Positions 1 through 64,000 of a DNA stretch of 64,000 bases are shown one piece after another. The stretch is from Selaginella moellendorffii (taxonomy: Eukaryota > Plantae > Lycopodiophyta), in the NCBI RefSeq assembly GCF_000143415.4, contig NW_003314380.1, forward strand, positions 206,924-270,923, in the 5' to 3' direction. The position numbers and the translations under genes are program-made. Each line of letters starts with the position of its first letter. Positions within the stretch are counted from its first letter, which is position 1. The notes beneath the pieces were generated by a model. It was not told the origin of the DNA. It saw only the letters and a list, made by a program, of their open reading frames with translations, and ran no database searches.

Positions 1-43
1 CCAGCGATCCTGGACCGGAGAAGCGGAAATTCACCGGATTTAC

Positions 44-88
44 CTCGCGAAGCCGGCCCAGCCCTGGAATCGACGCGCAAGCCCCCAT
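44..88 (-). CDS. Probable first exon of a gene running off the left edge (MGACASIPGLGRLRE, N-myristoylation/S-acylation-type N-terminus)
   Basis: ATG at 88, MGxCxS motif, followed by a GAG|gtaaat donor at 43. Too little sequence to identify the product. Confidence 0.4.
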
Positions 89-466
89 TCTACCCTAGCC
101 AAGCTTCTCCGTGAAATTCATTCAAATACAATGGAAGGCGCTTAAAACCCAGAGGTTCCTTCGAATATGCGGATGCTCTTGATTCCTAGAATATGCTTTT
201 TACATGTTCTTCCTTCTTGGCATTAGAAATGCTTAGTTTGTGAGTCTGGTTTTATGCCATTTTACACTTAAACTTCCAAGTTTCGATGTGAAAGCATTGG
301 ACCGGTCTTGACGCCGCCGCCTTTGTTCTTCCTTTGTTTCATCGCTGCTGGGCTTAGCTGCTCCTCTCGCTCGCGCAGCTCTTCTCCTCACTAGAAATCG
401 CCACACTAGAGCTTCGAGCTTGGTGGTTTAACCCTCCTTTAGTTCAAGTAAATTTCCATTTTACAC

Positions 467-1700
467 TTAAAAGCTTCGACGTGAAAGACCTCCATCAGAG
501 ACTGCATCTTTCTCAGAGATGGCAAGCTTCGTGACATTGTCCCTCCACATTTGGCCTGCTTCTCCCATCATATCCTTCACTGCCTTGTCAACGATCGTGG
601 CATCTGGACTCGGTGGCAAGCGAGAGCCGATCTTCCAATGCTCCACAGCGAGCGCACAGTTAAGTGGCTGGTCGTACAAGAAAGGCCATCCAATCACGGG
701 GACTCCAAGCACGAACGATCGTCTCCAAAAGAGAATTTCATCCACAATGAGTGAGAAACGCACCCACGGAACGATGCTTGAGAATCTGTGTGGACGACAT
801 ATTAAGCAGGTAAAAGAAGAAGCTTACCTTGAGTTGAGGAGCCCAGAAAACAAACTTGCATTTGTCATAACTTGGATCTTAGAAAAGTTTTCGAAGCTCA
901 TTGTTGTCTGATCGTATCACCCAGGCTTCCAAAGGAGACGTAGATGACTGATTTGGACGGCTGCTCGTCCAGCCAGTCGAGGCAGCTCATATCTTCCATC
1001 CAAAAACCACACCTCTCCTGCTCGAGTTCGTACACTCCAACCTGCCCGTCGAATGCAAATGACGGAAGCAATGAACCGATTGGAAGAAACTGTGGTGTGT
1101 CTCTAGCAAGTTGGTCGAGCTGAGATGTTTCGTAGAAAGAGTTTATAAACACCGGTATACCCGAGAGTGAAGTTGGGATCTACGGTGTGAACTTCTTGAA
1201 GATGCAAAGGAAATTCCCATTCAGAAATTGGAGGGAGGCCGGGTACGAAATCTATGATCCTCGAAGGAATAATAAAAACTCAAGTGGAATAGATTAAGAA
1301 GTACCTTTTAGCGGCAGGAGTCCATTTTCCTTGAGCACAAGAAGACCATTCTGGATGCTAAGCCACGAAGCAGAAAATGTTGAAAGAGTCACCTTGCAAA
1401 TCAGGAACTGGCGAGCGACGCCTTGAAGGCTAGTAATTGCTATGTCGATGAGTATGCAAGACACTCTGGGCAGAGAATCATCTGCCATGATATCTCAAAT
1501 AATCTTGGGCACTGCCAGTTTGAGATTCTTCTCCAAGATAGCAGCAAACTGGAGCAGAACCGTAGTGACGGAGAAGGCTTCTGGAATGAAGGCATCCGGT
1601 AAGTAGACAAATCTCAAGTGCTGACCAGTAGCTTGTTGCTCAGTAGCTATAAAAGCCTCCTTTTTGTTTGAGATTAAGAAAGTGATGAAAAATCCATTGA
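467..1700 (-). pseudogene. UDP-glycosyltransferase (family 1 UGT) pseudogene, 5'-truncated
   Basis: Motifs [36 protein letters not shown] and GVPVIGWPFLYDQPLN (PSPG box) are spread over several frames. The HCGWN Trp codon is TGA at 738-740, there is a further stop at 898-900, and the 5' end is replaced by AT-rich DNA near 1700. Confidence 0.9.
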
Positions 1701-3615
1701 TGAAAAATCCATATAAAATCAAATTTATTCTATCTCAATTGCATTCTCTTCTTGCCATGTCATTGTCATCCACCAGTCAACGTCCCTTAGAACCTTCAAC
1801 ACTTACCTTTTCATCTTCTTGTATTAGGTAATATGCTAATTATAATACTATATTGAGATTAAATTTAATTTATCCATTCTTATATATATGATAATAGATT
1901 TATTAATTGGGGTTTATTACTTACCATTTCCATCTACTTTTGGTAAAACAAATGGCAATGCAATGTAGTTTCTTCTTTAATAGTGAAGAGCAATGAAGTT
2001 TAGGACTTAAAATTTTCTATCATGATTTTCAGGTATATATGAAAAATCTAGCAAGAGCTTAGAGATTATGTTAAGGCATAAGACTTTTTGATCTTTAGTA
2101 GGAAATTATATGGTAGTTCTAATAGTTAGACTGCTTTTCTTACTTGCACGATACATCTATTGGTTATTATTTAATTAGCAACTTCAAGAACAAATAGTCT
2201 AACCTTTCTTTTTAACATATTATTGTCTATTAATACATGAGTTTTTATTTTTCCAGTTGAGTTGGGGTCCCTACTAGTAATAATAATATGGGAAGGTATG
2301 CAAAAGTTTTGCAAACTAAAGAAGAATTATTATTCGAGGACACTTTATAAATTAATGTACAAATATTAAGAATTGAACTAAAATATCTTATAGATCAGAT
2401 TTTGTAAAAGATGGAGAAAAGATTAAAATCTTCATATGGGTTCAAAGAAAAAATAATACAATCTTTATTTACTTTATGAAATCTACTAATATATGCTTAA
2501 TTTTACTAATCATACCCAAAAACATTTGTTGTGAACTACCCCCACCTTTAAAGCTAATACCTTGAATGAAAGTTATTATTATTAACGAAAATATTCTTAC
2601 ATTCAAGATGTGTGGTTTTTGAATCATATTTGTTTTTATTAAATTTATTATTTAGTGTTTCAAATAATAACATTTCAACATATATTTATATCTTTTTCCC
2701 AATCCAATTAAACTTTTTTATTAGTAACTAAAGAGAAATTTAGACAAATATATTCATATTTTGTTCACTTGTAAGTTAAATATATATTTAGATGAGCTTA
2801 CTAATAATTTATTTTCTTTTGATTTACTTTAACTCATTTAAAAGCAAAATTGACTACTTACTTTATAAACTTACAATTGAAAGTGCATTATTAGTTAAGG
2901 TTTTCTAAAGCAAATTAAAAATTATAATTATGTATTTGACATGAAAACTCACTAGTTTTATTTTTAAAGTAGACTATTATTATTTCCATGGATATGGATT
3001 TAAATCTAGATCATCAAAAATAATATAACCATTATTTATTCTATGTGTTCTACCAGTATATGCCCAATTTTGCCAACCATACCATGAATCTTTTGTTATA
3101 AATTCTCCTTCACCTCTGAATGTTACACCTTGAAACTTAATAGAGTTAATTAAAATATCTTTGCATTCTTGGTATATTTTTCTATCATAATATTTTTTAT
3201 CAAATTGATCATTTAATTTTTCTCTCCAAATAATAGAATTACCATATAAATTACAGCTATTTAGAGCATTTAGCATATCTGGTTTCCAATCAACTAAAAA
3301 CAAAATTGCTAGAAATGAAAAAAAATCAATTATATACATACTTGGTTTACTTGTTAAGTTGAATAAATTTGCTGATGAGCTGACTAATATAATTTTAATT
3401 AAAAGAATAAAAATAATTACTAATTTAGTTGCCATTGTATATGCTATAATTTAATTCTGAAAAATTCAGTTTAAATACTGAATAGTCAAACTTCTTTTTC
3501 TGAGTTTCCAATTTCTTTTTCAGAGTTTTCAATGAAGTCAAGTAAAATTAAATAAATTAATTCTCTCCTATATCCTAAGCATAACGTATATTTTTACAAA
3601 AAAAAATAAAAAAAT
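1700..3615. other. Very AT-rich, CpG-poor island interrupting the UGT 5' end
   Basis: Abrupt composition change at about 1700, with a tandem gatgaaaaatccat at the junction. Composition returns to normal at about 3620. Confidence 0.6.
2980..3435 (-). CDS. Small putative secreted protein of unknown function (about 135 aa if the 48-nt intron 3294-3341 is spliced)
   Basis: Open 151-codon ORF in AT-rich DNA with a hydrophobic signal peptide (MATKLVIIFILLIKIILVSSS) and an in-frame gtatgt...ttttag intron. Confidence 0.6.
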   Translation of the reverse strand: MATKLVIIFILLIKIILVSSSANLFNLTSKPSMYIIDFFSFLAILFLVDWKPDMLNALNSCNLYGNSIIWREKLNDQFDKKYYDRKIYQECKDILINSIKFQGVTFRGEGEFITKDSWYGWQNWAYTGRTHRINNGYIIFDDLDLNPYPWK

Positions 3616-3645
3616 GAGTCAATTTTATATTTTTTCTGCCATAAA

Positions 3646-6600
3646 TCACAAGCTTGCTGTTGGTTTTCCAACGCTGTGCTCCATTTTCGCCCTCAATGCC
3701 TTCCTCCTCGCTAGAAAACCTCTTGCTGCTGCTTGTATTCTCGTGGCTGCGGTGACGCGTGATGACTCCTCGTGCTGCTCAACTTGCTGTATGGTTCGTT
3801 TTGCTACAAATCTCGCAGCTCGTTGTATCTTTGTTGCTGCGATGTGGTTTTGCCCCGGTGTGGCTTGAATTCGTATGCCCGAAGCAACGTAGTCTGCATG
3901 TTTTTGCTCCTGTCGAACTTGTAGTCTCAGTAAATATCTCCTCGTAGCTACTTGTATCTTTCTGGCCGCGATAACTTCCAGTTCTTGTGGCTTGTGAGCC
4001 TGTTCTTGTTCGTGTTTTTGCCTCGCTGCTTTCTTTCTTGCCAGAAACCCCCTTGCGACTGCCTGAAGTTTAGTGGCCGCCTCAACTTCTTCTAGCTTTT
4101 CAATTCCTCCAGTGGCTGCTCTCTCCTTGGCCAGCTTGGCCCTTACAAACGCTTGAATCTTTTTGGCAGCGGTTTCTTCTCGCTCGTGCTTCTGGAAGCT
4201 ACCCCGACTGGCTTTTGCTGCTTTCCTCCTCGCTATAAACCCCCTCGCAAGGGCTTGTATTTTAGTGGCTGCCTCTTCTTTTGAGTTCTGTTGCTCTTGT
4301 TCCTGGTTTTGGCCTTCACTGCCTCTGGCAAATCTCCTCCTCACCAAAAATCCCCTCACAAGAGCTTCGATTTTCGTGGCGGCACCACGTATGTAAACGC
4401 TTTGGATTTGCTTCTCTCTCTCAATTCGTAGTGTAAGAGGTAGACCCTGCGATCAGAGCACACAACATTCTTTGAGAGAGATTGAGAGGAAGATAAGAAC
4501 ATAAAACTCTCAACTGTTGGTCCGATCTTGTACAACGTGAACGTTTCCAGGAGCTGCTTGAATGGAATTCCTTTGTTTGGAACTCGAAAGCTCATAACCT
4601 CAAACTCAATCCTCAAGTACCTGGACGAGAAGCGGCAAAATAAATGAAAGCCTCTGATTGGCCAGCTTACCATTGCACGGTGGAGTTGTGTCGTCGTCCC
4701 AGAGGAACACCCAGAGCGTTCACAAAGTTTCGAAGTTTGTGCATTCCAATGTATCCCGAAGCTCTGCATTTTAGAAAAAGATAAAATGAGAAAGGTTAAA
4801 GACCACATTTCTTACTCTGGATCGAAGGGCTGCTGAGCCCATAGCGCTTTAAATGCAAGCAGGTGTTCAGGCGAGACCATAGAATTCTCGTTAACCAGCC
4901 CGAAAGTGATGGCATCCAGGATCAAGGCTACGAACAAGTTCATGAATATGAAACTCGATATCACCACCAGGCATACGAAATAGATGATTCCAGCAAACGG
5001 ATGACCACAGTCATTCCTCGCTAAAGAGTCTCCCTTTGTACACTTTGGCGAGTCCACCATCACGTCGACCATGATACAAGACCAGTTGTCAAGCGTGGAA
5101 ACCTGCAGCATAAGCTCTGAATACAACACAGGCGACTGTACCGAAGCTTACTTGGAAGACGGTAATGAAGGAGTTGACGAACGTTCGAAAGTTAAGCGTG
5201 GGACCAATGCAGGTTCCTTCTGCGACATGACTAAACATCTGGAAGCCAATACCAGAGAACGCGAACAGGAAGACACCGAGAAGAACCATGATCTCTCCCA
5301 TAGTCGGCAGGCATATGACCATAGTTCTCATGATCACCCGTGCTCTCGGTACATGAGGAATGATGCAGAAAACTCGAGCAATGTAAGCAAATCGACAAAC
5401 ATAACCTCTAGGTGTTCCTTTCTTTCCCATCAAGCCTGAAGCTGCCAATATAGATATCGCTGCTTCCATGTGTTTGGAGTGCTCGTATTTGTAAACTTCG
5501 AACTGCAAACACACACTTGAACCTCAAGCATTTATCTAAGAACGCACAGACCTCATCACCAAGAAATTTGATCAAGGACTCCAATAAAAAATACGTCGTA
5601 AGAGCAACGTGAGCTTTCTGGCGGCGCATAGAAACATAAGCCGGCTGGCCAGCGTAGTTCGTTGACAAGAGTGCAGCGTATCCCAACAGGCATATTATCA
5701 TAGTGTTTTGGTAGTGACGATTGCGGATAGCGTAAAAACATAGCTGCCGGACGTAATTCTTCGGTGGCCTCGGTAGCTTTGACGGTTCCAGCTTCTGGAT
5801 GATACGATTCATGTCTCGCCAGAGCTTCTGTCTCTCCGTTAAGAGCTTGGAGCCCGAGTTCTTCCCAAACTCGTTGATAAAAACTCCGATAAACACCCGG
5901 ACTATGAAAAATCCTCCACATATGCAAAACGCCACGAAGAAAATGGCATAAGCCGGACTGTTGTCCCGTTGCGGCTGCTTGTTTTCGCCAACGATATCCA
6001 TCACGGGGTATAGCCAGTTTGTAACCCAGTTGTCGAAAGTCGAGCAAACGAATAAAGAGAGGAAGGCATTACCAATGCTGTCAAAGTGGAAAGTAGGATT
6101 TGTCCAGGCCCGTGGAACATATATTCCGATGTTGTTGTAGTAATGGCCAGTGCAATAAGCTCGATGAGTAATAGTAGCATCGTTGCACGAGTAAAGAAGG
6201 CCCCTGAATAACTGGACACCGATAGAGCCGAAAACCACGAAGATGAGGAACGTAAACAACAGAACGGCCACTATAGCTGGAACAGTCTTGACGAGATTCG
6301 ACATCAAGCTTTTGAGTTCGCCAAAGCGACAGATGAACCGAAATGGTCGCAGTGCCGTCAATGCATGTATAGCTCGTTGAGAGTTCTCGCTCCAAGTAGC
6401 AAGATTGAGTGCGTCGATGATCAGAAGAAAAAGTTCCAGGATGTTGTAGGGGTCGTTAAAGACTGCACTGGGCGAAGATACGAAGCCTTGAACAAAAACT
6501 CTGAGAGAAAACTCTACAAGGAAGACCTGCGAAAGACCCGTGTGCTAATGTGAAGTTCACAAACACGGAGAGAAACATACTAACCACGAACACAAGCTTG

Positions 6601-9600
6601 TGGAGAACTTTGATAGCCGTGTCGGCGAATACCGGCTCTCCAGTGGCTCGCATCTCAATAACAAGCCAAGTGCTTATAGCGACCCAAGCGATTGAGAACC
6701 AGCGCCACCATCTGCTGTTTAAAACCATCTTGCAAAATCCTGTCACACGACCCTCTTCTCCAAGAAAAGATCTTTGCCTCTCGAGAGTGGGAAAGCTTTC
6801 CTCAAGTGCCTCGTAGTCTGAAAGTTGGAAGGACTCCTTTTTGCGGCGCCTGCCTAGATTTCTAGCCAGCTTGCTAGATACCTTGAAAGGAGGCATGGTG
6901 ATGTCAGCAAGCGTAAGAACAGCATCCTGAAGCGCAGTTCGCGAACCTCTTTTCTCACCAATGTCTGCTGGAAATCCAGAAGCCTGGAGAATCTGTGAAC
7001 CACGACTGATCCTTTGCGGCCTTTCTGTTTCTGTAATGTTCTCTCCCACAGCTGCAGTCGACACTGCCTCCAAGCCAGCTCTAGCACTCTCTGCTGGCTC
7101 AGAAGCTGCTCCTGGAAGCAAACTCGTGTTGTCATATCCCAGTTCCAGGTTTCTGTCAATCTGTCTGCCCCGTCGAGAATGAAAGCCTGCTTTCACTCGC
7201 TCAAAAGCGTTCATCACCCAGCTATCTCTTCCCGTAGAGGCCCGGTTTTGCATGCGCTTGAACATTCTCATGTGCTCGGTCTGCAGGAGAAAAGTTGTGG
7301 AGAGAGAAAACAAGGTTTGGAAAATGCACGAACCCGCTGTATTTTCTTTTTCTCGTTGTCAGTAAGCTCGTTATGCTCTAGTATAACAGCAATGATAAGG
7401 TTCATAATAATATGGACTGTGAGGACGAAGTAAAATATATACAGAAAAGGCGCCACACCACTGCACGTAACAACGATGAAAATGATTTGTCAAGAAAGAT
7501 AGATCTAGCTTACTTATACTCCACCCCGGGCCTCATGGAGTTCCACATTTGATTTGGCCAGGATTCAGCAGTAGTTACCGAGAACCAAAGAAGCATAGTC
7601 TGGAGCATATTATCGTGGTGTCCGCGAGGGTACCCGTCCGTGAACTTATAGTATTGACCACTGTATAACTCCATGCTCACGATAGAAAATATAACGATAA
7701 CTAGCAGGTAAAAGAAGAACACACCCACCAGTGAGCCAACACTTTTGATGCACGTGGCCTGTAAAAAGTAGCTTAGCTGATATATTACCTTCGAAGAAAG
7801 AAGGCTGACCACAACTGACGAATGTTTGTCGACATGTTTCTTGGACAAGTAGAACCACCGCATGATTCGAACTGCCGAGATATTTGGATACGTCCGTGAG
7901 ATTAGTGCTCCAGAAGATACTGCGATTACGAAAAGATCAAACAGGTTCATCCCTGCAAAACTATTCACAGCTCAGATTTGAGGAACTGAAACTTTCGCTT
8001 ACTGTCAGCCATAAATGAAATTGGTCCGTAAGCAAGAAAACGCAGTAGTAATTCTGCTGCAAACAAAACAAGGAGCACCGCTTGAATACCATCTGTGCAC
8101 TGACGTTAAGGTGTACGGTCACAAGGAAAAGACGAGGCTGATGGATACAAAGTGTGTACAAGAACTCCTTAGACATGCCGTATCTGTACAAACATAAGAT
8201 AATCGCGTTAACAGTAACAACCAGTAGTACACCGCGATCAAAACTTGGATGCTGAACAACTGCGCGGCATTTCTCGGATACTGATAAGGCTGCTCTGCCA
8301 CCTCTTCCACTTAATGAACGTTGATAAGTTCTTGAGCCCAATCGGCTGAATCTCATTGAGCTAGTGTGAAAGGTATCTCGAAAAGTCGAGTGAGTGCGGC
8401 TAAAAACTCGGCCGACGCTTCTTTTAATTCTCCTGGATCTGTTTAGAAATCGCAAATGCCATTTCAAATGACGATCATCAGTTATAATGTCGTCCCGGAG
8501 GATGTTCGCCATCACGGTTGCGCTATAAAAGGAGGTCGTGCTTTTACGAGATTTTTTCAAGAGTGCCTAAGAATATTGAATCCCGCTTAGTGTTCCCAGT
8601 GACAAAATCGTCACGTACCTGATGTTCCGCCCTGACTCGAAGAAAAACTCCACTTATCCCAGCAATAAACACATTGCAAAGAAAATATGTCCCAATAATC
8701 ACCAAAGTCATGAAGTATGAATCTGTAAAGCAGTGTCAGGCAGAATTGACTTCGCCAAAGTAAATCTAATACTTGCTCGTTCTCCTTCAGCATCCTTTAC
8801 GCGGTACATTATCAGAGACCATCCTTCCAGCGATACAATCTGGAAAAGAGCTACAATATAAAGCACAAGGTGAAAGGCAACGAACCTGAAACATACTGAT
8901 CAAAGAATACCAGAGGTAATCAAAACTCGTTTGTCCATAGTTAGGATTTCCATACTTCTGCAAATGCAAAGTTGTATGATGAAAACTGCGAACGGCGGAA
9001 CTTTACCAAGCATTTCTGAGTCGAGGGACAACTGTATCCATCGACTACTTTCTTATCACAAAAACGTTCTGGATATGATAGTTGCTTGTCCTGACTTCGC
9101 AAGCACCTAACAGAAATGGGGAGTTCAGCTTAGTGGTGCAATATGCAAAATTTAATTGAGTACCTTTGAGACAATGTCTTTTGCAAAAACTGTGTCCCGA
9201 GCAGCGCATAGAAGACCAACATGAAAAATGTGAGGAGGATAACATTTTGAAGCGGACGGACGCTTCTTTCGACTGCTACCATGATAGCCTGCACAGCATA
9301 GCAGTTTCAGTTCAAAGCTAGAAAAGAAAAGAAAAACATACAATGACATCTGCAAAAAAATGGATGTGCTTCAAAGCTAGAAGGCCTCGAAATGCACGCA
9401 AGACCGCCAAACGTGCAAAATAATCTCTTCCAGTTATGCTTCTAACAATGATGTGTACCCTGTAGCATAGAGATTATGATACGCTCATGAAGCTAGGAAT
9501 CTTACCAGGAATCAATAACAATGGCAAAATCAAGCCTGTTATAAGGGTTTCGAAGGTAAGAGTAAGGTCCCTTGCAGAACCCCAGACAGAGGATCTTCAG

Positions 9601-10432
9601 TAACATTTCGATCCTGTTAAGAAAGCTTTAACGATGAGACAGTTCCATGTAACTTACAAAAGAAAAACTTACGCATAAAGCGTGGTAATGACCCCATCCA
9701 GAAAGTCCAGCTTAAAATCCCTTACATCGGTCCATCGTTGTTCCCGGCTCCCAGCTTTTACTTGGAAAATCAGCACTAAAAGGTGAGATAGGATGAGGAA
9801 TAGCAGCATATATTCCGCTGTCCTGGAAACCAATGTAGCACAAGGTTGTCATAGCTGGATCAGCAAATACAAGGTAGTTTGTTTACTTGCATACTGGTTA
9901 TGGATAAGCACGAAGAGCTTTAGACGCGTTGCGCTGTATTGACTCCAAAACCCAAGGGCACGACCCTCGATTCGAGCTCCAGTTCCTACAGCGCTACGCA
10001 TTGCCTTCCTTCTCAGCAGCTGATAAAAGAAAGAAAACTCTTAAGCCGAGAAGAAGAAAGGAAATGTGTAGCGCTTACCAGCATATGCCTGACTGCTTTA
10101 TAAGCTCTTTTCCAATTTTCCATGGGCATGGAAGAGACTGGCGGGCGTGGAAGAATTTCCAGAGCAGCAATCAATGCGACAGTAGAGGGCTTTTGCCCAT
10201 CGTCTGGTTTGCTCACGCCATGGATAGGAGGGAGCTGATCCTCCCATCGAGGATTCCGAGCTAGGAAATCTGGATCATCCTCTGGATCTCTTTCGCTGCG
10301 CAGCAAATTCCAAATTCTAGACAAGATTTCCATACGAAAGACCGGCGCTTACCTCTGTATGAGCTGAGAGATAGTCTTGGAAGCCACCTCGAGCATCCGA
10401 GAGAGCCTCGCGCTCTTGCGCGTCTCCTCCAT
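3646..10432 (-). CDS. Four-domain voltage-gated cation (Ca2+) channel alpha-1-like subunit with C-terminal IQ repeats, multi-exon
   Basis: Four pore loops (FQIVSLEGW, VTTAESW, CSTFDNW, QVSTLDNW). S6 motifs (IIMNLIIAVILEH, VFIGVFINEF, FMNLFVALILD). S4-like segments (LAVLRAFRGLLALK, LTALRPFRFICR). Post-DIV EF-like region (HLLAFKALWAQQPFDPE) and 7-8 IQ motifs. Start is 10432 (with a 36-nt intron) or 10333. Confidence 0.9.
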
Positions 10433-10624
10433 TTCCTCCGCCCCAGCTCAGAAACCCTAGGATAAGCACTGCTGATAAACCCTAAAATTTCAAATAGCGG
10501 TTACGCGCCATTGCCACGTGGATGTCAGCTGAAAGGCTCTGCTCGCGTCGATAGAAGATTTCCTCTCCTCCTTCCTTCTGGCAATAAGATTTTCGTGTTC
10601 TTCCTCTTGGATGAAAGTGTGCTT

Positions 10625-12744
10625 CTAGATGTTGACCCCAAACCATTCTCGCACGAATTTCTTGCTCAGTGAAAGCCTCAAATCGGTGATAGCAAACACC
10701 TCTACCGAATTCTCGAGTGGCAATGAGCATTTGATAGTGGCAGACAATCCCTTGGATTTGTCCTCCACAGTAGCCTCGAACTGTGGCCCCTCGAATCCTG
10801 GCTCCACATACTACAAAGCATCACTTTTAGAAAAACACGCAACTTAGAACGAACTTAAGTACCTCCACGGAGGGAACCGAGACCAGCTTGAGGTGTAACG
10901 TCTTGACAATTTGCCAGAAGGCTTCCCTTCTTACGTCCCACGAAGTTATGACCGCCATAGCCGAGTGTTCAAGTGTTCCAGAAAAGGCTTCACTACGCCA
11001 TGGCAAGCTCAGTTTCTTTGGCACTACCTCGAACTGGATACCACTCATATTAGAATCTCAATATCATGAGAAAGAAAAGAGAGAAAGTTCCACTCAACTG
11101 ATGAGATGAGCGGTAGAACGACATTTTCCCGTGCCATCGATTCGCGCTCATCCCACAAAACCTGCGAGCGGGTGATTCGAACGATTTCAGGATCCTCCAG
11201 ACAACACGAGTGCCTTACCCCGTGGAAGTTTCGTGTCCAAATGAGATGATCGAAAGTGTGCAATTGTACGCTGACGTGATAACCTTGCAATCAAAGAATC
11301 AGTCATTTCGCAAAGTTCCCAACGACGTTACCAAAATTGATTGAAGGCTCTGGATTTGGTCGCATTCGCTGGGTTTCAAGCCGGAACTTGAAGAGTTTGA
11401 AAATGACTTGTGCCAAATGTATTCCAACTTTGATAAATAGTACCTGTTAGAACAATCTTAATCATGAATAGAGGGGAACAATCGCTTTACCTCTTCATTT
11501 CCATCGGTATTGTCCTGCTCAAATAATGTTCCCACAGTAAGATTCATTGCACCAGCGACATCTTTAGAAGAAAGCATTGCAAGCCTAAGTGGTGGTGCAG
11601 AATAATCACTTTCCCAAAGCGATGGCTTCTTTGTCATCTATAAAATTAGTGCTGTCAAGGAACAACGAACAGAAGTGCAGCACGGCCAAAGCCACAGTGT
11701 GGATACAATAGCAGCCACTTGACAACATTGAGAAAGCTTGTCACTCGAAACGATAACCTGAGCGTCGTTAGGAGAACCAAAAAAAAAAACAAAAAAAAAA
11801 AAAACAATTTCCAAAGATATGTGCACCTCTAACGAAGCAAGGGAGAAGAGCTTCATCCCACGTTTCAAATATTTGAATGGACAATGAAGGACAGTGGAAG
11901 CTGGGAACAAGACAGCCTGCTTTCCTGGAAACAAGAGCCCAACCGGAGAAAGAAACGATAAGCGGCAAGGCCAAAAAAAAAAAAAGAACAATGAAAGAAA
12001 GGGACTCACTTGTCAATCGAATTCGTTGCCCGTTGTTGATTCGCAAATAAAAAGTGAGCTGAAGTTCTTGCGCTAGCGTTTGGATACTCTTTCCAGGCGT
12101 AAAGTTTAAGACTGTAGACAGCACCAATACGATGAGAAAAGCGAGAACATGACAAATGCATCGTACCGTGCGGGACTTCGTCCAGAGGTTGAAGAAATCC
12201 AGCGTCCAAGGATTGTTTGATAGTCCTCTCAAGTAGCCTCACTCGCTGGAAACAAGCAAAACCATTAGTGAAACCAATCACAAACGCTCAGAACAGCTAA
12301 CTCCTCGAGGAAAATCTCTGATGAAGCTCTCTCGCCAGGTCCCAAATCCAGATGGTGGAAAAGGAGATTGCTGCCGAGAGATGTCGAGTCTATAATCACC
12401 GTGCCACCTTAAATACATACTCCTCCACATCTGATCACCGAAACAAAGTCTAAAGCTAGCCTGGAAAAAAAAAAGAGAAGCTTCTTACCACATCGAGCGA
12501 ACAAGCATCCCTCCAGGCCTTACAAACCAATGCGCAGTTTATGATCTGGAAGATTGAATCGAGCTTTAAGAAACACTTGCAAAGAAGGTCCTGTGGAAGC
12601 TTTGCGATCGATCCGGTTTCTCCCTTCCTGGCAGGCAATCTTTGCCTGAAAATAAGCGAAAATCTTTTAGAAGAACTGCAAAGGAGGAGAAACAACACCG
12701 GGATCTCACCCGCGCGAGCTGATTTCGCGAGCAGAATCTCTCAT
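10625..12744 (-). CDS. F-box protein, C-terminus resembles metazoan FBXO15, multi-exon
   Basis: N-terminal F-box IAKLPQDLLCKCFLKLDSIFQIINCALVCKAW. C-terminal blocks GYHVSVQLH, LPWRSEAFSGTLEHSAMAVITSWDVRREAFW and ITDLRLSLSKKFVREWFG. Confidence 0.7.
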
Positions 12745-13086
12745 GCCACGAAAATCGAATGCCGGCGACCTGGAGGATGATGCGGTCGATGATCTAGCTC
12801 TCAGCGACGATGGCGCGGTCGCGGTCGCGATCGCGGAAGAAGAAGCCCTTGGAGACTGGATGGAATGATCAAATCGATGGATTCACGCAGCAAATCAATG
12901 TGGCCTACCGCTGCCGCCGAGGGAGAGGCCGCCGATCGATCGCGCTGCTCTTGGCGCCTCGACGCCATTCCCTCCCTCCCAGTGGACCTAAAAATTTATA
13001 TACACCATCAACAATGCTTAAGAACTTCCATCTTCTCAAATTTACACTGTACAAGCTAAAGGCAAGAATTTCTTTTCTCCTCTCCT

Positions 13087-13600
13087 TCATTGTATCGCGC
13101 ATTTGCATTCTCTGCCGCGAACACAACCATCGTCCTCTCGATCGCTGCGAGAACCACAAAAATCCATCGTAAGAAACTCTAGTGTCCACGAAGAAAAAAT
13201 CGTCTTTTTTCTACAGTGGCTGGATCTGATGGACGTACCTCTCTTCGTATTCTCTAACCACCGCGATCTCTTCGCTCCATTGGACGTTCTTCTTGTTCTT
13301 GCAGTGTTCTTCCTTGTTCTCGCGCTGTTCTTCCTGTTCTTCATCCATATCGTCTCTTACTTCTACCTTAGCTTCTCCGTTATCCTCCGCGCTACCAGGC
13401 TCTCGATCTTCCTGTTCTTCTCCCAATCCACAGCGCCCCTCGGAAGAATCGCGGCGACTTTCGTGTTCTCCGCCAAGAAGAGGCTCCTGTAGCCCGTGAT
13501 TTTGCTGTGCTTGCTTCATGCAGCTCTTGAGAGGGGGGCTGCAGCCATTGATTAGGATCTTTGGCGAGGCGCAAGGATCCGTCGCCATAGTCTCGGCCAT
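13087..13600 (-). CDS. Small acidic plant protein with KKNVQW...VREYE motif and C-terminal CaaX (CAIQ), two exons
   Basis: Exon 1 contains LKSCMK and KKNVQWSEEIAVVREYEE. After an AG|gtacgt...cgcag intron, exon 2 reads SDREDDGCVRGRECKCAIQ*. Confidence 0.75.
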
Positions 13601-14243
13601 GAGCTCGTCCTCCTCTTCGTCCTCACTAATCGCCCAGCACTTGCAGAGCAGCCAAGAGCACCCATTAGCACTGGAAGCCAGGCCTCCAGAAACCCACACT
13701 TCCCCTTCTCTCGAAGATCCCCTGGCAAGAATCAAACCTCTAATCGCCCCTGCATTTGCGACCGCGATCACCCGATTCGCTCGAATCCCGGGCCGCGGTG
13801 TTGGAATCACGCCGCGGCGCCACGATCCACGACCCAATTCTCGAGCCCATGGAGTGATTCTCCCGGCCGATCAAACACCCAAACCTGTGGACGGATGAAT
13901 TCTTTTGGCTGCTGGGGGAGTCCAGGAATCCTTTGGATCGATCGATGTGATTCAGCGAGTTTCTCCCCAGCCAGCGATCGAGCCACGCCCCAAATTCGTT
14001 CCTTGAAAAGTAGTGTTCTATCTTCCTGTGGGCCACCAAAGGCACGCACTGACCGCTTCCTTTGCGCCCTCGATTTTGCCTTAGTGGTTTTTCGTGGTCA
14101 ACTAAATCCAAGTGCTTGCATGAGTGACAAGTATCTAGGCCTAATAAAATACACTAGAAATTTAATTCCAAGATTCGATAGCTTCCAGCAAATCTCTAGC
14201 AGCAAGACATGATAAAAAGGATGGTTTCTTCTTTTCTTCATTT

Positions 14244-15797
14244 TTACTTTTCGAGCTTGAAATCCATGTCTACGTACAAACCATCTTCGCTGCGCGAAAA
14301 TCTCGTCGTGCGCTGGAAGAAATCCAAGTCTAGCTTCATCACTGTTTCTTCGTCGTCTTCCTCTTCGTCACCACCGAGCGATCTCGTCAGTAGCGCTCGC
14401 AGCTCCTCGATCTTCGAATCGCCCTTGGCGGCCCTCCGGCACTCGAGAGCCAGGACCGCGATCTCTTTGGCGGTTTTGAGCGGCCAGCCGGCGGCCGGAT
14501 CGAGCAAAGCTTCCAGCTTGTCCTGCCGCAGCGCGTCCTGGAACCTCTCGGCCAAGCTGCTCGGCGATGGCCGCCTCGCCAGCAGCTGGAGGAGGAGCAA
14601 TTCAAACGAGGATATGTTCCTCGATGTCTTCTCCAGGGGCTGGACTATCTCGTGTCCCTCGTAAGCTAGAACCTTGTGGAGATGTTTACCTCGGAGAAGA
14701 ATGCTACTCGCTGTCACCTCGTCGTGCTCTAACGCGCTTGATGCCACGGCACTGGAGATCTCCAGGGCGATTTGTGTGATGTCTCGCCAGCGTAGAATGT
14801 TTGCACTCTTGCCGTCTAGCCAGTCCTCCAGACCGACAATTGTGTCGTCTTCTTGAGGTTCGTCATCCTGGGCCAGAGGTAGAACAATATATTAGTATAT
14901 GGTGAAAATAGTTATAGAACAAACCAGAGGCTTGGAATGGTTAATCGAAAACAAGCTGCTTTGTGAGGATGATTTGCTAAGGCGAGGACTGCAGCTGCTA
15001 CTGTCGTCAGTATCGCCTGAAACTCCTCACAATTTTTAAAGAATTCAACACGAAAATAACCAAGAACTTACCGAAGTGTGAAACAATGTGCACTGCGCAC
15101 CAGCGAGGTACGTTCTTTTTAACGTAACCTGAAGTACTAAAATGCCGGGAAAACTTCCTACAAACAAAACAATAAGAGAAACCATTACGAAAACTACATC
15201 GCGTACCATTTCAATCCCTTCTGTGAGGGTCCGATCATAAACAATGCTCGGGCCTGAAGCTGGACAGCATGCTGGACGATAACCTTGCCTAAAGAGCCCT
15301 CAGAGCTCACAATGGATACGATTTTTACTCGAACCTGGAAATCAAAAAATAAAAAGTAGAAAATCAGCTAAATTAAGCATTCGCCAGCATTTCTCACCTT
15401 ATTCTCGAGGCAAATATGCTCAAGCTTTTTCACAGTTTCTTGAAGCCGCCGGCGCTCTTCCTCACGAGCCGACTTCACCAATTCTTGGTTGGCCATTGCA
15501 AGCGGGACTTCTCCAACTGGAAAAACATTGCGATTAAGTAGCTGGAATAAGATTTCTTACTGCCGCTTTTGATGGAGCGAATTGGTGGTCGAATGTAAAG
15601 GATAACAATTCCAAATTGATGGAGCCATAGCTGATAGTTTCGTAACACCCATTGCAGCAAGCCCGGTCCCTGTTCCTTCCTTTTCTCTGTCAATATTACC
15701 AGTGCCCCCACGCTGTCAGCCATAACCTACACCATTTATAATTAGCAAAGATGGAAAACCATTAAAGAAGTGAGGGCGTTATCCATACCTCTGGCAT
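14244..15797 (-). CDS. USP-like domain plus degenerate kinase C-lobe (pseudokinase), related to USP/U-box receptor-like cytoplasmic kinases, multi-exon
   Basis: N-terminal USP-like LLQWVLRNY...IVILYIRPPIRSI. C-terminal LRWRDITQIALEI...LLLQLLARR...LLDPAAGWPLKTAKEIAVLALEC matches an RLCK-IX C-lobe, but HRD and DFG are absent. Start is 15797 or 15723. Confidence 0.7.
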
Positions 15798-15840
15798 TTC
15801 CTGAGAGAGATAGCGAAATCCCCAGAGAGCTGCTTGGCTG

Positions 15841-16974
15841 ATGGCGCTCGTTCATCTCTTCCTGCTTCTCTCGTTGATCTCGGTAAGCTCAGGAGCCACC
15901 ATCGTAGCACGACTCAATCCCGGTGGAACTCGACTCTCATTGAGCGTTGGCACCCCTCCGCAAAAGCAGCTGCTAGCAGTCGATCTAAATGCCGAAACAT
16001 CCTGGCTCCCTTGCGGCAAGAACTCTTCCTTCGAACCAGGCAAGTCATCTACATTCTCCCCGCTTCCCTGTTCTTCGAATGCATGCTCCGGCCACTGCTC
16101 CAAAAACAAGTGCTTGCTGCCGATATCGCCGAAAACATCCGTTCCTGCGTTCCAAGAGACGCTGACTGGCTTCACGGCTCCTGGCGGTGCCAAAGGTACC
16201 GCCATCTTCGGCTGCGCCGCCGGAAAATCTGTGGGCGTCGCAGCTTTGAGCAAGAACAGCTTTGCTCTTCCGCTCCAGATCGCCTCCTCCTTCTCAGTCC
16301 CTCGAAAATTCGCCCTGTGCCTTTCTCCCGACTCGCCATCTTCGCTGTTCGTCGGAGATGACTCCAGTATCATCATCGGCGGGATCAACATCTCGAGCTT
16401 AGTCTCGTTCGTCCCATTCGTCAGCAATCCCGTGTTTCCATCACGCTACTACCTCGATCTCCGGACGATCCAGACCGACTTCTCGGATCTCAAGCTAGAC
16501 CCATCCCTGTTCTCCATAAACCCAAAGACCGGCATTGGAGGCCTCACCCTGAGCTCCACGAACAGGTACACGAAATTCCCGACCCCGGTCTATGCCGCCA
16601 TCGCGCAATCCTTCAAGAAATACGCCACGGCGTTCAACATTTCGATCGTCCCTGCCCGAAATCTTCCCTTCGATCTTTGCTTCAACGCGAGCGGCATGAA
16701 TTTCAACCGGCTCGGCCCTGTTTTCCCTGCGATCCAGCTCATCTTCCGGAACAACATACCCTGGAACCTGGTGGGTAGCAGGGTCATCGAATTCTTCCGC
16801 GGCAACGCAATCGGCTGCCTCGCAATCCAAAGCGCCGGCGATCCACCCGCCACATCCTCCATCGGCCTGTTCCACCAGTTCGACAATCTCCTCTACTTCG
16901 ACCTCGCGCAAACGCGCTTCGGATTCGTGGATCGATCGCTACACATCCTCCGCCAGAGCTGCAAATTCTCCTAG
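15841..16974 (+). CDS. Xylanase/xyloglucanase inhibitor-like (TAXI/XEGIP/basic 7S globulin) pepsin-fold protein, intronless
   Basis: Signal peptide and motifs VGTPPQ, LPLQIASSFSVPRKFALCLS, GGLTLSST.RYT, PFDLCFN and IGLFHQFDNLLYFDLAQTRFGF. Catalytic DTG is replaced by DLN. Confidence 0.92.
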   Translation: MALVHLFLLLSLISVSSGATIVARLNPGGTRLSLSVGTPPQKQLLAVDLNAETSWLPCGKNSSFEPGKSSTFSPLPCSSNACSGHCSKNKCLLPISPKTSVPAFQETLTGFTAPGGAKGTAIFGCAAGKSVGVAALSKNSFALPLQIASSFSVPRKFALCLSPDSPSSLFVGDDSSIIIGGINISSLVSFVPFVSNPVFPSRYYLDLRTIQTDFSDLKLDPSLFSINPKTGIGGLTLSSTNRYTKFPTPVYAAIAQSFKKYATAFNISIVPARNLPFDLCFNASGMNFNRLGPVFPAIQLIFRNNIPWNLVGSRVIEFFRGNAIGCLAIQSAGDPPATSSIGLFHQFDNLLYFDLAQTRFGFVDRSLHILRQSCKFS

Positions 16975-16997
16975 CCCTAACAAAGCTTTGCTCTGTT

Positions 16998-17072
16998 TTA
17001 AGGGTTTATGGCTAGGTTTGCTAATAAAGTGTAGTAAGTTTAGGGTTCTAGCGAGCCGCGTTCTAGGGTTTC
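16998..17072 (+). promoter_or_regulatory. Telo-box-like (TAGGGTT) motifs upstream of eIF3i
   Basis: TAGGGTT occurs three times within about 90 bp upstream of the ATG. Telo-boxes are typical of plant translation-machinery promoters. Confidence 0.5.
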
Positions 17073-17087
17073 TGCGCGCTCGCTAAG

Positions 17088-18431
17088 ATGAGGCCGATTC
17101 TCATGAAGGGCCACGAGCGCCCGCTCACGTTCCTCAAGTATAACAGGGACGGGGATCTGCTCTTCTCGTGCGCCAAGGATCACAATCCCACTGTGTGGTA
17201 CGGCCACAATGGTGAGCGGCTTGGGACTTACAGAGGCCACAATGGAGCTGTGTGGTGTTGCGATGTCTCAAGTAAGTGATCCAGAATTTGGAGGGATAAA
17301 ATCGTAATTTTGGGAACAGGGCATTCGACTCGGTTGATCACTGGCTCCGCCGACCAGAGTGTCAAGCTCTGGGACGTGGAAACTGGGACTCAGCTTCACA
17401 CCTTTAATTTCGTATCACCTGCCAGGGCTGTGGATTTTGCCGAGGGAGACAAGCTCGCGGTGATCAGCACGGATCCCTTCATGGAGTCTGTGTCGGCCAT
17501 TCACATCAAGAGCGTAGAGTCGAGTGGCTTGCAGCGTAAGTGTTTTCCTTTCGTTTTCTCCGTCGTTCTTTGTTTTGCTTCCATAACTTATAGCTCTTCT
17601 CAGAGGGATCCATAAAAACTTTCACGGGGCCAACCGGGCGAATCAACAGAGTCGTGTGGGGGCCTTTGAACAAGACGATCATCAGCGCTGGAGAGGACAC
17701 AGTGATACGTATCTGGGATGTGGAGGTATGGAAGCTCTGTAACTCAAGCACCTTTGTTCCTCTTCGTTTTCCTTTCTAGACTGGCGAGGTGATCAAGAAA
17801 ACCGACAAGGAGAATGGACATTCTCGTGCCATCACTTCACTCTCGCTCTCTGCGGATGGCTCCCATTTCATAACTGGCTCTCAAGACAAAACCGCGAAGG
17901 TAGTCACCCAGTGCTCTCCTCAAAGAGCTCACTTTGTTTTGTGCAGCTATGGGATACCAGGACTCTCACTTTGCTCAAGACTTATTCCACTGAGAGGCCA
18001 GTGAACGCTGTCGCCATTTCTCCGCTCATGAACCATGTAAGTGCGAGCAGAGCTTCTACTTTTCCATGACCGCTGATAAATTTACGAAAGGTTGTCGTTG
18101 GAGGTGGACAAGAAGCATCCCAAGTGACAACCAGTGACCGACGAGCCGGAAAATTCGAGGCCAAGTTCTTCCACAAGGTAAACACTCCCAAGTGGTTTTC
18201 TAAAGTTTAGTTCTCTTCTCTTCGTAGATCTTTTGCGACGAGATCGGTGGTGTGAGAGGGCATTTCGGTCCCATCAACGCGCTCGCATTTAACCCGGATG
18301 GAAGAAGGTAATCTCCTTTTTCACCTTGTTTTGCTTGATTTTACTCTTTATTTTGCAGTTTTTCTAGCGGTGGTGAAGATGGTTACGTTCGATTGCACCA
18401 TTTTGACCCGGATTACTACAAGTTACAGTGA
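17088..18431 (+). CDS. TIF3I1: Eukaryotic translation initiation factor 3 subunit I (WD40), multi-exon
   Basis: [31 protein letters not shown]...[15 protein letters not shown]...[17 protein letters not shown], the diagnostic eIF3i sequence. Confidence 0.97.
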
Positions 18432-18478
18432 GATGGAAGTTTTGAGCCAGAAATGGTAATGCGTTTTCTTCTTTTTTT

Positions 18479-18572
18479 TGCTTAATTTTACTCTTTATTT
18501 CGCAGTTTTTCTAGCGATGGTAAAGATGGTTACGTTCGATTGCACCATTTTGACCCAGCTACAGTGAGCTGA
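18479..18572 (+). repeat. Tandem duplicate of the eIF3i last intron 3' end plus last exon
   Basis: Near-identical copy of 18333-18431 with an intact gcag acceptor. It encodes [21 protein letters not shown]. Confidence 0.9.
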
Positions 18573-18715
18573 AACCTGTTGTTTTTCTTTTTCTCTTTAT
18601 CCTTGTTTCTTATCATATGATCATCGATCGAAGTAGCAAATGTGTAAGGGACCTTTCTTTCTTCCTATGGCGCTGATGCGCTCAAATCCAAATATGAAGG
18701 CTGACCTTTCTAGTC

Positions 18716-21052
18716 TTACGAAGAAGATTCCTGTAACTTTGGGCTTCCAGGTTCCGAGATTTGAGGAAGCGCCGTGGCTTTGCAGATTGGACACGAGTTC
18801 TTCCGAACTAGCCACTGGCGGATGCAGTCCATATGATAGTTGTGCCCGCAATTGATAGTCCCCAATTCGACTCCTTCCTCGAATTCTTCCTGGTAGATCA
18901 AGCGAGGCAAGATCAAAAATCGCAAAAACAAAAAGGGAAAGTACCTGACAAACACAGCACTTAACATCACTGTCCTCCGAGCTCCGAGCTAAAGCAGCCG
19001 CATACTTCGTTCTCTTCAGCTGCTGGACTATCGTGTCCTCGGATAAACCAGTCGAGACGGTTCCAATTCGATCGCCCAGAGCGAGTAGTTCCTGTAACAG
19101 CACAATGCTAAATGCCTCCATGTTTAAAACAGTTACCTCATATGACATGTTGTCAATATCCAGCCTCCAGTCACTGTGGTCGTCGTGGAGGCCAATGCCC
19201 CCAAACAGGAAAGTCGTAGCTTCCAGCATTATCAATTGCTGCACAATATAATCTCGTTAGCTAAACAAAAAATGCTCCAAAACTTGTAAGCACGGACCTC
19301 GCGTGTAAGATCTTCGTCCCTTTCTACGCGCTCCAACGCTTGCAATATCTGGAAAAGAAAAAAAGAGAGAAGGAATCATCAAAAGTAAGGAAGTCGCGAA
19401 CGAACCTCAGCTAATCCCCCGGCCATTAGGCGGGGACGATGGTGATCCCACTCGAGCTCCTGTGACGGTATAGCCATGAAGCCTTCACTGAGAGCCGAAA
19501 GTTCCCTTCTTCCCACGGCTAACGCTGGGTGTCTAAATGTCTGTGAGCCTTCAAACGGAGGTGGCGGTCTCATTTCTGGTGCTTCCATGAGCGAACTCGG
19601 AACCTGTGGTGGAGACATGGTTCGTCCGTGAGTGAAAAACGTCGCACGCCCATTGTAACCGTGCAACTGCCTTGCATCACTTATAGGAGGGTGCCGTGCG
19701 CCCAGTGTAGGCAGATAGTTTGCAACTCCACGTCGAATGGCAGGACCACGGTTGCTCCCAGTTGTGAACGTACCATTCTCTAAGCATGCCATGCTGACAC
19801 TTCTGATCCTGCTCTCCGTCTGTTCCCTTGGAGAAGCACTGGCAGTCATGCTTCTGCCGGAGCTCACTCTGGCAATCCTTCTCGACAGACCCTGTCCACC
19901 AATGCTAGAACTTCCACCGTGAAGCCTTGCTGCTCTGCTACCTCCCGAGAAAGCCATCGCGGCACCGGGATCCCGTGGGTTAGATCCACCCGAAAATGTC
20001 AGATGACCGTGACTTGGAGCTCCATCTGGACCCGGCGAGTAGTCGAGCAGCGCATTCCTCCTGATACGAAACGAGTCAGGGCCAGGAGGAAAAGTCCTCC
20101 GAACAGCTCTTGGATACACTTGTGAGGGGTGCATGCTGATGCTGCCAGCGTTGCCACTCGTGCCACTGAGCCCCGCAAAATCTGGCATCCTGGAACTCGT
20201 GAACAGCGAGGCCCCCAGAGTCGAGTCCAGAGCATCGGATGAGAGCCTTGTTTTCTGAGGCCGGGGGCCTTCCATGAGTGCTGCAGACCTCGACGAAGAT
20301 GCACCACCTGATGGAGGAGGTAGCATAAACGCTGGCCTCTGCGAGAGATCCACACCCTGGTGACCAGCCCCAACACCATCCTGGATGTGCCTCATGCTCA
20401 AGCCGTCCTGGAAGCCAGAAGCCGACGGGATGTTGCAACTCTTTCGTTTGCACGAGGAACCTCTAGAAGAACTATTACCTGTTACGGTGGCCGGATTGTA
20501 ACTTGGAGCTCCCATCTGCATGGTAGCGGTGACCGCATCCGGCTGAGCAAATGCCCCCGACGATGCTGCCTCATCCCTGCCCGGACCAACCTCCGATCCC
20601 TCCAAGTCGAGATCGTCAAACATGTTGGAGAAGGTGACGTTCTCTTCCAAGTTCATACAGTCGTGGAAGATGTCGATATCTCCATCCGTAACACCACAGG
20701 GTCCCGATGCCGACATCTCCAAATTCCCACTACTCCGGTGGATTACTTGGCTCGCCCCTCGAGGACCACCCCGGCTATGGCTGACGCATCCCCCTCCTAT
20801 CCGTGTGCCAGTGGCGAAGGATGATCTTCCCGACCCACTATTAAATGGTAGATGATCCATGCTTGGAGGGGCCGGGAGTAACGACAGACCCGGTATGTCC
20901 GTGTCGAAAGCACCGTCTGGATTGGAGCGCGAGCCTGCCAAGGACGAGAATTCTGAAAGCCCCAACCTGGTAGCTAAGGCTCTCCGGTCCGCCTGAGCTT
21001 CCTCGGCGCTCCTCCATCGCCCCGACATGGAATTTTGCCGCATCCTTTGCAT
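18716..21052 (-). CDS. RING-H2 E3 ubiquitin ligase (MBR/RHG1A-like), multi-exon
   Basis: HDDHSDWRLDIDNMSYE-ELLALGDRIGTVSTGLSE and CCVCQ-EEF...CGHNYHMDCIRQWL...CPICK, preceded by a long low-complexity N-terminal exon. Confidence 0.92.
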
Positions 21053-21576
21053 CACCGTCGCTCGCTCGCTCGCTCGCCGCGAATCAAGACCTGGAAGTGG
21101 CAAATCCAACGAAAATATAACTGACAAATACCAGAGAGGGGAGGATTTCTCTCACCGATGGACGTGCATTGGAAGAATGCGGTGCCCGGCGCCGGAGATT
21201 TCACGCTGGATCCATGGAAATAGCGCCCGTGACAGACGCGAGAGCCGAAATTCCCAAACCCCAATCCCGGCTGTGAGAGCGTGGCGCGCGATCTCTAGCA
21301 CCCGGCCAGAGCCGATTCACTCGCAAGCGCTGGGGGAGCGCATCGATCCCGCCGCTCCGGGCGTCCCAGGCACCAGTGGAAACCCTACAAGGGCCACGAA
21401 CAACAAATGAAGAAACGAAGGTGACCAATGCAAGCCAGATGTTTCTAGCGGGCCTATGACATGCTGTCAGGGGAAGTCGCGTGGAGGCCACCTGGGCGCC
21501 ATGTCAGCTCATTATTCGCTGAGGTGGAATAATAATAATACAAATACTTTTATACTCTTTTTTGTAACGCCGACAT

Positions 21577-23118
21577 TTAAGCACCGGGCGGCAGCCTGGG
21601 AACCAGCACAGCCAAGTTGATGTCCTCGTTCTCGTATTTTTGGATGAACGGATGCTTCTACAAACCACCAGAATAAAATGTTAGATCTCGAGAAGAGCGA
21701 TTAGAAAATTTTCACCAGCAACTCGGCAGCGGTCATTCGATCCTTCGGTTCCTTCTGGATGCTGCGAAAATTCATCGAAGAGAATCTAAGCTCCAAAACA
21801 TCCAACTGGAAAAAAATAATGGAGGTTTTTCAAGACATACCACGCAGATATGAGCGAGCAAAACTCGGCCGAGAACATCTCTGGCGACGCAACGGGTGCT
21901 GGTTGCTCCACAATCGTCTCGAGCAGCTCGTAGAAGTTCAAGTATCCATTCTCCTGGCCCGGAGGCAAGTATGGGAACCGTCCAGTCGCGCATTCGAGCA
22001 GCGTCAAGCCCAAGCTCCAGATATCGCTCTCGAAGCCATAAGCGCCCCCACTGATCCTCTCAGGCTGCTCGAAGATTCAAGCGATGAGTTTCTGTCTCTC
22101 GAGAAACAAAGAAAGAAAACTTGAAACTTACCGACATGTAGGTGTATGTTCCAACGAAAGTGTCTCGTTGTCCCATGGAGTTTGCCAAGACGGCACTTAC
22201 ACCGAAGTCTGTGATCTTCACCTCGCCTTTGTGATTCACGAGAAGGTTTGATGGCTTGATATCCCTGTGGATGATACGACGGTCAAGGTGCAAATACACC
22301 AGACCCTTGAGCACCTGAAACAAAAAAAGAGAAAAGTTTGAAGCTCGGAGATCAAAGTGTTTCGAGTTACCTGCTTGCAAATGGCTGCCAAATACGGCTC
22401 GGGAAGAGCATTCACTTCTTTGATCACATCCAGAAGCGAGCCTCCGTCCATGTACTCGAAAACAATGGAAATGACTCCGTTGTTGTAGAAGGCCTCGTAG
22501 CAAACTACAACGTAGGGGCATTGCGAGGACTGGTTGATCTTAATCTCCTGAACGATTTGTTTTCGCATAGTCTCTTGGATGTTCATTTGGATCGCCTGAA
22601 ACTTCAAAAACTATGAGCAAAGAACTCCTAAAAGGACTCGCGAGTACCTTTAGTGCGAAGACTTGTCCAGTCCATTTGTGACGAACAAGCTGCACAACTC
22701 CACTGCTGCCTTTTCCAATCACCTTGACAGCTTCCAAGTCTGTGAGAGCAATTTGGCCATCCACAGGCTGTGGTTACAGCAGAAAAACCGAAAGGAAAAA
22801 AATAAAAAGAAGAGGAGGGTTCATTGCAAGCTTTAGCTCGATTTTTCTCTTTTGTTTCAAGTGTGGCTTACGCTGGTCGTGGGCTCCTGAGTGACAACTC
22901 GCAAACCATCCCGGTTGAGGAGAATGTCCCCATCTTGAAATGTGCCACTCGCGGTTCTAGCGCAGCAAATCCAAGACTTAGAGAAACCCGAAGAACTCGA
23001 CGAATCTCTCTCGATCTAGCCTCTCTCCAGGAAGAACTTACAGGAAATCCGAGATGTTTGTGTCCTGCCTGGGAACGGCAACCCTGAGAGCCCTCCTGTT
23101 ACTGGCGAATCCGCGCAT
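21577..23118 (-). CDS. MKK6: MAP kinase kinase, group A (MKK6/NQK1-like), multi-exon
   Basis: [54 protein letters not shown] and [26 protein letters not shown], with an N-terminal basic docking site (RRALRVAVP). Confidence 0.92.
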
Positions 23119-23623
23119 GCTCGCTCCTCCTCCGCCCTCCCCAGCTAGGGCGTCACTCGTGAGAAATTTTCAAAAGAATTTTCCAGCTCAGCACGTCAAT
23201 CCTGTCCGTCATTTAAGTCGAGCTGAACTGGAAAGCTGCGTGGGATGCTGACGTGGCCCTAAACGGATGTCCAGCTCAGCACGTCAGCGTTTTGCACGTT
23301 TCTTCCCGTCGGGCCCGTCAACTTGTCGCAAAAACAATTGTCTGAGGCTAGACCGGGAGAGATGCATGTACTGTCGTGGCCTGTGCCTCCACACCAAATT
23401 AGGGCTCCTCGAGCTCGTCTAGGGTTCTTCTTGGCGCTCCGCGGCTCGGAGAGCGGCGACATCGGTGTCAAGCGCCTCATCCAGCGCCCGCATTCTCAAT
23501 AGCCGGTGAGTAGCTATCCGACGCGAATCTGCCGCTAGAACAGCGCCTTCCAGACGAGAAATCCAATCCGGAAGGGGTATGCAACGATGCGGCTCCGCTT
23601 GAGCAGCGGCATCGATTCTCAGT

Positions 23624-26600
23624 ATGCTGGGATCCTTCCGCAGATTTGAAGCCGGCAATGATGGCAGTGGGCGCTTTGGCGTCGGGATTCTTGGCAAGGC
23701 AGAGATTAGCGACGACGTAGTCGAACGAGCTCCCCTTCTAGGTGCTGTTGAGAGCGGGCGAGTCAGTGTAGAAGATCATGCCTCCTGGACTAGGAGATTC
23801 CAAGAAATCGCCATCTCCATTGGAGCTACCAATAGATCATCAGCTGATAGAGGAGGAACTTTGATCAGTGATTCAAGCCAGCAGCATGATGGGGGAAGGA
23901 TACTTCCACTTCTTCGACAGTCGAGTGGAGGGAGCTTCACAGAGAGTCTTCGCTCGACTGACTTTCCACCACTCACGCTATCTCCGCCCCGGACACTCGA
24001 CTCAAACGACTGTATATCACTGGAGAAAGCCGGAGAACCGTGTGGAAGCTGGATGCAGCAGGCAGAAACGGGCTATAACTTACAAATGGCGCTAGTGCTT
24101 CGGATGATGGCTGATGTAGAGGAGATTCCATTGTCAACTCCAGTTCGTGTGGCTCCTCCAAATCCCGCCGTCTTCACGAGCCATAGATTCTGGGTAAGCT
24201 TCTCGCGAACTTTAAGTGATGTGGTTCTTATAGTCCTTCGCTTGACTCAGGTACACGGAAGTCTGGGATATAGCGATAGGATCGACGATGGTTTCTACTA
24301 TGTGCATGGAATAGATCCATACGTGTGGGCGATGTGCACTGATGTGGATGACAAAGGGCGGATGCCAACTCTGGACGCTCTTCGTGCAGTCGACATTTCT
24401 CAGGTTTCGTTGGAAGCTGTTTACATCGATAGAAGCTGCGACTCTTCTCTGTGCGAACATGAGAAGACCGCTGTCGCAATTGGCTATGAATGCAGCAATG
24501 CTTCTGAGCTGCCGGAACGCCTTGGGAAGTTTGTGAGTAACGTCATGGGGTAAGGATTATTTTTCAAACATTCAGCGCAACGAAAGTGATTGTTTTTGCA
24601 GTGGCAAGGCATCAAATGGCGAAGGAGAACTTATCTCTCACTGGATAACGAGGAGTAGAAAGCTTAAGGATGCCTTGCATAGTGCCGTCATTCCCATTGG
24701 CACTGTCCGGATTGGACTTTGCTGGCACCGTGCCCTTCTCTACAAGGTTATTGCTCTAGAAGTTCTTTTTTTTTCATCAGGAAATCTTTGCTCCTTCAGT
24801 TTTTGGCAGATAGCATAGGCCTACCTTGTCGAATTGCTCGTGGCTGTAAGTACTGCGGTCTGGACAAAGGAGCGTCTTGTCTGGTGCTTTGTGGCACAGA
24901 AAGGTTAAGAAGTCTTGCGATTCACATATTTTTGACGTTGCGTGTACATACAGGGAGTATTTTGTCGACTTGATTGGTTCTCCTGGAGAGCTACATGAAT
25001 GGTCTTCGTTTCTCAATTCTTACTCGATACCAGTGACGTCACCTTTACGGCTTCCCGATTTTAGATCCTCGACTCTAACTGACGATGATCGACCTTGGAA
25101 TATGGCTTCAGAGTTCGAAGCATCTCAGAAATCTGATAATCGAGGTAATACGCAAAATGAAAAACGTTATTCTCAGGCATGTTATAACAGATGGGAAAGT
25201 GGCATGTTCAGCGGACCAGTCTCATCTGTATAATAGCAGTTCCACCGGAAGTAGCAACAGAACTAGTAACGGCGATTTGCATTTCCTGGATCGTAATCAG
25301 CATGGTACCTTGCCTTCGCAACACGCTGAATCCTTTAGCCGAACTGACACTTTCAGCGAATGGGAGATACCCTGGGAAGAACTTGTTTTGAAAGAACGAC
25401 TAGGCGGAGGTAACCATTTACATTATGTTGATGGAACTGACATGCTCCTTTTCCTTCAGGGTCCTTTGGCACTGTGCACTTGGCAGATTGGCAAGGAACG
25501 GTACAAATTTTTCTATCCCATTGCATTGTTAGCTGAACTATGGTTGTTATAGGACGTCGCTGTTAAGATCCTGCTAGATCAAGATGCAACGCAAGAATTG
25601 CTGTCAGAGCTGACTAGGGAGGTGAGTATTTTTTATCTCTTTGGGACACCCTTCCAGTAACCAAACTTTACAGATTGTCATTTTACGAAGGCTACGGCAT
25701 CCGAATATTGTTCTTTTTATGGGTGCCGTGACGAAACCTCCACATCTTTCGATTGTCACTGAGTATCTCCCCAGGTGGGTGGTGCAACTGGAATTATCTG
25801 GTCCTTATAATGTCACGAAACAGGGGCACGTTATTTCGACTACTGCATACTCCGAAGGCAAGAGAAATCTTGGACGAAAAGAGGCGGCTGCGCATGGCAC
25901 TTGATGTGGTATGGCAAAAATAATGATTGTCGTGTATCAATCCATGTTCTGTTCAGGCCAGAGGTGTAAATTATCTTCACAGAAGCAAGCCTGCGATTGT
26001 CCATCGTGATTTGAAGTCACCCAACCTTCTTGTGGACAAATATCTAACAGTGAAGGTTAGTGATGGCTCAAGTATCGCGAGAGTATTGACGTTTCGGTAT
26101 GGAACTCCAGGTGTGCGATTTTGGTCTTTCAAGATTCAAGTCTAAAACGTTTCTGTCATCTCAGACTGGCGCTGGCACGGTAAAAGCTTGTGTTCGCTGG
26201 CGCCACTGATATGTTTCTCCTTTTTTGTGGAATCACCAGCCAGAATGGATGGCCCCGGAAGTGCTTCGTGACGAGCCTTCCAAGGAGAAGTCCGACGTGT
26301 ACAGCTTTGGTGTTGTTCTATGGGAGCTTGTAACTCTACAAAAGCCTTGGACAGGACTCACTGCTATGCAGGTATGTGTTGTAGATCAAACAAAATTGTC
26401 TCTTGTCTTTCTTTGATCAAGACGAGCTATCTCTTTTCAGGTAGTAGCGGCCGTAGCGTTTAATGGCCGGAGGCTACAAATCCCCAGTAATGTGAACCCC
26501 AAGATGCGAGCTCTGATCGAGTCTTGCTGGGCAAAGTAAGCTGTTCTCTCGAAATTTTCTTCTCTTCATTACTTTTTTTGTTCCAGCGATCCAGAACTAC

Positions 26601-26671
26601 GACCTTCGTTTGCCAGCATCATCGATGCACTCAAGAAATTCCAAGAGCCACTCTTCCTGGAAGAGAGTTAA
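23624..26671 (+). CDS. Raf-like MAPKKK, B3 group (CTR1/EDR1-like) with EDR1 domain, multi-exon
   Basis: [33 protein letters not shown] and [11 protein letters not shown] (CN box). Kinase motifs [36 protein letters not shown] and [14 protein letters not shown]. Confidence 0.93.
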
Positions 26672-26678
26672 ATACAGG

Positions 26679-26680
<2 letters not shown>

Positions 26681-26714
<34 letters not shown>

Positions 26715-26722
26715 ACTCTCTC
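26681..26722. repeat. (CT)n microsatellite
   Basis: ctctctctct... run directly after the Raf kinase stop codon. Confidence 0.95.
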
Positions 26723-26816
26723 TTTTGTAAAGAAATGAAGCGCGAAATCTAGCGGCTTCGATTTTGCCACATTTATTCTCCTTGATCGCATTTTAGGGCA
26801 AGTGGAGTCGGGGGCG

Positions 26817-27890
26817 ATGGGCGATGGATGGTATGGCGGCACGCCGCCATGGCCGCAGCAGCAGCCGCCACCCTCGATGTTGGGTCCCCGGATGACCCCG
26901 GCATCGATCGCGCCGGTGCCCAAATCCTGCGCCATCGAGCGAATCCCTCTTCCCCACGCATTCCAGCGCCCCAGGAAGCGCATCACGTCTCCGGCGGACC
27001 TGGAGAAGCTCCACGCCTCGCCGGCGGGGCGCGAGTTCCTAGGGTTCGTGGTGGCGCTCAGCGAGGCGATCATCGGCCACAAGCTCTCGGATCCGTGCGT
27101 GGAATCCGCCGCGACGGCGGCGCTGGTGGAGATTTTGGGCACGATGAGCCGCTGGGTGGACGACATCCCGCCCGCGACCCAGGCGGCGAGGTATGGCAAT
27201 CCGGCATACAGGGAGTGGCACGCGCGGCTCGAGCAGGAAGGCCCGGGCTTGATCGCATCGCTGATTCCTCCGGAATTGCTAGAACAGGGGAGAGGAGGGG
27301 GCTCCAGCAGCGGGATCGCTCCAGTGATCCAGGAGCTCTTCCCGTATCTGGAGGATAGCTTCGGGAACGCGACGAGGATCGACTATGGCACCGGGCACGA
27401 GGCGAATTTCGCGGCCTTCCTGCTGTGCCTGGCGAAGATCGGAGTGTTCTCGCGCGAGGACTACCAGGCGCTCGTCTCGCGCGTGTTCGTGCGCTACCTG
27501 GATCTCATGAGGAAGCTCCAGACCACGTACTGGATGGAGCCGGCGGGATCGCACGGGGTGTGGGGGCTGGACGATTACCACTTCTTGCCGTTCATCTTTG
27601 GCGCCGCGCAGCTCGTCAATCACAAGCACATGAGGCCCAAGTCGATCCACAACCAGGACATCCTGGACAACTTCTCGGGCGAGTTCTTGTACCTGGGCTG
27701 CGTGAGGTTTGTCAAGCAGGTGAAGAAGGGCCCCCTGGCGGAGCACTCGCCCATGATCGATGATATCAGCGGGGTGGCGAGCTGGGCCAAGGTTCACAGT
27801 GGGATGCTCAAGATGTACAGGGCGGAGGTGCTGGACAAGGTTCCCATTATGCAACACTTCCTGTTTGGATCGCTTATTGCTTTCGACTAA
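26817..27890 (+). CDS. PTPA: Phosphotyrosyl phosphatase activator (PP2A activator), intronless
   Basis: RYGNPAYR.W, SFGNATRIDYGTGHE, EPAGSHGVWGLDDYHFLPFIFG and EVLDKVPIMQHFLFGS. Confidence 0.96.
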   Translation: MGDGWYGGTPPWPQQQPPPSMLGPRMTPASIAPVPKSCAIERIPLPHAFQRPRKRITSPADLEKLHASPAGREFLGFVVALSEAIIGHKLSDPCVESAATAALVEILGTMSRWVDDIPPATQAARYGNPAYREWHARLEQEGPGLIASLIPPELLEQGRGGGSSSGIAPVIQELFPYLEDSFGNATRIDYGTGHEANFAAFLLCLAKIGVFSREDYQALVSRVFVRYLDLMRKLQTTYWMEPAGSHGVWGLDDYHFLPFIFGAAQLVNHKHMRPKSIHNQDILDNFSGEFLYLGCVRFVKQVKKGPLAEHSPMIDDISGVASWAKVHSGMLKMYRAEVLDKVPIMQHFLFGSLIAFD

Positions 27891-28578
27891 AATTAAAATG
27901 TGTTTAAATCCTTAAAAAGACCAGGAAAAAGATTAATAAACAATATCTAACCGAACCTAACAACAAAAAGAATATTTCTAAATATTCTTGAAACCCTTTG
28001 TCACTTGGTCTGCTTCTACCAGTCAGATGTGTTTCTCTTCTGTTACTTGGAGATTGTAGCATCATGGCATGGGATTTGGTAACATGGACAATTGTTATAG
28101 AGGATATCACAGATATCCTCCACCTTATCAAATGCTATTTTATAGTTAGCAAATATAGTAGAGGGGAATTTTCAAAGTAAAAATAGACCTGTCCAATGAG
28201 TGACTCAGCAGAGTGTATTTAATGACGTGTTTGACCGCGTGGCTTTTCCAAACTTGCCAAGTGGCCTGTCCTCTGCCGCCCGATTCTGAGGGATCCAGTA
28301 ACTCGGTCTGCGTCGCAAGTTTCGCCGAAGCACGCCAGTTTTTGTCATGTTGGAAGGGAGAGAGGCAGCTCTACCAAATCAGGATCGTAGCAATCCGCCT
28401 TCCTGCGTAGTAGTAGCGGCGCCGCCGCCGGCCAATGGCTCTTAGATTCGCCGCTTGGAAGTCTAGCAGCTTTTGGATAGATGAGCATGAGCCGTCGCAA
28501 TGGCGCGGGGGTGTAGGGAATCCGCAATTGGGCTTTTGGGCCGGGATGGATAGAGTTTGAGGAAGATTAAGCTAGGCC

Positions 28579-31270
28579 ATGGAAGATGGAGGAGGAGGAG
28601 GGGGAGGATTAAAAGTCGCTGTGGGGATCAAGAGCAGCAAGCGCAGCATTGGAGCTCTGAGATGGGCTTTCGACAACGCCGTGAGTGCCGGAGATGAGAT
28701 ATATCTTGTGCACGTCCAGCATCCAATCCGATATGTTCCAACTCCAGGCAAGTTTGGATGCACAGTGCCACTTTTTTTTTGCCCCCGAGTTTTATGGAGA
28801 AGTGTGTTGTCTTGTTTGTAGTGGGCAATCTCGCTGTTGCGCAGCTATCGCCGGAGAAAGTAGCTCAATACGCCAAGACAGTGCAGGACAAGATTAATGC
28901 ATTTGTGGAGGTTTTCAAGAGCTTGTGCGACGCTCATCAGGTTTTTTTTTCTTTTTGTTCTTCCCAAATTCGTTTGCATGCAAGCTTGGATTTTTACGTT
29001 CTTGTTCCAGATCAAACCAAACTACGTCCAAGTCGAGAATGATTCCGTCCAAAAGGGCCTTTTGAAGTTCATCCATACACTGGAAATCCAAAAGCTTGTT
29101 CTAGGAAGCGCTGGACGCACTGGCCTCACACGGTAAAAAAAATGTAGAACAAACCTTCGCAAAACTTACAGGATTCGTGTTCTTCTTCTCCTCCTCCAGG
29201 AAGCTCTCTGGCCCAGGAACCGGAGAATACGTCGCCGCTCGAGCGCCAAGCTTTTGCTCCGTCTGCGTGATCGCCAAGGACAAGCTCGTCCCGATCAAAG
29301 CTCTGGACGATTCCCGGTCGATCTCGTCCGCCTCTTCGCGAACCTCCGACTCGGAGCGATCGTCGAGCTCGTCCTCCCAAGGTAGCCTTTTGCCTTCGTT
29401 CTTGCGGAAGCGTAGAGCGAGAAACGTGTCTTTGGATCTAGCAGACTTGGACTCTCATCCGCCTGCCCGTTTGCATGGTTTGCCAGAAGGCCTTGGACAG
29501 ATGTGGAACGTCGGCTTCCTCTCGCGCTTTCTCTCCTCCGGATCCCCCGCCACCCAGCAGCAAGCTGTTCTAGCGTCCAGCCCTCCTCCGGAGAATGCTC
29601 CGCTCGACGAGATAAGTGGCGCCCGGGTCTTTTCTTCCCCGTTTCGTGATCGAACAGGCGCGTCCTCGGAAGAGATTGAGATTGTGGAGCTCGGTGACGG
29701 TGCTGCTAGTGGAACGATGGCGCTGATCAGCCACAAGTTGGGAGGAAGCAGCAAGTCTGGGAGTAGGAGTTCTTCCAGTTCGGTTGTGAATGGGGGAGCT
29801 TTGACAAAGCTTGGCAGGTCCGAGAGCTCGTGCAGTTCTGGTATCGAATCATCTGGAACGGAAGATTACAGGTCATTACATGAAAAAGCTACAGTTACCT
29901 CGAAGGCCGATGTCGAAGAAAAAGAAACGATGTCCAGGGGCATGGCGAAGCTCGACGTTGATAGCTCCAGCACTGCCGACCGAGAGGATGACTCCTGTGA
30001 AGGACCTTCCAGGCCACCTCCGCAAACACGGAGGAAATCCCTCCAAGAACTGTCGCTGCTGTCTCAAAGGACGTTCAAGGAGTACGAGTACGCCGAACTC
30101 GAGGCAGCCACCAAGAACTTTTCTTTGGATCTCAAACTGGGAGAAGGCGGCTACGGCCTCGTCTTCAAAGGAAAGCTCCACGGCAGAGACGTAGCCATCA
30201 AAGTGTTGAAGAAGGAAGGCTTCCAAAGGACGCAGGAATTCCAGCACGAGGTGGAGCTGCTGGGGAGGATTCAACATCCACACATGGTGGTTCTGCTCGG
30301 TTGCTGCTCCCACAGAGGCTGTCTCGTCTACGAGTTCATGGCAAACGGGAGTCTGGATGACAGGCTCTTCTGTAAGAACGGAACTCCCCCACTGCCGTGG
30401 TATGCGAGGTTTCGAATAGCAGCCGAGGTAGCATCAGCGTTGTACTTCCTTCACAACCTCGGACCAGAGCCAGTAGTTCACAGGGACCTGAAGCCAGCAA
30501 ACATTCTTCTCGACCATAACAACGTGAGCAAAGTTGGCGACGTCGGTCTCGCAAAGCTGGTTCCAGAAAGACTGGCCGCAATCAACAGTACGTACTTCAG
30601 GGACACCACACCTGTCGGAACCTTCGCTTATATCGACCCGGAGTACCAGAGAACCGGGCTGTTCGGTCCAAAGTCGGATGTCTACGCGCTTGGAATTGTT
30701 ATCCTCCAGCTGCTAACGGGAAGAGGACCTGTTGGAGTTCATGCCATCGTTGAAGAAGCTATAGAGTGTGGGAACTTTAGCAGTGTCCTGGACTCGAGTG
30801 CTGGTGATTGGCCGGTTGGAAAAGCCGAAGAAGTTGCCTGCTTGGCTCTGCAGTGTGCTGAGATGAGGAGGCGGCAAAGACCGATGCTCGAGACTGTTCT
30901 TCCGATGCTGGATGGTGCCAGGAACTATGCCGAGAATTGTGCTGCGATACATGCCACCAACAGAGCTCTCGCCGGGGATCCGAAAGCTGTGCCACCGTCC
31001 ATCTTCCTGTGTCCCATTTTTCGGGTAAAGCTTGCTTTCTTTCCCGGATCGTCTGCTGATATTTCCGTTTTGTATTCTTGGCAGGAAGTAATGCAGGAGC
31101 CTGTGGTGGCTGCTGATGGATACACATACGAGTACGAAGCGATTAGGCAGTGGTTTCAAGCTCACGATACATCACCTTTGACAAATCTGAGGCTGGAGCA
31201 CAAGCAACTCACGCCCCACCATGCTTTGAATAAGCTGATTACTGAGTGGAAGACGAGGGCCAAGGTCTAG
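28579..31270 (+). CDS. USP-domain / Ser-Thr kinase / U-box protein (PUB33/PUB35-like RLCK-IXb), multi-exon
   Basis: N-terminal VAVGIKSSKRSIGALRWA (USP), kinase LGEGGYG/VAIK/HRDLKPAN/GDVGLAK, and U-box PSIFLCPIF-EVMQEPVVAADGYTYE. Confidence 0.93.
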
Positions 31271-31324
31271 AGCCGTGACGTTCTTTCCTAAGGACGATCC
31301 CGTTTTGTGAAGGTATGTACAAAT

Positions 31325-32252
31325 TCATGCGTAGTCTCCTAGTCGAGCACCGGCTACCATCCAGCAGTCTTTATAAGGACCATTGACGACCTGCGATGGT
31401 TATATTCATTTGTTAAGAAATGAGACATCAATCCAAAGAGCATTACTCGTTGCAGAGAAAACGTGAATGCCGCCGTCCTTGTCTCTCCGGTTGTTGTCTT
31501 GAATCTCACTTCAATCGCTTGAACAGCTCTCCTCTCACCTCGAAACACCATAGGAGAAAGCACCTGACATGCAAGTTCCACAGAAATAAACGACATAATA
31601 AAAGGATTTTACCTTCCAGTCGAGGCAATTCACCATTGGGACATAGCTGGTGTACTTGAAAGACTCTATAAACTCTTGACAAGTCAGCACCCTTGCTGAG
31701 GCATCCCAAGCTCTAGCTCTTGGCTGGAAAGAATTTTGAGAACTTGTCATAGACAGCACGAACTCTACCTTGTCATCCGGAATTTCGTCGTATTGATAAG
31801 GCAATGGCCTCATCGCGAAATCGAAAGCCGTCTTGATCCCACTGTCCTCCTCAGGCCAGTCATTCCGCATCAACGCATCCATCTAGAACCTCCCATTCAT
31901 CGCAAATTTCGTGAGCAGAGAAAGGCGGCAGCACCTGAGCTTTCACCACCGTACTTGGCGGCATCAGCGGCGTCGGCTTGCGATTCTCCAGCGGCCACGA
32001 ATGGCCCGACGTGTTCACGAAGCGCATGAAATCGGACGCCAGATTGTCCTTCCCTGCTGTGCGCGCCATCGAAAATGCGCTGAGAAAGGAAATACCAGTC
32101 CGATCGATCTTACCAGGCATTGCGAGCGCCAGACCGACGGGATTTCGACGAGTTCCTCCCGAAATATCCACCCGGCGCCAGAGAACCGATGGAGCTCGTG
32201 GAAATCCCGCGGAGAGAGACGCGAGCGCGCCATCGCCAAGAGCTCTCCCCAT
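31325..32252 (-). CDS. Conserved green-lineage protein, DUF4864-like, probable plastid transit peptide, 5 exons
   Basis: Spliced product reads PSTVVKAQ-MDALMRNDWPEEDSGIKTAFDFA...AVQAIEV...FTFSLQR-VVNGPYKDCWMVAGARLGDYA*. Family assigned from memory of the AQ.DAL..ND and CW motifs. Confidence 0.65.
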
Positions 32253-32358
32253 ATCCACAAGAGATGGGACAAATAGGGTTTATGGTATGAGTTCCTATAG
32301 TTGGAAAGTATCGTTAGAGCCCTAAAAACAGAGGGTTTACTATACTCGGAAAGTGCCG

Positions 32359-33171
32359 TTATGACATGTTTACGAAAACAGGTTCCACGTAAGTGACAAA
32401 GCATATGGCCGCTAGGGCAGTCCCAAAGCCTTGTTCTACCTCGCTCTCTTGGATCATGAAATCCTCTTCGAAAACTTCGTAGTCCTCTTGATCGAATCGC
32501 CGCTTGAAAATGCCCTCCAGATCCTTCTGGAGGATTCTCCTGGCCTCCGATTCTCTGGCGTGGCCACTGTATTCCGCCGCATAGCCACCGATCACTGCGT
32601 TGTCTCGCTTTCTTCGAATCTGTGGATCCAAAGCTTTCAATGGGATCGAAGTTCCTGGAGAAAGCAGAGTGATTTCTTGCCTGAATGCGGGCAACTCCAG
32701 CCGTGATTCTGTCTCCCTTGACACCATTCATACTCGCCATGATCGCTTCCATCACCGCTCCATGCCGGAAGAATGGCTTTGCTTCATGGAACTCGATCTT
32801 GGAGGATTCCGGAGGGATCACTGACGAGTACTGCGTGATGTTAAAATCCATGATCCCTGGAAGAACGCGTGTCAGCAACAATCCAATCGAAAGAGGGAAA
32901 GCATACCAGCCGATTCCAACGCTAGATCATACGATCCAGTCTCCCAGGGATCGGCACCATCGCCAGCATCCGTCTGGCCAAAGCCCTTCACCATGAAGTA
33001 ATGCTTGGGAATCCGCGAGCCAAACAAAACCCCGTGCCCGCCGGCGACCAGCTCCATGAAATTCAGCTTCATCGCCTCCTCCCTCGAATGCGCGTGCCGC
33101 AATCCCAAGTTCTTGGGCAGCGGCTGGACATTATGCTTGGAATCCATCGATTCCAGCCCCTGCTGCGCCAT
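32359..33171 (-). CDS. Pyruvoyl-dependent arginine decarboxylase proenzyme (PdaD/AaxB family), 3 exons
   Basis: RIPKHYFMVKGFG...SYDLALESAG-IMDFNITQYSSVIPP (self-cleavage S-S site)...HGAVMEAIMA...ITAGV...GGYAAEY...FGTALAAICF. Introns at 32857-32906 (GT-AG) and 32620-32680 (GC-AG). Confidence 0.88.
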
Positions 33172-33399
33172 TTCCCTGCAAAAATTCACACACAAATCTA
33201 AAGAGGCTAGATCCTCGCGGAAAAATCGACAAGAGAGCAAGCAAATCGATCGACCAAACCTTGTGGAAGAATCGACAAGAAAAGCAAAACGATCGATCCC
33301 AAAACCTCAAAACGTTCCTCGTTAAATAATCTTCTCTCTTTCTCTCTCCAACAAGTGTCCATTGGACAACAGGAGCCACGTGTCAAACAATGCGCTGAG

Positions 33400-35271
33400 T
33401 CAGCAAGCACCAATATTCGTGTTAGCCAGGAGGACGTATGCCGCGCCATCGTCTGGATGTAGATCTAGAGCTCCAATCGCTGCCCTAGCGCCGCGCTCGC
33501 GATCGCGGTAGCTCCTGGAAGCACCCAGCAAGCATCGCCACTCCAGGACATTGGGAACAAAGGGCATGCTCGCGATCAGCTCCTCGGCCTCGTCTAGATG
33601 CCCAGCGCGGCACAGCAGATCGACAACGCAGGTGTAATGCGGCTTCCTCGCGCCCAGATTGAAATCCATCGCCATCGACACGAAGATCGATCGGCACAGC
33701 GCGAGCTTGCCGGCGTGGACGCACGCCAGCAGCGCGAACGAGAAGCAAATCTCGTCGGGGCGGACGAGCGCTTTCATCGCATCAAAGCTCTCTAGGGTTT
33801 GAGCGTAGTGGCCGTTCTGGGCGTGGACGACGACGATCGCTGCCCACGCGATCGTGTCGGGCTCTGGTATTCGATCGAAAATCCGCTTCGCGAGGTCGAG
33901 GTCGCCGCTCTGCGCGTAGCCGACGAGCATCGCCGTCCAGGAGACGACGCTTCGCTCCGGCATGGAATCCAGAAGAGCTTTGCTCGTTTCTATTTGCCCT
34001 AATTGGGCATTTGCGGCAATGAGAGTGTTCCAAGAGATTAAATTGTGCTGTGGCATTGTGAGAAATATCCAGTGGGCGTTCTCTACTTGACAACTTTGTG
34101 AATATGCTGCTAGCATGGCGTTCCACGACACTAGGTTTTTCATGGGCATGAAATCAAACAAGTGTTTAGCCTTTACCAAATGCCCGTTTTGGGCATATGC
34201 TGAGATCATGGCTGTGGAGCTAATAACATTCTTCTCCGGAAGAGATTCATAAAGATGCTCGGCATTTTCTAGGTCATCGTCTTGGGAGTAGGCAGTTATC
34301 ATAGCGGTGGCAGAGACTAGATTTTGCTCCGGCATTCGATCGAAGAGTCGCTGGCACTCGCCACGATGCCCGCTCTGGGCGTATGATACGAGCATCGCGT
34401 TCCAGGAAATTAGGGTTCTATGTGGCATTCGAGCAAATATTTCCGAGGCCTCGGCCAGATTCCCGCTCTGGCCGTAGGCAACGATCATCGCGGTCTGGGA
34501 GATCACGTCGTGCTCCGGCATGGAATCGAAGGCGTCCTTGGCCAGATCGAGCTTTCCCTCGTTCGCGTAGCCCGAGAGCATCGCATTCCACGAGACGAGG
34601 TTTCTTTCTTCCATGGCGTCAAATATTTGCTTCGCCCTCTCGATCTGGCCGTTCTGCGCGTAGGCCGCGAGGATCGCTGTCCTGGAGATGAGATTCGGCT
34701 CTGGAATGCTGTCGAAGAGCTGGATCGCTTGCGCCAGATCTCCCTCCTGCGAGAATTCGGCCAGGAGTGCCGTTGTTGACACCGAATCCCACTCCGGCAT
34801 TTCATCAAAGAGCTGCTTGGCTCGATCCAGATGAGCGTTCTGAGCCAGCGTCGCGACCACCGCCGTCCACGACACGAGATCTCTCAGCGGCATCGCGTCG
34901 AAAATTCTCAGTGCCTCCTCCGGATTGCCGTCCCTCCCGATCGCGGTGATGAGCGTGTTCCACGACACAACGTTCTTGGAGGGGAATCTCGAGAAGAAAG
35001 CCCTGGCGTCGTCGATCCGGCCGTGGTGCGCGTAGGCCGCGAGCATCGCGTTCCAGGTAGCGAGATTCCGGAGCGGCATTTCGTCGAAGAGATTCTTGGC
35101 ACTGACGACATCGCCCATCCGGGCGTAAGCCGTGATCATGAACACCCATGAGAAGGAGTCCTTGATCTGGATCCGATCGAATACCCGTCGCGCCTGGTGG
35201 AGATCTCCCCTCTTTCCCAGCAGCTCGATCAGCTTATTGCTCGCGAAGGTATCGTGGGAAATATTGCTCAT
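33400..35271 (-). CDS. PLS-class pentatricopeptide repeat protein with E domain (no DYW), intronless
   Basis: Tandem 31-aa repeats (A..LFD.MP.RNLVSW.AML.AYAQ.G), then HYTCVVDLLCRAG...MPFVP and a truncated E domain ending AYVLLAN. Confidence 0.95.
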   Translation of the reverse strand: MSNISHDTFASNKLIELLGKRGDLHQARRVFDRIQIKDSFSWVFMITAYARMGDVVSAKNLFDEMPLRNLATWNAMLAAYAHHGRIDDARAFFSRFPSKNVVSWNTLITAIGRDGNPEEALRIFDAMPLRDLVSWTAVVATLAQNAHLDRAKQLFDEMPEWDSVSTTALLAEFSQEGDLAQAIQLFDSIPEPNLISRTAILAAYAQNGQIERAKQIFDAMEERNLVSWNAMLSGYANEGKLDLAKDAFDSMPEHDVISQTAMIVAYGQSGNLAEASEIFARMPHRTLISWNAMLVSYAQSGHRGECQRLFDRMPEQNLVSATAMITAYSQDDDLENAEHLYESLPEKNVISSTAMISAYAQNGHLVKAKHLFDFMPMKNLVSWNAMLAAYSQSCQVENAHWIFLTMPQHNLISWNTLIAANAQLGQIETSKALLDSMPERSVVSWTAMLVGYAQSGDLDLAKRIFDRIPEPDTIAWAAIVVVHAQNGHYAQTLESFDAMKALVRPDEICFSFALLACVHAGKLALCRSIFVSMAMDFNLGARKPHYTCVVDLLCRAGHLDEAEELIASMPFVPNVLEWRCLLGASRSYRDRERGARAAIGALDLHPDDGAAYVLLANTNIGAC

Positions 35272-35353
35272 CTATGAATTAGGGTTCCTCATTTTGTGTG
35301 TAAACAGGGGGGACCCTAGGCCTGGCGCCCAGCTAAGATTGGATCGATCGACA

Positions 35354-38300
35354 ATGCCGTCCGCCGGTGGCGGCAAGAGATCTGCTGCGAAATCCGGAGT
35401 CTCATTGTCTATCAAAGACTTCCAGGTACGCTGGATTGGATTGTAGGCTTTGTTGAGCGACTTGGATCTAATCCAGGGGGATTTCTCCTTCGATGCGTTC
35501 TTCAACAATCTCGTCGGCGACATACTGAAAGTGGAAGACGGTGAAAAGCCGCCGCCTCAAGAGGATGCTGCTTCGAATGGCCAGAAGCTCGTGAAGCCTG
35601 CGTTTGCCGAGGCAAATGCGCTGCTTGCTCGATTTAAGGAGGCGCGAAAGCAGCTCCTTGAGCTTGGATTCCAGGTAATTCATGTCGTCGGAGACGCTTT
35701 GATCTAACAAGTTATTTTGAATGTAGGCGGATGCGCAGCTTGAGAAAGTGAAGAAAGAAGTAAGCGCGGAGGATATCAGGCATAGAACAAGGCTCTCCGA
35801 GGTGAGTGTTTGCGTGGTCTAATCTTATTTCCCCGTTCTCAATCCACTCTCGTTTTCTGGTAGCTCGAAAAAGGAGTTCATGGCTTGTTTGATAGCTTCA
35901 GTAAGCTGGATAATCGGATTTCGGGTGTTGGACAAACGGCAGCACGAATTGGCGACCACTTGCAGGTTGAGTCTTTCGGCCCTTCAGTCGAGTGAATTTG
36001 ATGTGTAAATTGTTGTTCCAGAGTGCAGATGCACAACGGGAGACGGCTACTCAGACAATTGAGCTGATAAAGGTGCGTGAATTTTGTGGTCATTACAATC
36101 GTGTGATGTTCTTCTCTACAGTACTTGATGGAGTTCAATACAAAGTCCGGTGACTTGATGGGACTGTCTCCACTCTTCTCAGACGACAACCGTGTTGCTG
36201 AGGCGGCAGCTATAGCTCAAAAACTTCGTAAGTATTTCATTAAGCTCTAGTCATCGTTTTTATAATGAGATTTTTTTGGTATTAGGTGCTCTCGCCGAAG
36301 AAGACATTGGAGGAACTGGCTCTGGTGCCACGGGCACCACCGTCAAAGGGACTGCAAATGCGAACCCCGGCCTAGAAGTTGCCGTGGCAAACCTTCAGGA
36401 GTATTGTAATGGTATGCCTGTCATATTTCTTGGAAATAATTCTTACTTTGCTCCATATTTTAGAACTTGAGAACCGCCTTCTTGATCGATTTGACGCTGC
36501 CTCGCAGAAGAAGGAGCTATCTACCATGGGCGAATGTGCAAAAATATTGTCGCAGGTTCGTTATTTTTCTTTTTTCTGATGTCGTTTTCAATCGTTTTTT
36601 ATCTGTAGTTTAATAGAGGCGCCAGAGCAATGCAACGCTATGTTGCCTCGCGTCCTATGTTTTTAGATGTCGAGGTAATGAATGAAGACACAAGAACTGT
36701 GCTTGGGGATCAAACCACAGACACTGCAGTGCCTGGGTCGCCACAACCTGTTGCAGATACGGCAACAATAATTCGTGGGTTGGGAAAGCTTTACAAGGAA
36801 ATTACAGGTATATAACTTTTCCTTCTAAATGTTTTTATTTATGTGTTCCTCTTAGATACGGTTCGGAGAGAATCTGCAACGGTCTCTGCTGTTTTCCCAT
36901 CGCCGGATGCAGTCATGTCAATCCTTGTACAGGTAAGTGTTTTGTTCTTCTGGAAAGATAGCAATTGAAGTTGTGCAGAGAGTTATGGAGCAAAGAGTAT
37001 TTGCTATCCTAGATAAGCTCCTTGTCAAACCCAACCTTGCAAGTACGGCTCTGATAGAAGAGGGCGGCCTTCTTCAGGTAAGGTAATTAAATATACTTTA
37101 TACGTCGTTATTGTGTTTTGATGTATTACGTTGTTCCATAGCATCTGAAACTGTTGGCGGCCACTTATGAAAAGACTCAAGCTTTTGCAAAAGATCTTCG
37201 GGCTCTAGGTTGTGGCGAGCTGGACGTTGAAGGTACGGCTCATTAAGGCTCATGCTTCATAACTTGTGTTTAATGACTCTACTCTTGCAGTTCTTGCGGA
37301 ATCTCTCTTCACTAGTCATAGAGATGACTATATCGAACTTGAACAGGCATCGCTTTCTCAAATGTTTGAAGCGAAGGTAATCATTTATTTTATATCTCCG
37401 CCATTATATAAGTTTCAACAGATGGCCGAGGTCAGGGCAGCGTTACCTCCACCTCCAGACATTGGTCCTCGTGGAAGCAAAATGGCTGCTTTTCAAAACT
37501 TTTCGCAACCATCTTTGACAACTGAAGTTGTAACTGAATTTGTGCGTTGGAACGAAGAAGCTGTTCTTCGGTGCAGCCTGCTAACGGGAGCTCAGGTTTA
37601 AGGTTTCCTCCCTATGTGGATGGTTTATTGAATTATTTTCCTTACATCAGCCTGGACCTCTAGCGTCGAACGTGAGAGCGATTTTTACGTGCCTACTGGA
37701 GCAAGTAAGCCTGTGAAGCTACAGTTTTACGTGCCTTGAGTCTTGACTTATCAATGTTATTTGTAGGTAAATCACTATATTACTGCGGCCTTAGAACGTG
37801 GTCAAGACGCTCTCCGAGAAGCCGCAGCATTGAGAGAACGTTTCGCTATTGGAACTGCAGTTAGCCGTCGGGTTGCAGCTGCTGCTGCTTCAGCGGTTAG
37901 TTCTTCCAGTATTTCTCGTTTCTTTTTTATTTACATCATCATGTTTAGGCCGAGGCTGCTGCAAACGCCGGTGAGATTAGTGTCAGCTCTTTCATGACCA
38001 CCGTGCAAAGGGCTACGACTAATGTCGCCATTGTTCAGCAGGTATGTGCGGCTTACACATTTATGCTCGAAACTACGATGCGTGCCTTTGCAGTATTTTG
38101 TGAACACGATCGCTCGGATTCTTCTTCCGGTCGATGGGGCACATGCCGCGTGCTGTGAGGAAATAGCAACATCCATGTCACATGCTGAGGATGCTGTATT
38201 GAAGGGCTTGCAGCTTTGTATGGACTCCATGATAGCTGAGGTATGCTTCGTTTGTTGAAATGGAACTCCACCTAGTACGTTTCCTTGAAGGCGGAACGCC

Positions 38301-39051
38301 TACTGGCTTTGGAACAAAAAGTGCATGATTATCAGCCTTCGGATGATGGAAGTCTACCGGACCATCGGCCGACTAACGCCTGCACACGGTAACTCTTCTC
38401 CAAATTCATGCTACTGGATTAAGTGCGTGTTGCTGCAGAGTGGTAGCGTTCTTGTCTCGGATGCTGGATTGCACCAACACAGCTTTGGATGTTTCGAACA
38501 GACAAGTCTTTGTGACTGAGCTGGTATGGTTCTCTACTCATTTTCATACACGCATAACACGACATTTCAGGGATGCCGTCTATACAAATCGCTTATCACT
38601 CACTGGCAAAGGTTCACATTTAGTCCAAGGTGAAACCAGTAATTTCCAACATCTCGGTTCTCATTTTGCCATGTTACAGTGGCGGTCTCAGATTGAAACG
38701 TGACGTTAACGAGTTTGCTGAGTTCGTTCGCAGTTTCAAGGCTCCCACAGTAGACGAGAAGTTTGAACTCTTGGGAACGTAAGTTTTGACGTTCTGAGAT
38801 GTTTGTATTATTTCAGATTGTATCCCTTTCCCAGGATGGTTAACATTTTCATCGTCGCACCGGAGAGCCTGAAAACACTAGTTGACGGGAGCTTGCGCAA
38901 CGCTAGCAAGGATGCGATTCGGTAATTAAATACCTCTGTGCTTTTTGTGCGAAGAATTTCATTCCAAATTTCCTGCAGATTCATACAACTTCGAGAAGAT
39001 TATAAGTCCGCGAAGCTATCTAACATTGTTAACCAGCTTGCAATCAGTTGA
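35354..39051 (+). CDS. SEC10: Exocyst complex component SEC10, many short exons
   Basis: DF-QGDFSFDAFF, LDNRISGVGQTAARIGDHLQ, YCNELENRLLDRFDAASQKKEL, MQRYVASRPMF, LLPVDGAHAACCEE and GGLRLKRD. Confidence 0.93.
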
Positions 39052-39288
39052 TCATCTCAAAGAGTGGCTTTGACTTGAAGGTTTTTGTAGCTGGGCTTTC
39101 AACTTCATATGATCGAGCTGGCTTTATTGGTTTGCCACTAGCTTTCTGTAACAGAGTTGAGATAATTCTTTTGGTATCGAACAAGTCTTATCAATGAAAT
39201 CTTACCAACAAGCAAGTAGACTGAAGATCTTTTTTCACCTTCCGCTATTCCTGGGAAGATGATATACCAACGACTGGTGGTACTTCTT

Positions 39289-41349
39289 TTAAGCTCTTTC
39301 TTTCAGCTTGCCCTGTAGTCTTTCGTTGGCCTCTTCGAGATTGAGGCACTGATAGCGGTCATCGCCACGCTGTTGAGTTAAAAGAGATTAACAAAGGCAC
39401 TAGATGATTACTGTGTTACCTCGTCTAATAACTCGAAAGCTCTCAACTTGTCCAAAGCGTCGTCATATTCGAATTCGCATCTCTCTTGAAACTCTCTTTC
39501 CATCAGATAGTTACAATGCAACGCAAACTCCTGAAATCGACGAGTAAAGAAATCATTTCAGTGGACGACTAGCTGTATACCTGTTTTGTGGCCGTCCCTA
39601 GCACAAGTAACACAAAGTATCCAATGATAGTTTCCATTGTCTGCGCAAATGAAAAGCTCGTCAATAACAAGAGAGAGCGTATGGAAATTTTAACGCAGTA
39701 CTTCCTGGTTGATTACGTTCGTGCACAAGTGTAGCAGGGTACCAAGGTGGCTGTCGCTTTGCTTGTCGTAAATTGACTTGGAGATGAGCCTGTGGTACTC
39801 CAGAACATTGATATGAAACCTGGAGTGTTTCTACATTAGCTCGAAAGATGGCCAAACTCAGAGAGACTTACGTGAAATACACCTTGAAGCAGTATCCAAC
39901 AAAAGCTGTAAGGATGGTGAAGGCGAGTGGTACAAAGGAAGAGTGGCCTTTCTTAAAGGCTTCCCAAAACCCAGCCTGGTAAGTGCCGAATTTAATAACG
40001 TTTGGAAAAAAAAAATGTTTGAAAGCAATACCACTCCTGTGACACCCGAAACGATGAGCTTTATCCATTCAGACCAGCTTAGGCTCGGTGATTTCTTCTC
40101 GGGCTGTACGAAGAGTTATGAAAATAGATCCATCACACGGTTTTAGTTTACCAGGACAAGCTCCAAATCAGCCATTGGTACGTCTTTGAATTGCTTGATG
40201 TGAATACCGCGAGGATCATCGCGTGTTCTGCTTATGGCATTAGAAGGCGAAGCTTTGACTAGAGGGAATTGCGTTTGTTACCTGTAGATGACAATTACCT
40301 GGCTAAAAGTTGGTTCTTGAAGCTCCACCTTTTGAAAGAAATGCTTGATTCTACAAATACCGCTGCTTCTCTGTTAGGCTTTTAACATGGAAAGCTTACC
40401 GCACGTCTCCTACATGAATACGCTCCATCTCCATAAATCTATCGTCCGGTTTTGGTTCTTCATGCATGAAATTTTCTTCCTCCTTGCCAATACTTCAATA
40501 AAAGCGAGTTACAAAGTGAAAAGAAGATAAAACATTTACCAAAGTCTAAGAATCATCTTCCAAAAACTTTTCTGAATCTCCTCAACTTTGGCCAGCATAT
40601 AGTAGCCTTGTGCAGTGTCACACCCAATGCCTCTCCTGTAAATCAAGCACTGGACTTTGGAATTATAACGAGTTCCTATTCAACATTTATGACTTACCTT
40701 GTTCTCAAAAAGCTGTTCGTCGCCTGCCTCGGTAACTCTAGGGTACTTCTTCAGGAGCTTGTCATCAAGCTAAAGATGTATGTTCTTTAGTAAACCAAAG
40801 TTTGAACTAACCACGTTACTCTATGCTTGTTGAGTTTGACATCAAGACGAAGAACGTATTTGCTCGAAGTAGCAATCTTCCATTCTTTCTTTTTAAGAAC
40901 TTTGAAGTTGCTCTTTGTCATTATCTGTAAAAAGAGGTAAAAACGCGAAATCACTACTGACAATTCAGCGTGCCTCACGGTGAAACATCTCGAGAAACCT
41001 CGTCTCGTCGGTCGAGGAAGGTTCCCTGTCTTGAGGTTTGTGCGGATCAAACAAATGTTGAAGCTCCTGCATTAAGTTTTGTTAAGAAAAGAAAGACGAA
41101 AATAACTTGCCATTAGCTCCTCGAAAAGGTCGTGATACTTAGCACGAACACAAGCCTCAATCCTGGCGCACAAAGCCTTGAACAGGTCCCTGTCCGCATC
41201 CGTCGCTGTAGGAAAGTGGCAACGTCACGAAGAGAAAATATACACCAGAACTTACAGAACAAGGTAGTGAGGACTTTGACAAGCTTTGGCTTGGATGTCA
41301 AGATGACGGGCTCCCGCTCGATCCTGATCATATTTCTTTTCTGCTCCAT
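39289..41349 (-). CDS. DUF3754 / TMEM143-like membrane protein, multi-exon
   Basis: IRIEREPVI...KPKL, IMTKSNFKVL, IHIKQFKDVPMADLELV and C-terminal FEYDDALDKL, matching plant DUF3754 proteins. Confidence 0.8.
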
Positions 41350-41791
41350 TCTCCCCTGATAGCGACCCAGAGATTTGAGCGTCCAAGTTGAAATAGCTGC
41401 TCCTTTCCTGATGCAAGCAAAGTATCAATCAATACTTACATAAAGAAATACACTCACCATCCTTGGCCGCTACGGTAGAATCGGGCTAAACACGTTTGCT
41501 CTCTGACAAAAGGGAAAACATTACAGCTGATTGCCGACATATGGTAGCTGAATACAGACCATCTGCGAAACAGTATGGCCGTATCCGATATGGAAGATGG
41601 AATTAACATGTCAAAGGTCCCACGATTGTAGCAGAGAAAGAGACCACCGGCCAGCGAATTCAACTGGAAACTATGTTCTCTCGTAGGCCTGAAAACTAGA
41701 GAGATACATTTGACAAATCCGAACGGAAGCATAACAGGCATCAGTTTCTCAGGCTTTTGACTCGGAAGTTCTGAGAATTTCTTGTTTCAGG

Positions 41792-43642
41792 ATGTCAAAA
41801 GGAACATCAAGTATTACTTACCCGGTAGGAGGAGAAATTGAGTTTGTCTGTGCTTCTCAAAGCCACCAACGAAGGCCTAGTGCCACAAGAATCAGCAATG
41901 TTAGTCTAGAAGACATTACGAGCACGCTGCTAAAGACTGAACAAGTTGCTGCTGAATGGTTGCAACTAGTAGCAAAAGTATTTTGGAAAGGAGGTTCTAC
42001 GTTTGATGCATGGCTGAATGCATCCTCGGCTCAGGTAACTGGATTTTCACAGTCTTCTACTCTCTCAAACCACTCTTACTTCAGATTGCTCAAGTATTGC
42101 TAACCTTTCCATACTCGTTTGCACAAATGGGCCTCGCCTCTGGAATGGCATTCATGCTTTTGTATGGACTTTTAGGATGCTGGTCTTCCTACACAATGAC
42201 ATGCCTATATGCCGACTATCGAAAGCTAAAAGAAATGCAAAACGTCACTTTTGAGCATCATACCATTCAGGTGAAATCCTCAAGAAAATCTTTAAGAATG
42301 TAGTCCTAGGTGGTGCTAATGGATGAGAAGGTACCAGTGGTATGAGGTGCTGGACGGTCTTCTAGGCCCCTGGTGGAAAGCAGCAGGACTTATATTCAAT
42401 GGCGCTCTCCTTTTCTGCACAGCAACCATTCAACTCATAGCCTGTGGAAGGTATCAAAAAAGAGTTCAAAATGATAAGTTCTTACCCCAGTGGAGTTTCA
42501 GCACAGTGTACTACATTAGCGATGATCTGGACAAGCGTTCTTGGACATTGATTTTTGGTGCCTGTTGCTCGTTGAGCATTCTCATCCCCACTGCACACAA
42601 CTATAGAATGTGGTCCTTTGCAGGAATTATCATGACGACTTACACGGCATGGTATTTAGCTCTGGCTTCCCTGTCCATAAAAAGAGTAAGCTCTCGGAAG
42701 TTTTTCAACAAACTCAAAGCATACCTCTTTAGGAACCATCTGTGACACACCATGGACCCGTAAGCACCGAGGAATATTTCACAGGAGCAACGAACTTCCT
42801 ATACGCATTCGGAGGTCACGCAGTTACAATGTGAGTTGAAAGAAAAAACAAAGAAAAGAGCTTACGATTGTTTGAAACCAGAGAAATCATGGATGCGATG
42901 TGGGAGCCCAAGAAGTTTAAGAGCGTGTACGTCTACGCCATTGCCTACGTACTTTTGATCCTTGTGATCCCGTCCGCGGTGACAGTCTACTTGAGATTCG
43001 GTGACAAAATGCTGATAAATCCCAACGCTTTCGCTGTGCTGCCAAAGACAAAGTTTAGAGACGCGGCGGTGATTCTCATGGTTATCCACCAGGTGAGTAA
43101 AAGTGAAAGGAATAATCAGAGGTCTTCATTCTTACTTCTTTGAAGTTTATCGAGTTTGGACTCCTCGCGATCCCCATCTATATCATCTGGGAAAAATTTC
43201 TAGGAGTCCATCACAAGCAGTGCTACATCATGAAAGTGATAGCCAGGGTACCTGTGATACTGGGAATTTGGTTCGTGGCTCTCATGATCCCTTTCTTCGG
43301 TCCAATCAACTCCATAGTCGGATCCTTCCTCACGAGCTCTAGCATTTATATTTTGCCCTGCGCAGCACACATTACGTACTATGGGATCGGAGCATCGAGA
43401 AGCGTGAGTAGAAATCCCCGAAATCCCCGAAATACCTGAAATTCCTGACGATCGTGATGATACAGGACTCCGCCGAGCCGCATTCTTGGATCGGCGCCTA
43501 CTACTTGAACCTCGGCACGATCGCGTGGGTGCTGATCGTCGGCGTGGGATTTGGCGCCTGGGCGAGCATCCAAAACATGAAGAAAGAGATCGATACCTTT
43601 GGCTTGTTCGCCAAATGTTACCAATGCGACCAAGAACCCTAA
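41792..43642 (+). CDS. AUX1/LAX-like auxin influx carrier (divergent), multi-exon
   Basis: WKGGSTFDAW, AQVLLTFPYSFAQMG, IQWYEVLDGLLG, HNYRMWSF, YFTGATNFLYAFGGHAVT, PFFGPINS and terminal DTFGLFAKCYQC. Confidence 0.92.
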
Positions 43643-43667
43643 AATTTAAATTTCATTCTCAAGAACC

Positions 43668-45086
43668 CTAGTCGTGCACCGCGGAGATTCTCGCCATTCG
43701 CTTTCTCCAGCGGACGATTATGAGCGCGATCAGCACCGACACGGCGATGATCACCGAGAAGGCGCCAATGGCCGTGTTGGCGACGATTCTCAGCGCCTTG
43801 GCGGATCGGCGCCCGGGAGGTAGGGCTGCGCCGGAGGTTTTGATCTTGAGGAACATCGACGAGGCATATCCAGGGTGCAGGGGCGTCACCGCGACGGTGT
43901 AGAGCGTAGTGACGTGGTAGCAGGCGCTGTCATGGATCCCAACCTGGAAGAACGCCGCAATGCAGCTACAATTCAAGAGGCAGGATTCCTTGCAAGCATT
44001 GGGAGAGAGCTGTGGAATCCCTTGCATGAATTCCAGCGGCTTATAATCGTAGCCGGGGGCTTCGACGAGCTCGTGGCTGCCGCTGCTGTTGCATCGATCA
44101 TCCGTCAACGACATTTCCCCCGGGAGAGAGCATCCTCTCAGCGGATTCGTCCGATCGATTGGCTCCAGCTGGAGCGATGGATCGAAGTCGAGGCAAGCAC
44201 AGGTACTTTGTCGAAGCACGCCATACTTTCCACAATCTCCAATGCCAGTGATAAAAACGGGTTCGCTTTTCTGATAGCTGTTCCAGAATCGCACACTACC
44301 GTCATAGTGGAGCTTGAGGAACTTCCCTGTCTCGAGGCAAAATGGCGCGGTGATTTTCTTGGTTGCTACCACGGACTCCGTCCTGTTATATGCTACAAGA
44401 TGGCAGCTCTCGATCATCAGGTACGCTATGTCGTGGCTTCCCAGGTCCCAGACCGCGTAAGTTTGCTCTGTGCCAGGAGCTCGAGCGCGGCCAACGAGAC
44501 CCCGAGGCTGGAGCTCGAGAAAAAAGCTCCCTTGGCTCCTGTTTGTGTGAGAGACACTGGAGACGAGCTTGCTTCCCGGCACGAACTTTTGTTTCGGAAG
44601 CAACAAGTCCGTGGGGTGGTCGAAGCTCTGCCAGATGATCTCGCCCCCGCTGCCGAGGAGGACGAGGTTTCCGGTGTGGAGGACCTCCATAGCCACAACT
44701 CCTCGGCCCGAGGTGCCGGAGGACCACACCTGGATGGGGCCTTGGCTCAGGACTAAGTTACCATCTTCTCCAAACGCGAGAGTGGCGTTGGCGGAGAGTG
44801 GGAAGTCTCGGTTGGCCTGCCAGACGCTGACGATGATGTCCGACGAGATTGTGCACTCTACATCCGGGATCAAGGGGATGGAGATGGACAAGTAATAGAT
44901 TGGAGAGGTGGAGCAAGCTCGCGTGAATCCCAGCGCGTGGTTCGTGTCAACGTTGAGAAGCATGAAGTCCGGCTCAATACCTGACTCAAGCGTCCATTCT
45001 GTGTTGACAGGAGCAGTACTTACAGCAGCAAAGACAGTGGCGCGATCAAGGAGAACGAGGAAGATCATCAAAGGCAGCAGCACCAT
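43668..45086 (-). CDS. S-domain (bulb-type lectin plus PAN/Apple) receptor-like protein with TM helix but no kinase, intronless
   Basis: Signal peptide, VWQANRD...DGNLVL...VWSSGT...WQSFDHPTDLLLP, CKESCLLNCSCIAAFF, then a TM helix followed by RWRKR and a stop about 8 residues later. Confidence 0.9.
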   Translation of the reverse strand: MVLLPLMIFLVLLDRATVFAAVSTAPVNTEWTLESGIEPDFMLLNVDTNHALGFTRACSTSPIYYLSISIPLIPDVECTISSDIIVSVWQANRDFPLSANATLAFGEDGNLVLSQGPIQVWSSGTSGRGVVAMEVLHTGNLVLLGSGGEIIWQSFDHPTDLLLPKQKFVPGSKLVSSVSHTNRSQGSFFLELQPRGLVGRARAPGTEQTYAVWDLGSHDIAYLMIESCHLVAYNRTESVVATKKITAPFCLETGKFLKLHYDGSVRFWNSYQKSEPVFITGIGDCGKYGVLRQSTCACLDFDPSLQLEPIDRTNPLRGCSLPGEMSLTDDRCNSSGSHELVEAPGYDYKPLEFMQGIPQLSPNACKESCLLNCSCIAAFFQVGIHDSACYHVTTLYTVAVTPLHPGYASSMFLKIKTSGAALPPGRRSAKALRIVANTAIGAFSVIIAVSVLIALIIVRWRKRMARISAVHD

Positions 45087-45348
45087 AGCCAGAGCACGCG
45101 GGATGGAAGGAAGTTTGGCGAGAACAAGGATAAAGGCATTGGGGAGTCTGAAAGACGATCACAGGTGGGCTTTTTGTATTTTTACTGAAGCTTCACGCGT
45201 TGATTCGCCAGGACGAGAACACCAAAGATTAAATGCTGGACTGATCATTGATAGGTGTAATGAAACAAACTCCTCTATCTCGGGGATCACTAAATTTTTG
45301 GGGCTGTTTTAAATCTATTTGGGCCTAAGGTTTAGGGCTAGGGCTAGA

Positions 45349-46537
45349 ATGGCGATCATCCGGGAGGAGAGCAGCGAGGAATCGGACCCCACGGGCAATG
45401 GCGCGATTGTGGATAGATTCTCGCGGGCGAAAGTAATCGCCATCGCCGCTGGAGCAAGGCTGCTCTTCTACCCGACGCTGGCGTACAATGTCCTGCGCAA
45501 CAGCATGGAGGACGAATTCCGCTGGTGGGATCAAGTGGACGAGGTGAGATTGAGATCGTGGGCCGAATTTCTGAGGTTTCTTGCCACAGTTCTTGCTGCT
45601 GGGCGCGGTGCCCTTTCGCAGCGATGTGATTCTGCTCAAATCGGCGGGCGTGAGGGGCGTTGTGACGCTCAACGAGCCCTTTGAGACCCTCGTCGACTCA
45701 TCCTTCTACCAGGTTAGCTTCTAGTGGAAAATTACTTAGCTTCCCCTAAAGGAGTTTTCTCTCTTCTAGGAGCATGGTATCAGTCATTGCGTAATTCCAA
45801 CGCGGGATTATTACTTTGCTCCGGCTGTTAAAGACATTCGGCGAGCTGTGAACTTCATCCATGGTAAGTTTCTTTCTTTTTGCCGCTCTGCTTTCTTTTT
45901 CTTGGTCTTTATTTTGTGTTTTTTCAGAGCATGCGCTTCGAGGTGAGACAACCTATGTTCACTGTAAAGCCGGTCGTGGGCGAAGTACAACAGTAGCGCT
46001 ATGCTACTTGGTAAGCTTATCTTCTAGTTTTTCTTCTTCCATATATTTCCTTTTCGTGATCGATTTTCTGCGTGATTCTAGATGGAACACCGAGGATTGA
46101 ATCCCATCGACGCCTTCAACTACATCCGTGCTCGGCGCCCGAGAGTTTTGCTGGCTTCAGCACAGTGGGAGGTATGAGAACTTCCGATTCATTCTTTTGT
46201 TTGCTCACCAACGTTTTCCCACCTCCAGGCTGTGTACGAATACAGACACAAGTATTGCTCGCGACCGCTGCTAGCAAACGCCGGATCCGGCAGCTGCAGC
46301 AGTAGCGACGATCTAAAGCCATCCCTGCCGTGCCTGTGCATTTACTGCACCGAGGAGCCGGTGATGATCACCGCCACGGATCTTGCGGACTACCGCGAGA
46401 AGCCCCGATGGATGTTGTGGAAGAACTTGGGGCTTGTTCTATCGTATCTTCTACGCATGGAGAAGATGGAGGCCATAGAGATGGCGTGCAAGCCGGCGCA
46501 AGACTTTGGCAGCTCCATCCAGCTAACGGCGTACTGA
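45349..46537 (+). CDS. Dual-specificity phosphatase, PTPMT1/DSP8-like (phosphatidylglycerophosphatase family), multi-exon
   Basis: GARLLFYPTLAYNV, FRWWDQVDE, GVVTLNEPFE, IPTRDY, catalytic YVHCKAGRGRST and RPRVLLASAQW. Confidence 0.92.
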
Positions 46538-46664
46538 CCAAAACAACAAATGTAAAGGTTTGTATTTTGTATATAAAAAAAGAAAGACAAGTACGGAAGG
46601 CATATCCATGGGTATAATCATGTAAATATAAGTACGGCAATCAAACAATCACAAAATTTGAAGT

Positions 46665-48661
46665 TTAGCTTGGGGTGAAAGTGGCGTTCTTCATGCCCCA
46701 TAGCGCGATGGAGGCGTCGATCGGGGCGCTGCCGTTGTTGAAGAGGAAGAGGCGGGGCGAGCCGCTGGTAGGGTACACGCGGGAGGTAATGCAGGCCCGT
46801 CCGCCTTGAAAGAATGTCTCGATGAGCGAGTGATCTACCTGTGGAGCACGCAGTCAGTGAAATCAGGCCTTTCTTTCGGGTCTTACAATCACTCGCATCG
46901 TGAGCTGCTGCTCTGTGCCGGTAACGTTCACGAATCCTCCGTATGCTGTTTTTGTGACATTTGGCTGTAGCGACGATCTAAAGGAAATGTTTTGGTTTGA
47001 TCTCTCTCGGATAATTTGGGGGTGGATTACCTTCGAATGTCGCTGCAAGCAAGGGGCTTCCAGCCCGACTTCGATCTCAGCAACGCGAAGTAGATCGCAG
47101 TGTGTTCTTGGAGATAATCCGAGGCTAGAACCATTAGTCCAAATGGTCCAACTGCTTCTCTTGATGCGGTGGTGCGACCAAGGCATGAGGTTTGTCCGTC
47201 TTCCATGATGCTGTCGAGGGTGACTAGCTTGTGATTTCTTACAGTGAAGGTGACCTCGATGTCCAGCTAAAACAACGCACGAGAAGCTGGAAGAAATGAA
47301 AGAGAAACAATAAAAGGTTGAGCCTAGGAACCTGAAAGTTCTTTCTGCCGCTATGTATCTCCTGCAACGCGCCACCTTGAAGCTTGAGGTGAGCCTGTGA
47401 ATGGTAGTCCCGTCGACGCAGTTTATACACTTCGGCTACTGGCCACTGTCTAACTCCATTTTGGTGTGTTTCATCCAGCCAGATTTGTCTCGGGAGTGCC
47501 TGGCACAACTTCAGATGAACAAGAGGTTCTCACAAACAGTTTCTTCCACATACCTGGACGCCGGCCCAGCCTTTGGCAATATCAGCCTCAGCGCTGTCTT
47601 TCTCAGTGACCCATCCCCAAAGTACGCGTCTTTGCTTCTCAGGGTCGTAGAACGTCTTGGAAGCGTAGAAGACGCCGTGATCGTAAACGAGGCCTAATCC
47701 AGTGTCCAGCTCCGGGACATTGGGTATGAACTTATCGGCCGCAGCATCGTAAGTTCCTACAGTATAAGCATCTTGTCTGGTATTATCCAAGCTGACTTTG
47801 AGTACGTGTTTCACTCCAGAACCTCTGACTGAATCCTCCAAGCCTTTTGTTCCGAAGGATGAAACGGGATAGAAATCCGGGCACTCCCACATCCCGGTTC
47901 CAGCAACCTCATGGAGCGGATGGTCCGCCAAGTTCCAGTGAACAAAGTCTTTACTGGTGTACAGGATTGCAGTTCCGGTGGTATTCTTCTTTGCTCCCAC
48001 CAGGATTCTCCAAAGCCCGTCGGCACCAATCCAGGCCGTGGTGGGATCTCTGAAGTCTACTGTTCGCACGCCGGAGGGTGGTGGAAAGATGATCGGGTTC
48101 TGCTCCAGTTTCTTCCAGGTTCTAACCAGCGGATCCGAGATGTTTGCAGGCACAGCCTCGTTCTGCGACTGATCTAAGTTGAGCGCAGAGCCCGTGTAGA
48201 GAATGACCGGCACTCCCTTGACGAAGGTGATGGAGCCAGAGAAGGCACCGTTTTGGTCGTAAGGCTTGTCTCTTTGGAGAGCCAGGTCGAGGAAGCTCCA
48301 GTTGATGAGGTCCTTGGAGACTGCGTGTCCCCAGCTGATGTTTCCAAATACTGGCGCAGTGGGATTGTACTGGAAGAAGAGGTGATACAATCCTTTGTAG
48401 AGCATCGGTCCTGGCTTAAGTCCATGAGGTAACGATCTTTTCTTTCTATTGTTTTCTTACCATTGGGATCTTTTGGGACAGGAAAGAGGAAGAAGAACGT
48501 ACACATACAAGGGTGGCTTTTACTTGAGTGACTCTAGAAGTTATAATTTTACCATTCATCCAGTTCTTGATGGGTTGGAAGTGGAATGCAGGGCGTAAGT
48601 CATCCCCCACAGACGATCCTGCAAGCGATAAGATGATTATTATCAGAAGCATAGCCGGCAT
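46665..48661 (-). CDS. Acid (cell-wall-type) beta-fructofuranosidase, GH32, copy 1
   Basis: Signal peptide, FHFQP, WMN-DPN-G with a 9-nt mini-exon at 48461-48469, FRDPTT, WECPDF and a C-terminal ITSRVYP. Confidence 0.95.
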
Positions 48662-48753
48662 TATCGTGAGCTCTCACACAACTGGTGGAGTTGAAAGGCA
48701 AAAGTTGGTGCAACCATCTTTTTTAGCTTAATCAGGTAAATCAAATACGGGAG

Positions 48754-48763
48754 AAAAATAAAA
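48754..48763 (-). terminator. Candidate RNA Pol III T-run terminator downstream of the tRNA
   Basis: Minus strand reads TTTTATTTTT about 20 nt past the tRNA discriminator base. Confidence 0.5.
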
Positions 48764-48783
48764 GCTGAACATTTTTTTCTTCG

Positions 48784-48857
48784 TAGGGATGACAGGATTC
48801 GAACCTGCGGCCGTTTGTACCCAAAACAAACGCGCTACCGAGCTGCGCTACATCCCT
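48784..48857 (-). tRNA. trnP-UGG: tRNA-Pro(UGG), chloroplast-type sequence (trnP-UGG)
   Basis: AGGGATGTAGCGCAGCTCGGTAGCGCGTTTGTTTTGGGTACAAACGGCCGCAGGTTCGAATCCTGTCATCCCTA folds as a cloverleaf (acceptor AGGGATG/CATCCCT, anticodon stem TTTGT/ACAAA, anticodon TGG). It matches the land-plant plastid trnP pattern, not cytosolic tRNA-Pro. Confidence 0.93.
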
Positions 48858-49379
48858 GGCCGCAATTTCCAGTGCCGGAATGCTGCCCCAGGCGAACTTG
48901 TATGTTAGCAAAACAGTTTTGAAACTCTTGACAGGTTCTTTCCTGCTCTTGTCAAACAGCTTTCAAATCCTTCGAAAAAGATCGGGAAAGTGAAAGTAAA
49001 ATAAAATAGAATATTTACTTATGGTCATGGCCCATGGGGCATAAAACTTAATATTCATTAGTCTAAGTATTTGTTTTGGAGTGTTACCTCAAGGATTTGG
49101 AAATGTTGTGTGCTGTGCGTGTGTTGTTGCTGATTTCAAGGACGAAGGCTGCCACCTCTCTGGCTACGGGCAGGGCATAAATTTCACCGACAGTAGCCAA
49201 ATTTCCACTGGTACGAAAATTGTTACGGTCTTTCAAATGACATGTTAGGGTTTTAAATATATATATATCATCTATTATTTAATGATATCCTATCCTAAAT
49301 TTCTGCTTATACTTTTAAAATGAAATGCTTGAAACACTAAAAGATAAGGAGATTTAGGAGAGTAATTAAACAGGAGCCC

Positions 49380-51180
49380 TGTGTCAGAAGGTATAATTAG
49401 TGCCATCTAATGTGAAGGAATGCCAGGGCAATTGGCATGTTCAACAGTCTCCATTTTCCTCGTAGTAGACTTGGCAAAGTCTGTCCTCCAAAGGAGTAAG
49501 TGGTTTGAGCCATTCTTCAACTGTTGAATATAGGTGGTGCCCTCTTGCTTGATAGGTAGTTAGGATCCTTTGAGTGCTTTTGTCCTAAAGGCTAGTGTAG
49601 CTGGATGACAATTTCCCGTGTTGTGTTACTGTTTGTAGGTACTATTGGAAGCCCGTACCGGTTGGCTGTTTGAAAAGTGCATTCCATCCATTCTGCAGAC
49701 ACTTCGGTAATGTGTGCCAGGAGTAGATAATTGAGATCCATTCCTAGATCATGTTGTTCACGCAAACATGACGTTTTTTCTAAACCCATTTATAAATCCT
49801 TGCTGTTTAGATCCAATTTGCTTGGAAGATCATATACCCCAGAGATTTATACCTCATTCCTTTATGTGTTAGAGATAATCTCTTGTATCCAATCTGTCTT
49901 GTGAGGTTGACCACCAACCCTCTAGAATCTCAAGTTGTCTTTGAAACAAAGAGCAAGTGGATGTGAGGGGTAAGAGATCATTCACATACAGAAAGTATAG
50001 GTATAGGCTAGCCATTTGTATCACTGAAAGATGGTGGTCAGTGAATAATGTTTCGATACATGCTGTGTGGTACTTCGCAAGTGGAGAGGAGTTCAACGGA
50101 GCGGGTCCGGTGGAGGCGATGGGAGAGAGGACTTTGGAAAGCGATGGGAACGAGCTATGGGACAAAATCAGTCCAGTAATATATAGTCTCAGAAGAGTTG
50201 GCGAAAGTAGACAAACTTGATTAACTCTTATGGTGATAAGAATAAGTTCTTATCCAGCAAATGACTTCATAAAGTGCCAAAACTGCCTGGATTATACTTA
50301 ATGGTGTCTCTATGATCCTGTAAACTTTGTCTTGGGACAGTATCAAATGCTTTGTGACAATCGCTAAATAGTCATTTAGGCCTGAAACCCGCTTGATTTT
50401 TCAACAATACGGGCAAACATCTGAGACCACTATGGTGTGGTGATTTTTAGGAAGCATCACCACTTTTATAGATTGGAATAATGCAGTTTACTGTCCACTT
50501 TTTTGGGAAGCCATTGCAGAGAACATCACCTAAGATTTGAGCGAGTATCGTTGCTAGGAGGTGTTGATCACAAGCTTGAAGTAATTCCATATCAACAGCC
50601 TTCCAAAATATGCTATATGCTTTGTTTGGAGTTGCCATACATTCTCGTTTTTTACGCTTGCATACTCACCGAGCTGCTTTGGCATCGGGTGCTTCAGATT
50701 GGGCCTTTTGCCTTTTGAATTGTATTCCATTGCTGGCATTCATCATTCCACCATGGGGAGTTGGGGATGCGGAATGGGGAATGAGCAGCTGTGGTGAGGA
50801 CTTTTATCAAAAGATCACCATAGTTGTCAATTGCCACCATAACTTCCTCACTTGTTCTGCATAGCGACTTCGCCGTTCTGCAATGATCTTGTATCTGATA
50901 GATGTGGGGAGCTGTTCATGAGCTGTAGTAGCTGGAGGATTTGTCAACGTCAATCCCAGAGGGCAGTGATCCGCAATCTCCAGGTCGGGGATTGATTGAA
51001 GATCCACTTTGTTTGAGGAGATTGTAGCCTAGTAATAGTGCCTAGTACCACGACCAGTGCGGCAAGTGAAACCCCCTGGGTGAGGGCAGTGCCGTGTTCC
51101 ATTTGGAATACTGTGGTGCAGGTCTTGGTCGTGTCATCCTGGGCAATTGTGGTAACAAAAGAGTTCTTCATTGTAGATAG
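49380..51180 (-). mobile_element. Decayed non-LTR retrotransposon (LINE) ORF2 remnant
   Basis: APE endonuclease end (GFTC..., DLEIADHCPL). RT motifs GFPKKWTVNCIIPIYKSGD, QAGFRP and D..KAFDTVPR, interrupted by stops and frameshifts. Confidence 0.8.
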
Positions 51181-51466
51181 TGGCTTGCAAAGATGCAGTA
51201 AGTACGATGCAGTAGTAGATGCAGTAGATAACGACACCGGAGGAGGATTCTTCAGAAAGGCCATATCCTTTTTTCAGTATTTGTTTCTTTCTTTTCTTCG
51301 GTTTTTTTCTTTTAAAATTTCTGATGGGCGACTCTATCACTCTAGATGGAGTCCACTCAATGCAAGTTGGGAGTAAAGTCTCGCCTATCAATTTAGCATT
51401 AGTTCATCTTCCATCGCCACACGGCTGGCCCTTCCCTGGCCACACATTTTACCATTGCGAAGAACA

Positions 51467-51500
51467 CGAGAGCGAGAGAGAGAGAGAGAGAGAGAGAGGA
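51467..51500. repeat. (GA)n microsatellite in the COI1-like 5' region
   Basis: gagagcgagagagagagagagagagagagagagga. Confidence 0.9.
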
Positions 51501-51572
51501 GTTAAAAAACAGAGAGAGAGAGGATCTTACGTACCACGACATCTCCTTCCTTCCCGGTTAGAAGTGTTAGCG

Positions 51573-53669
51573 ATGGAGGAGCGAAGCAATAACAAGAAGA
51601 AGAAGAAGAGCACAGTGCTGTGGCTGTGCGATGAGCTGCTGGAGAGAATCCTCGCGCTTATCGCCGATCCCTGCGACCGCGCGGCGGTCTCCGAGGTGAA
51701 TCGGCAGTGGTACCGGGTGGAGGCGAGGACGCGATCGAGATTGGTGGTCAAGTGCTCGTACGCAGTGCATCCATGGCGGCTGGCCCAGCGATTTACCGGC
51801 CTCGCCAGCGTGACCATCAAGGGGCGGCCACGGATCTACGACTGGGGCTTGCTCGGGGACGACTGGGGCGGCGCCGCCGACACCTGGATCCGCGTCCTCG
51901 TCGCCTGCTGCCCCTCTCTCGCTGCCATCCACCTCCGCCGCTTCGACGTCCCCGACTCCGCCATCGCCGCCATCGCCACCGCCGCGTTTGCGAGCTCGCT
52001 GCAGGTTCTCAAGCTCGACCGCTGCTCGGGCTTCTCCACCCGGGGCCTCCTCGAGATCGCGCGCCACTGCAAGTGAGTCAAGCAAGCGATCATCTCTCTC
52101 TCAACGTTGTGTTCTATCTATATGATCCAGGAACCTCAGAGTGTTGAGCTTGGACGAGAGCATCGTGGATGGTGGCGGCGAGCAGTGGCTGCGAGCTCTG
52201 GCCGACACCGCCACCAAGCTCGAGGTGCTCAGCTTTAGCCTGACGGGGATCGAGGTTCGGGGCCTGGACGATGTGGCGGCGATTGTGAGCAGGAACAAGC
52301 GACTCGCCTCTCTTCGGCTTGACGAAGTTCGCACTACCAATGACGCCATTTCCAGGGCCCGGGGGATCCTGCGCGATGCCGCATCGCTCCAGGAGATGCT
52401 GCTGCTCTATCGCTCCGTGGATGAGAGCAGCATCATCGAGAAGCTGGAGCTGCCCAAGACGGTCACTTCGCTCGCCGGGGATATCAGCATTCCTCTCGAT
52501 TGCGGGCTCGCCTCCCGGCTGCTCAAGCTCGACTTGATGCTCACCACCCTCGATAGCTCGCAGCTCTCGCTTCTCCACCAGACTTTCCAAGCGTGTCCCA
52601 ACCTGGAAGAACTCAAGGTAATGAGACTTTCCTTAGCTTGGATCTTACTCTCTTCGTTCGCTCACGCTCTCTCAGAGTTTGAACAAACCAACCATTTACT
52701 TTCTAAGTTCTTCCAATGTTTTCCAAAGTTCTCATCCAGTCACTAGCTAGCGCAAGTTGTTATCTCTCGACAGACACATTCCTTAGCTTGGACAGCATTC
52801 GAGAGTTATCACCGTCAACAGATCATGAAGTTCTTTTCGAAACTTCACCCTCCCCCGATCCTTCTATAGATCCATCGAAAGTTCTTTCCTGCCACCACAA
52901 TCGACTGAAGAGTACATTGCTCGTTTCCCAGGTGAGGAACAGCATCGGGGACGAGGGAGTCGAGGCCATCGCTAAGCACTGTCGGAAGCTCAAGCGCATC
53001 CGAATCGAGAACCTCGAGGACAACCATCACTCAGTCTCGCAGCGCGGCCTCATCACGCTCGCCTCCAGCTGCCCACACCTCCGCACAGTAGCCATCTACG
53101 CCTCAGACGTGAGCAACGCAGCATTTGCCGCGTTTGGGCATTGCTGCCGGGACCTCTACGACTTCCGGATCGCGGTGCTCGACTCCCCGACCCCGCTCAC
53201 CGATACCCCGCTCGACGCCGGCGTCAAATCCCTCCTCCAGGGCTGCCGGGGCCTCCGCAAGCTCGCGCTCTACCTCAAGCGCGGCGGCCTCTCGGATCAC
53301 GGCCTGGCAGAGATGGGGGTGCTCGCGGGCAATCTCAAGTGGCTGCTCCTGGGCTGCGCGGGCTACTCGGACGCCGGATTCGTGGGCCTCGCGGCCGGGT
53401 GCGCGAGGCTGACCAAGCTGGAGCTCCGGCACTGCCCGTTTAGCGAGGCCGGCATGGCGGCCGGGGTGGCGCGGATGGAGCGGCTGAGGTATGTGTGGAG
53501 CCAGGGGTACCGCGAAGTGGACGCCAGAGAGTTACTGGCGCTGGGGCCGGCGTGGAACATCGAGTACATGCCGTCCCGCGATGCCGCTGTGACACAGTTC
53601 GTAGCATATCGGTCGCTGCTTGGGCCCCGGATGGATTGCCCGCCTCGCGTCATGCAACTGGTTGGCTAA
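51573..53669 (+). CDS. COI1-like F-box/LRR jasmonate co-receptor homolog (divergent), 3 exons
   Basis: F-box DRAAVSEVNRQWY, KGRPR...DWGG, LKLDRCSGFSTRGL, CPNLEELK-VRNSIGDEG, KRIRIE, VSQRGL, DFRI, PLDAGV, WNIEY and AYRSLLGPRMDCP. The three-exon layout is as in COI1. Confidence 0.88.
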
Positions 53670-54933
53670 GCGGAATTTTTAATTTTTTTAATTCGGTGAT
53701 GTGGAGATCTACAGTTGTACGATTGTCCGCATGTGTCTCGAAAGTTTAAAAAGAAGACACACCTATGGATAAAAATTGAAACAAAGATCGTAAATTATCC
53801 ATAGAATTTGTTGTATTCATTCATTCGATTTTCTTTACATGGTCTCGCAGTGCCCGCCAAGGATTTGAATATGCTGCCCGAATGATATTTGCAGCTTTAT
53901 TTAAATGTACTTAATAACTTTTGCTCTTTCTGAGGGCACGTCCAAAATTAGTAATTCGTATTTAGTTTAGATATAAGTTTTGCTCAGCTGCCCGGGTTGC
54001 GAATAAGAAGCTACCGCTTACAGACTGCCACGGCTGCATATGTAGAAAGACAACACGTATTGTTCTTATCTCTTCTCTCTTTTCTTCTTTTTGTTGCTTG
54101 TTTGTAGGGTGGATGACAATTCAATGTCATGCATTCATGTATGCATAACTCATGGATCAGGACAGGTACATTACTTCTAAATAAGCCTTATAATACTCTT
54201 TGTAGCAATGTATATGATGGATCTAATTAATACAATTACAATATAGGAGTATTTTTAGTGATGTTATTTATCCTTGTTTATCCTGGTTCGAAAGACAGTT
54301 TATATTCTTAATATTGTCAATCAAGTTGTTCGTAACAAATTGGCACTAAAAATGAAGATGATGAAACATTTGTAGTATCCTAAAAAGGTTTACCTTATAA
54401 AATGGTGTTCAGGTCTATTTTAAGTTAGCTAGCTAGTTAATTGCTAGTTGTTGTACTTCATGCTTGTTGTCCCTCTCCCTAAGGACCTAATCCATGGTTT
54501 GAATTTTTGGGAAGCTAAGCAACACCACTTGATCTTACTTATGTGGCATTGTTACTTATGTGGCCTGATCTTGGTTCGATTGAATGTCATATCATGAACA
54601 GTCATGATCAATACCTTTAATTTTATAGTGGAAATTCAAGTGGAGATTCTGAGATCTATGGCACAATCAATTGTAGCTTGCATTGTCACCCTTCTAGAGT
54701 TCCACATTTGTACGTATGTAGCTCATATTCTGGCATGCAGTAGTGGTACCTTAAGAAGCTTACTTGTGACATTGTAGATATTTTGTTGCATCTGTTGTCT
54801 TCTTAGCAAGGGGCAAGAGTATTATACAATAGTATAAAACATAGGGGTAAAGAGAATTAAAATTTTATTTGCTAGTAATTGGTTTCCTTGGATAGTAGTG
54901 AATATACCTAAAATATGCTTGGATATTCTAGGA

Positions 54934-55104
54934 TATTCTACCATCTAATGGTTGTTATTCATTTAGATTAATCTTGTATTTATAATTTATAAACATGTTT
55001 ATAATTTATAAAATTTCTTAAACCCTTTTTAGTATATTCTTTTTTATTCTATCATCTAATGGTTGATATACAATAAGATTAATCTTGTGTTTATAAATTA
55101 CAAA
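54934..55104. repeat. Imperfect ~60-bp direct repeat in AT-rich intergenic DNA
   Basis: tattcta.catctaatggttg...agattaatcttgt.tttataa at about 54934-54993 and 55045-55104. Confidence 0.75.
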
Positions 55105-55940
55105 TAATTATTAACTTTATTCAATAAATTGGATTAATAAATAATAAAACTACTATTAAGCAAGCCAAATGTTGCTACATGCAACGTGTAGCAATTTATT
55201 TTTATAACTATTGTATCATACAATTGTGAGAGCTAAAAAACAATTTAGTAAAATTTTGCAACAAATTTAGTTATGATCATCAAAAAATTAATTCAAAAAG
55301 TTTTAAAATGTTTTATCACTATATCATACTTTTGTCTTCTTGCTATCTAGATTGTGTTTGGTCCATTCCCACAATTCCTTTGATGCCTCCTCTATGGTTG
55401 AATGTACATGATGGTCATCTTTCAAGCCAACATCTCAGATTCCAGGAAGAGGAATGGAACCCTCCAAACTTACAGTTCATGCTCGATAAAGTTCAGTTGT
55501 GTCCAAGAAGAGGTGTGACCATTGTGTACAATGCAATAGTAGTGTTTGTTTTGTCTTCCAATAATTGCATTGCTATGGCAATCTGACTGGAAGCTATGAT
55601 GTTGAAATCAACAGCCACTGCATAGGCCCCATACATTTGCACTACTTTCACGCAGTCTTTGACACCTTTTGTCCATGTCCATCGTCTCAAAGGTAAATTG
55701 CCAAATTTCTTTGCATTCCATAAGCTTGCAAGTTGTTCGAACCTGTTCTCCTTTGATATCACTTCCAGTGCTTCAATATAATCTGTGTGGATTCCGGTTT
55801 GATGACTTAGTATCACAATATCCAACATGTTTATGAAGCAGCTTAACCTTAAATCAAGCTTTCGAACACAAGCTTTTGCATTAATTTTTTTTTTTTGTTT
55901 TATTAAACAATCAGTTTTTAGTCTATTTAGTTATCCTCCT

Positions 55941-58345
55941 CTAGACTGTGGTGTAGCGAATCTTATCCATCTTCCACACAGCCAAGTGTGTTGCCTTGAC
56001 TGGAAGACTTCCATTGTTGAACACGAATATATGAGCGTTGTTGTCGCTCCCGAGAAGAGGATAGGATCGAGCAGTGATGCACGTCCTGCCGCCTTGAGCA
56101 AACGTTTCGACGATGGAATGATCCACCTGAGCCAAAAGGTTTTAGCATATTGTCGCGAGGAACTTTTCACCGACTTACCAAGATTCTCATTGTCAAAGCC
56201 TGACGATTCTTGTAGCTCGAGAGGCTTACTAGTCCACCGTAGACGCCTTTTGTAGCATCAGATGCCAGGGAAGAGCTGCAAGCACAAACAAGTTTTAAGA
56301 AGACTCGATGATTTTACGAGAGAACGAGAACCAACCTTGTGAGATCGTTGCAAACCATAGTTTTCCAGGAACCTTTGAACTTGAGGAACTTAAAGAACAC
56401 GGAAGTTCTCTCACGTAGATCCTCCGACGCAAGGACGTGGACTCCGAACGGGCCGATTATCTGCTCGGCCTCTGGAAAGCTGCCATTGCAGTATATGAGA
56501 GTGTTGTTTGGAATTCCCTCGACTCTGGACGATGCAAAGTTAAATTCATCGCTCTCATCGTTGGCGTGAGCCTTTGGGATTTGGAAAGTCACCTCGATAT
56601 CGAGCTGCAAGGACAAAAGAAAGCCATTCAGCTTGGAAACAGAAAGAGAGAACAAGTGTGTGGTACCTGCGATCCTTGAGAGCCATTTACTTTGAAAACT
56701 TCTCCCTGCTTCAAGAGCAAATCTGTATGACGAATTGGATGCTTTCTTAGAGAATTGATCTCTGGCACGGGCCACTGCCGAAGGGAATGCTGGTTTTCGT
56801 CGAGCCATACAACTCTGGGAATTGCCTGTTCACAAGGACGACGAATTTTCAGCTAAAGCTTTGAAACGAAGCTAGCACACAAGCACAAAGGAGAACGCAA
56901 CGAGAACAACAAATGCGTGAATGAAAAACACTAAGTATGCAGTGAAGCCAAGGAAACGATCGAAACAAATGAAGACCAAAATCTTAAGTAACCTCAAGTA
57001 ACGCATGCGTACCTGGACAGAAGCCCATCCCTTGCGAATGTCCGACGTGGGCTTGTCGGCCTCGTTGATCCATCCTAGCAAAACTCTCCTCTTCTTGTGA
57101 GGATCATAGAACGACTTGGACGCGTAGTAAATCCCATAGTCATAGCGCAGCGCCGTTCCAATATCGAGCGCCTCGAAGCTGGGCAAGAACTTCTCCGACG
57201 CCGGGTCGTAATCGCCCACCACATACGTGTCAAATCGCGTCTCATCCAGGCTGACCTTGATCACGAACTTCTGGATCGCATTCTCCTCGCCAAGATAGTT
57301 CTCCGAGCCCTGCTGGCCATGGACCGCAACCGGGAAGAAATCCGGGCACTCCCACATCCCCGTCCCATTCACCGCGTGGAGCGATTCATCCAGGAGCTCC
57401 CATTTCGCGAAATCCTTGCTGCGGTACTGCAGGATGATCCCTGTGTCGTTGGCGCGATACTTGGATCCCACTGCAGTACGCCATAGCCCATCTTGCCCAA
57501 TCCACGCCGTCGTCGGGTCCCGGAAATCGCTGGTATTGATCCCCGGCGGCGGCACCGCGAAAGGATTCTCCGCGTCGACTTTGATCCATTCGCGCAGTAG
57601 CGGATCGGAGGAGTTCTTGGGCACAGCCTGGTCGAAATCAAAGAAGAAATGTCGAGCTCAAGAACCCTAACAACGGAGGACATGGGAGGAGAAGACCTTG
57701 TTTTGGACTTGCGTGGAGGAATTTGTCCATCCAGTATAGAGAAGAATGGGCTTGCCATTGACGATCGTCGCGGATCCCGACCACACGCCCTTGATGTCAT
57801 ACCATCGATCCGGCACGAGAGCTAGCTCCTTCACGTACTTCCAGTGGATTAGATCCGTGGAGACAGCGTGGCCCCAAGTGATGTTCCCCCACACGGCAGC
57901 GTAGGGGTTCCATTGATAGAAGAGATGATACACGCCTTTGTAAAACAGGGGACCTGGAAGAGCGGGGCAAAGAAACGCGTCAATCCATCGATTCCCGCTG
58001 CTGTTTCCATCGAAACTTGGGACAGAGGCTCACCATTTGGATCTGATCCAGGCCACCGATGCGCAGAAGAGGATTCGGGCGAGATTCGGATTAGATTTCA
58101 GGATAAAAACGAAGATAAAAACAGAGCTCTTATTTTAAAATACCGTTCATCCAGTTCTTCACTGGCTGGAAGTGGAATCCCGTGCGCTGCCATTCCCAAT
58201 CGAGATCGTTCCTCTGTGAATCCGGGGATTGATCGATCGCCGCGAGCGTCTGCACGTCGTATCGATCGGGGAGGGACAGAATCGAAGGGAGAAGGGCGAA
58301 GAACAGCAAGGAAAAGGGGACCAAGGAGGAGGGAAGAGGAGCCAT
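55941..58345 (-). CDS. Acid beta-fructofuranosidase, GH32, copy 2
   Basis: Signal peptide, [16 protein letters not shown], 9-nt mini-exon at 58034-58042 (DPN), WSGSAT, FRDPTT, WECPDF and [23 protein letters not shown]. Confidence 0.95.
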
Positions 58346-59155
58346 GGGCGCGAGGGAAAGAACAAGTGAAGATTGCGGTCCTTAAAACACCCTCCATTGC
58401 TGAAATTAGAGGCCCTCTTTTTCCTCGCGCGCATCGAAGTCAGCACTTCCGGCGAAAAAAAGCTCTGGTCCCCGTTCGATGCCCAGAATATCCGCTTCCG
58501 AGATTTGGCGCCAGGGAGAAAACGCGGACGTGGCGACACGTGTCAAGGGCGATGATCCGTGTTATGACCAGTGTGTGTTCGTGGTACTTTGAAAGCGGAA
58601 AAAAATTTCCCAACTACTTTTTTTTCCAGGAACGTTGTCTGGATGTCTGGAGCCGACTGCAAAAAACAATGCTCAAGAAATTCGATGGAGTGAAACGTTT
58701 TAATTTTGTTTGGCGATGAGCTGCGCAAAATGCCGAACGACAATAAATGAGTTTGTATGTTTTGAACGAAGGAATCAAAGGCACGGGCTCAACAGTCAAC
58801 AGGTCACGATCTCTGCGATGGAAAATGGATGAAACTGCAAAGGTTTACTTTGTCAATACTTACTCGAGTTGTTCTTCTTGCTCTTTCTCTTCTCCTGCTC
58901 CAGTGACGAGCAAAAATATGGAAGTGTACCTCACGTCTTTGTGAAGAAACATTTGTTTTCATCCCTCCAGGGTGTTTTCGAGGTGGAGCCTGCTCGTCCT
59001 CCATGTTTTTCCAAATCCAGAAATCGTGGCTTGCATCATCTTCCAGATTTCTAGCTCTTCGCATAGAGATTGCGTGGAGAAAAAACCATTATACCAAGTC
59101 AGAGCGTCGCGGAATAACTGCAGAAACAAACAAGCAATCCGTCAGTCAGAACGTT

Positions 59156-61051
59156 TCAAAGCTCTGAAACATACCTTTTCGCTGTCGACAACAGGACGTA
59201 TGGAGCTGCGTCGTTTGGATCCAGCGTGCTCGCATTCCCCGCGGCGCTCTCCACAAGCTTCTCGGCATCACGCTGGACGTTGGAAACCCCCAGCAGCGCG
59301 TTCCAGCTCGTAGAGTCGGGCAGAAACGGCATGGTGTCAATGAGATCAACCGCGTCCTTGAGCTGCCCCGATCGCCCAAGCATGTCCACCATGCACCTGT
59401 AGTGCTCCGAGCTCGGCCGCAAGCCATGGTCGCTAACCATGCTGCTAAAGCACTCCAAGCCTTTGGCAACCAAGCCCGCGTGGGCACACGCCGTGAGGAT
59501 GCACAGCATCGTTCCCTCGTAAGGCCGAGTCCCTTCCAAGGCCATCACCTTGAGCAGCTCAAACGCGTCGGCGCAGTGGCCATTCTGAGCGTAGGCGGAG
59601 ATCATCGTGTCCCAGGCGATCGCGTCACGGTATGGGACTTGATCAAACATTTCCTGGGCTTCGAAGACCCGGCCGTTTTGCACGAAGGACGCCATCATCG
59701 CCGTCCACGAGATGAGACACCAGTGAGAAAGCTTGAAGAACACGTCCCGCGCGTCTTGGATATACCCGTTTCGAGCATAGGCCGTGAAGAGCGTCGTCCA
59801 TGACACCTGTGTTCTCTGCGGCATTGCATCGAACAAGCTCCGGCACTGCTCCAGATCTTCTCTAGAGTTGTGCGCAGCCAGCATGGTGTTCCAGGAGATC
59901 ACGTTTCTGCACGGCATTCGCTCGAACACGAGCTTTGCTAGATCCAAGTCTCTGTTTTGGACGAGCCCCTGAACCAATCCCGTCCAGACTATGACGTGCT
60001 TCCCGGGCATCTGGTGGAACAAGCTCTTGGCCGTCTCCAAATCGCCAGCCACCATTGCTGCATGGATCAGTGACGGCCAAGACGAGTCATCCGTGCTTGG
60101 AATCCTGGAAAACACCTCCGTCGCCTCCTTCAAGCAGCCGAGCTGAGCGAAGCCTGCGATGATCGAGTTCCAGCACAGGACACTTCTCTCTGGCACCCAG
60201 TCGAAGAGCTTCTTCGCGTCGAGCATCTGACCGAGTTGGGCATACGCTGTGATCATCACGTTCCACGCCACGCGATTGTGCTTCGCCATCCTCTTCACAA
60301 ACTTCTTCGCCTTCGTGAAATCCCCGCTCGCTGCGTAAGCGTGTAGCATTGTCGTCCACGAGACTGGATCTCTTTCGCCCATGATCTCGAAGAAATGCTG
60401 CGCGTCTCGCAAATTCCCTTCCCGGGAATACCCGAAGATCATCACGTTCCAGGAGACCAAGCTCTTCTGCCGCATTCGGTTGAAGAGATTTCTTGCCGCT
60501 AGCATCCGCCCGCTGCGCGCGTAGGCCGAGAGCATCGAATTCACCGACACGACGCTCCACTTCGCCATATGCTGGAGCACAGCGCTCGCCTCCTCAAGAA
60601 ACCCTCCCTGGGCATAAGCCGCGATCAAAATATTCCAAGAGATCACATCCCTCCTGTCGATCGCGTCGAAGACCTGCTTCGCCGATGCGGCACTGCCGCA
60701 CTTCCCATACATCCCCACAATGTGATCCGAGAGATACTTCGATCGCGAGTACCTGCTGTCGAGAACCTGTGCTTGGATCGCTCTCCCCAGCTCCAGATCC
60801 CCGGAAAGCCCCGAGGATCGGAGAACCGATGCGTAATCCCGCGGCTGGAGCGACTCCTCGATCTCCTTGGCCCTGGCCGCCGCCTGGATTCGCCGATCTT
60901 CCAGCACGGTGGCCGCTAGCGCCCCCCATGGATTGGGACTAGGAAATGTGAGAACTAGCCAATGGAGATAGCGATCGGGCAGCGGCGTCAAGACGTTCTT
61001 GTCGATTTGCCGCTGTAGCTTGCGAAGAACTAGGTCACGAAGTTTCATCAA
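59156..61051 (-). CDS. PLS-class pentatricopeptide repeat protein with E domain, intronless
   Basis: MYGKCGSAASAKQVFD, tandem repeats, ILTACAHAGLV, HYRCMVDMLGRSG and APYVLLS. Confidence 0.95.
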   Translation of the reverse strand: MMKLRDLVLRKLQRQIDKNVLTPLPDRYLHWLVLTFPSPNPWGALAATVLEDRRIQAAARAKEIEESLQPRDYASVLRSSGLSGDLELGRAIQAQVLDSRYSRSKYLSDHIVGMYGKCGSAASAKQVFDAIDRRDVISWNILIAAYAQGGFLEEASAVLQHMAKWSVVSVNSMLSAYARSGRMLAARNLFNRMRQKSLVSWNVMIFGYSREGNLRDAQHFFEIMGERDPVSWTTMLHAYAASGDFTKAKKFVKRMAKHNRVAWNVMITAYAQLGQMLDAKKLFDWVPERSVLCWNSIIAGFAQLGCLKEATEVFSRIPSTDDSSWPSLIHAAMVAGDLETAKSLFHQMPGKHVIVWTGLVQGLVQNRDLDLAKLVFERMPCRNVISWNTMLAAHNSREDLEQCRSLFDAMPQRTQVSWTTLFTAYARNGYIQDARDVFFKLSHWCLISWTAMMASFVQNGRVFEAQEMFDQVPYRDAIAWDTMISAYAQNGHCADAFELLKVMALEGTRPYEGTMLCILTACAHAGLVAKGLECFSSMVSDHGLRPSSEHYRCMVDMLGRSGQLKDAVDLIDTMPFLPDSTSWNALLGVSNVQRDAEKLVESAAGNASTLDPNDAAPYVLLSTAKRYVSEL

Positions 61052-61428
61052 GAGAAGGAGAGGTATATAATAGATACTCTAAGTATATTCTTTCTCATAA
61101 AACTAATATTAATTAATCAGTATTAAGGAAAAGCTCGGATTGGATAGATTCCACGTGTTGTGCTTTTCTTCTTTAACCAACCGTTTGTTTGCCCTGGGAG
61201 CCCTAAAGCGCGGCGATGGCGCTCGGCGGCCTGGGCAACGAGGTAGCGTCGCATTCGCTGTGTAGATCGATATTCTCAGGGCTTCTGCTTCGATCCAGCT
61301 GGGGATAGATATTCTTCTCGCGATCCAGCTGAAAATGATCGACAAGGAGGTTCTGGGGGGGATTATGGTGTGGCTGTTCTTGTTCCTTCGATTCGAGGTG
61401 AAATAGCGGGTTTGATAGCTTCATCGTG

Positions 61429-64000
61429 ATGGCGGGGAATGATCTTGGTGGTAGACGAGCGCAGCCAGCACGATCAGTGAGCCGGCTGCGCAGCACGCTT
61501 CTTCTGAGGAGAAGCGTTCACAGGAACCAGAAATTCGTGGCTATACACGAGGAGAGGTCCGAGTGCTCGAGCGCTGAGGAGGAATCGGATGATGCCTCGG
61601 TTGGATCCGGGGGGGAGGATATGCCTACTGCAGATTCTGTGGAGCCGAGAGGATTTAAATCGACACCACAGTTCCAGGCCAGAGAATCGGACTCGACTTT
61701 ATCATCAAAGACGTCGGCCGACACTTGCGGTGACGAGCCGAGCACGAGTAGGCACAAAAAACCTTCGAGTTTTCACGGGATAGATATGGCCAAGGGCTCT
61801 GATGATGATGAAGACGAAGAATCGGAGGAGGAGGAGGCAGTGATCGATGCGGTGCTTGCGTTTCAAAGGTGGCGACAGCACAACCTTAAAGTATGGCCGC
61901 TCTACGCTTTTCTACGTGAGCGAGATTTCTTTTAAGTCTGAAACTGGATGGCTTATGTGAACAGCGATCGTTCAGTCACGAGCTCAAGAAGGTTTTGGAG
62001 GAGGCTCGCCGTGACGAGGCTTCTCTCACGTCCATGCAACGTGAGCTCATGAAGAAAGACGTTAACCTTGTGAGGGCACAGGCGGAGACTGCACAGCTTC
62101 GAGCACATATCTCGGCCATAGAGGACGCAGTGCAGTCTAGTAGCTACGTAAGTTTTTCTTCCTTTTGTGTCTTTTTATTTCATGACCAAGTCTTACTTCT
62201 CTCAGAATGAAGAAGCGAAAAAAGAGGTTCAGAAAGCTCAAGAGAGAGCACTTGCAGCAGAGGAGGAGGTGCACCGACGGGATAGAGAGATTAATCGTTT
62301 GAGGCAGCGGCTCAAGTGTATAGAAAGCGAGAAGACACGGGTAGATGAGAACTTGAAAGCCAATCTGGCAATGCTACAGCAAGACAAAGTTGGGGTGCTT
62401 AAAGAGAATCGCATCATACTTGACCAGGTAAATGCTTTTTACGTAGATTTTGCTCGTCTTGTAATTTTCTTGTTCTGGTGTTTTTCAGCTTGCACGCAAA
62501 GATCAAGAGCTAACGCACAAGCTGGATGACATTAAGAAGCTTCAAGCAACGATCGCATCTATGGCAGATTATCATAACCAGTTTAAGACGGAGCATGAAG
62601 CAGCATATGCATCCCTACAAGATAAGCTGGCACAGGAAGGAGATGCAAAAGCTACAATGAAGGTCCGTTTTTTTCTTTAACTATTTTCAATCGGTTTCTA
62701 AGAACCTTTGCATGCCAGAAAGAAGCGGAGGATTTGACAAGGAAATGCGAGTTGCTTGAGAAAGAAAAAGAATGCCTAAATGTTCAGGTCGAGAAAATGC
62801 TTGAGAAGATGAATTCGGCAACTTTGCACGACAGTGTAAGCGATGTTTCCAAATGCTCGCAAGTTTGTGACACAAGATTCTGTGTGTCAGGCACAGTGCT
62901 CTTCAGAGTCTCAATCAAGGACGTCTGAAGCCATTGCAGCTGGTATTCTTGAACACCTACGAATACTGACGAACCACATGATAAAACTGGAGGCTTCTTT
63001 TGGCAGACACACTAGAGGGCCGGGGTTGTACAGTTCTTTGCACAAGATCGACGTTAACTTGGAGCTAGCGTTGAAGTCTTTTAGACGTAGCAGTGGTAAG
63101 GCCGGGGGTATTGGAGGGAAGCTTCAGCAGCTTCCGGAAATACAGGAGTGGCCACAGCCACGGGACGAGGATTCATCGGCAAGATCTCATTGCGTGCTGA
63201 ATCAGACAGTTCAAACAGATGGCGAGCTGTCCAAGTTTCTGGAATGGCTTGATAAACCGGAGAAGTATCTGTGCGTCAGAGATGCGAAAACACAGACATC
63301 AGGTGTAGGATCATCACAGTTGCAGCTGTGTTCTCGGAGCGGAGTAGAAGAAGAGGCTAGATGGCTTGCATGGAAGTGGAGGTGGCTAAGTACGGCTTTA
63401 AAAGCAAAGCTCCTCTCCAAGCAGCTGAGATATTCAAGAACCACCGGTAAGGTCCAGGCGCACGGTGGCAAGTCGTGCTTGAAGAATGGGCAGGGCAGCA
63501 TCCTGGGAACGATGGAAAGGGAGCTCAGAGTAGTGATGGGAGAGAGCATCGTTCGGATGTTCCTTCAACTCTGGAGAACGTATCGGAGGAGTTCAAAGGC
63601 CGAAAGAAAGGCTCTGTCCAAGGACTTGCCTTTGGACAAGGTGGTGGCGGTGTTTCCCTGGTGGATACGGAGGGTGGGAGAGAAGAGACGCTTGGAACGC
63701 TCGTTCTGCCAATGGTACTACTTGGCTTCCTGTTCAGTGAAGAGGCAAAGCTACCACATGGAGGAGTTTTACTTTCATCCGCACTCCTGCTATTCACGTC
63801 CCCCGGCGGCGGATGAGTATCTTTCAGTGAGGCGGAAGGTACCGAAATTCAAGTACCAGGACAACAGCTCGGACGGAAATGCTCCTCAACAAGGACTGGT
63901 CGTTCGGAAAAAGGAGCTTGACGTGGAGAGAGGCGGCCTTGATCTGGCTAAACCCGACAAGCGACAACTCATGTTAACATCTACACACTACACAGGATCA
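61429..64000 (+). CDS. Uncharacterised protein with acidic N-terminus and coiled-coil region, multi-exon, partial (runs off the right edge)
   Basis: Successive exons with GT-AG introns and heptad-rich segments (LEEARRDEASLTSMQRELMKK, EEAKKEVQKAQERALAAEEEV). The frame is still open at 64000. Confidence 0.7.

What the first reader, a model, noticed from the sequence alone, without database searches (positions are those of the whole stretch)
3646..10432. Intact-looking four-domain Ca2+ channel with an E-E-D-D (T-type-like) selectivity filter in a land-plant genome
Seen: filter residues read after splicing are DI SL-E-GW (8825-8827), DII TA-E-SW (7564-7566), DIII TF-D-NW (6032-6034) and DIV TL-D-NW (5088-5090). 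The junctions I checked, including the apparent frameshift near 4360-4450, resolve through GT-AG introns. Established: EEDD is the Cav3/T-type signature (Cav1/2 EEEE, Nav DEKA), and angiosperms lack four-domain Cav channels while chlorophyte algae have them. Inference: a retained ancestral Ca2+ channel, plausibly for flagellated-sperm motility or chemotaxis in a non-seed plant.
Basis: partly seen in the sequence, partly recalled or inferred. Interest (0 to 1): 0.85.

Follow-up and report, generated by a model that had tools for sequence, protein, structure and literature searches.

The report
Four-domain calcium-type channel gene, Selaginella
This spikemoss gene encodes a complete animal-style four-repeat calcium-type ion channel, a kind that reviews say land plants lack. 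Its plant relatives turned up only in lineages with swimming sperm, and it is not a true T-type channel.

Summary
On the minus strand, 10432-3646, 23 exons joined by GT-AG introns of 46-72 nt give an unbroken 1865-aa protein. It is identical to RefSeq XP_024520894.1 of Selaginella moellendorffii. They fall in the same alignment columns as Cav3 EEDD, Cav1 EEEE, NALCN EEKE and Cch1 NEEE.

The gene is transcribed from both haplotypes, and the alleles differ with dN/dS 0.20.

It is not a T-type channel. Land-plant sequences form one clade that roughly follows the species tree: liverworts, mosses, lycophytes, ferns, Ginkgo. Its sister is an EEDE clade containing the green alga Chloropicon. A clade joining plants with Cav3 is rejected (p-AU 3e-91). 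No angiosperm or conifer member was found.

The sperm link rests on this distribution alone.

In the contigs shown from four RNA studies, intron 3 uses a donor 8 nt downstream of the productive one. That shifts the frame and stops translation in repeat I. The productive junction was not among the joints listed.

This copy also carries seven IQ motifs.

The scan found this family before on other DNA of the same genome (s1-402732, s1-431145).

The parts
3646..10432 (-). Whole coding span of the four-domain channel gene (23 exons, 1865 aa) = RefSeq XP_024520894.1, S. moellendorffii
   Evidence: Model built; identical to P0253
10353..10432 (-). Exon 1, with the start codon at 10432-10430
   Evidence: intron 1 (10352-10296, 57 nt) is confirmed by an RNA joint
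10079..10295 (-). Exon 2 (cytoplasmic N-terminus)
   Evidence: Joints 10295/10353 and 10019/10079
9895..10019 (-). Exon 3, productive form (donor CCA|GTATGC)
   Evidence: Frame and homology to paralog B...YNQ|KAEY. This junction is not among the RNA joints shown.
9887..9894 (-). Eight extra bases kept when the downstream donor (GCAA|GTAAAC) is used. This shifts the frame and gives a stop at 9778-9776 in repeat I S1.
   Evidence: Joint 9821/9886 (cut +1), skipping 64, in all four runs; the frame was read; both alleles carry both donors
9673..9822 (-). Exon 4 (repeat I S1-S2). The M146 codon at 9809-9807 is the start of RefSeq isoform X2.
9506..9613 (-). Exon 5 (repeat I S2-S3)
   Evidence: joint 9612/9672
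9342..9459 (-). Exon 6 (repeat I S4; basic residues R, R, -, K)
9164..9288 (-). Exon 7 (repeat I S4-S5 linker and S5). The M269 codon at 9282-9280 is the start of RefSeq isoform X4.
9007..9106 (-). Exon 8 (repeat I cysteine-rich outer loop)
   Evidence: conserved Cys columns C309, C324 and C340
8886..8957 (-). Exon 9 (repeat I pore helix)
8773..8839 (-). Exon 10, with the repeat I filter E370 (8827-8825)
8619..8722 (-). Exon 11 (repeat I S6)
   Evidence: Joints 8722/8773 and 8565/8618
8149..8566 (-). Exon 12 (I-II linker without an AID motif; repeat II S1)
8003..8092 (-). Exon 13 (repeat II S2)
   Evidence: Joint 8092/8149; the loose end at 7952 matches the end of exon 13
7810..7952 (-). Exon 14 (repeat II S3-S4)
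   Evidence: Paralog alignment sets the 51-nt intron 14; the loose end at 7759 matches the end of exon 14
7514..7758 (-). Exon 15 (repeat II S5 and pore), with filter E704 (7566-7564)
7334..7460 (-). Exon 16 (repeat II S6)
   Evidence: Joints 7460/7514 and 7280/7334
6585..7280 (-). Exon 17 (II-III linker; repeat III S1)
5552..6526 (-). Exon 18 (repeat III S2-S6 with filter D1160 at 6034-6032; III-IV linker; repeat IV S1-S2)
5152..5502 (-). Exon 19 (repeat IV S3-S5; S4 keeps only two of the five regular basic positions)
4816..5102 (-). Exon 20 (repeat IV pore with filter D1442 at 5090-5088; S6; start of the C-terminal domain)
4671..4763 (-). Exon 21 (EF-hand-like C-terminal domain)
4515..4620 (-). 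Exon 22 (EF-hand-like C-terminal domain)
3646..4446 (-). Exon 23: a conserved IQ motif plus six further IQ motifs (residues 1625-1846, window about 3694-4386), and the stop codon at 3648-3646
   Evidence: Pfam IQ; motif count

Best explanation
This is a nuclear Selaginella moellendorffii gene for a pore-forming four-domain (4 x 6 TM) cation channel. It belongs to a green-lineage subfamily of the Cav/Nav/NALCN superfamily that the land-plant ancestor inherited. Members were found in liverworts, mosses, lycophytes, ferns and Ginkgo.

Shown: the gene structure, the intact ORF, transcription of both alleles, purifying selection, the position of the acidic E-E-D-D ring at the canonical filter, and the gene's phylogenetic place outside Cav3.

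Inferred: the all-acidic ring makes the pore Ca2+-permeable. Repeats I-III keep S2 charge-transfer motifs and three to four S4 charges each, so opening is probably driven or modulated by depolarisation. Repeat IV has a depleted S4. An EF-hand-like C-terminal domain followed by IQ motifs (seven in this copy) probably docks calmodulin for Ca2+ feedback.

The distribution suggests, without proving it, a role tied to motile sperm, for example control of flagellar beat as with Chlamydomonas CAV2. In the RNA contigs shown, intron 3 is spliced at a donor 8 nt downstream, which truncates the protein in repeat I. Full-length protein may therefore be made only where the productive donor is chosen.
For: The gene model has no stops and all introns are GT-AG. 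It is identical to XP_024520894.1. Sixteen of the 22 introns are supported by spliced RNA contigs from four studies: 14 exact joints plus loose ends for introns 13 and 14. All 15 variant letters in the RNA equal the second haplotype, so both alleles are expressed. The alleles give dN/dS 0.20, with 41 synonymous and 28 non-synonymous changes. Pfam finds Ion_trans four times plus IQ. Solved Cav2.2, Cav1.2 and Nav1.7 score 347, 334 and 330 bits, against Cav3.1 at 279 and NALCN at 244. The filter columns are shared with Cav3, Cav1, NALCN and Cch1, and every plant member reads EEDD except the ferns, which read EDDD. Trees show land plants as one clade (100*), a sister EEDE clade with Chloropicon (100*), and Cav3, HVA Cav and Nav2 elsewhere. 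The AU test rejects plants+Cav3. S4 and S2 motifs were read. The C-terminal domain is conserved from Chloropicon to plants, and its model's best fold matches are Nav C-terminal domain-calmodulin complexes and the NALCN C-terminal domain. Profile search scores fall from at least 2018 bits for plants, to 1167-1599 for the algal-like clade, to at most 717 for everything else, with no angiosperm hit. Unnamed fragments fall inside the liverwort, fern and moss subclades.
Against: No function was measured. Ion selectivity, voltage dependence, calmodulin binding and subcellular location are all inferred from sequence. The repeat IV S4 keeps only 2 of 5 regular charges and repeats I and II each miss one, so gating could be weak or unconventional. 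The RNA contigs shown use the +8 donor that breaks the frame, and the productive junction was not seen here (12 joints were not listed). Transcripts occur in 19 runs of 8 studies, which does not look sperm-restricted, though the tissues are coded. The fold and sequence matches of the C-terminal domain are below the usual significance thresholds (E 0.02-0.3). Absence from angiosperms, conifers, hornworts and cycads was not tested on genomes. It rests only on protein searches whose candidate sets are capped or limited by length.
Confidence: 0.7

Rival explanations
1. It is a plant ortholog of animal Cav3 (T-type) channels, with low-voltage-activated behaviour implied by the EEDD filter.
For: The four filter residues match Cav3. 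The RefSeq pipeline names some paralogs 'T-type'.
Against: Cav3 sits in a different, strongly supported part of the tree. Holding plants and Cav3 together costs 409 lnL units, p-AU 3e-91. Solved Cav3 chains score below Cav1, Cav2 and Nav, and their alignments stop at repeat IV S6. The sister algal clade reads EEDE, so EEDD arose separately.
Confidence: 0.01
2. It is a general Ca2+ entry or excitability channel of vegetative cells in non-seed plants, for example the depolarising Ca2+ conductance of bryophyte action potentials. On this reading it is not a sperm channel, and its loss in most seed plants is unrelated to flagella.
For: Near full-length transcripts are present in 19 runs of 8 studies, and spliced contigs occur in all four runs examined. 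The molecular basis of liverwort action potentials is still described as unknown (PMC8067100).
Against: The transcripts shown carry the frame-breaking donor. Retention in Ginkgo, with no conifer or angiosperm hit found, fits the pattern known for flagellar genes such as dyneins (PMC9237703) and CAPE (PMC5159850).
Confidence: 0.3
3. It is a voltage-insensitive or only weakly voltage-modulated leak or sensor channel working like NALCN or fungal Cch1, rather than a depolarisation-activated channel.
For: S4 charges are reduced, most of all in repeat IV (2 of 5), a count similar to NALCN in the same alignment. FastTree puts the green clade outside the Cav/Nav half of the tree, near oomycete sequences and not far from NALCN/Cch1, with weak support of 82-86.
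Against: The filter is neither EEKE nor NEEE. NALCN+Cch1 form their own clade (98-100*) apart from the plants. Solved NALCN scores lowest among four-domain channels. The S2 F/Y-x-x-E-x-x-x-K/R motif is kept in all four repeats, and repeats I-III keep 3-4 S4 charges.
Confidence: 0.15
4. This locus is a decaying or non-functional copy. It is transcribed, but unproductive splicing at intron 3 keeps it from making a channel, and the paralogs B and C do the work.
For: The +8 donor is the form in the contigs shown from all four runs. Paralog B has one strong donor (GTAAGC) at this site and no second one. A-like short copies exist whose models look broken (P0001).
Against: Both alleles keep a 1865/1866-aa ORF, with dN/dS 0.20 and exons less diverged than introns (1.23% against 1.68%). 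RefSeq models a full-length isoform X1. N-terminal or repeat-I variants are also annotated for paralogs B and C, which looks more like regulation than decay.
Confidence: 0.1
5. The sequence is a contaminant or a recent horizontal acquisition from a protist or an animal.
For: Automatic names are animal-like ('muscle calcium channel', 'sodium channel').
Against: Introns are 46-72 nt throughout. Both haplotypes carry the gene between the same neighbours, at 97.9% identity over 10.6 kb. The plant clade roughly follows plant phylogeny.
Confidence: 0.01

Closest known systems
Green-algal four-domain channels of the Chloropicon primus type ('voltage-gated calcium/sodium channel protein', P0317), with unnamed marine-metagenome relatives
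   Same: They form the sister clade with 100* support. They share the four-repeat layout, the conserved outer-loop cysteines, the EF-hand-like C-terminal domain and one IQ motif.
   Different: Their filter reads EEDE rather than EEDD. Repeat IV S4 has all five regular charges in Chloropicon against two here. They are only about 30% identical. None has been characterised experimentally, as far as I know.
Animal Cav3 (T-type) channels
   Same: The E-E-D-D filter sits in the same columns, and there is no AID motif for a beta subunit.
   Different: They lie on a different branch of the family, and a shared clade is rejected. The window protein's alignments to solved Cav3 chains end at about residues 1500-1535, before the EF-hand-like/IQ region, while Nav alignments run to about 1613. 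The residues flanking the filter also differ: TAESW, TFDNW and TLDNW here against TQEDW, SKDGW and TGDNW.
Animal high-voltage-activated Cav1/Cav2 and Nav channels
   Same: These give the highest scores among solved structures. An EF-hand-like C-terminal domain is followed by an IQ helix, and the best fold matches are Nav C-terminal domain-calmodulin complexes.
   Different: The filter is neither EEEE nor DEKA. There is no AID motif, whereas the control Cav1 has one, and no IFM motif. Pfam GPHH and Ca_chan_IQ are not matched. The protein falls outside their clade.
NALCN and fungal Cch1
   Same: Four repeats, with depleted S4 charges in repeat IV.
   Different: Their filters read EEKE and NEEE. 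They form a separate, well-supported clade and give the lowest similarity scores.
Chlamydomonas CAV2, the flagellar voltage-dependent Ca2+ channel (Fujiu 2009, cited in PMC5824947)
   Same: It is a green-lineage four-domain channel that controls flagellar waveform, and it is the functional model for the sperm hypothesis.
   Different: CAV2 has an EEEE filter according to PMC5824947. CAV2 itself was not in my trees. The one chlorophycean sequence included (Edaphochlamys, SESE filter) falls in the Cav/Nav half, not with the plants.

Membership tests
Four-domain voltage-gated cation channel superfamily (Cav/Nav/NALCN/Cch1) | Four homologous 6-TM repeats on one polypeptide | tested here: met
   Pfam Ion_trans matches four stretches, E 5.7e-131; colinear alignment with solved Cav and Nav chains
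Four-domain voltage-gated cation channel superfamily (Cav/Nav/NALCN/Cch1) | A P-loop in each repeat contributes one residue to a selectivity ring at conserved positions | tested here: met
   E370, E704, D1160 and D1442 share columns with the rings of Cav3, Cav1, NALCN and Cch1
Four-domain voltage-gated cation channel superfamily (Cav/Nav/NALCN/Cch1) | S4 helices with basic residues at every third position, plus S2/S3 counter-charges | tested here: met
   Repeats I-III keep 3-4 charges and repeat IV only 2; the S2 F/Y-xx-E-xxx-K/R motif is present in all four repeats
Cav3 / T-type | E-E-D-D selectivity filter | tested here: met
Cav3 / T-type | Descent within the Cav3 clade | tested here: not met
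   Cav3 forms its own 100* clade on the other side of the tree; the AU test gives p 3e-91
Cav3 / T-type | I-II linker 'gating brake' helix-loop-helix | not tested
   No reference motif or profile was at hand
Cav3 / T-type | Low-voltage activation and fast inactivation | not testable with these tools
   Needs electrophysiology
Cav1/Cav2 (HVA) | E-E-E-E filter | tested here: not met
   D in repeats III and IV
Cav1/Cav2 (HVA) | AID motif for the beta subunit in the I-II linker | tested here: not met
   A regex finds none, while the control nematode Cav1 (P0179) matches
Cav1/Cav2 (HVA) | C-terminal EF-hand-like domain with an IQ motif | tested here: inconclusive
   Pfam IQ is matched, but GPHH and Ca_chan_IQ are not; the EF-like domain matches Nav C-terminal domains only weakly (E 0.02-0.3)
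NALCN / Cch1 | EEKE (or EKEE) or NEEE filter, and descent within that clade | tested here: not met
   Filter; NALCN+Cch1 is a separate clade at 98-100*
Green-lineage clade (land plants plus Chloropicon-type algae) | Monophyly with the other plant sequences and with the EEDE algal clade | tested here: met
   100* in FastTree and in IQ-TREE PMSF; bit-score gap in the profile search

The most novel reading that the evidence does not exclude
The land-plant EEDD channels are the missing voltage-dependent Ca2+ channels of plants with swimming sperm. They would act in the spermatozoid, at the flagella or plasma membrane, to steer motility or chemotaxis, and they would have been lost together with flagella in conifers, Gnetales and angiosperms. 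Their output would be gated by alternative splicing around the first voltage sensor: the frame-breaking +8 donor here, and N-terminal or S1 variants in paralogs B and C. Full-length channel would then be made only in the male germ line. This copy's seven-IQ tail would make it an unusually calmodulin-loaded channel.
Probability: 0.3. Interest if true: 0.85.

Novelty: new member of a known kind. Interest (0 to 1): 0.7.

Why it matters
Reviews and surveys state that land plants, or vascular plants, lack four-domain voltage-dependent Ca2+ channels (PMC5824947, PMC5111745, PMC5983822). Here a vascular plant has at least three full-length, expressed, constrained loci. Orthologs exist in liverworts, mosses, ferns and Ginkgo. 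No paper in the searchable library names any of these genes.

That changes the picture of how the plant Ca2+ toolkit evolved: the channel was lost gradually, within seed plants, rather than at the origin of land plants. It also gives concrete candidates for two open questions. One is the Ca2+ channel that controls plant sperm motility. The other is the depolarising Ca2+ conductance of bryophyte action potentials.

Finally, it shows that an EEDD filter arose twice, which is useful for understanding selectivity.

Tried and rejected
- **AU test on 47 rows with the mixture model.** It did not finish in two tries. I repeated it on 24 rows with LG+G4.
- **Literature searches.** I searched for gene identifiers and for any mention of four-domain Cav channels in Selaginella, Marchantia or bryophytes. 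No paper names these genes.
- **Supplement searches.** I searched the supplements of two Marchantia spermatogenesis papers for Mapoly0069s0001 / Mp2g23520 and found nothing, so I have no expression evidence for the sperm link. The Cycas sperm preprint does not mention such channels.
- **36-nt intron 1.** I rejected this alternative in favour of the 57-nt intron, on paralog alignment and an RNA joint.
- **Alternative splice choices for introns 12 and 14.** I resolved them by frame, by paralog alignment and by RNA.
- **P0001 (XP_024536113.1) as a guide for the model.** I rejected it because it matches the window through out-of-frame and intron-like stretches.
- **C-terminal domain alone.** Sequence and fold searches gave coherent but sub-threshold matches.
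- **Not possible here.** Read laying allows a single call, so I could not list the 12 unshown joints or learn the tissues of the coded runs.
Full report
**What is there.**
The stop-free blocks on the minus strand between 10432 and 3646 carry four Ion_trans matches and a tail of IQ motifs. I joined the blocks by hand, using frame, GT-AG sites and tblastn alignments of a Selaginella paralog.

The result is 23 exons and 22 introns of 46-72 nt, all GT-AG. The CDS is 5598 nt and encodes 1865 aa with no internal stop. The model is identical, residue for residue, to RefSeq XP_024520894.1, 'muscle calcium channel subunit alpha-1-like isoform X1 [Selaginella moellendorffii]'. The window is therefore S. 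moellendorffii, and an annotation pipeline had already reached the same structure.

**Are these the filter positions?**
In alignments of 131 and 77 four-domain channels, the four residues fall in the same columns as:
- the EEDD of named Cav3 proteins (TLEGW / TQEDW / SKDGW / TGDNW);
- the EEEE of a nematode Cav1;
- the EEKE of mite NALCN;
- the NEEE of fungal Cch1.

Every land-plant member with the region present reads EEDD, except the ferns, which read EDDD.

**Transcription and splicing.**
Nineteen runs from eight studies hold at least half of the gene's sampled words. I laid contigs of four runs from four studies on 4420-10419. They are spliced, with CT..AC ends on the plus strand, so they are RNA.
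- Joints reproduce introns 1, 2, 4, 10, 11, 12 and 15-22 exactly.
- Loose ends at 7759 and 7952 match the ends of exons 14 and 13.
- All 15 variant letters in the contigs equal the second haplotype (GL377652.1), so both alleles are transcribed.

There is one discrepancy. In all four runs intron 3 is cut at 9886..9823 (64 nt, donor GCAA|GTAAAC), not at 9894..9823 (72 nt, donor CCA|GTATGC). The eight extra bases shift the frame and give a stop at 9778-9776, inside S1 of repeat I. Twelve joints were not listed and contigs drop minor forms, so the productive junction is neither shown nor excluded.

Several further facts bear on this:
- RefSeq annotates both forms: X1 is full-length and X2 starts at M146.
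- Both alleles carry both donors.
- Paralog B has a single strong donor (GTAAGC) at this site.
- RefSeq lists N-terminally truncated ORFs starting at M269 for loci A and B. For locus C it lists an in-frame loss of residues 147-169 in repeat I S1, and a 117-aa N-terminal truncation.

Variation around the first voltage sensor therefore recurs in three paralogs.

**Selection.**
The two haplotype alleles differ at 1.23% of exon sites and 1.68% of intron sites. There are 41 synonymous and 28 non-synonymous changes, giving dN/dS 0.20, and both ORFs are intact.

**What family?**
Against solved structures, the scores are:

| Solved channel | Bits |
|---|---|
| Cav2.2 | 347 |
| Cav1.2 | 334 |
| Nav1.7 | 330 |
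| Cav3.2 | 297 |
| Cav3.1 | 279 |
| NALCN | 244 |

Protein searches found plant relatives in:
- Selaginella: three full-length loci, each on two haplotype scaffolds, plus shorter A-like models;
- Diphasiastrum, Ceratopteris, Adiantum, Ginkgo, Marchantia, Riccia, Sphagnum and Ceratodon.

No angiosperm or conifer protein appeared. In a profile search the scores fall from at least 2018 bits for plants, to 1167-1599 for an algal-like group, to at most 717 for everything else.

The trees agree with one another: FastTree on 77 and 89 rows, and IQ-TREE with LG+C20 PMSF on 47 rows.
- The land plants form one clade (100*). Its internal order is bryophytes against tracheophytes, then lycophytes, ferns and Ginkgo.
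- Its sister (100*) is a clade with an EEDE filter. That clade holds the chlorophyte Chloropicon primus and unnamed metagenome sequences.
- Cav3, Cav1-type, Nav2 and many protist channels lie on another strongly supported branch.
- NALCN and Cch1 form a third branch.
- A tree that holds plants and Cav3 together is worse by 409 log-likelihood units, p-AU 3e-91 (24 rows, LG+G4).
- Unnamed transcript fragments fall inside the liverwort, fern and moss subclades. One short fragment is unresolved at the base of the plant clade.

The EEDD ring of plants and of Cav3 therefore arose independently. Vertebrate Nav1 and Chlamydomonas CAV2 were not in the trees.

**How it probably works (inferred).**
- **Voltage sensors.** All four repeats keep the S2 F/Y-xx-E-xxx-K/R motif. 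S4 keeps R,R,-,K in repeats I and II, and three to four charges in III. Repeat IV keeps only two of five, whereas Chloropicon has all five there.
- **Outer loops.** The cysteines are conserved across the clade.
- **Linkers.** The I-II linker has no AID motif, although the control Cav1 has one. The III-IV linker has no IFM motif.
- **C-terminal domain.** After repeat IV comes a region conserved from Chloropicon to plants. On its own it matches Nav1.2 and Nav1.5 C-terminal EF-hand-like domains only weakly (E 0.04-0.3). A model of it has mean pLDDT 73.5. Its best fold matches are Nav1.4, Nav1.5 and Nav1.2 C-terminal domains bound to calmodulin, and the NALCN C-terminal domain (E 0.02-0.07, below the usual threshold).
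- **IQ motifs.** An IQ motif follows at a conserved place. This copy alone adds six more, for seven in all.

The most likely reading is a depolarisation-activated or voltage-modulated, Ca2+-permeable channel with calmodulin feedback.

**Biological role.**
The distribution matches that of genes tied to flagellate sperm, such as dyneins and CAPE (PMC9237703, PMC5159850). That is the only evidence for the sperm idea. Two supplement searches for the Marchantia ortholog found nothing. Broad presence in public RNA, and the still unidentified Ca2+ conductance of liverwort action potentials (PMC8067100), keep a vegetative role open.

**Novelty.**
Surveys and reviews state that embryophytes or vascular plants lack these channels (PMC5824947, PMC5111745, PMC5983822). 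I found no paper naming these genes. The genes are, however, in RefSeq under automatic animal-style names. This scan had also already reported the family on other pieces of the same genome (s1-402732, s1-431145). My independent tests on this locus agree with those notes.

**Limits.**
- Tissue identities of the runs are coded.
- Absence in other plant groups rests on protein searches, not on genomes.

Noticed in passing
window 3694-4386 (-), residues 1625-1846: This copy has seven IQ motifs spaced about 30-40 residues apart in its tail. Paralog B, Diphasiastrum and Marchantia have one at the conserved place and paralog C has none by the same pattern. RefSeq isoform X3 replaces most of this tail.
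   Followed up: partly
window 4468, 6843-6895, 7876-7921, 8357-8417, 10175-10212: All 15 variant letters seen in the RNA contigs equal the second haplotype allele (GL377652.1), so both alleles are transcribed. Different runs show different subsets.
   Followed up: yes
window 2000-3650: A 1.6-kb AT-rich stretch (GC 23%) lies directly 3' of the gene. It holds a 151-aa ORF (2980-3435, minus strand) with no Pfam match. Most of the stretch also lies in the aligned blocks of the second haplotype.
   Followed up: partly
window 467-1152 (-): ORF pieces that look like a UDP-glycosyltransferase (PSPG-box-like motif). This is probably the next gene downstream.
   Followed up: no
P0001 = XP_024536113.1 (another scaffold), compared with window 7469-7290 and 8160-8120: This A-like 1102-aa RefSeq model matches the window through an out-of-frame reading of repeat II S6 and through intron-like sequence, and it lacks repeat II S5. 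It is either a pseudogene or a faulty model. P0304 and P0305 are further short A-like models.
   Followed up: partly
RefSeq isoforms of loci A, B and C (P0254, P0259, P0153, P0154, P0263, P0261): All three Selaginella loci have annotated variants that remove or interrupt the first voltage sensor: starts at M146 or M269, an in-frame loss of residues 147-169, and a 117-aa N-terminal truncation.
   Followed up: partly
window 9815-9933, run X1 (table 5c): One low-depth contig replaces this stretch with 30 other letters that resemble the end of exon 3 with a few changes. It probably comes from an A-like paralog or is a chimeric assembly.
   Followed up: no
P0274 (Ceratopteris), P0319 (Adiantum): The fern members have D rather than E in repeat II (EDDD), and V rather than W two residues after the repeat III aspartate.
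   Followed up: no
P0039 (230-aa fragment from a public run): It falls unresolved at the base of the land-plant clade on a long branch. It may come from a lineage not otherwise sampled, such as a hornwort or a streptophyte alga.
   Followed up: no

Follow-up and report, generated by a model that had tools for sequence, protein, structure and literature searches.

Does a lycophyte possess, next to its canonical arginine decarboxylase (ADC), a second enzyme for making agmatine, and if so, from where was it obtained? In plant polyamine work, the PLP-dependent ADC (plus ODC) is treated as the only entry into putrescine. The question is raised by a locus in a window of 64,000 nucleotides of Selaginella moellendorffii (contig NW_003314380.1; all positions below are those of this window, unless a locus of another organism is named). 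An earlier note, made from the letters alone, had recognized there a gene for a pyruvoyl-dependent arginine decarboxylase, spanning 32359-33171, and had taken it for an unrecognized second route to agmatine, gained by horizontal gene transfer (HGT) or retained from algal ancestors. It is now confirmed that 33171..32359, on the minus strand, is a real, transcribed three-exon gene of the PvlArgDC family in S. moellendorffii, and the span first proposed coincides exactly with its stop codon and its first ATG. Very probably, this is a nuclear Selaginella gene for a self-processing pyruvoyl decarboxylase. That the enzyme makes agmatine from L-arginine is, judging from sequence comparison, likely.

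The gene is read entirely from the minus strand. Exon 1 (33171..32907, 265 nt) encodes an N-terminal extension and the start of the PvlArgDC domain. It opens with the first ATG (Met1) at 33171, while a second in-frame ATG (Met9), the start adopted in RefSeq, lies at 33147. Intron 1 (32906..32857, 50 nt) is of the GT-AG type and interrupts the Gly codon of SA/GI in phase 1. It is followed by exon 2 (32856..32681, 176 nt), which includes the HGAVME block, and by intron 2 (32680..32620, 61 nt), a phase 0 intron of the GC-AG type (donor CAG/GCAAGA) placed after ARIQ. Exon 3 (32619..32359, 261 nt with the stop codon TAA at 32361-32359) contributes the GGYAAEY block and the C-terminal beta strands. 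The 5' UTR and proximal promoter occupy 33172..33341, with transcript contigs that are colinear to 33288 (run X15) and 33341 (run X1). The 3' UTR covers at least 32200..32358; the contig from X15 is colinear past 32200, and contigs of this kind cannot show transcript ends. After splicing the product measures 233 aa, or 225 aa if translation starts at Met9, and the shorter model is 100% identical to the RefSeq "uncharacterized protein LOC112341617". A search with the exon 2 region also returned an older JGI model, SELMODRAFT_429737, for which the UniRef name is arginine decarboxylase.

Both spliceosomal introns that had been read from the genomic letters were borne out, although for the second one the earlier reading had overlooked that the donor is GC and not GT. 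In a protein comparison all homologues read GxGRxQ and then IRRK without a gap, and the GC-AG model is thereby supported. A GT donor at 32695, which would yield ITAG/IRRK and a protein of 229 aa, was rejected: homologues keep the five residues GVxRxQ, and the joint observed in transcripts is 32619/32681. The differing intron 2 of the older JGI model was ruled out by the same homologue residues and the same joint. The GC donor occurs only in Selaginella; Sphagnum, Adiantum and Calypogeia have GT at this place.

Transcription was followed in contigs from public runs, aligned to 32200-33400 of the window (1201 letters). Spliced contigs come from the runs X2, X4 and X15, which represent three studies, and although the library type of the runs was guessed, the spliced form is in itself evidence of RNA. 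The 61-nt skip of intron 2 is present in contigs of all three; its borders read CT..GC on the plus strand, that is, GC..AG on the strand of the gene. The 50-nt skip of intron 1 is seen in X4 and X15, and a single X15 contig of 1443 nt, aligned over 32200..33288, has both introns removed. In X2 and X4, contigs that retain intron 2 (32604-32710) coexist with spliced ones, and the contig depths are unable to rank the two forms. Retention of intron 2 would shift the reading frame. The runs also differ in their alleles. In X4, a 10-nt deletion at 33169 removes the first ATG, and therefore Met9 (33147) is the start that is common to both forms; the X4 sequence is probably another haplotype or a related accession. 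Five of the six coding differences between runs are synonymous. The X4 contig also has a loose end at 33199; considered as a further splice, it turned out to be the same 5' UTR in a diverged allele.

Membership of the PvlArgDC family, which the earlier note had derived from motifs, is upheld by the Pfam profile. The full-length RefSeq protein matches PF01862 with 113.5 bits, against a cut-off of 22.7, over profile positions 1-161 of 161. The exon pieces match it colinearly at positions 1-28, 30-85 (exon 2, with an E-value of 1e-12) and 92-161. Every motif listed from the raw sequence is found in the 233-aa product, and the N-terminal extension before the Pfam domain, first estimated at about 45 aa, measures 45 aa from Met9 and 53 aa from Met1. 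A phmmer search against the PDB sequences gave no match other than the PvlArgDC of Methanocaldococcus jannaschii. An AlphaFold2 model, built on an alignment with 34 relatives, reached a pLDDT of 87.3 and a pTM of 0.80. With Foldseek it retrieved from the PDB the chains of the M. jannaschii enzyme (2qqd, 1n2m, 1mt1; TMt 0.82-0.87, rmsd 2.1-2.3 A), and no other fold was matched in the PDB at E <= 0.001.

The comparison with M. jannaschii PdaD (PDB 1MT1, 1N13, 1N2M, 2QQC, 2QQD), the characterized enzyme, thus extends from Pfam family and predicted fold to the active site. Five residues of the archaeal protein, Asp35, Asn47, Ser52, Ser53 and Glu109, align to identical residues of the plant protein, namely (in the 233-aa numbering) Asp82 (codon 32928-32926, exon 1), Asn94 (32842-32840, exon 2), Ser99 and Ser100 (32827-32822, exon 2) and Glu163 (32574-32572, exon 3). 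These equivalences were fixed with the mutant PDB chains 1n2m (S53A) and 2qqd (N47A). The Ser-Ser site suspected from the letters alone is therefore placed at Ser99-Ser100 as the predicted position of self-cleavage. All 34 aligned relatives have the Asn and the pyruvoyl Ser, and the Glu is conserved in nearly all of them. We take Asp35 to be the guanidinium ligand in the archaeal structures and Asn47 and Glu109 to act in processing and in catalysis, respectively, and we apply these roles to Asp82, Asn94 and Glu163. The two proteins differ in other respects. The Selaginella protein has 225-233 aa instead of 165 aa and is only about 23% identical to its archaeal counterpart; furthermore, it is encoded by a nuclear gene with introns and carries an N-terminal extension of 45-53 aa that is conserved among land plants.

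On this basis a mechanism can be proposed. By homology with the M. jannaschii enzyme, a proenzyme of about 25 kDa would cut itself between Ser99 and Ser100, with Asn94 assisting. Cleavage would release a beta chain of about 10 kDa and an alpha chain of about 15 kDa (the masses calculated for the predicted chains are 10.0 and 15.2 kDa), and Ser100, at the new N-terminus of the alpha chain, would become the pyruvoyl group. Asp82 would then hold the guanidinium group of the substrate, and Glu163 would give a proton once CO2 has left.

It could be argued that the Selaginella gene is an expressed but decaying relic, the enzyme of which is inactive. The GC donor of intron 2 and the unspliced contigs would fit such a state, as would the fact that the protein is devoid of the long N-terminal leader found in bryophyte and fern orthologues. 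However, the reading frame is unbroken and none of the key residues has been lost; the coding variants are almost all synonymous; the terminal branch of Selaginella in the tree discussed below is short (0.28); and, beside the fully spliced X15 contig, single joints were found in two more runs. Decay is thus very improbable, and a functional gene is the preferred reading.

Next comes the question of where the gene belongs. The family is mainly prokaryotic and its nearest non-plant relatives are bacterial, at about 50% identity, so that one could suspect a bacterial contaminant, or a gene that Selaginella alone acquired recently by horizontal transfer. The genomic surroundings, described earlier as ordinary plant genes, speak against this. 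The upstream neighbor is a 623-aa PPR gene with its stop codon at 33402-33400, only 229 nt from the start of the decarboxylase gene, and the remaining genes of the window are likewise plant-type (a kinase/U-box protein, PTPA and an EDR1/CTR1-like protein). The argument that the introns weigh against contamination holds as well, since they are removed in transcripts and their positions are shared with other land plants, as set out below.

Homologues are present in liverworts (Marchantia polymorpha, in which the protein is named arginine decarboxylase, Riccia fluitans and Calypogeia fissa), in the moss Sphagnum compactum, in the ferns Adiantum nelumboides and Pteridium aquilinum, and in the trebouxiophytes Botryococcus braunii, Coccomyxa viridis, Coccomyxa elongata and [Myrmecia] bisecta. 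A further one has the EukProt gene ID SM000007S20976, which we read as Spirogloea, a streptophyte alga. The Selaginella protein is 63-68% identical to the bryophyte orthologues. Database searches that needed shared words and a length window returned no homologues among seed-plant, hornwort or Physcomitrium proteins, and absence from these three is likely. Prokaryotic relatives, with 41-54% identity over the whole domain, occur in Sorangium, Dethiosulfatarculus, Desulfarculaceae, Ignavibacteriae, Alicyclobacillus, Omnitrophota, several MAGs and many Methanothrix; cyanobacteria are not among the named prokaryotic matches. The ultimate source of the gene is apparently prokaryotic and not the plastid ancestor.

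A careful maximum likelihood tree of 52 rows (LG+C20 PMSF) resolves a green-lineage clade with supports of 95/82, consisting of nine named sequences and six unnamed ones with N-terminal extensions. Within it, the land plants, including the ferns, are grouped at 97/89, and Selaginella is placed with the bryophytes at 100/97; the branching order of chlorophytes and streptophyte algae is left without resolution. The sister of the green clade is a bacterial clade of Sorangium and metagenomic sequences (96/84), and the two clades lie within a wider set of prokaryotic sequences. In an AU test, a topology in which the nine named eukaryotes alone are held together was not rejected (p 0.25).

The intron positions, as independent evidence, tell the same story. 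Sphagnum, Adiantum and Calypogeia, that is, a moss, a fern and a leafy liverwort, each possess exactly two introns in the domain, with positions and phases as in Selaginella: one in phase 1 in the Gly codon of A/GI and one in phase 0 after R(I/M/V)Q. The middle exon has 176 nt in these three species too. It follows that the gene and its introns were present in the last common ancestor of land plants. Contamination and recent HGT are refuted by the shared introns and the tree, and between the two origins suggested in the earlier note, retention is favored and a recent transfer into Selaginella falls. The Riccia gene is wholly intronless (501-1421 of its locus) and the Marchantia gene is without an intron in the domain, which looks like a secondary loss in Marchantiopsida. 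The history would then most likely be as follows: a gene derived from prokaryotes would already have been present in green algae and been passed vertically to land plants; its two introns would have been acquired by the last common ancestor of land plants and lost again in marchantiopsid liverworts; and the gene would have been lost, or is at least not found, in seed plants.

The orthologues differ in what precedes the domain. Bryophytes, ferns and Spirogloea have leaders of 85-190 aa that are acid-poor, with a Ser/Thr fraction of 0.12-0.34, and most of these begin with MA or MS; they look like plastid transit peptides. The leaders of Botryococcus and of one unnamed relative are rich in Lys and Glu instead. 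Selaginella has a pre-domain segment of 35-45 aa (LPxxLxL(K/R)H....EEAMxLN..EL..GG.G) in common with bryophytes, and no long leader. An upstream exon for a transit peptide was considered for Selaginella and rejected, since the contigs follow the genome without a break to 33288 and 33341 and the stop codon of the PPR gene is so close. Since a leader resembling a transit peptide is missing, the Selaginella protein is probably cytosolic, and the sequences thus suggest a plastid location in bryophytes and a cytosolic one in Selaginella. In Marchantia (1501-1696 of its locus), the annotated model of 373 aa begins with a further 5' exon (65 aa), separated by a 178-nt intron from the part that holds an internal MAAATAVVG. 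The latter looks like the real start of the transit peptide, and the 373-aa model may be over-extended.

A reservation concerns the substrate. Neither of the NCBIfam equivalogs is reached: the Selaginella protein scores 58.2 against a cut-off of 106.95 for TIGR00286 and 49.6 against 207 for NF009064, and the plant, algal, Sorangium, Methanothrix and Dethiosulfatarculus relatives likewise stay below both. The protein is therefore filed in a separate PvlArgDC subfamily, and not as a proven functional equivalent of the classical enzymes. We infer catalysis by homology and, as we know of no characterized member of this subfamily, the specificity for arginine as well. The closest prokaryotic group, recognizable by DPWETG(S/A)Y, has the same motifs as Selaginella and is its sister or near-sister in the tree; its members bear the NCBI name pyruvoyl-dependent arginine decarboxylase and, as far as could be found, are uncharacterized too. 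They differ from the plant gene in being intronless and in that many of them have leaders resembling signal peptides.

Such leaders, defined by a basic N-terminus, a hydrophobic core of 12 residues (Kyte-Doolittle mean > 2.4) and an AxA-type end, were seen in 11 of the 14 prokaryotic members retrieved (L001, L003, L005-L010 and L012-L014). Many Methanothrix copies are among the carriers, and so are MAGs labelled as Omnitrophota, Clostridia, Actinomycetes and Acidobacteriota. To our knowledge, no exported pyruvoyl arginine decarboxylase has been described. The gene contexts are diverse. L003, from an Omnitrophota MAG, has a gene for a pyruvoyl histidine decarboxylase (PF02329, 266 bits) at 479-1465 (+), and 39 nt further on PvlArgDC follows at 1504-2190 (+), so that two self-processing decarboxylases stand in tandem on the same strand. 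In a gammaproteobacterial MAG (L020), PvlArgDC at 3971-4549 (+) is separated by 17 nt from an APC-family amino-acid permease at 4566-5822 (+). A permease of the Trp/Tyr type lies upstream of the homologue in a Clostridia MAG (L008), and a gene for a C69 dipeptidase follows in L006, with homologous ORFs in L005 and L008. Apart from this C69 peptidase and the synteny among Methanothrix copies, no neighbors recur across the prokaryotic loci, and at the loci examined none of the copies has agmatinase, AIH or spermidine synthase beside it. The prokaryotic context fits a role as an amino-acid decarboxylase, not specifically one in polyamine biosynthesis.

These contexts keep alive the reading that the protein has the same fold and self-processing but another job, be it the decarboxylation of a different basic or modified amino acid, or a part in catabolism, pH homeostasis or specialized amine metabolism in place of polyamine biosynthesis. 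In favor of this can further be counted the scores below both equivalog cut-offs, the position of the subfamily in trees, well apart from the classical PdaD-type sequences, the Sec-signal-like leaders of the prokaryotic members, the company of a tandem pyruvoyl histidine decarboxylase, permeases and a C69 dipeptidase in place of agmatinase or spermidine synthase, and the canonical ADC already present in these plants. Nevertheless, the Asp equivalent to Asp35 of M. jannaschii is kept in nearly all green-lineage sequences, and arginine decarboxylation is the only activity that we know of for PF01862. Moreover, the arginine-specific AaxB/AaxC pair of Chlamydia likewise combines a decarboxylase gene with that of a permease beside it. 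Another job is rather unlikely, and arginine decarboxylation is retained as the preferred function.

AaxB itself belongs to the PvlArgDC family and has a cleavage site of the Thr/Ser-Ser type. It is the pyruvoyl ADC of the AaxABC arginine/agmatine system, which, with its antiporter, is reminiscent of acid resistance systems. Its layout recurs in L020, a likeness in gene arrangement; the plant gene is without an adjacent antiporter partner. Precedent for a pyruvoyl ADC in eukaryotes is provided by two other enzymes, both with activity shown experimentally: SpeDA of Nannochloropsis and Tribonema, with the AdoMetDC fold (PMC10407285), and Ao-ADC1 of Aspergillus oryzae, with the PSD fold (PMC12904898). 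Like the Selaginella gene, these are intron-containing eukaryotic genes of prokaryotic type, and a pyruvoyl cofactor generated by the protein itself would be a feature common to all three. Unlike the Selaginella protein, which is known by its sequence, they have been assayed for agmatine formation, and their folds are unrelated to its own. A 'prokaryotic ADC' of duckweed was considered as a relative and set aside, being an AAT-fold Orn/Lys/Arg decarboxylase unrelated to PvlArgDC.

How does such an enzyme relate to the canonical plant ADC? The latter, a PLP-dependent SpeA-type protein of about 700 aa with an ADC-box in the 5' UTR of its gene, presumably catalyzes the same reaction, with an unrelated fold and cofactor, and is present in seed plants. 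Whether the Selaginella genome keeps it can be answered from a recent preprint: a canonical ADC with the 5'-UTR ADC-box is retained in M. polymorpha and in nine Selaginella species, S. moellendorffii among them (10.64898/2026.04.30.721942). A second route to agmatine, as first proposed, is thus plausible in the sense that the pyruvoyl enzyme would be a cofactor-independent source alongside the PLP-dependent one. That preprint of 2026 describes the editing of 'the' ADC gene in Marchantia and a comparison of nine ADC genes from Selaginella, and a pyruvoyl enzyme goes unmentioned there (10.64898/2026.04.30.721942).

A wider proposal can be made, tentatively and with more doubt than confidence. 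Seedless land plants and some green algae may run a PLP-independent ADC parallel to the canonical one, in the plastid of bryophytes and ferns and, after a move, in the cytosol of Selaginella. The two would be non-redundant, either in agmatine and polyamine pools or in a specialized product derived from agmatine, and the pyruvoyl enzyme would have been discarded in the ancestor of seed plants. If this were true, current plant polyamine models, and the ADC knock-down or ADC-box phenotypes of Marchantia, would be incomplete.

As to novelty, full-text searches for PF01862 enzymes of plants or green algae brought up no paper, and in this sense the gene had indeed gone unrecognized. On the other hand, seedless land plants and green algae carry it widely, and the automatic name "arginine decarboxylase" is already attached to the Marchantia protein and to UniRef entries for Selaginella, Riccia and Coccomyxa. 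The earlier note had conceded that a family widespread and annotated across land plants would deprive the finding of its novelty; this is partly so, in that seedless plants carry the gene under automatic names, with no seed-plant copy found. The novelty is limited accordingly: what is new is an uncharacterized branch, in eukaryotes, of a family already known, and no enzyme of a new type. The polyamine pathway maps of seedless plants could gain a second ADC from it. As a second candidate ADC that is expressed and conserved, the enzyme of liverworts, Sphagnum, lycophytes, ferns and green algae could confound genetics in these models. Furthermore, the gene is a clean example of an enzyme of prokaryotic type that the green lineage already possessed before the ancestor of land plants arose and retained thereafter, until seed plants apparently lost it.

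Some minor features of the locus may be added. The promoter region between the PPR stop codon and the decarboxylase start is very compact, and within these 229 nt a G-box-like CACGTG (33382-33377) and a CCAAT (33365-33361) can be read from the sequence. On the other side of the gene, the X15 contig extends at least 465 nt beyond 32200, and transcript contigs of other runs, for example one of 1185 nt from X1, stop at about 32265, just 3' of the gene. Two ORFs on the minus strand, 31535-31882 and 31860-32258, are without a Pfam match. Two readings offer themselves for the region 31535-32265: a long 3' UTR, or an unannotated neighbor immediately adjoining the gene.

Follow-up and report, generated by a model that had tools for sequence, protein, structure and literature searches.

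The locus described here raises the question of whether a chloroplast-type gene for tRNA-Pro(UGG), lying in nuclear DNA of the lycophyte Selaginella moellendorffii, is a working gene whose product is used in organelles or a piece of inserted plastid DNA in decay. The gene is situated in a stretch of 64,000 nucleotides, referred to below as the window, and positions are those of the window unless stated otherwise. An initial annotation, made from the letters of the sequence, had described a 74-nt cloverleaf of plastid type with an A1-U72 pair, and this description is borne out by ARAGORN, by Rfam and by plastid trnP-UGG genes retrieved for comparison. Over the 64-kb window, ARAGORN reports a sole tRNA, tRNA-Pro(tgg), at 48783-48857 on the minus strand. 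Rfam RF00005 matches 48784-48857 with 67.3 bits (E 1.7e-12), where the gathering score is 29, likewise on the minus strand, to which the tRNA motif of the annotation accordingly belongs. A permissive Rfam scan of the 64-kb window gave no further RNA family above threshold. The 74-nt cloverleaf has 21 stem pairs, none of them broken and all either standard or G-U; it is closed by A1-U72, carries the discriminator base A73 and has no encoded CCA. An intact tRNA-Pro gene of chloroplast ancestry is present among nuclear genes of S. moellendorffii, and its features are collected in Table 1.

Table 1. Coordinates of the tRNA-Pro(UGG) gene, its internal elements and its immediate surroundings in the window.
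Feature	Position	Strand	Basis or remark
Plastid-type tRNA-Pro(UGG) gene, 74 nt	48784..48857	-	ARAGORN, Rfam, plastid identity, tree
Anticodon UGG	48821..48823	-	sequence index 35-37; wobble base at 48823, C or A in paralogues
A-box-like internal promoter element TAGCGCAGCTCGG, tRNA positions 8-19	48838..48850	-	read from sequence
B box GGTTCGAATCC, full match to the Pol III consensus	48795..48805	-	A replaces G at 48800 in plastid genes and CGG/AGG paralogues
Downstream T-runs, candidate Pol III terminator	48754..48763	-	TTTT at +21..+24, TTTTT at +26..+30
Upstream 100 nt	48858..48957	-	no CAA in -1..-10, no TATA-like element

The comparison set was obtained by scanning metagenome contigs with a 25-nt pattern, taken from the 5' part of the tRNA, in which 23 bases were specified. 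The scan gave 120 loci with a tRNA-Pro at the expected place in 111, a set that is biased in that it requires the shared 5' pattern and includes no eukaryotic cytosolic tRNA-Pro. The best four matches are plastid genes. The gene on contig L014 is identical to the window tRNA at 68 of 74 positions, and those on contigs L033, L086 and L081 at 65-67 of 74. Contig L014 also bears psaJ and rpl33 ORFs and has trnW-CCA 136 nt downstream of trnP-UGG, while trnW-CCA is found at +166 to +180 on contigs L033 and L086. In all four plastid genes the acceptor, D and anticodon stems and the anticodon loop are identical to those of the window tRNA. All non-plastid tRNA-Pro retrieved reach at most 63/74 and have C1-G72 together with a different anticodon stem, and among the 111 retrieved tRNA-Pro it is only the plastid genes that have the A1-U72 pair and the anticodon stem in common with the window. 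Moreover, a maximum-likelihood tree unites the window tRNA, its two paralogues and the plastid genes in one clade with a support of 99/99, although its 74 columns resolve little else and the paralogue sequences in it were inferred from read differences. Plastid ancestry of the gene is supported by these comparisons. A bacterial origin was considered and rejected, given the C1-G72 pair and the other anticodon stems of all non-plastid tRNA-Pro retrieved. A mitochondrial origin was likewise rejected on account of the C1-G72 pair of the retrieved non-plastid genes and of an S. moellendorffii mtDNA that has no tRNA genes (PMC5654404).

The surroundings of the gene are of a different kind. The ORFs around it encode two PPR proteins, a kinase with a U-box, a B-lectin, a TAXi-type aspartic protease, a GH32 invertase and a TIR1-like F-box protein. 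The 468-kb scaffold GL377684.1 of NCBI assembly GCA_000143415.2, which we take to be the v1.0 assembly of S. moellendorffii, encodes the PPR ORF of 33400-35271 in identical form. From these nuclear neighbours and the identical PPR ORF it follows that the window is nuclear and not organellar, as had been proposed; provided that the window is colinear with the scaffold, the tRNA lies at about 255,707-255,780 of GL377684.1. A pyruvoyl-dependent arginine decarboxylase domain (PF01862) is found beside the PPR ORF, at about 32300-33200 (L121 3101-3872; public gene calls). The GH32 invertase gene shares the minus strand with the tRNA, and its start codon at 48661 stands 123 nt further downstream. Its exon structure, predicted by reading the sequence, comprises on the minus strand an exon 1 at 48661-48553, with a protein beginning MPAM, a 9-nt mini-exon ATCCCAATG at 48469-48461, which supplies D-P-N of NDPNG as in plant invertases, and an exon 3 beginning at 48410.

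Likeness to the plastome is confined to the tRNA itself. A blastn comparison of 47800-49900 with the four plastid contigs matched 48783-48857/8 only, the remainder being hits of 12-33 nt with E above 0.3. In tblastn with all ORF segments of the plastid contigs, 19 of 21 weak matches fell on the tRNA and no psaJ, rpl33 or other plastid protein was retrieved; the other two matches are short, lie off the tRNA and are at chance level (E about 0.003-0.004). Together with ARAGORN, these searches agree with the initial annotation in that the flanks are devoid of trnW and psaJ. Plastid-encoded trnP-UGG has trnW, psaJ and rpl33 as neighbours, whereas the window tRNA stands between spliced nuclear genes. 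An ordinary NUPT is likewise plastid-derived sequence within nuclear DNA, but it is normally a decaying stretch of plastome that has kept its neighbours and resembles the resident plastome. The window locus, in contrast, is plastid-like over 74 nt only, keeps every stem and has no copy seen at organelle depth. This bears on the possibility that the gene is an inert NUPT that still folds and yields no working tRNA, proline decoding in the plastid being served by CGG and AGG paralogues or by imported eukaryotic tRNAs. Against such a relic, the 74 nt are still 92% plastid-like with all stems intact while the flanks show no plastid likeness; in the plastid contigs trnW is only 136-180 nt away.

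The substitutions within the gene speak to the same point. Compared with the plastid gene of L014, the window tRNA differs at six places, all of them AT-to-GC; the variable loop has three of these changes, and the D-loop (T to C), the T-stem and the T-loop have one each. The T-stem change converts an A-U pair into G-U, and the T-loop change, A to G at position 57, gives TTCGAAT in place of the TTCAAAT found in 4/4 plastid genes, which is the plastid T-loop given in the initial annotation. It had also been noted that the acceptor and anticodon stems were spared, and indeed the six changes are in loops save for the one A-U to G-U in the T-stem. The chance that six substitutions keep all stems is P 0.023 under a uniform model and 0.084 when only AT-to-GC changes are allowed. 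This test against the plastid gene is only moderately significant and shares positions with the paralogue test given below, and the P of 0.02-0.08 for the UGG gene taken alone leaves some room for an inert copy. At the level of alleles, a contig from DNA run X8 (depth 214) covering 48300-48947 differs by an indel and by 9 listed substitutions (10 other letters), none of them in the tRNA, a zero that is not significant as about 1.2 would be expected. Contigs from run X11, labelled 'organism B', were discarded as a source of cross-species conservation; they are identical to the window and have no bearing on conservation.

Two further members of the family became visible when contigs of DNA run X8 were aligned to 48300-49100. 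One short contig of depth 232 and another of depth 281 depart from the window tRNA at 6-7 listed positions. At the wobble base 48823 the first reads A>G, giving the anticodon CGG (depth 232), and the second A>T, giving AGG (depth 281). The other differences are two in the D-loop, one at anticodon-loop position 38, one or two in the variable loop and one at T-loop position 57, with none in stems. All of the differences, 7 from AGG and 6 from CGG as listed, are therefore in loops, for which P is 0.013 with seven random changes. The bases that tell the UGG gene apart from its paralogues are C16, C18, the wobble U34, U38, C at index 45 and G57, at sequence indices 16, 18, 35, 39, 45 and 58. The UGG, CGG and AGG versions are each at a single-copy depth (214, 232 and 281, respectively), and no contig of run X8 at an organelle-like depth matched the tRNA at a likeness of at least 88%. 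Both paralogues retain the plastid A57 (48800 C>T) and the plastid A at index 45, and a derived G at indices 46 and 50 is common to all three genes. The changes at indices 46 and 50 thus predate the duplication, and G57 of the UGG gene came later. The avoidance of stems by all listed differences among the three family members speaks against an inert UGG copy, as does the fact that UGG is the only anticodon of the trio able to read all four CCN codons. Signs of selection rather than decay, as had been suggested at the outset, are supported for the window gene by the preservation of stems relative to both the plastid gene and the paralogues.

Several minor observations were made on related contigs. 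Runs of T5 or T10 begin about 8 nt downstream of the CGG and AGG paralogues. The AGG paralogue also occurs, in the tRNA-sense direction, on a 1,281-nt contig of depth 135, the type of which was guessed as RNA. About 3 nt upstream of the 5' end of the AGG tRNA this contig passes into sequencing adapter, and the junction suggests a defined RNA 5' end there. In addition, a 498-nt contig of run X8 at depth 8.9, compared with about 214 for nuclear sequence, bears, between AT-rich flanks, a sequence that resembles trnP with 7 differences; a contaminating foreign plastid (plant or alga) or a minor insertion could be its source.

Genes of this kind have already been described in a congener. The nucleus of Selaginella kraussiana harbours three plastid-like tRNA-Pro genes with the anticodons UGG, CGG and AGG (Berrissou et al. 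2024, PNAS, PMC11573648). Each of the three was found to be expressed and to be significantly enriched in purified chloroplasts, while the eukaryotic tRNA-Pro remains cytosolic; A and B boxes and a T-stretch are present in the genes, with a CAA motif in 2/3 (PMC11573648). The initial annotation was right that import of nuclear tRNAs into Selaginella plastids had been reported, and this is the work in question. Plastid trnP-UGG is stated there to be lost in Selaginella, the introduction describing proline tRNAs as lacking in most Selaginella studied (PMC11573648). For the plastome of S. moellendorffii (cited as FJ755183 in PMC3087542), 14 different tRNA genes are given (PMC6486807), and for the mtDNA of the species 0 (PMC5654404). 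The plastome of S. sanguinolenta retains 22 tRNA genes. The genus-level statement (PMC11573648) and read depth indicate that trnP is probably absent from the S. moellendorffii plastome, so a copy in the nucleus would not be recent, which is a further point against an inert NUPT, and the UGG counterpart in S. kraussiana is abundant and plastid-enriched (PMC11573648). No paper specifically on plastid-like tRNA-Pro genes of S. moellendorffii was found in the literature, and the main text of PMC11573648 does not name that species. The genes of S. kraussiana resemble the window gene in being nuclear, in descending from plastid trnP-UGG and in having A and B boxes and a downstream T-stretch, a likeness drawn from the published description. 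An upstream CAA is missing from one of the S. kraussiana genes and from the window UGG gene. The two cases differ in species, and in that expression and plastid enrichment, which were measured for S. kraussiana, are predicted for the UGG gene of S. moellendorffii.

The proposal that the gene has Pol III features holds in part. The B box and the T-run are present, and the A-box-like element of Table 1 can be set beside the A-box consensus TRGCNNAGTGG. Nevertheless, the two boxes carry little weight, as they are tRNA features nearly present in any plastid trnP, and the G that completes the B box is not in the paralogues. The T-run was downgraded as a Pol III signal, for a TTTT within 30 nt is expected by chance at a rate of 0.13 window-wide and 0.25 locally. 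Upstream, a search for CAA found none in -1..-10, the nearest being at -43, and a search for a TATA-like element in the upstream 100 nt found none, with 65% G+C in -40..-20. The consensus B box had appeared to be a possible adaptation; this was rejected, since A57 is kept by the CGG and AGG paralogues, expression is known for the genes of S. kraussiana and each of the six changes is AT-to-GC, so that compositional drift is enough to explain it. Taken together, the signals are compatible with Pol III transcription of the window tRNA but are no proof of it. An inert NUPT would also account for the missing CAA and TATA elements, and for a T-run of a kind that occurs by chance at 13-25% of places.

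RNA reads at the locus come from run X23, which consists of stranded raw reads of a poly(A)-type library. Every exact-match read over 48300-49000 has its first mate on the minus strand. Read joints at 48426>48480 and 48733>48785, both GT..AG on the plus strand after a shift by 2, define a spliced transcript of the plus strand that runs antisense to the tRNA and to the 5' region of GH32, with introns at 48429-48481 and 48736-48786 and an alternative 9-nt piece at 48692-48700. Its last exon extends from 48787 to about 49025 and covers the tRNA in antisense, and the splice acceptor of this exon is formed by sequence complementary to the 3' end of the tRNA and to the downstream A-run. Run X23 contained no GH32-sense reads, nor any tRNA-sense reads from the window locus, all 8/8 sense-direction reads over the tRNA carrying the letters of the paralogues. 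An inert gene would leave the same picture; as poly(A)-type libraries rarely capture mature tRNAs, however, the missing sense reads are uninformative rather than negative. In view of the structural, codon-reading and comparative points set out above, an inert NUPT is considered improbable.

The same reads bear on the manner in which the tRNA might be made. Instead of Pol III transcription, RNase P/Z might release it from a Pol II transcript, for example from a GH32 invertase mRNA with a long 5' leader. The shared orientation and close spacing to the start codon at 48661 would suit this route, as would the missing upstream Pol III elements and the occurrence of the AGG-paralogue tRNA in the sense direction on the 1,281-nt RNA contig. 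On the other hand, sense reads across the interval between the tRNA and GH32 were missing from the poly(A)-type run X23. Furthermore, both internal boxes, A and B, are preserved intact, and the genes of S. kraussiana are interpreted as Pol III genes (PMC11573648). Release from a Pol II precursor is thus regarded as very improbable.

The preferred explanation, to which a probability of about 0.78 is assigned, is that the window gene represents the UGG type within Selaginella's nuclear family of plastid-like tRNA-Pro genes and would be transcribed by Pol III, with part of its product imported into chloroplasts. As shown above, a plastid trnP-UGG gene stands in nuclear DNA without its plastid neighbours and has kept an intact cloverleaf. 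By analogy with S. kraussiana, for which the evidence came from tRNA sequencing of purified chloroplasts, RNA polymerase III would use the internal A and B boxes to transcribe the gene and would end at the T-runs 21-30 nt downstream, after which the precursor would be trimmed and CCA added. Part of the tRNA-Pro(UGG) pool would then enter chloroplasts that have no proline tRNA gene of their own and read CCN codons there. Import into mitochondria, which are without tRNA genes, and cytosolic use may occur as well. The interpretation given in the initial annotation, namely nuclear expression with organelle import, is very probably right in substance, its functional steps being drawn from the congener.

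A functional nuclear gene might also have a product whose main site of action lies outside the plastid, either in translation in the cytosol or in the mitochondria, which are devoid of tRNA genes. In total RNA of S. kraussiana the UGG and CGG tRNAs of plastid type match the eukaryotic ones in abundance, a finding suggestive of cytosolic use, and mitochondrial import is expected by the authors of that study (PMC11573648); the mtDNA of S. moellendorffii is without tRNA genes (PMC5654404). Nevertheless, plastids of S. kraussiana show a significant enrichment of the counterparts, eukaryotic tRNA-Pro being cytosolic (PMC11573648), and any plastid without trnP needs an imported tRNA-Pro. A predominantly non-plastid role is accordingly improbable, and partial import into chloroplasts is retained as the preferred explanation. 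A more ambitious extension can be offered only tentatively, and as a whole it is doubtful. In this extension, the UGG gene would be the founder of one ancient transfer, triplicated before the split of S. kraussiana and S. moellendorffii; its product would serve three compartments and be the main proline tRNA of a trnP-less plastid and of the mitochondrion, and G57 would have been fixed for a higher Pol III output.

Organellar tRNA genes have rarely been transferred to the nucleus in functional form. Two cases are counted in a 2026 paper, in which the Selaginella tRNA-Pro is the first of only two known (PMC13128298). The gene described here is a further example of this published family and not a discovery, and no new question is opened by it, the phenomenon and the unknowns at the level of mechanism being already published. 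Its value lies in the second species. That a UGG/CGG/AGG trio also exists in another, distantly related Selaginella suggests an old transfer that has been maintained. With its reference genome, S. moellendorffii provides a second species for the comparison of sequences, flanks and synteny, which bears on the minimal expression signals of transferred tRNA genes and on the marks for chloroplast import. [quoted passage not shown]
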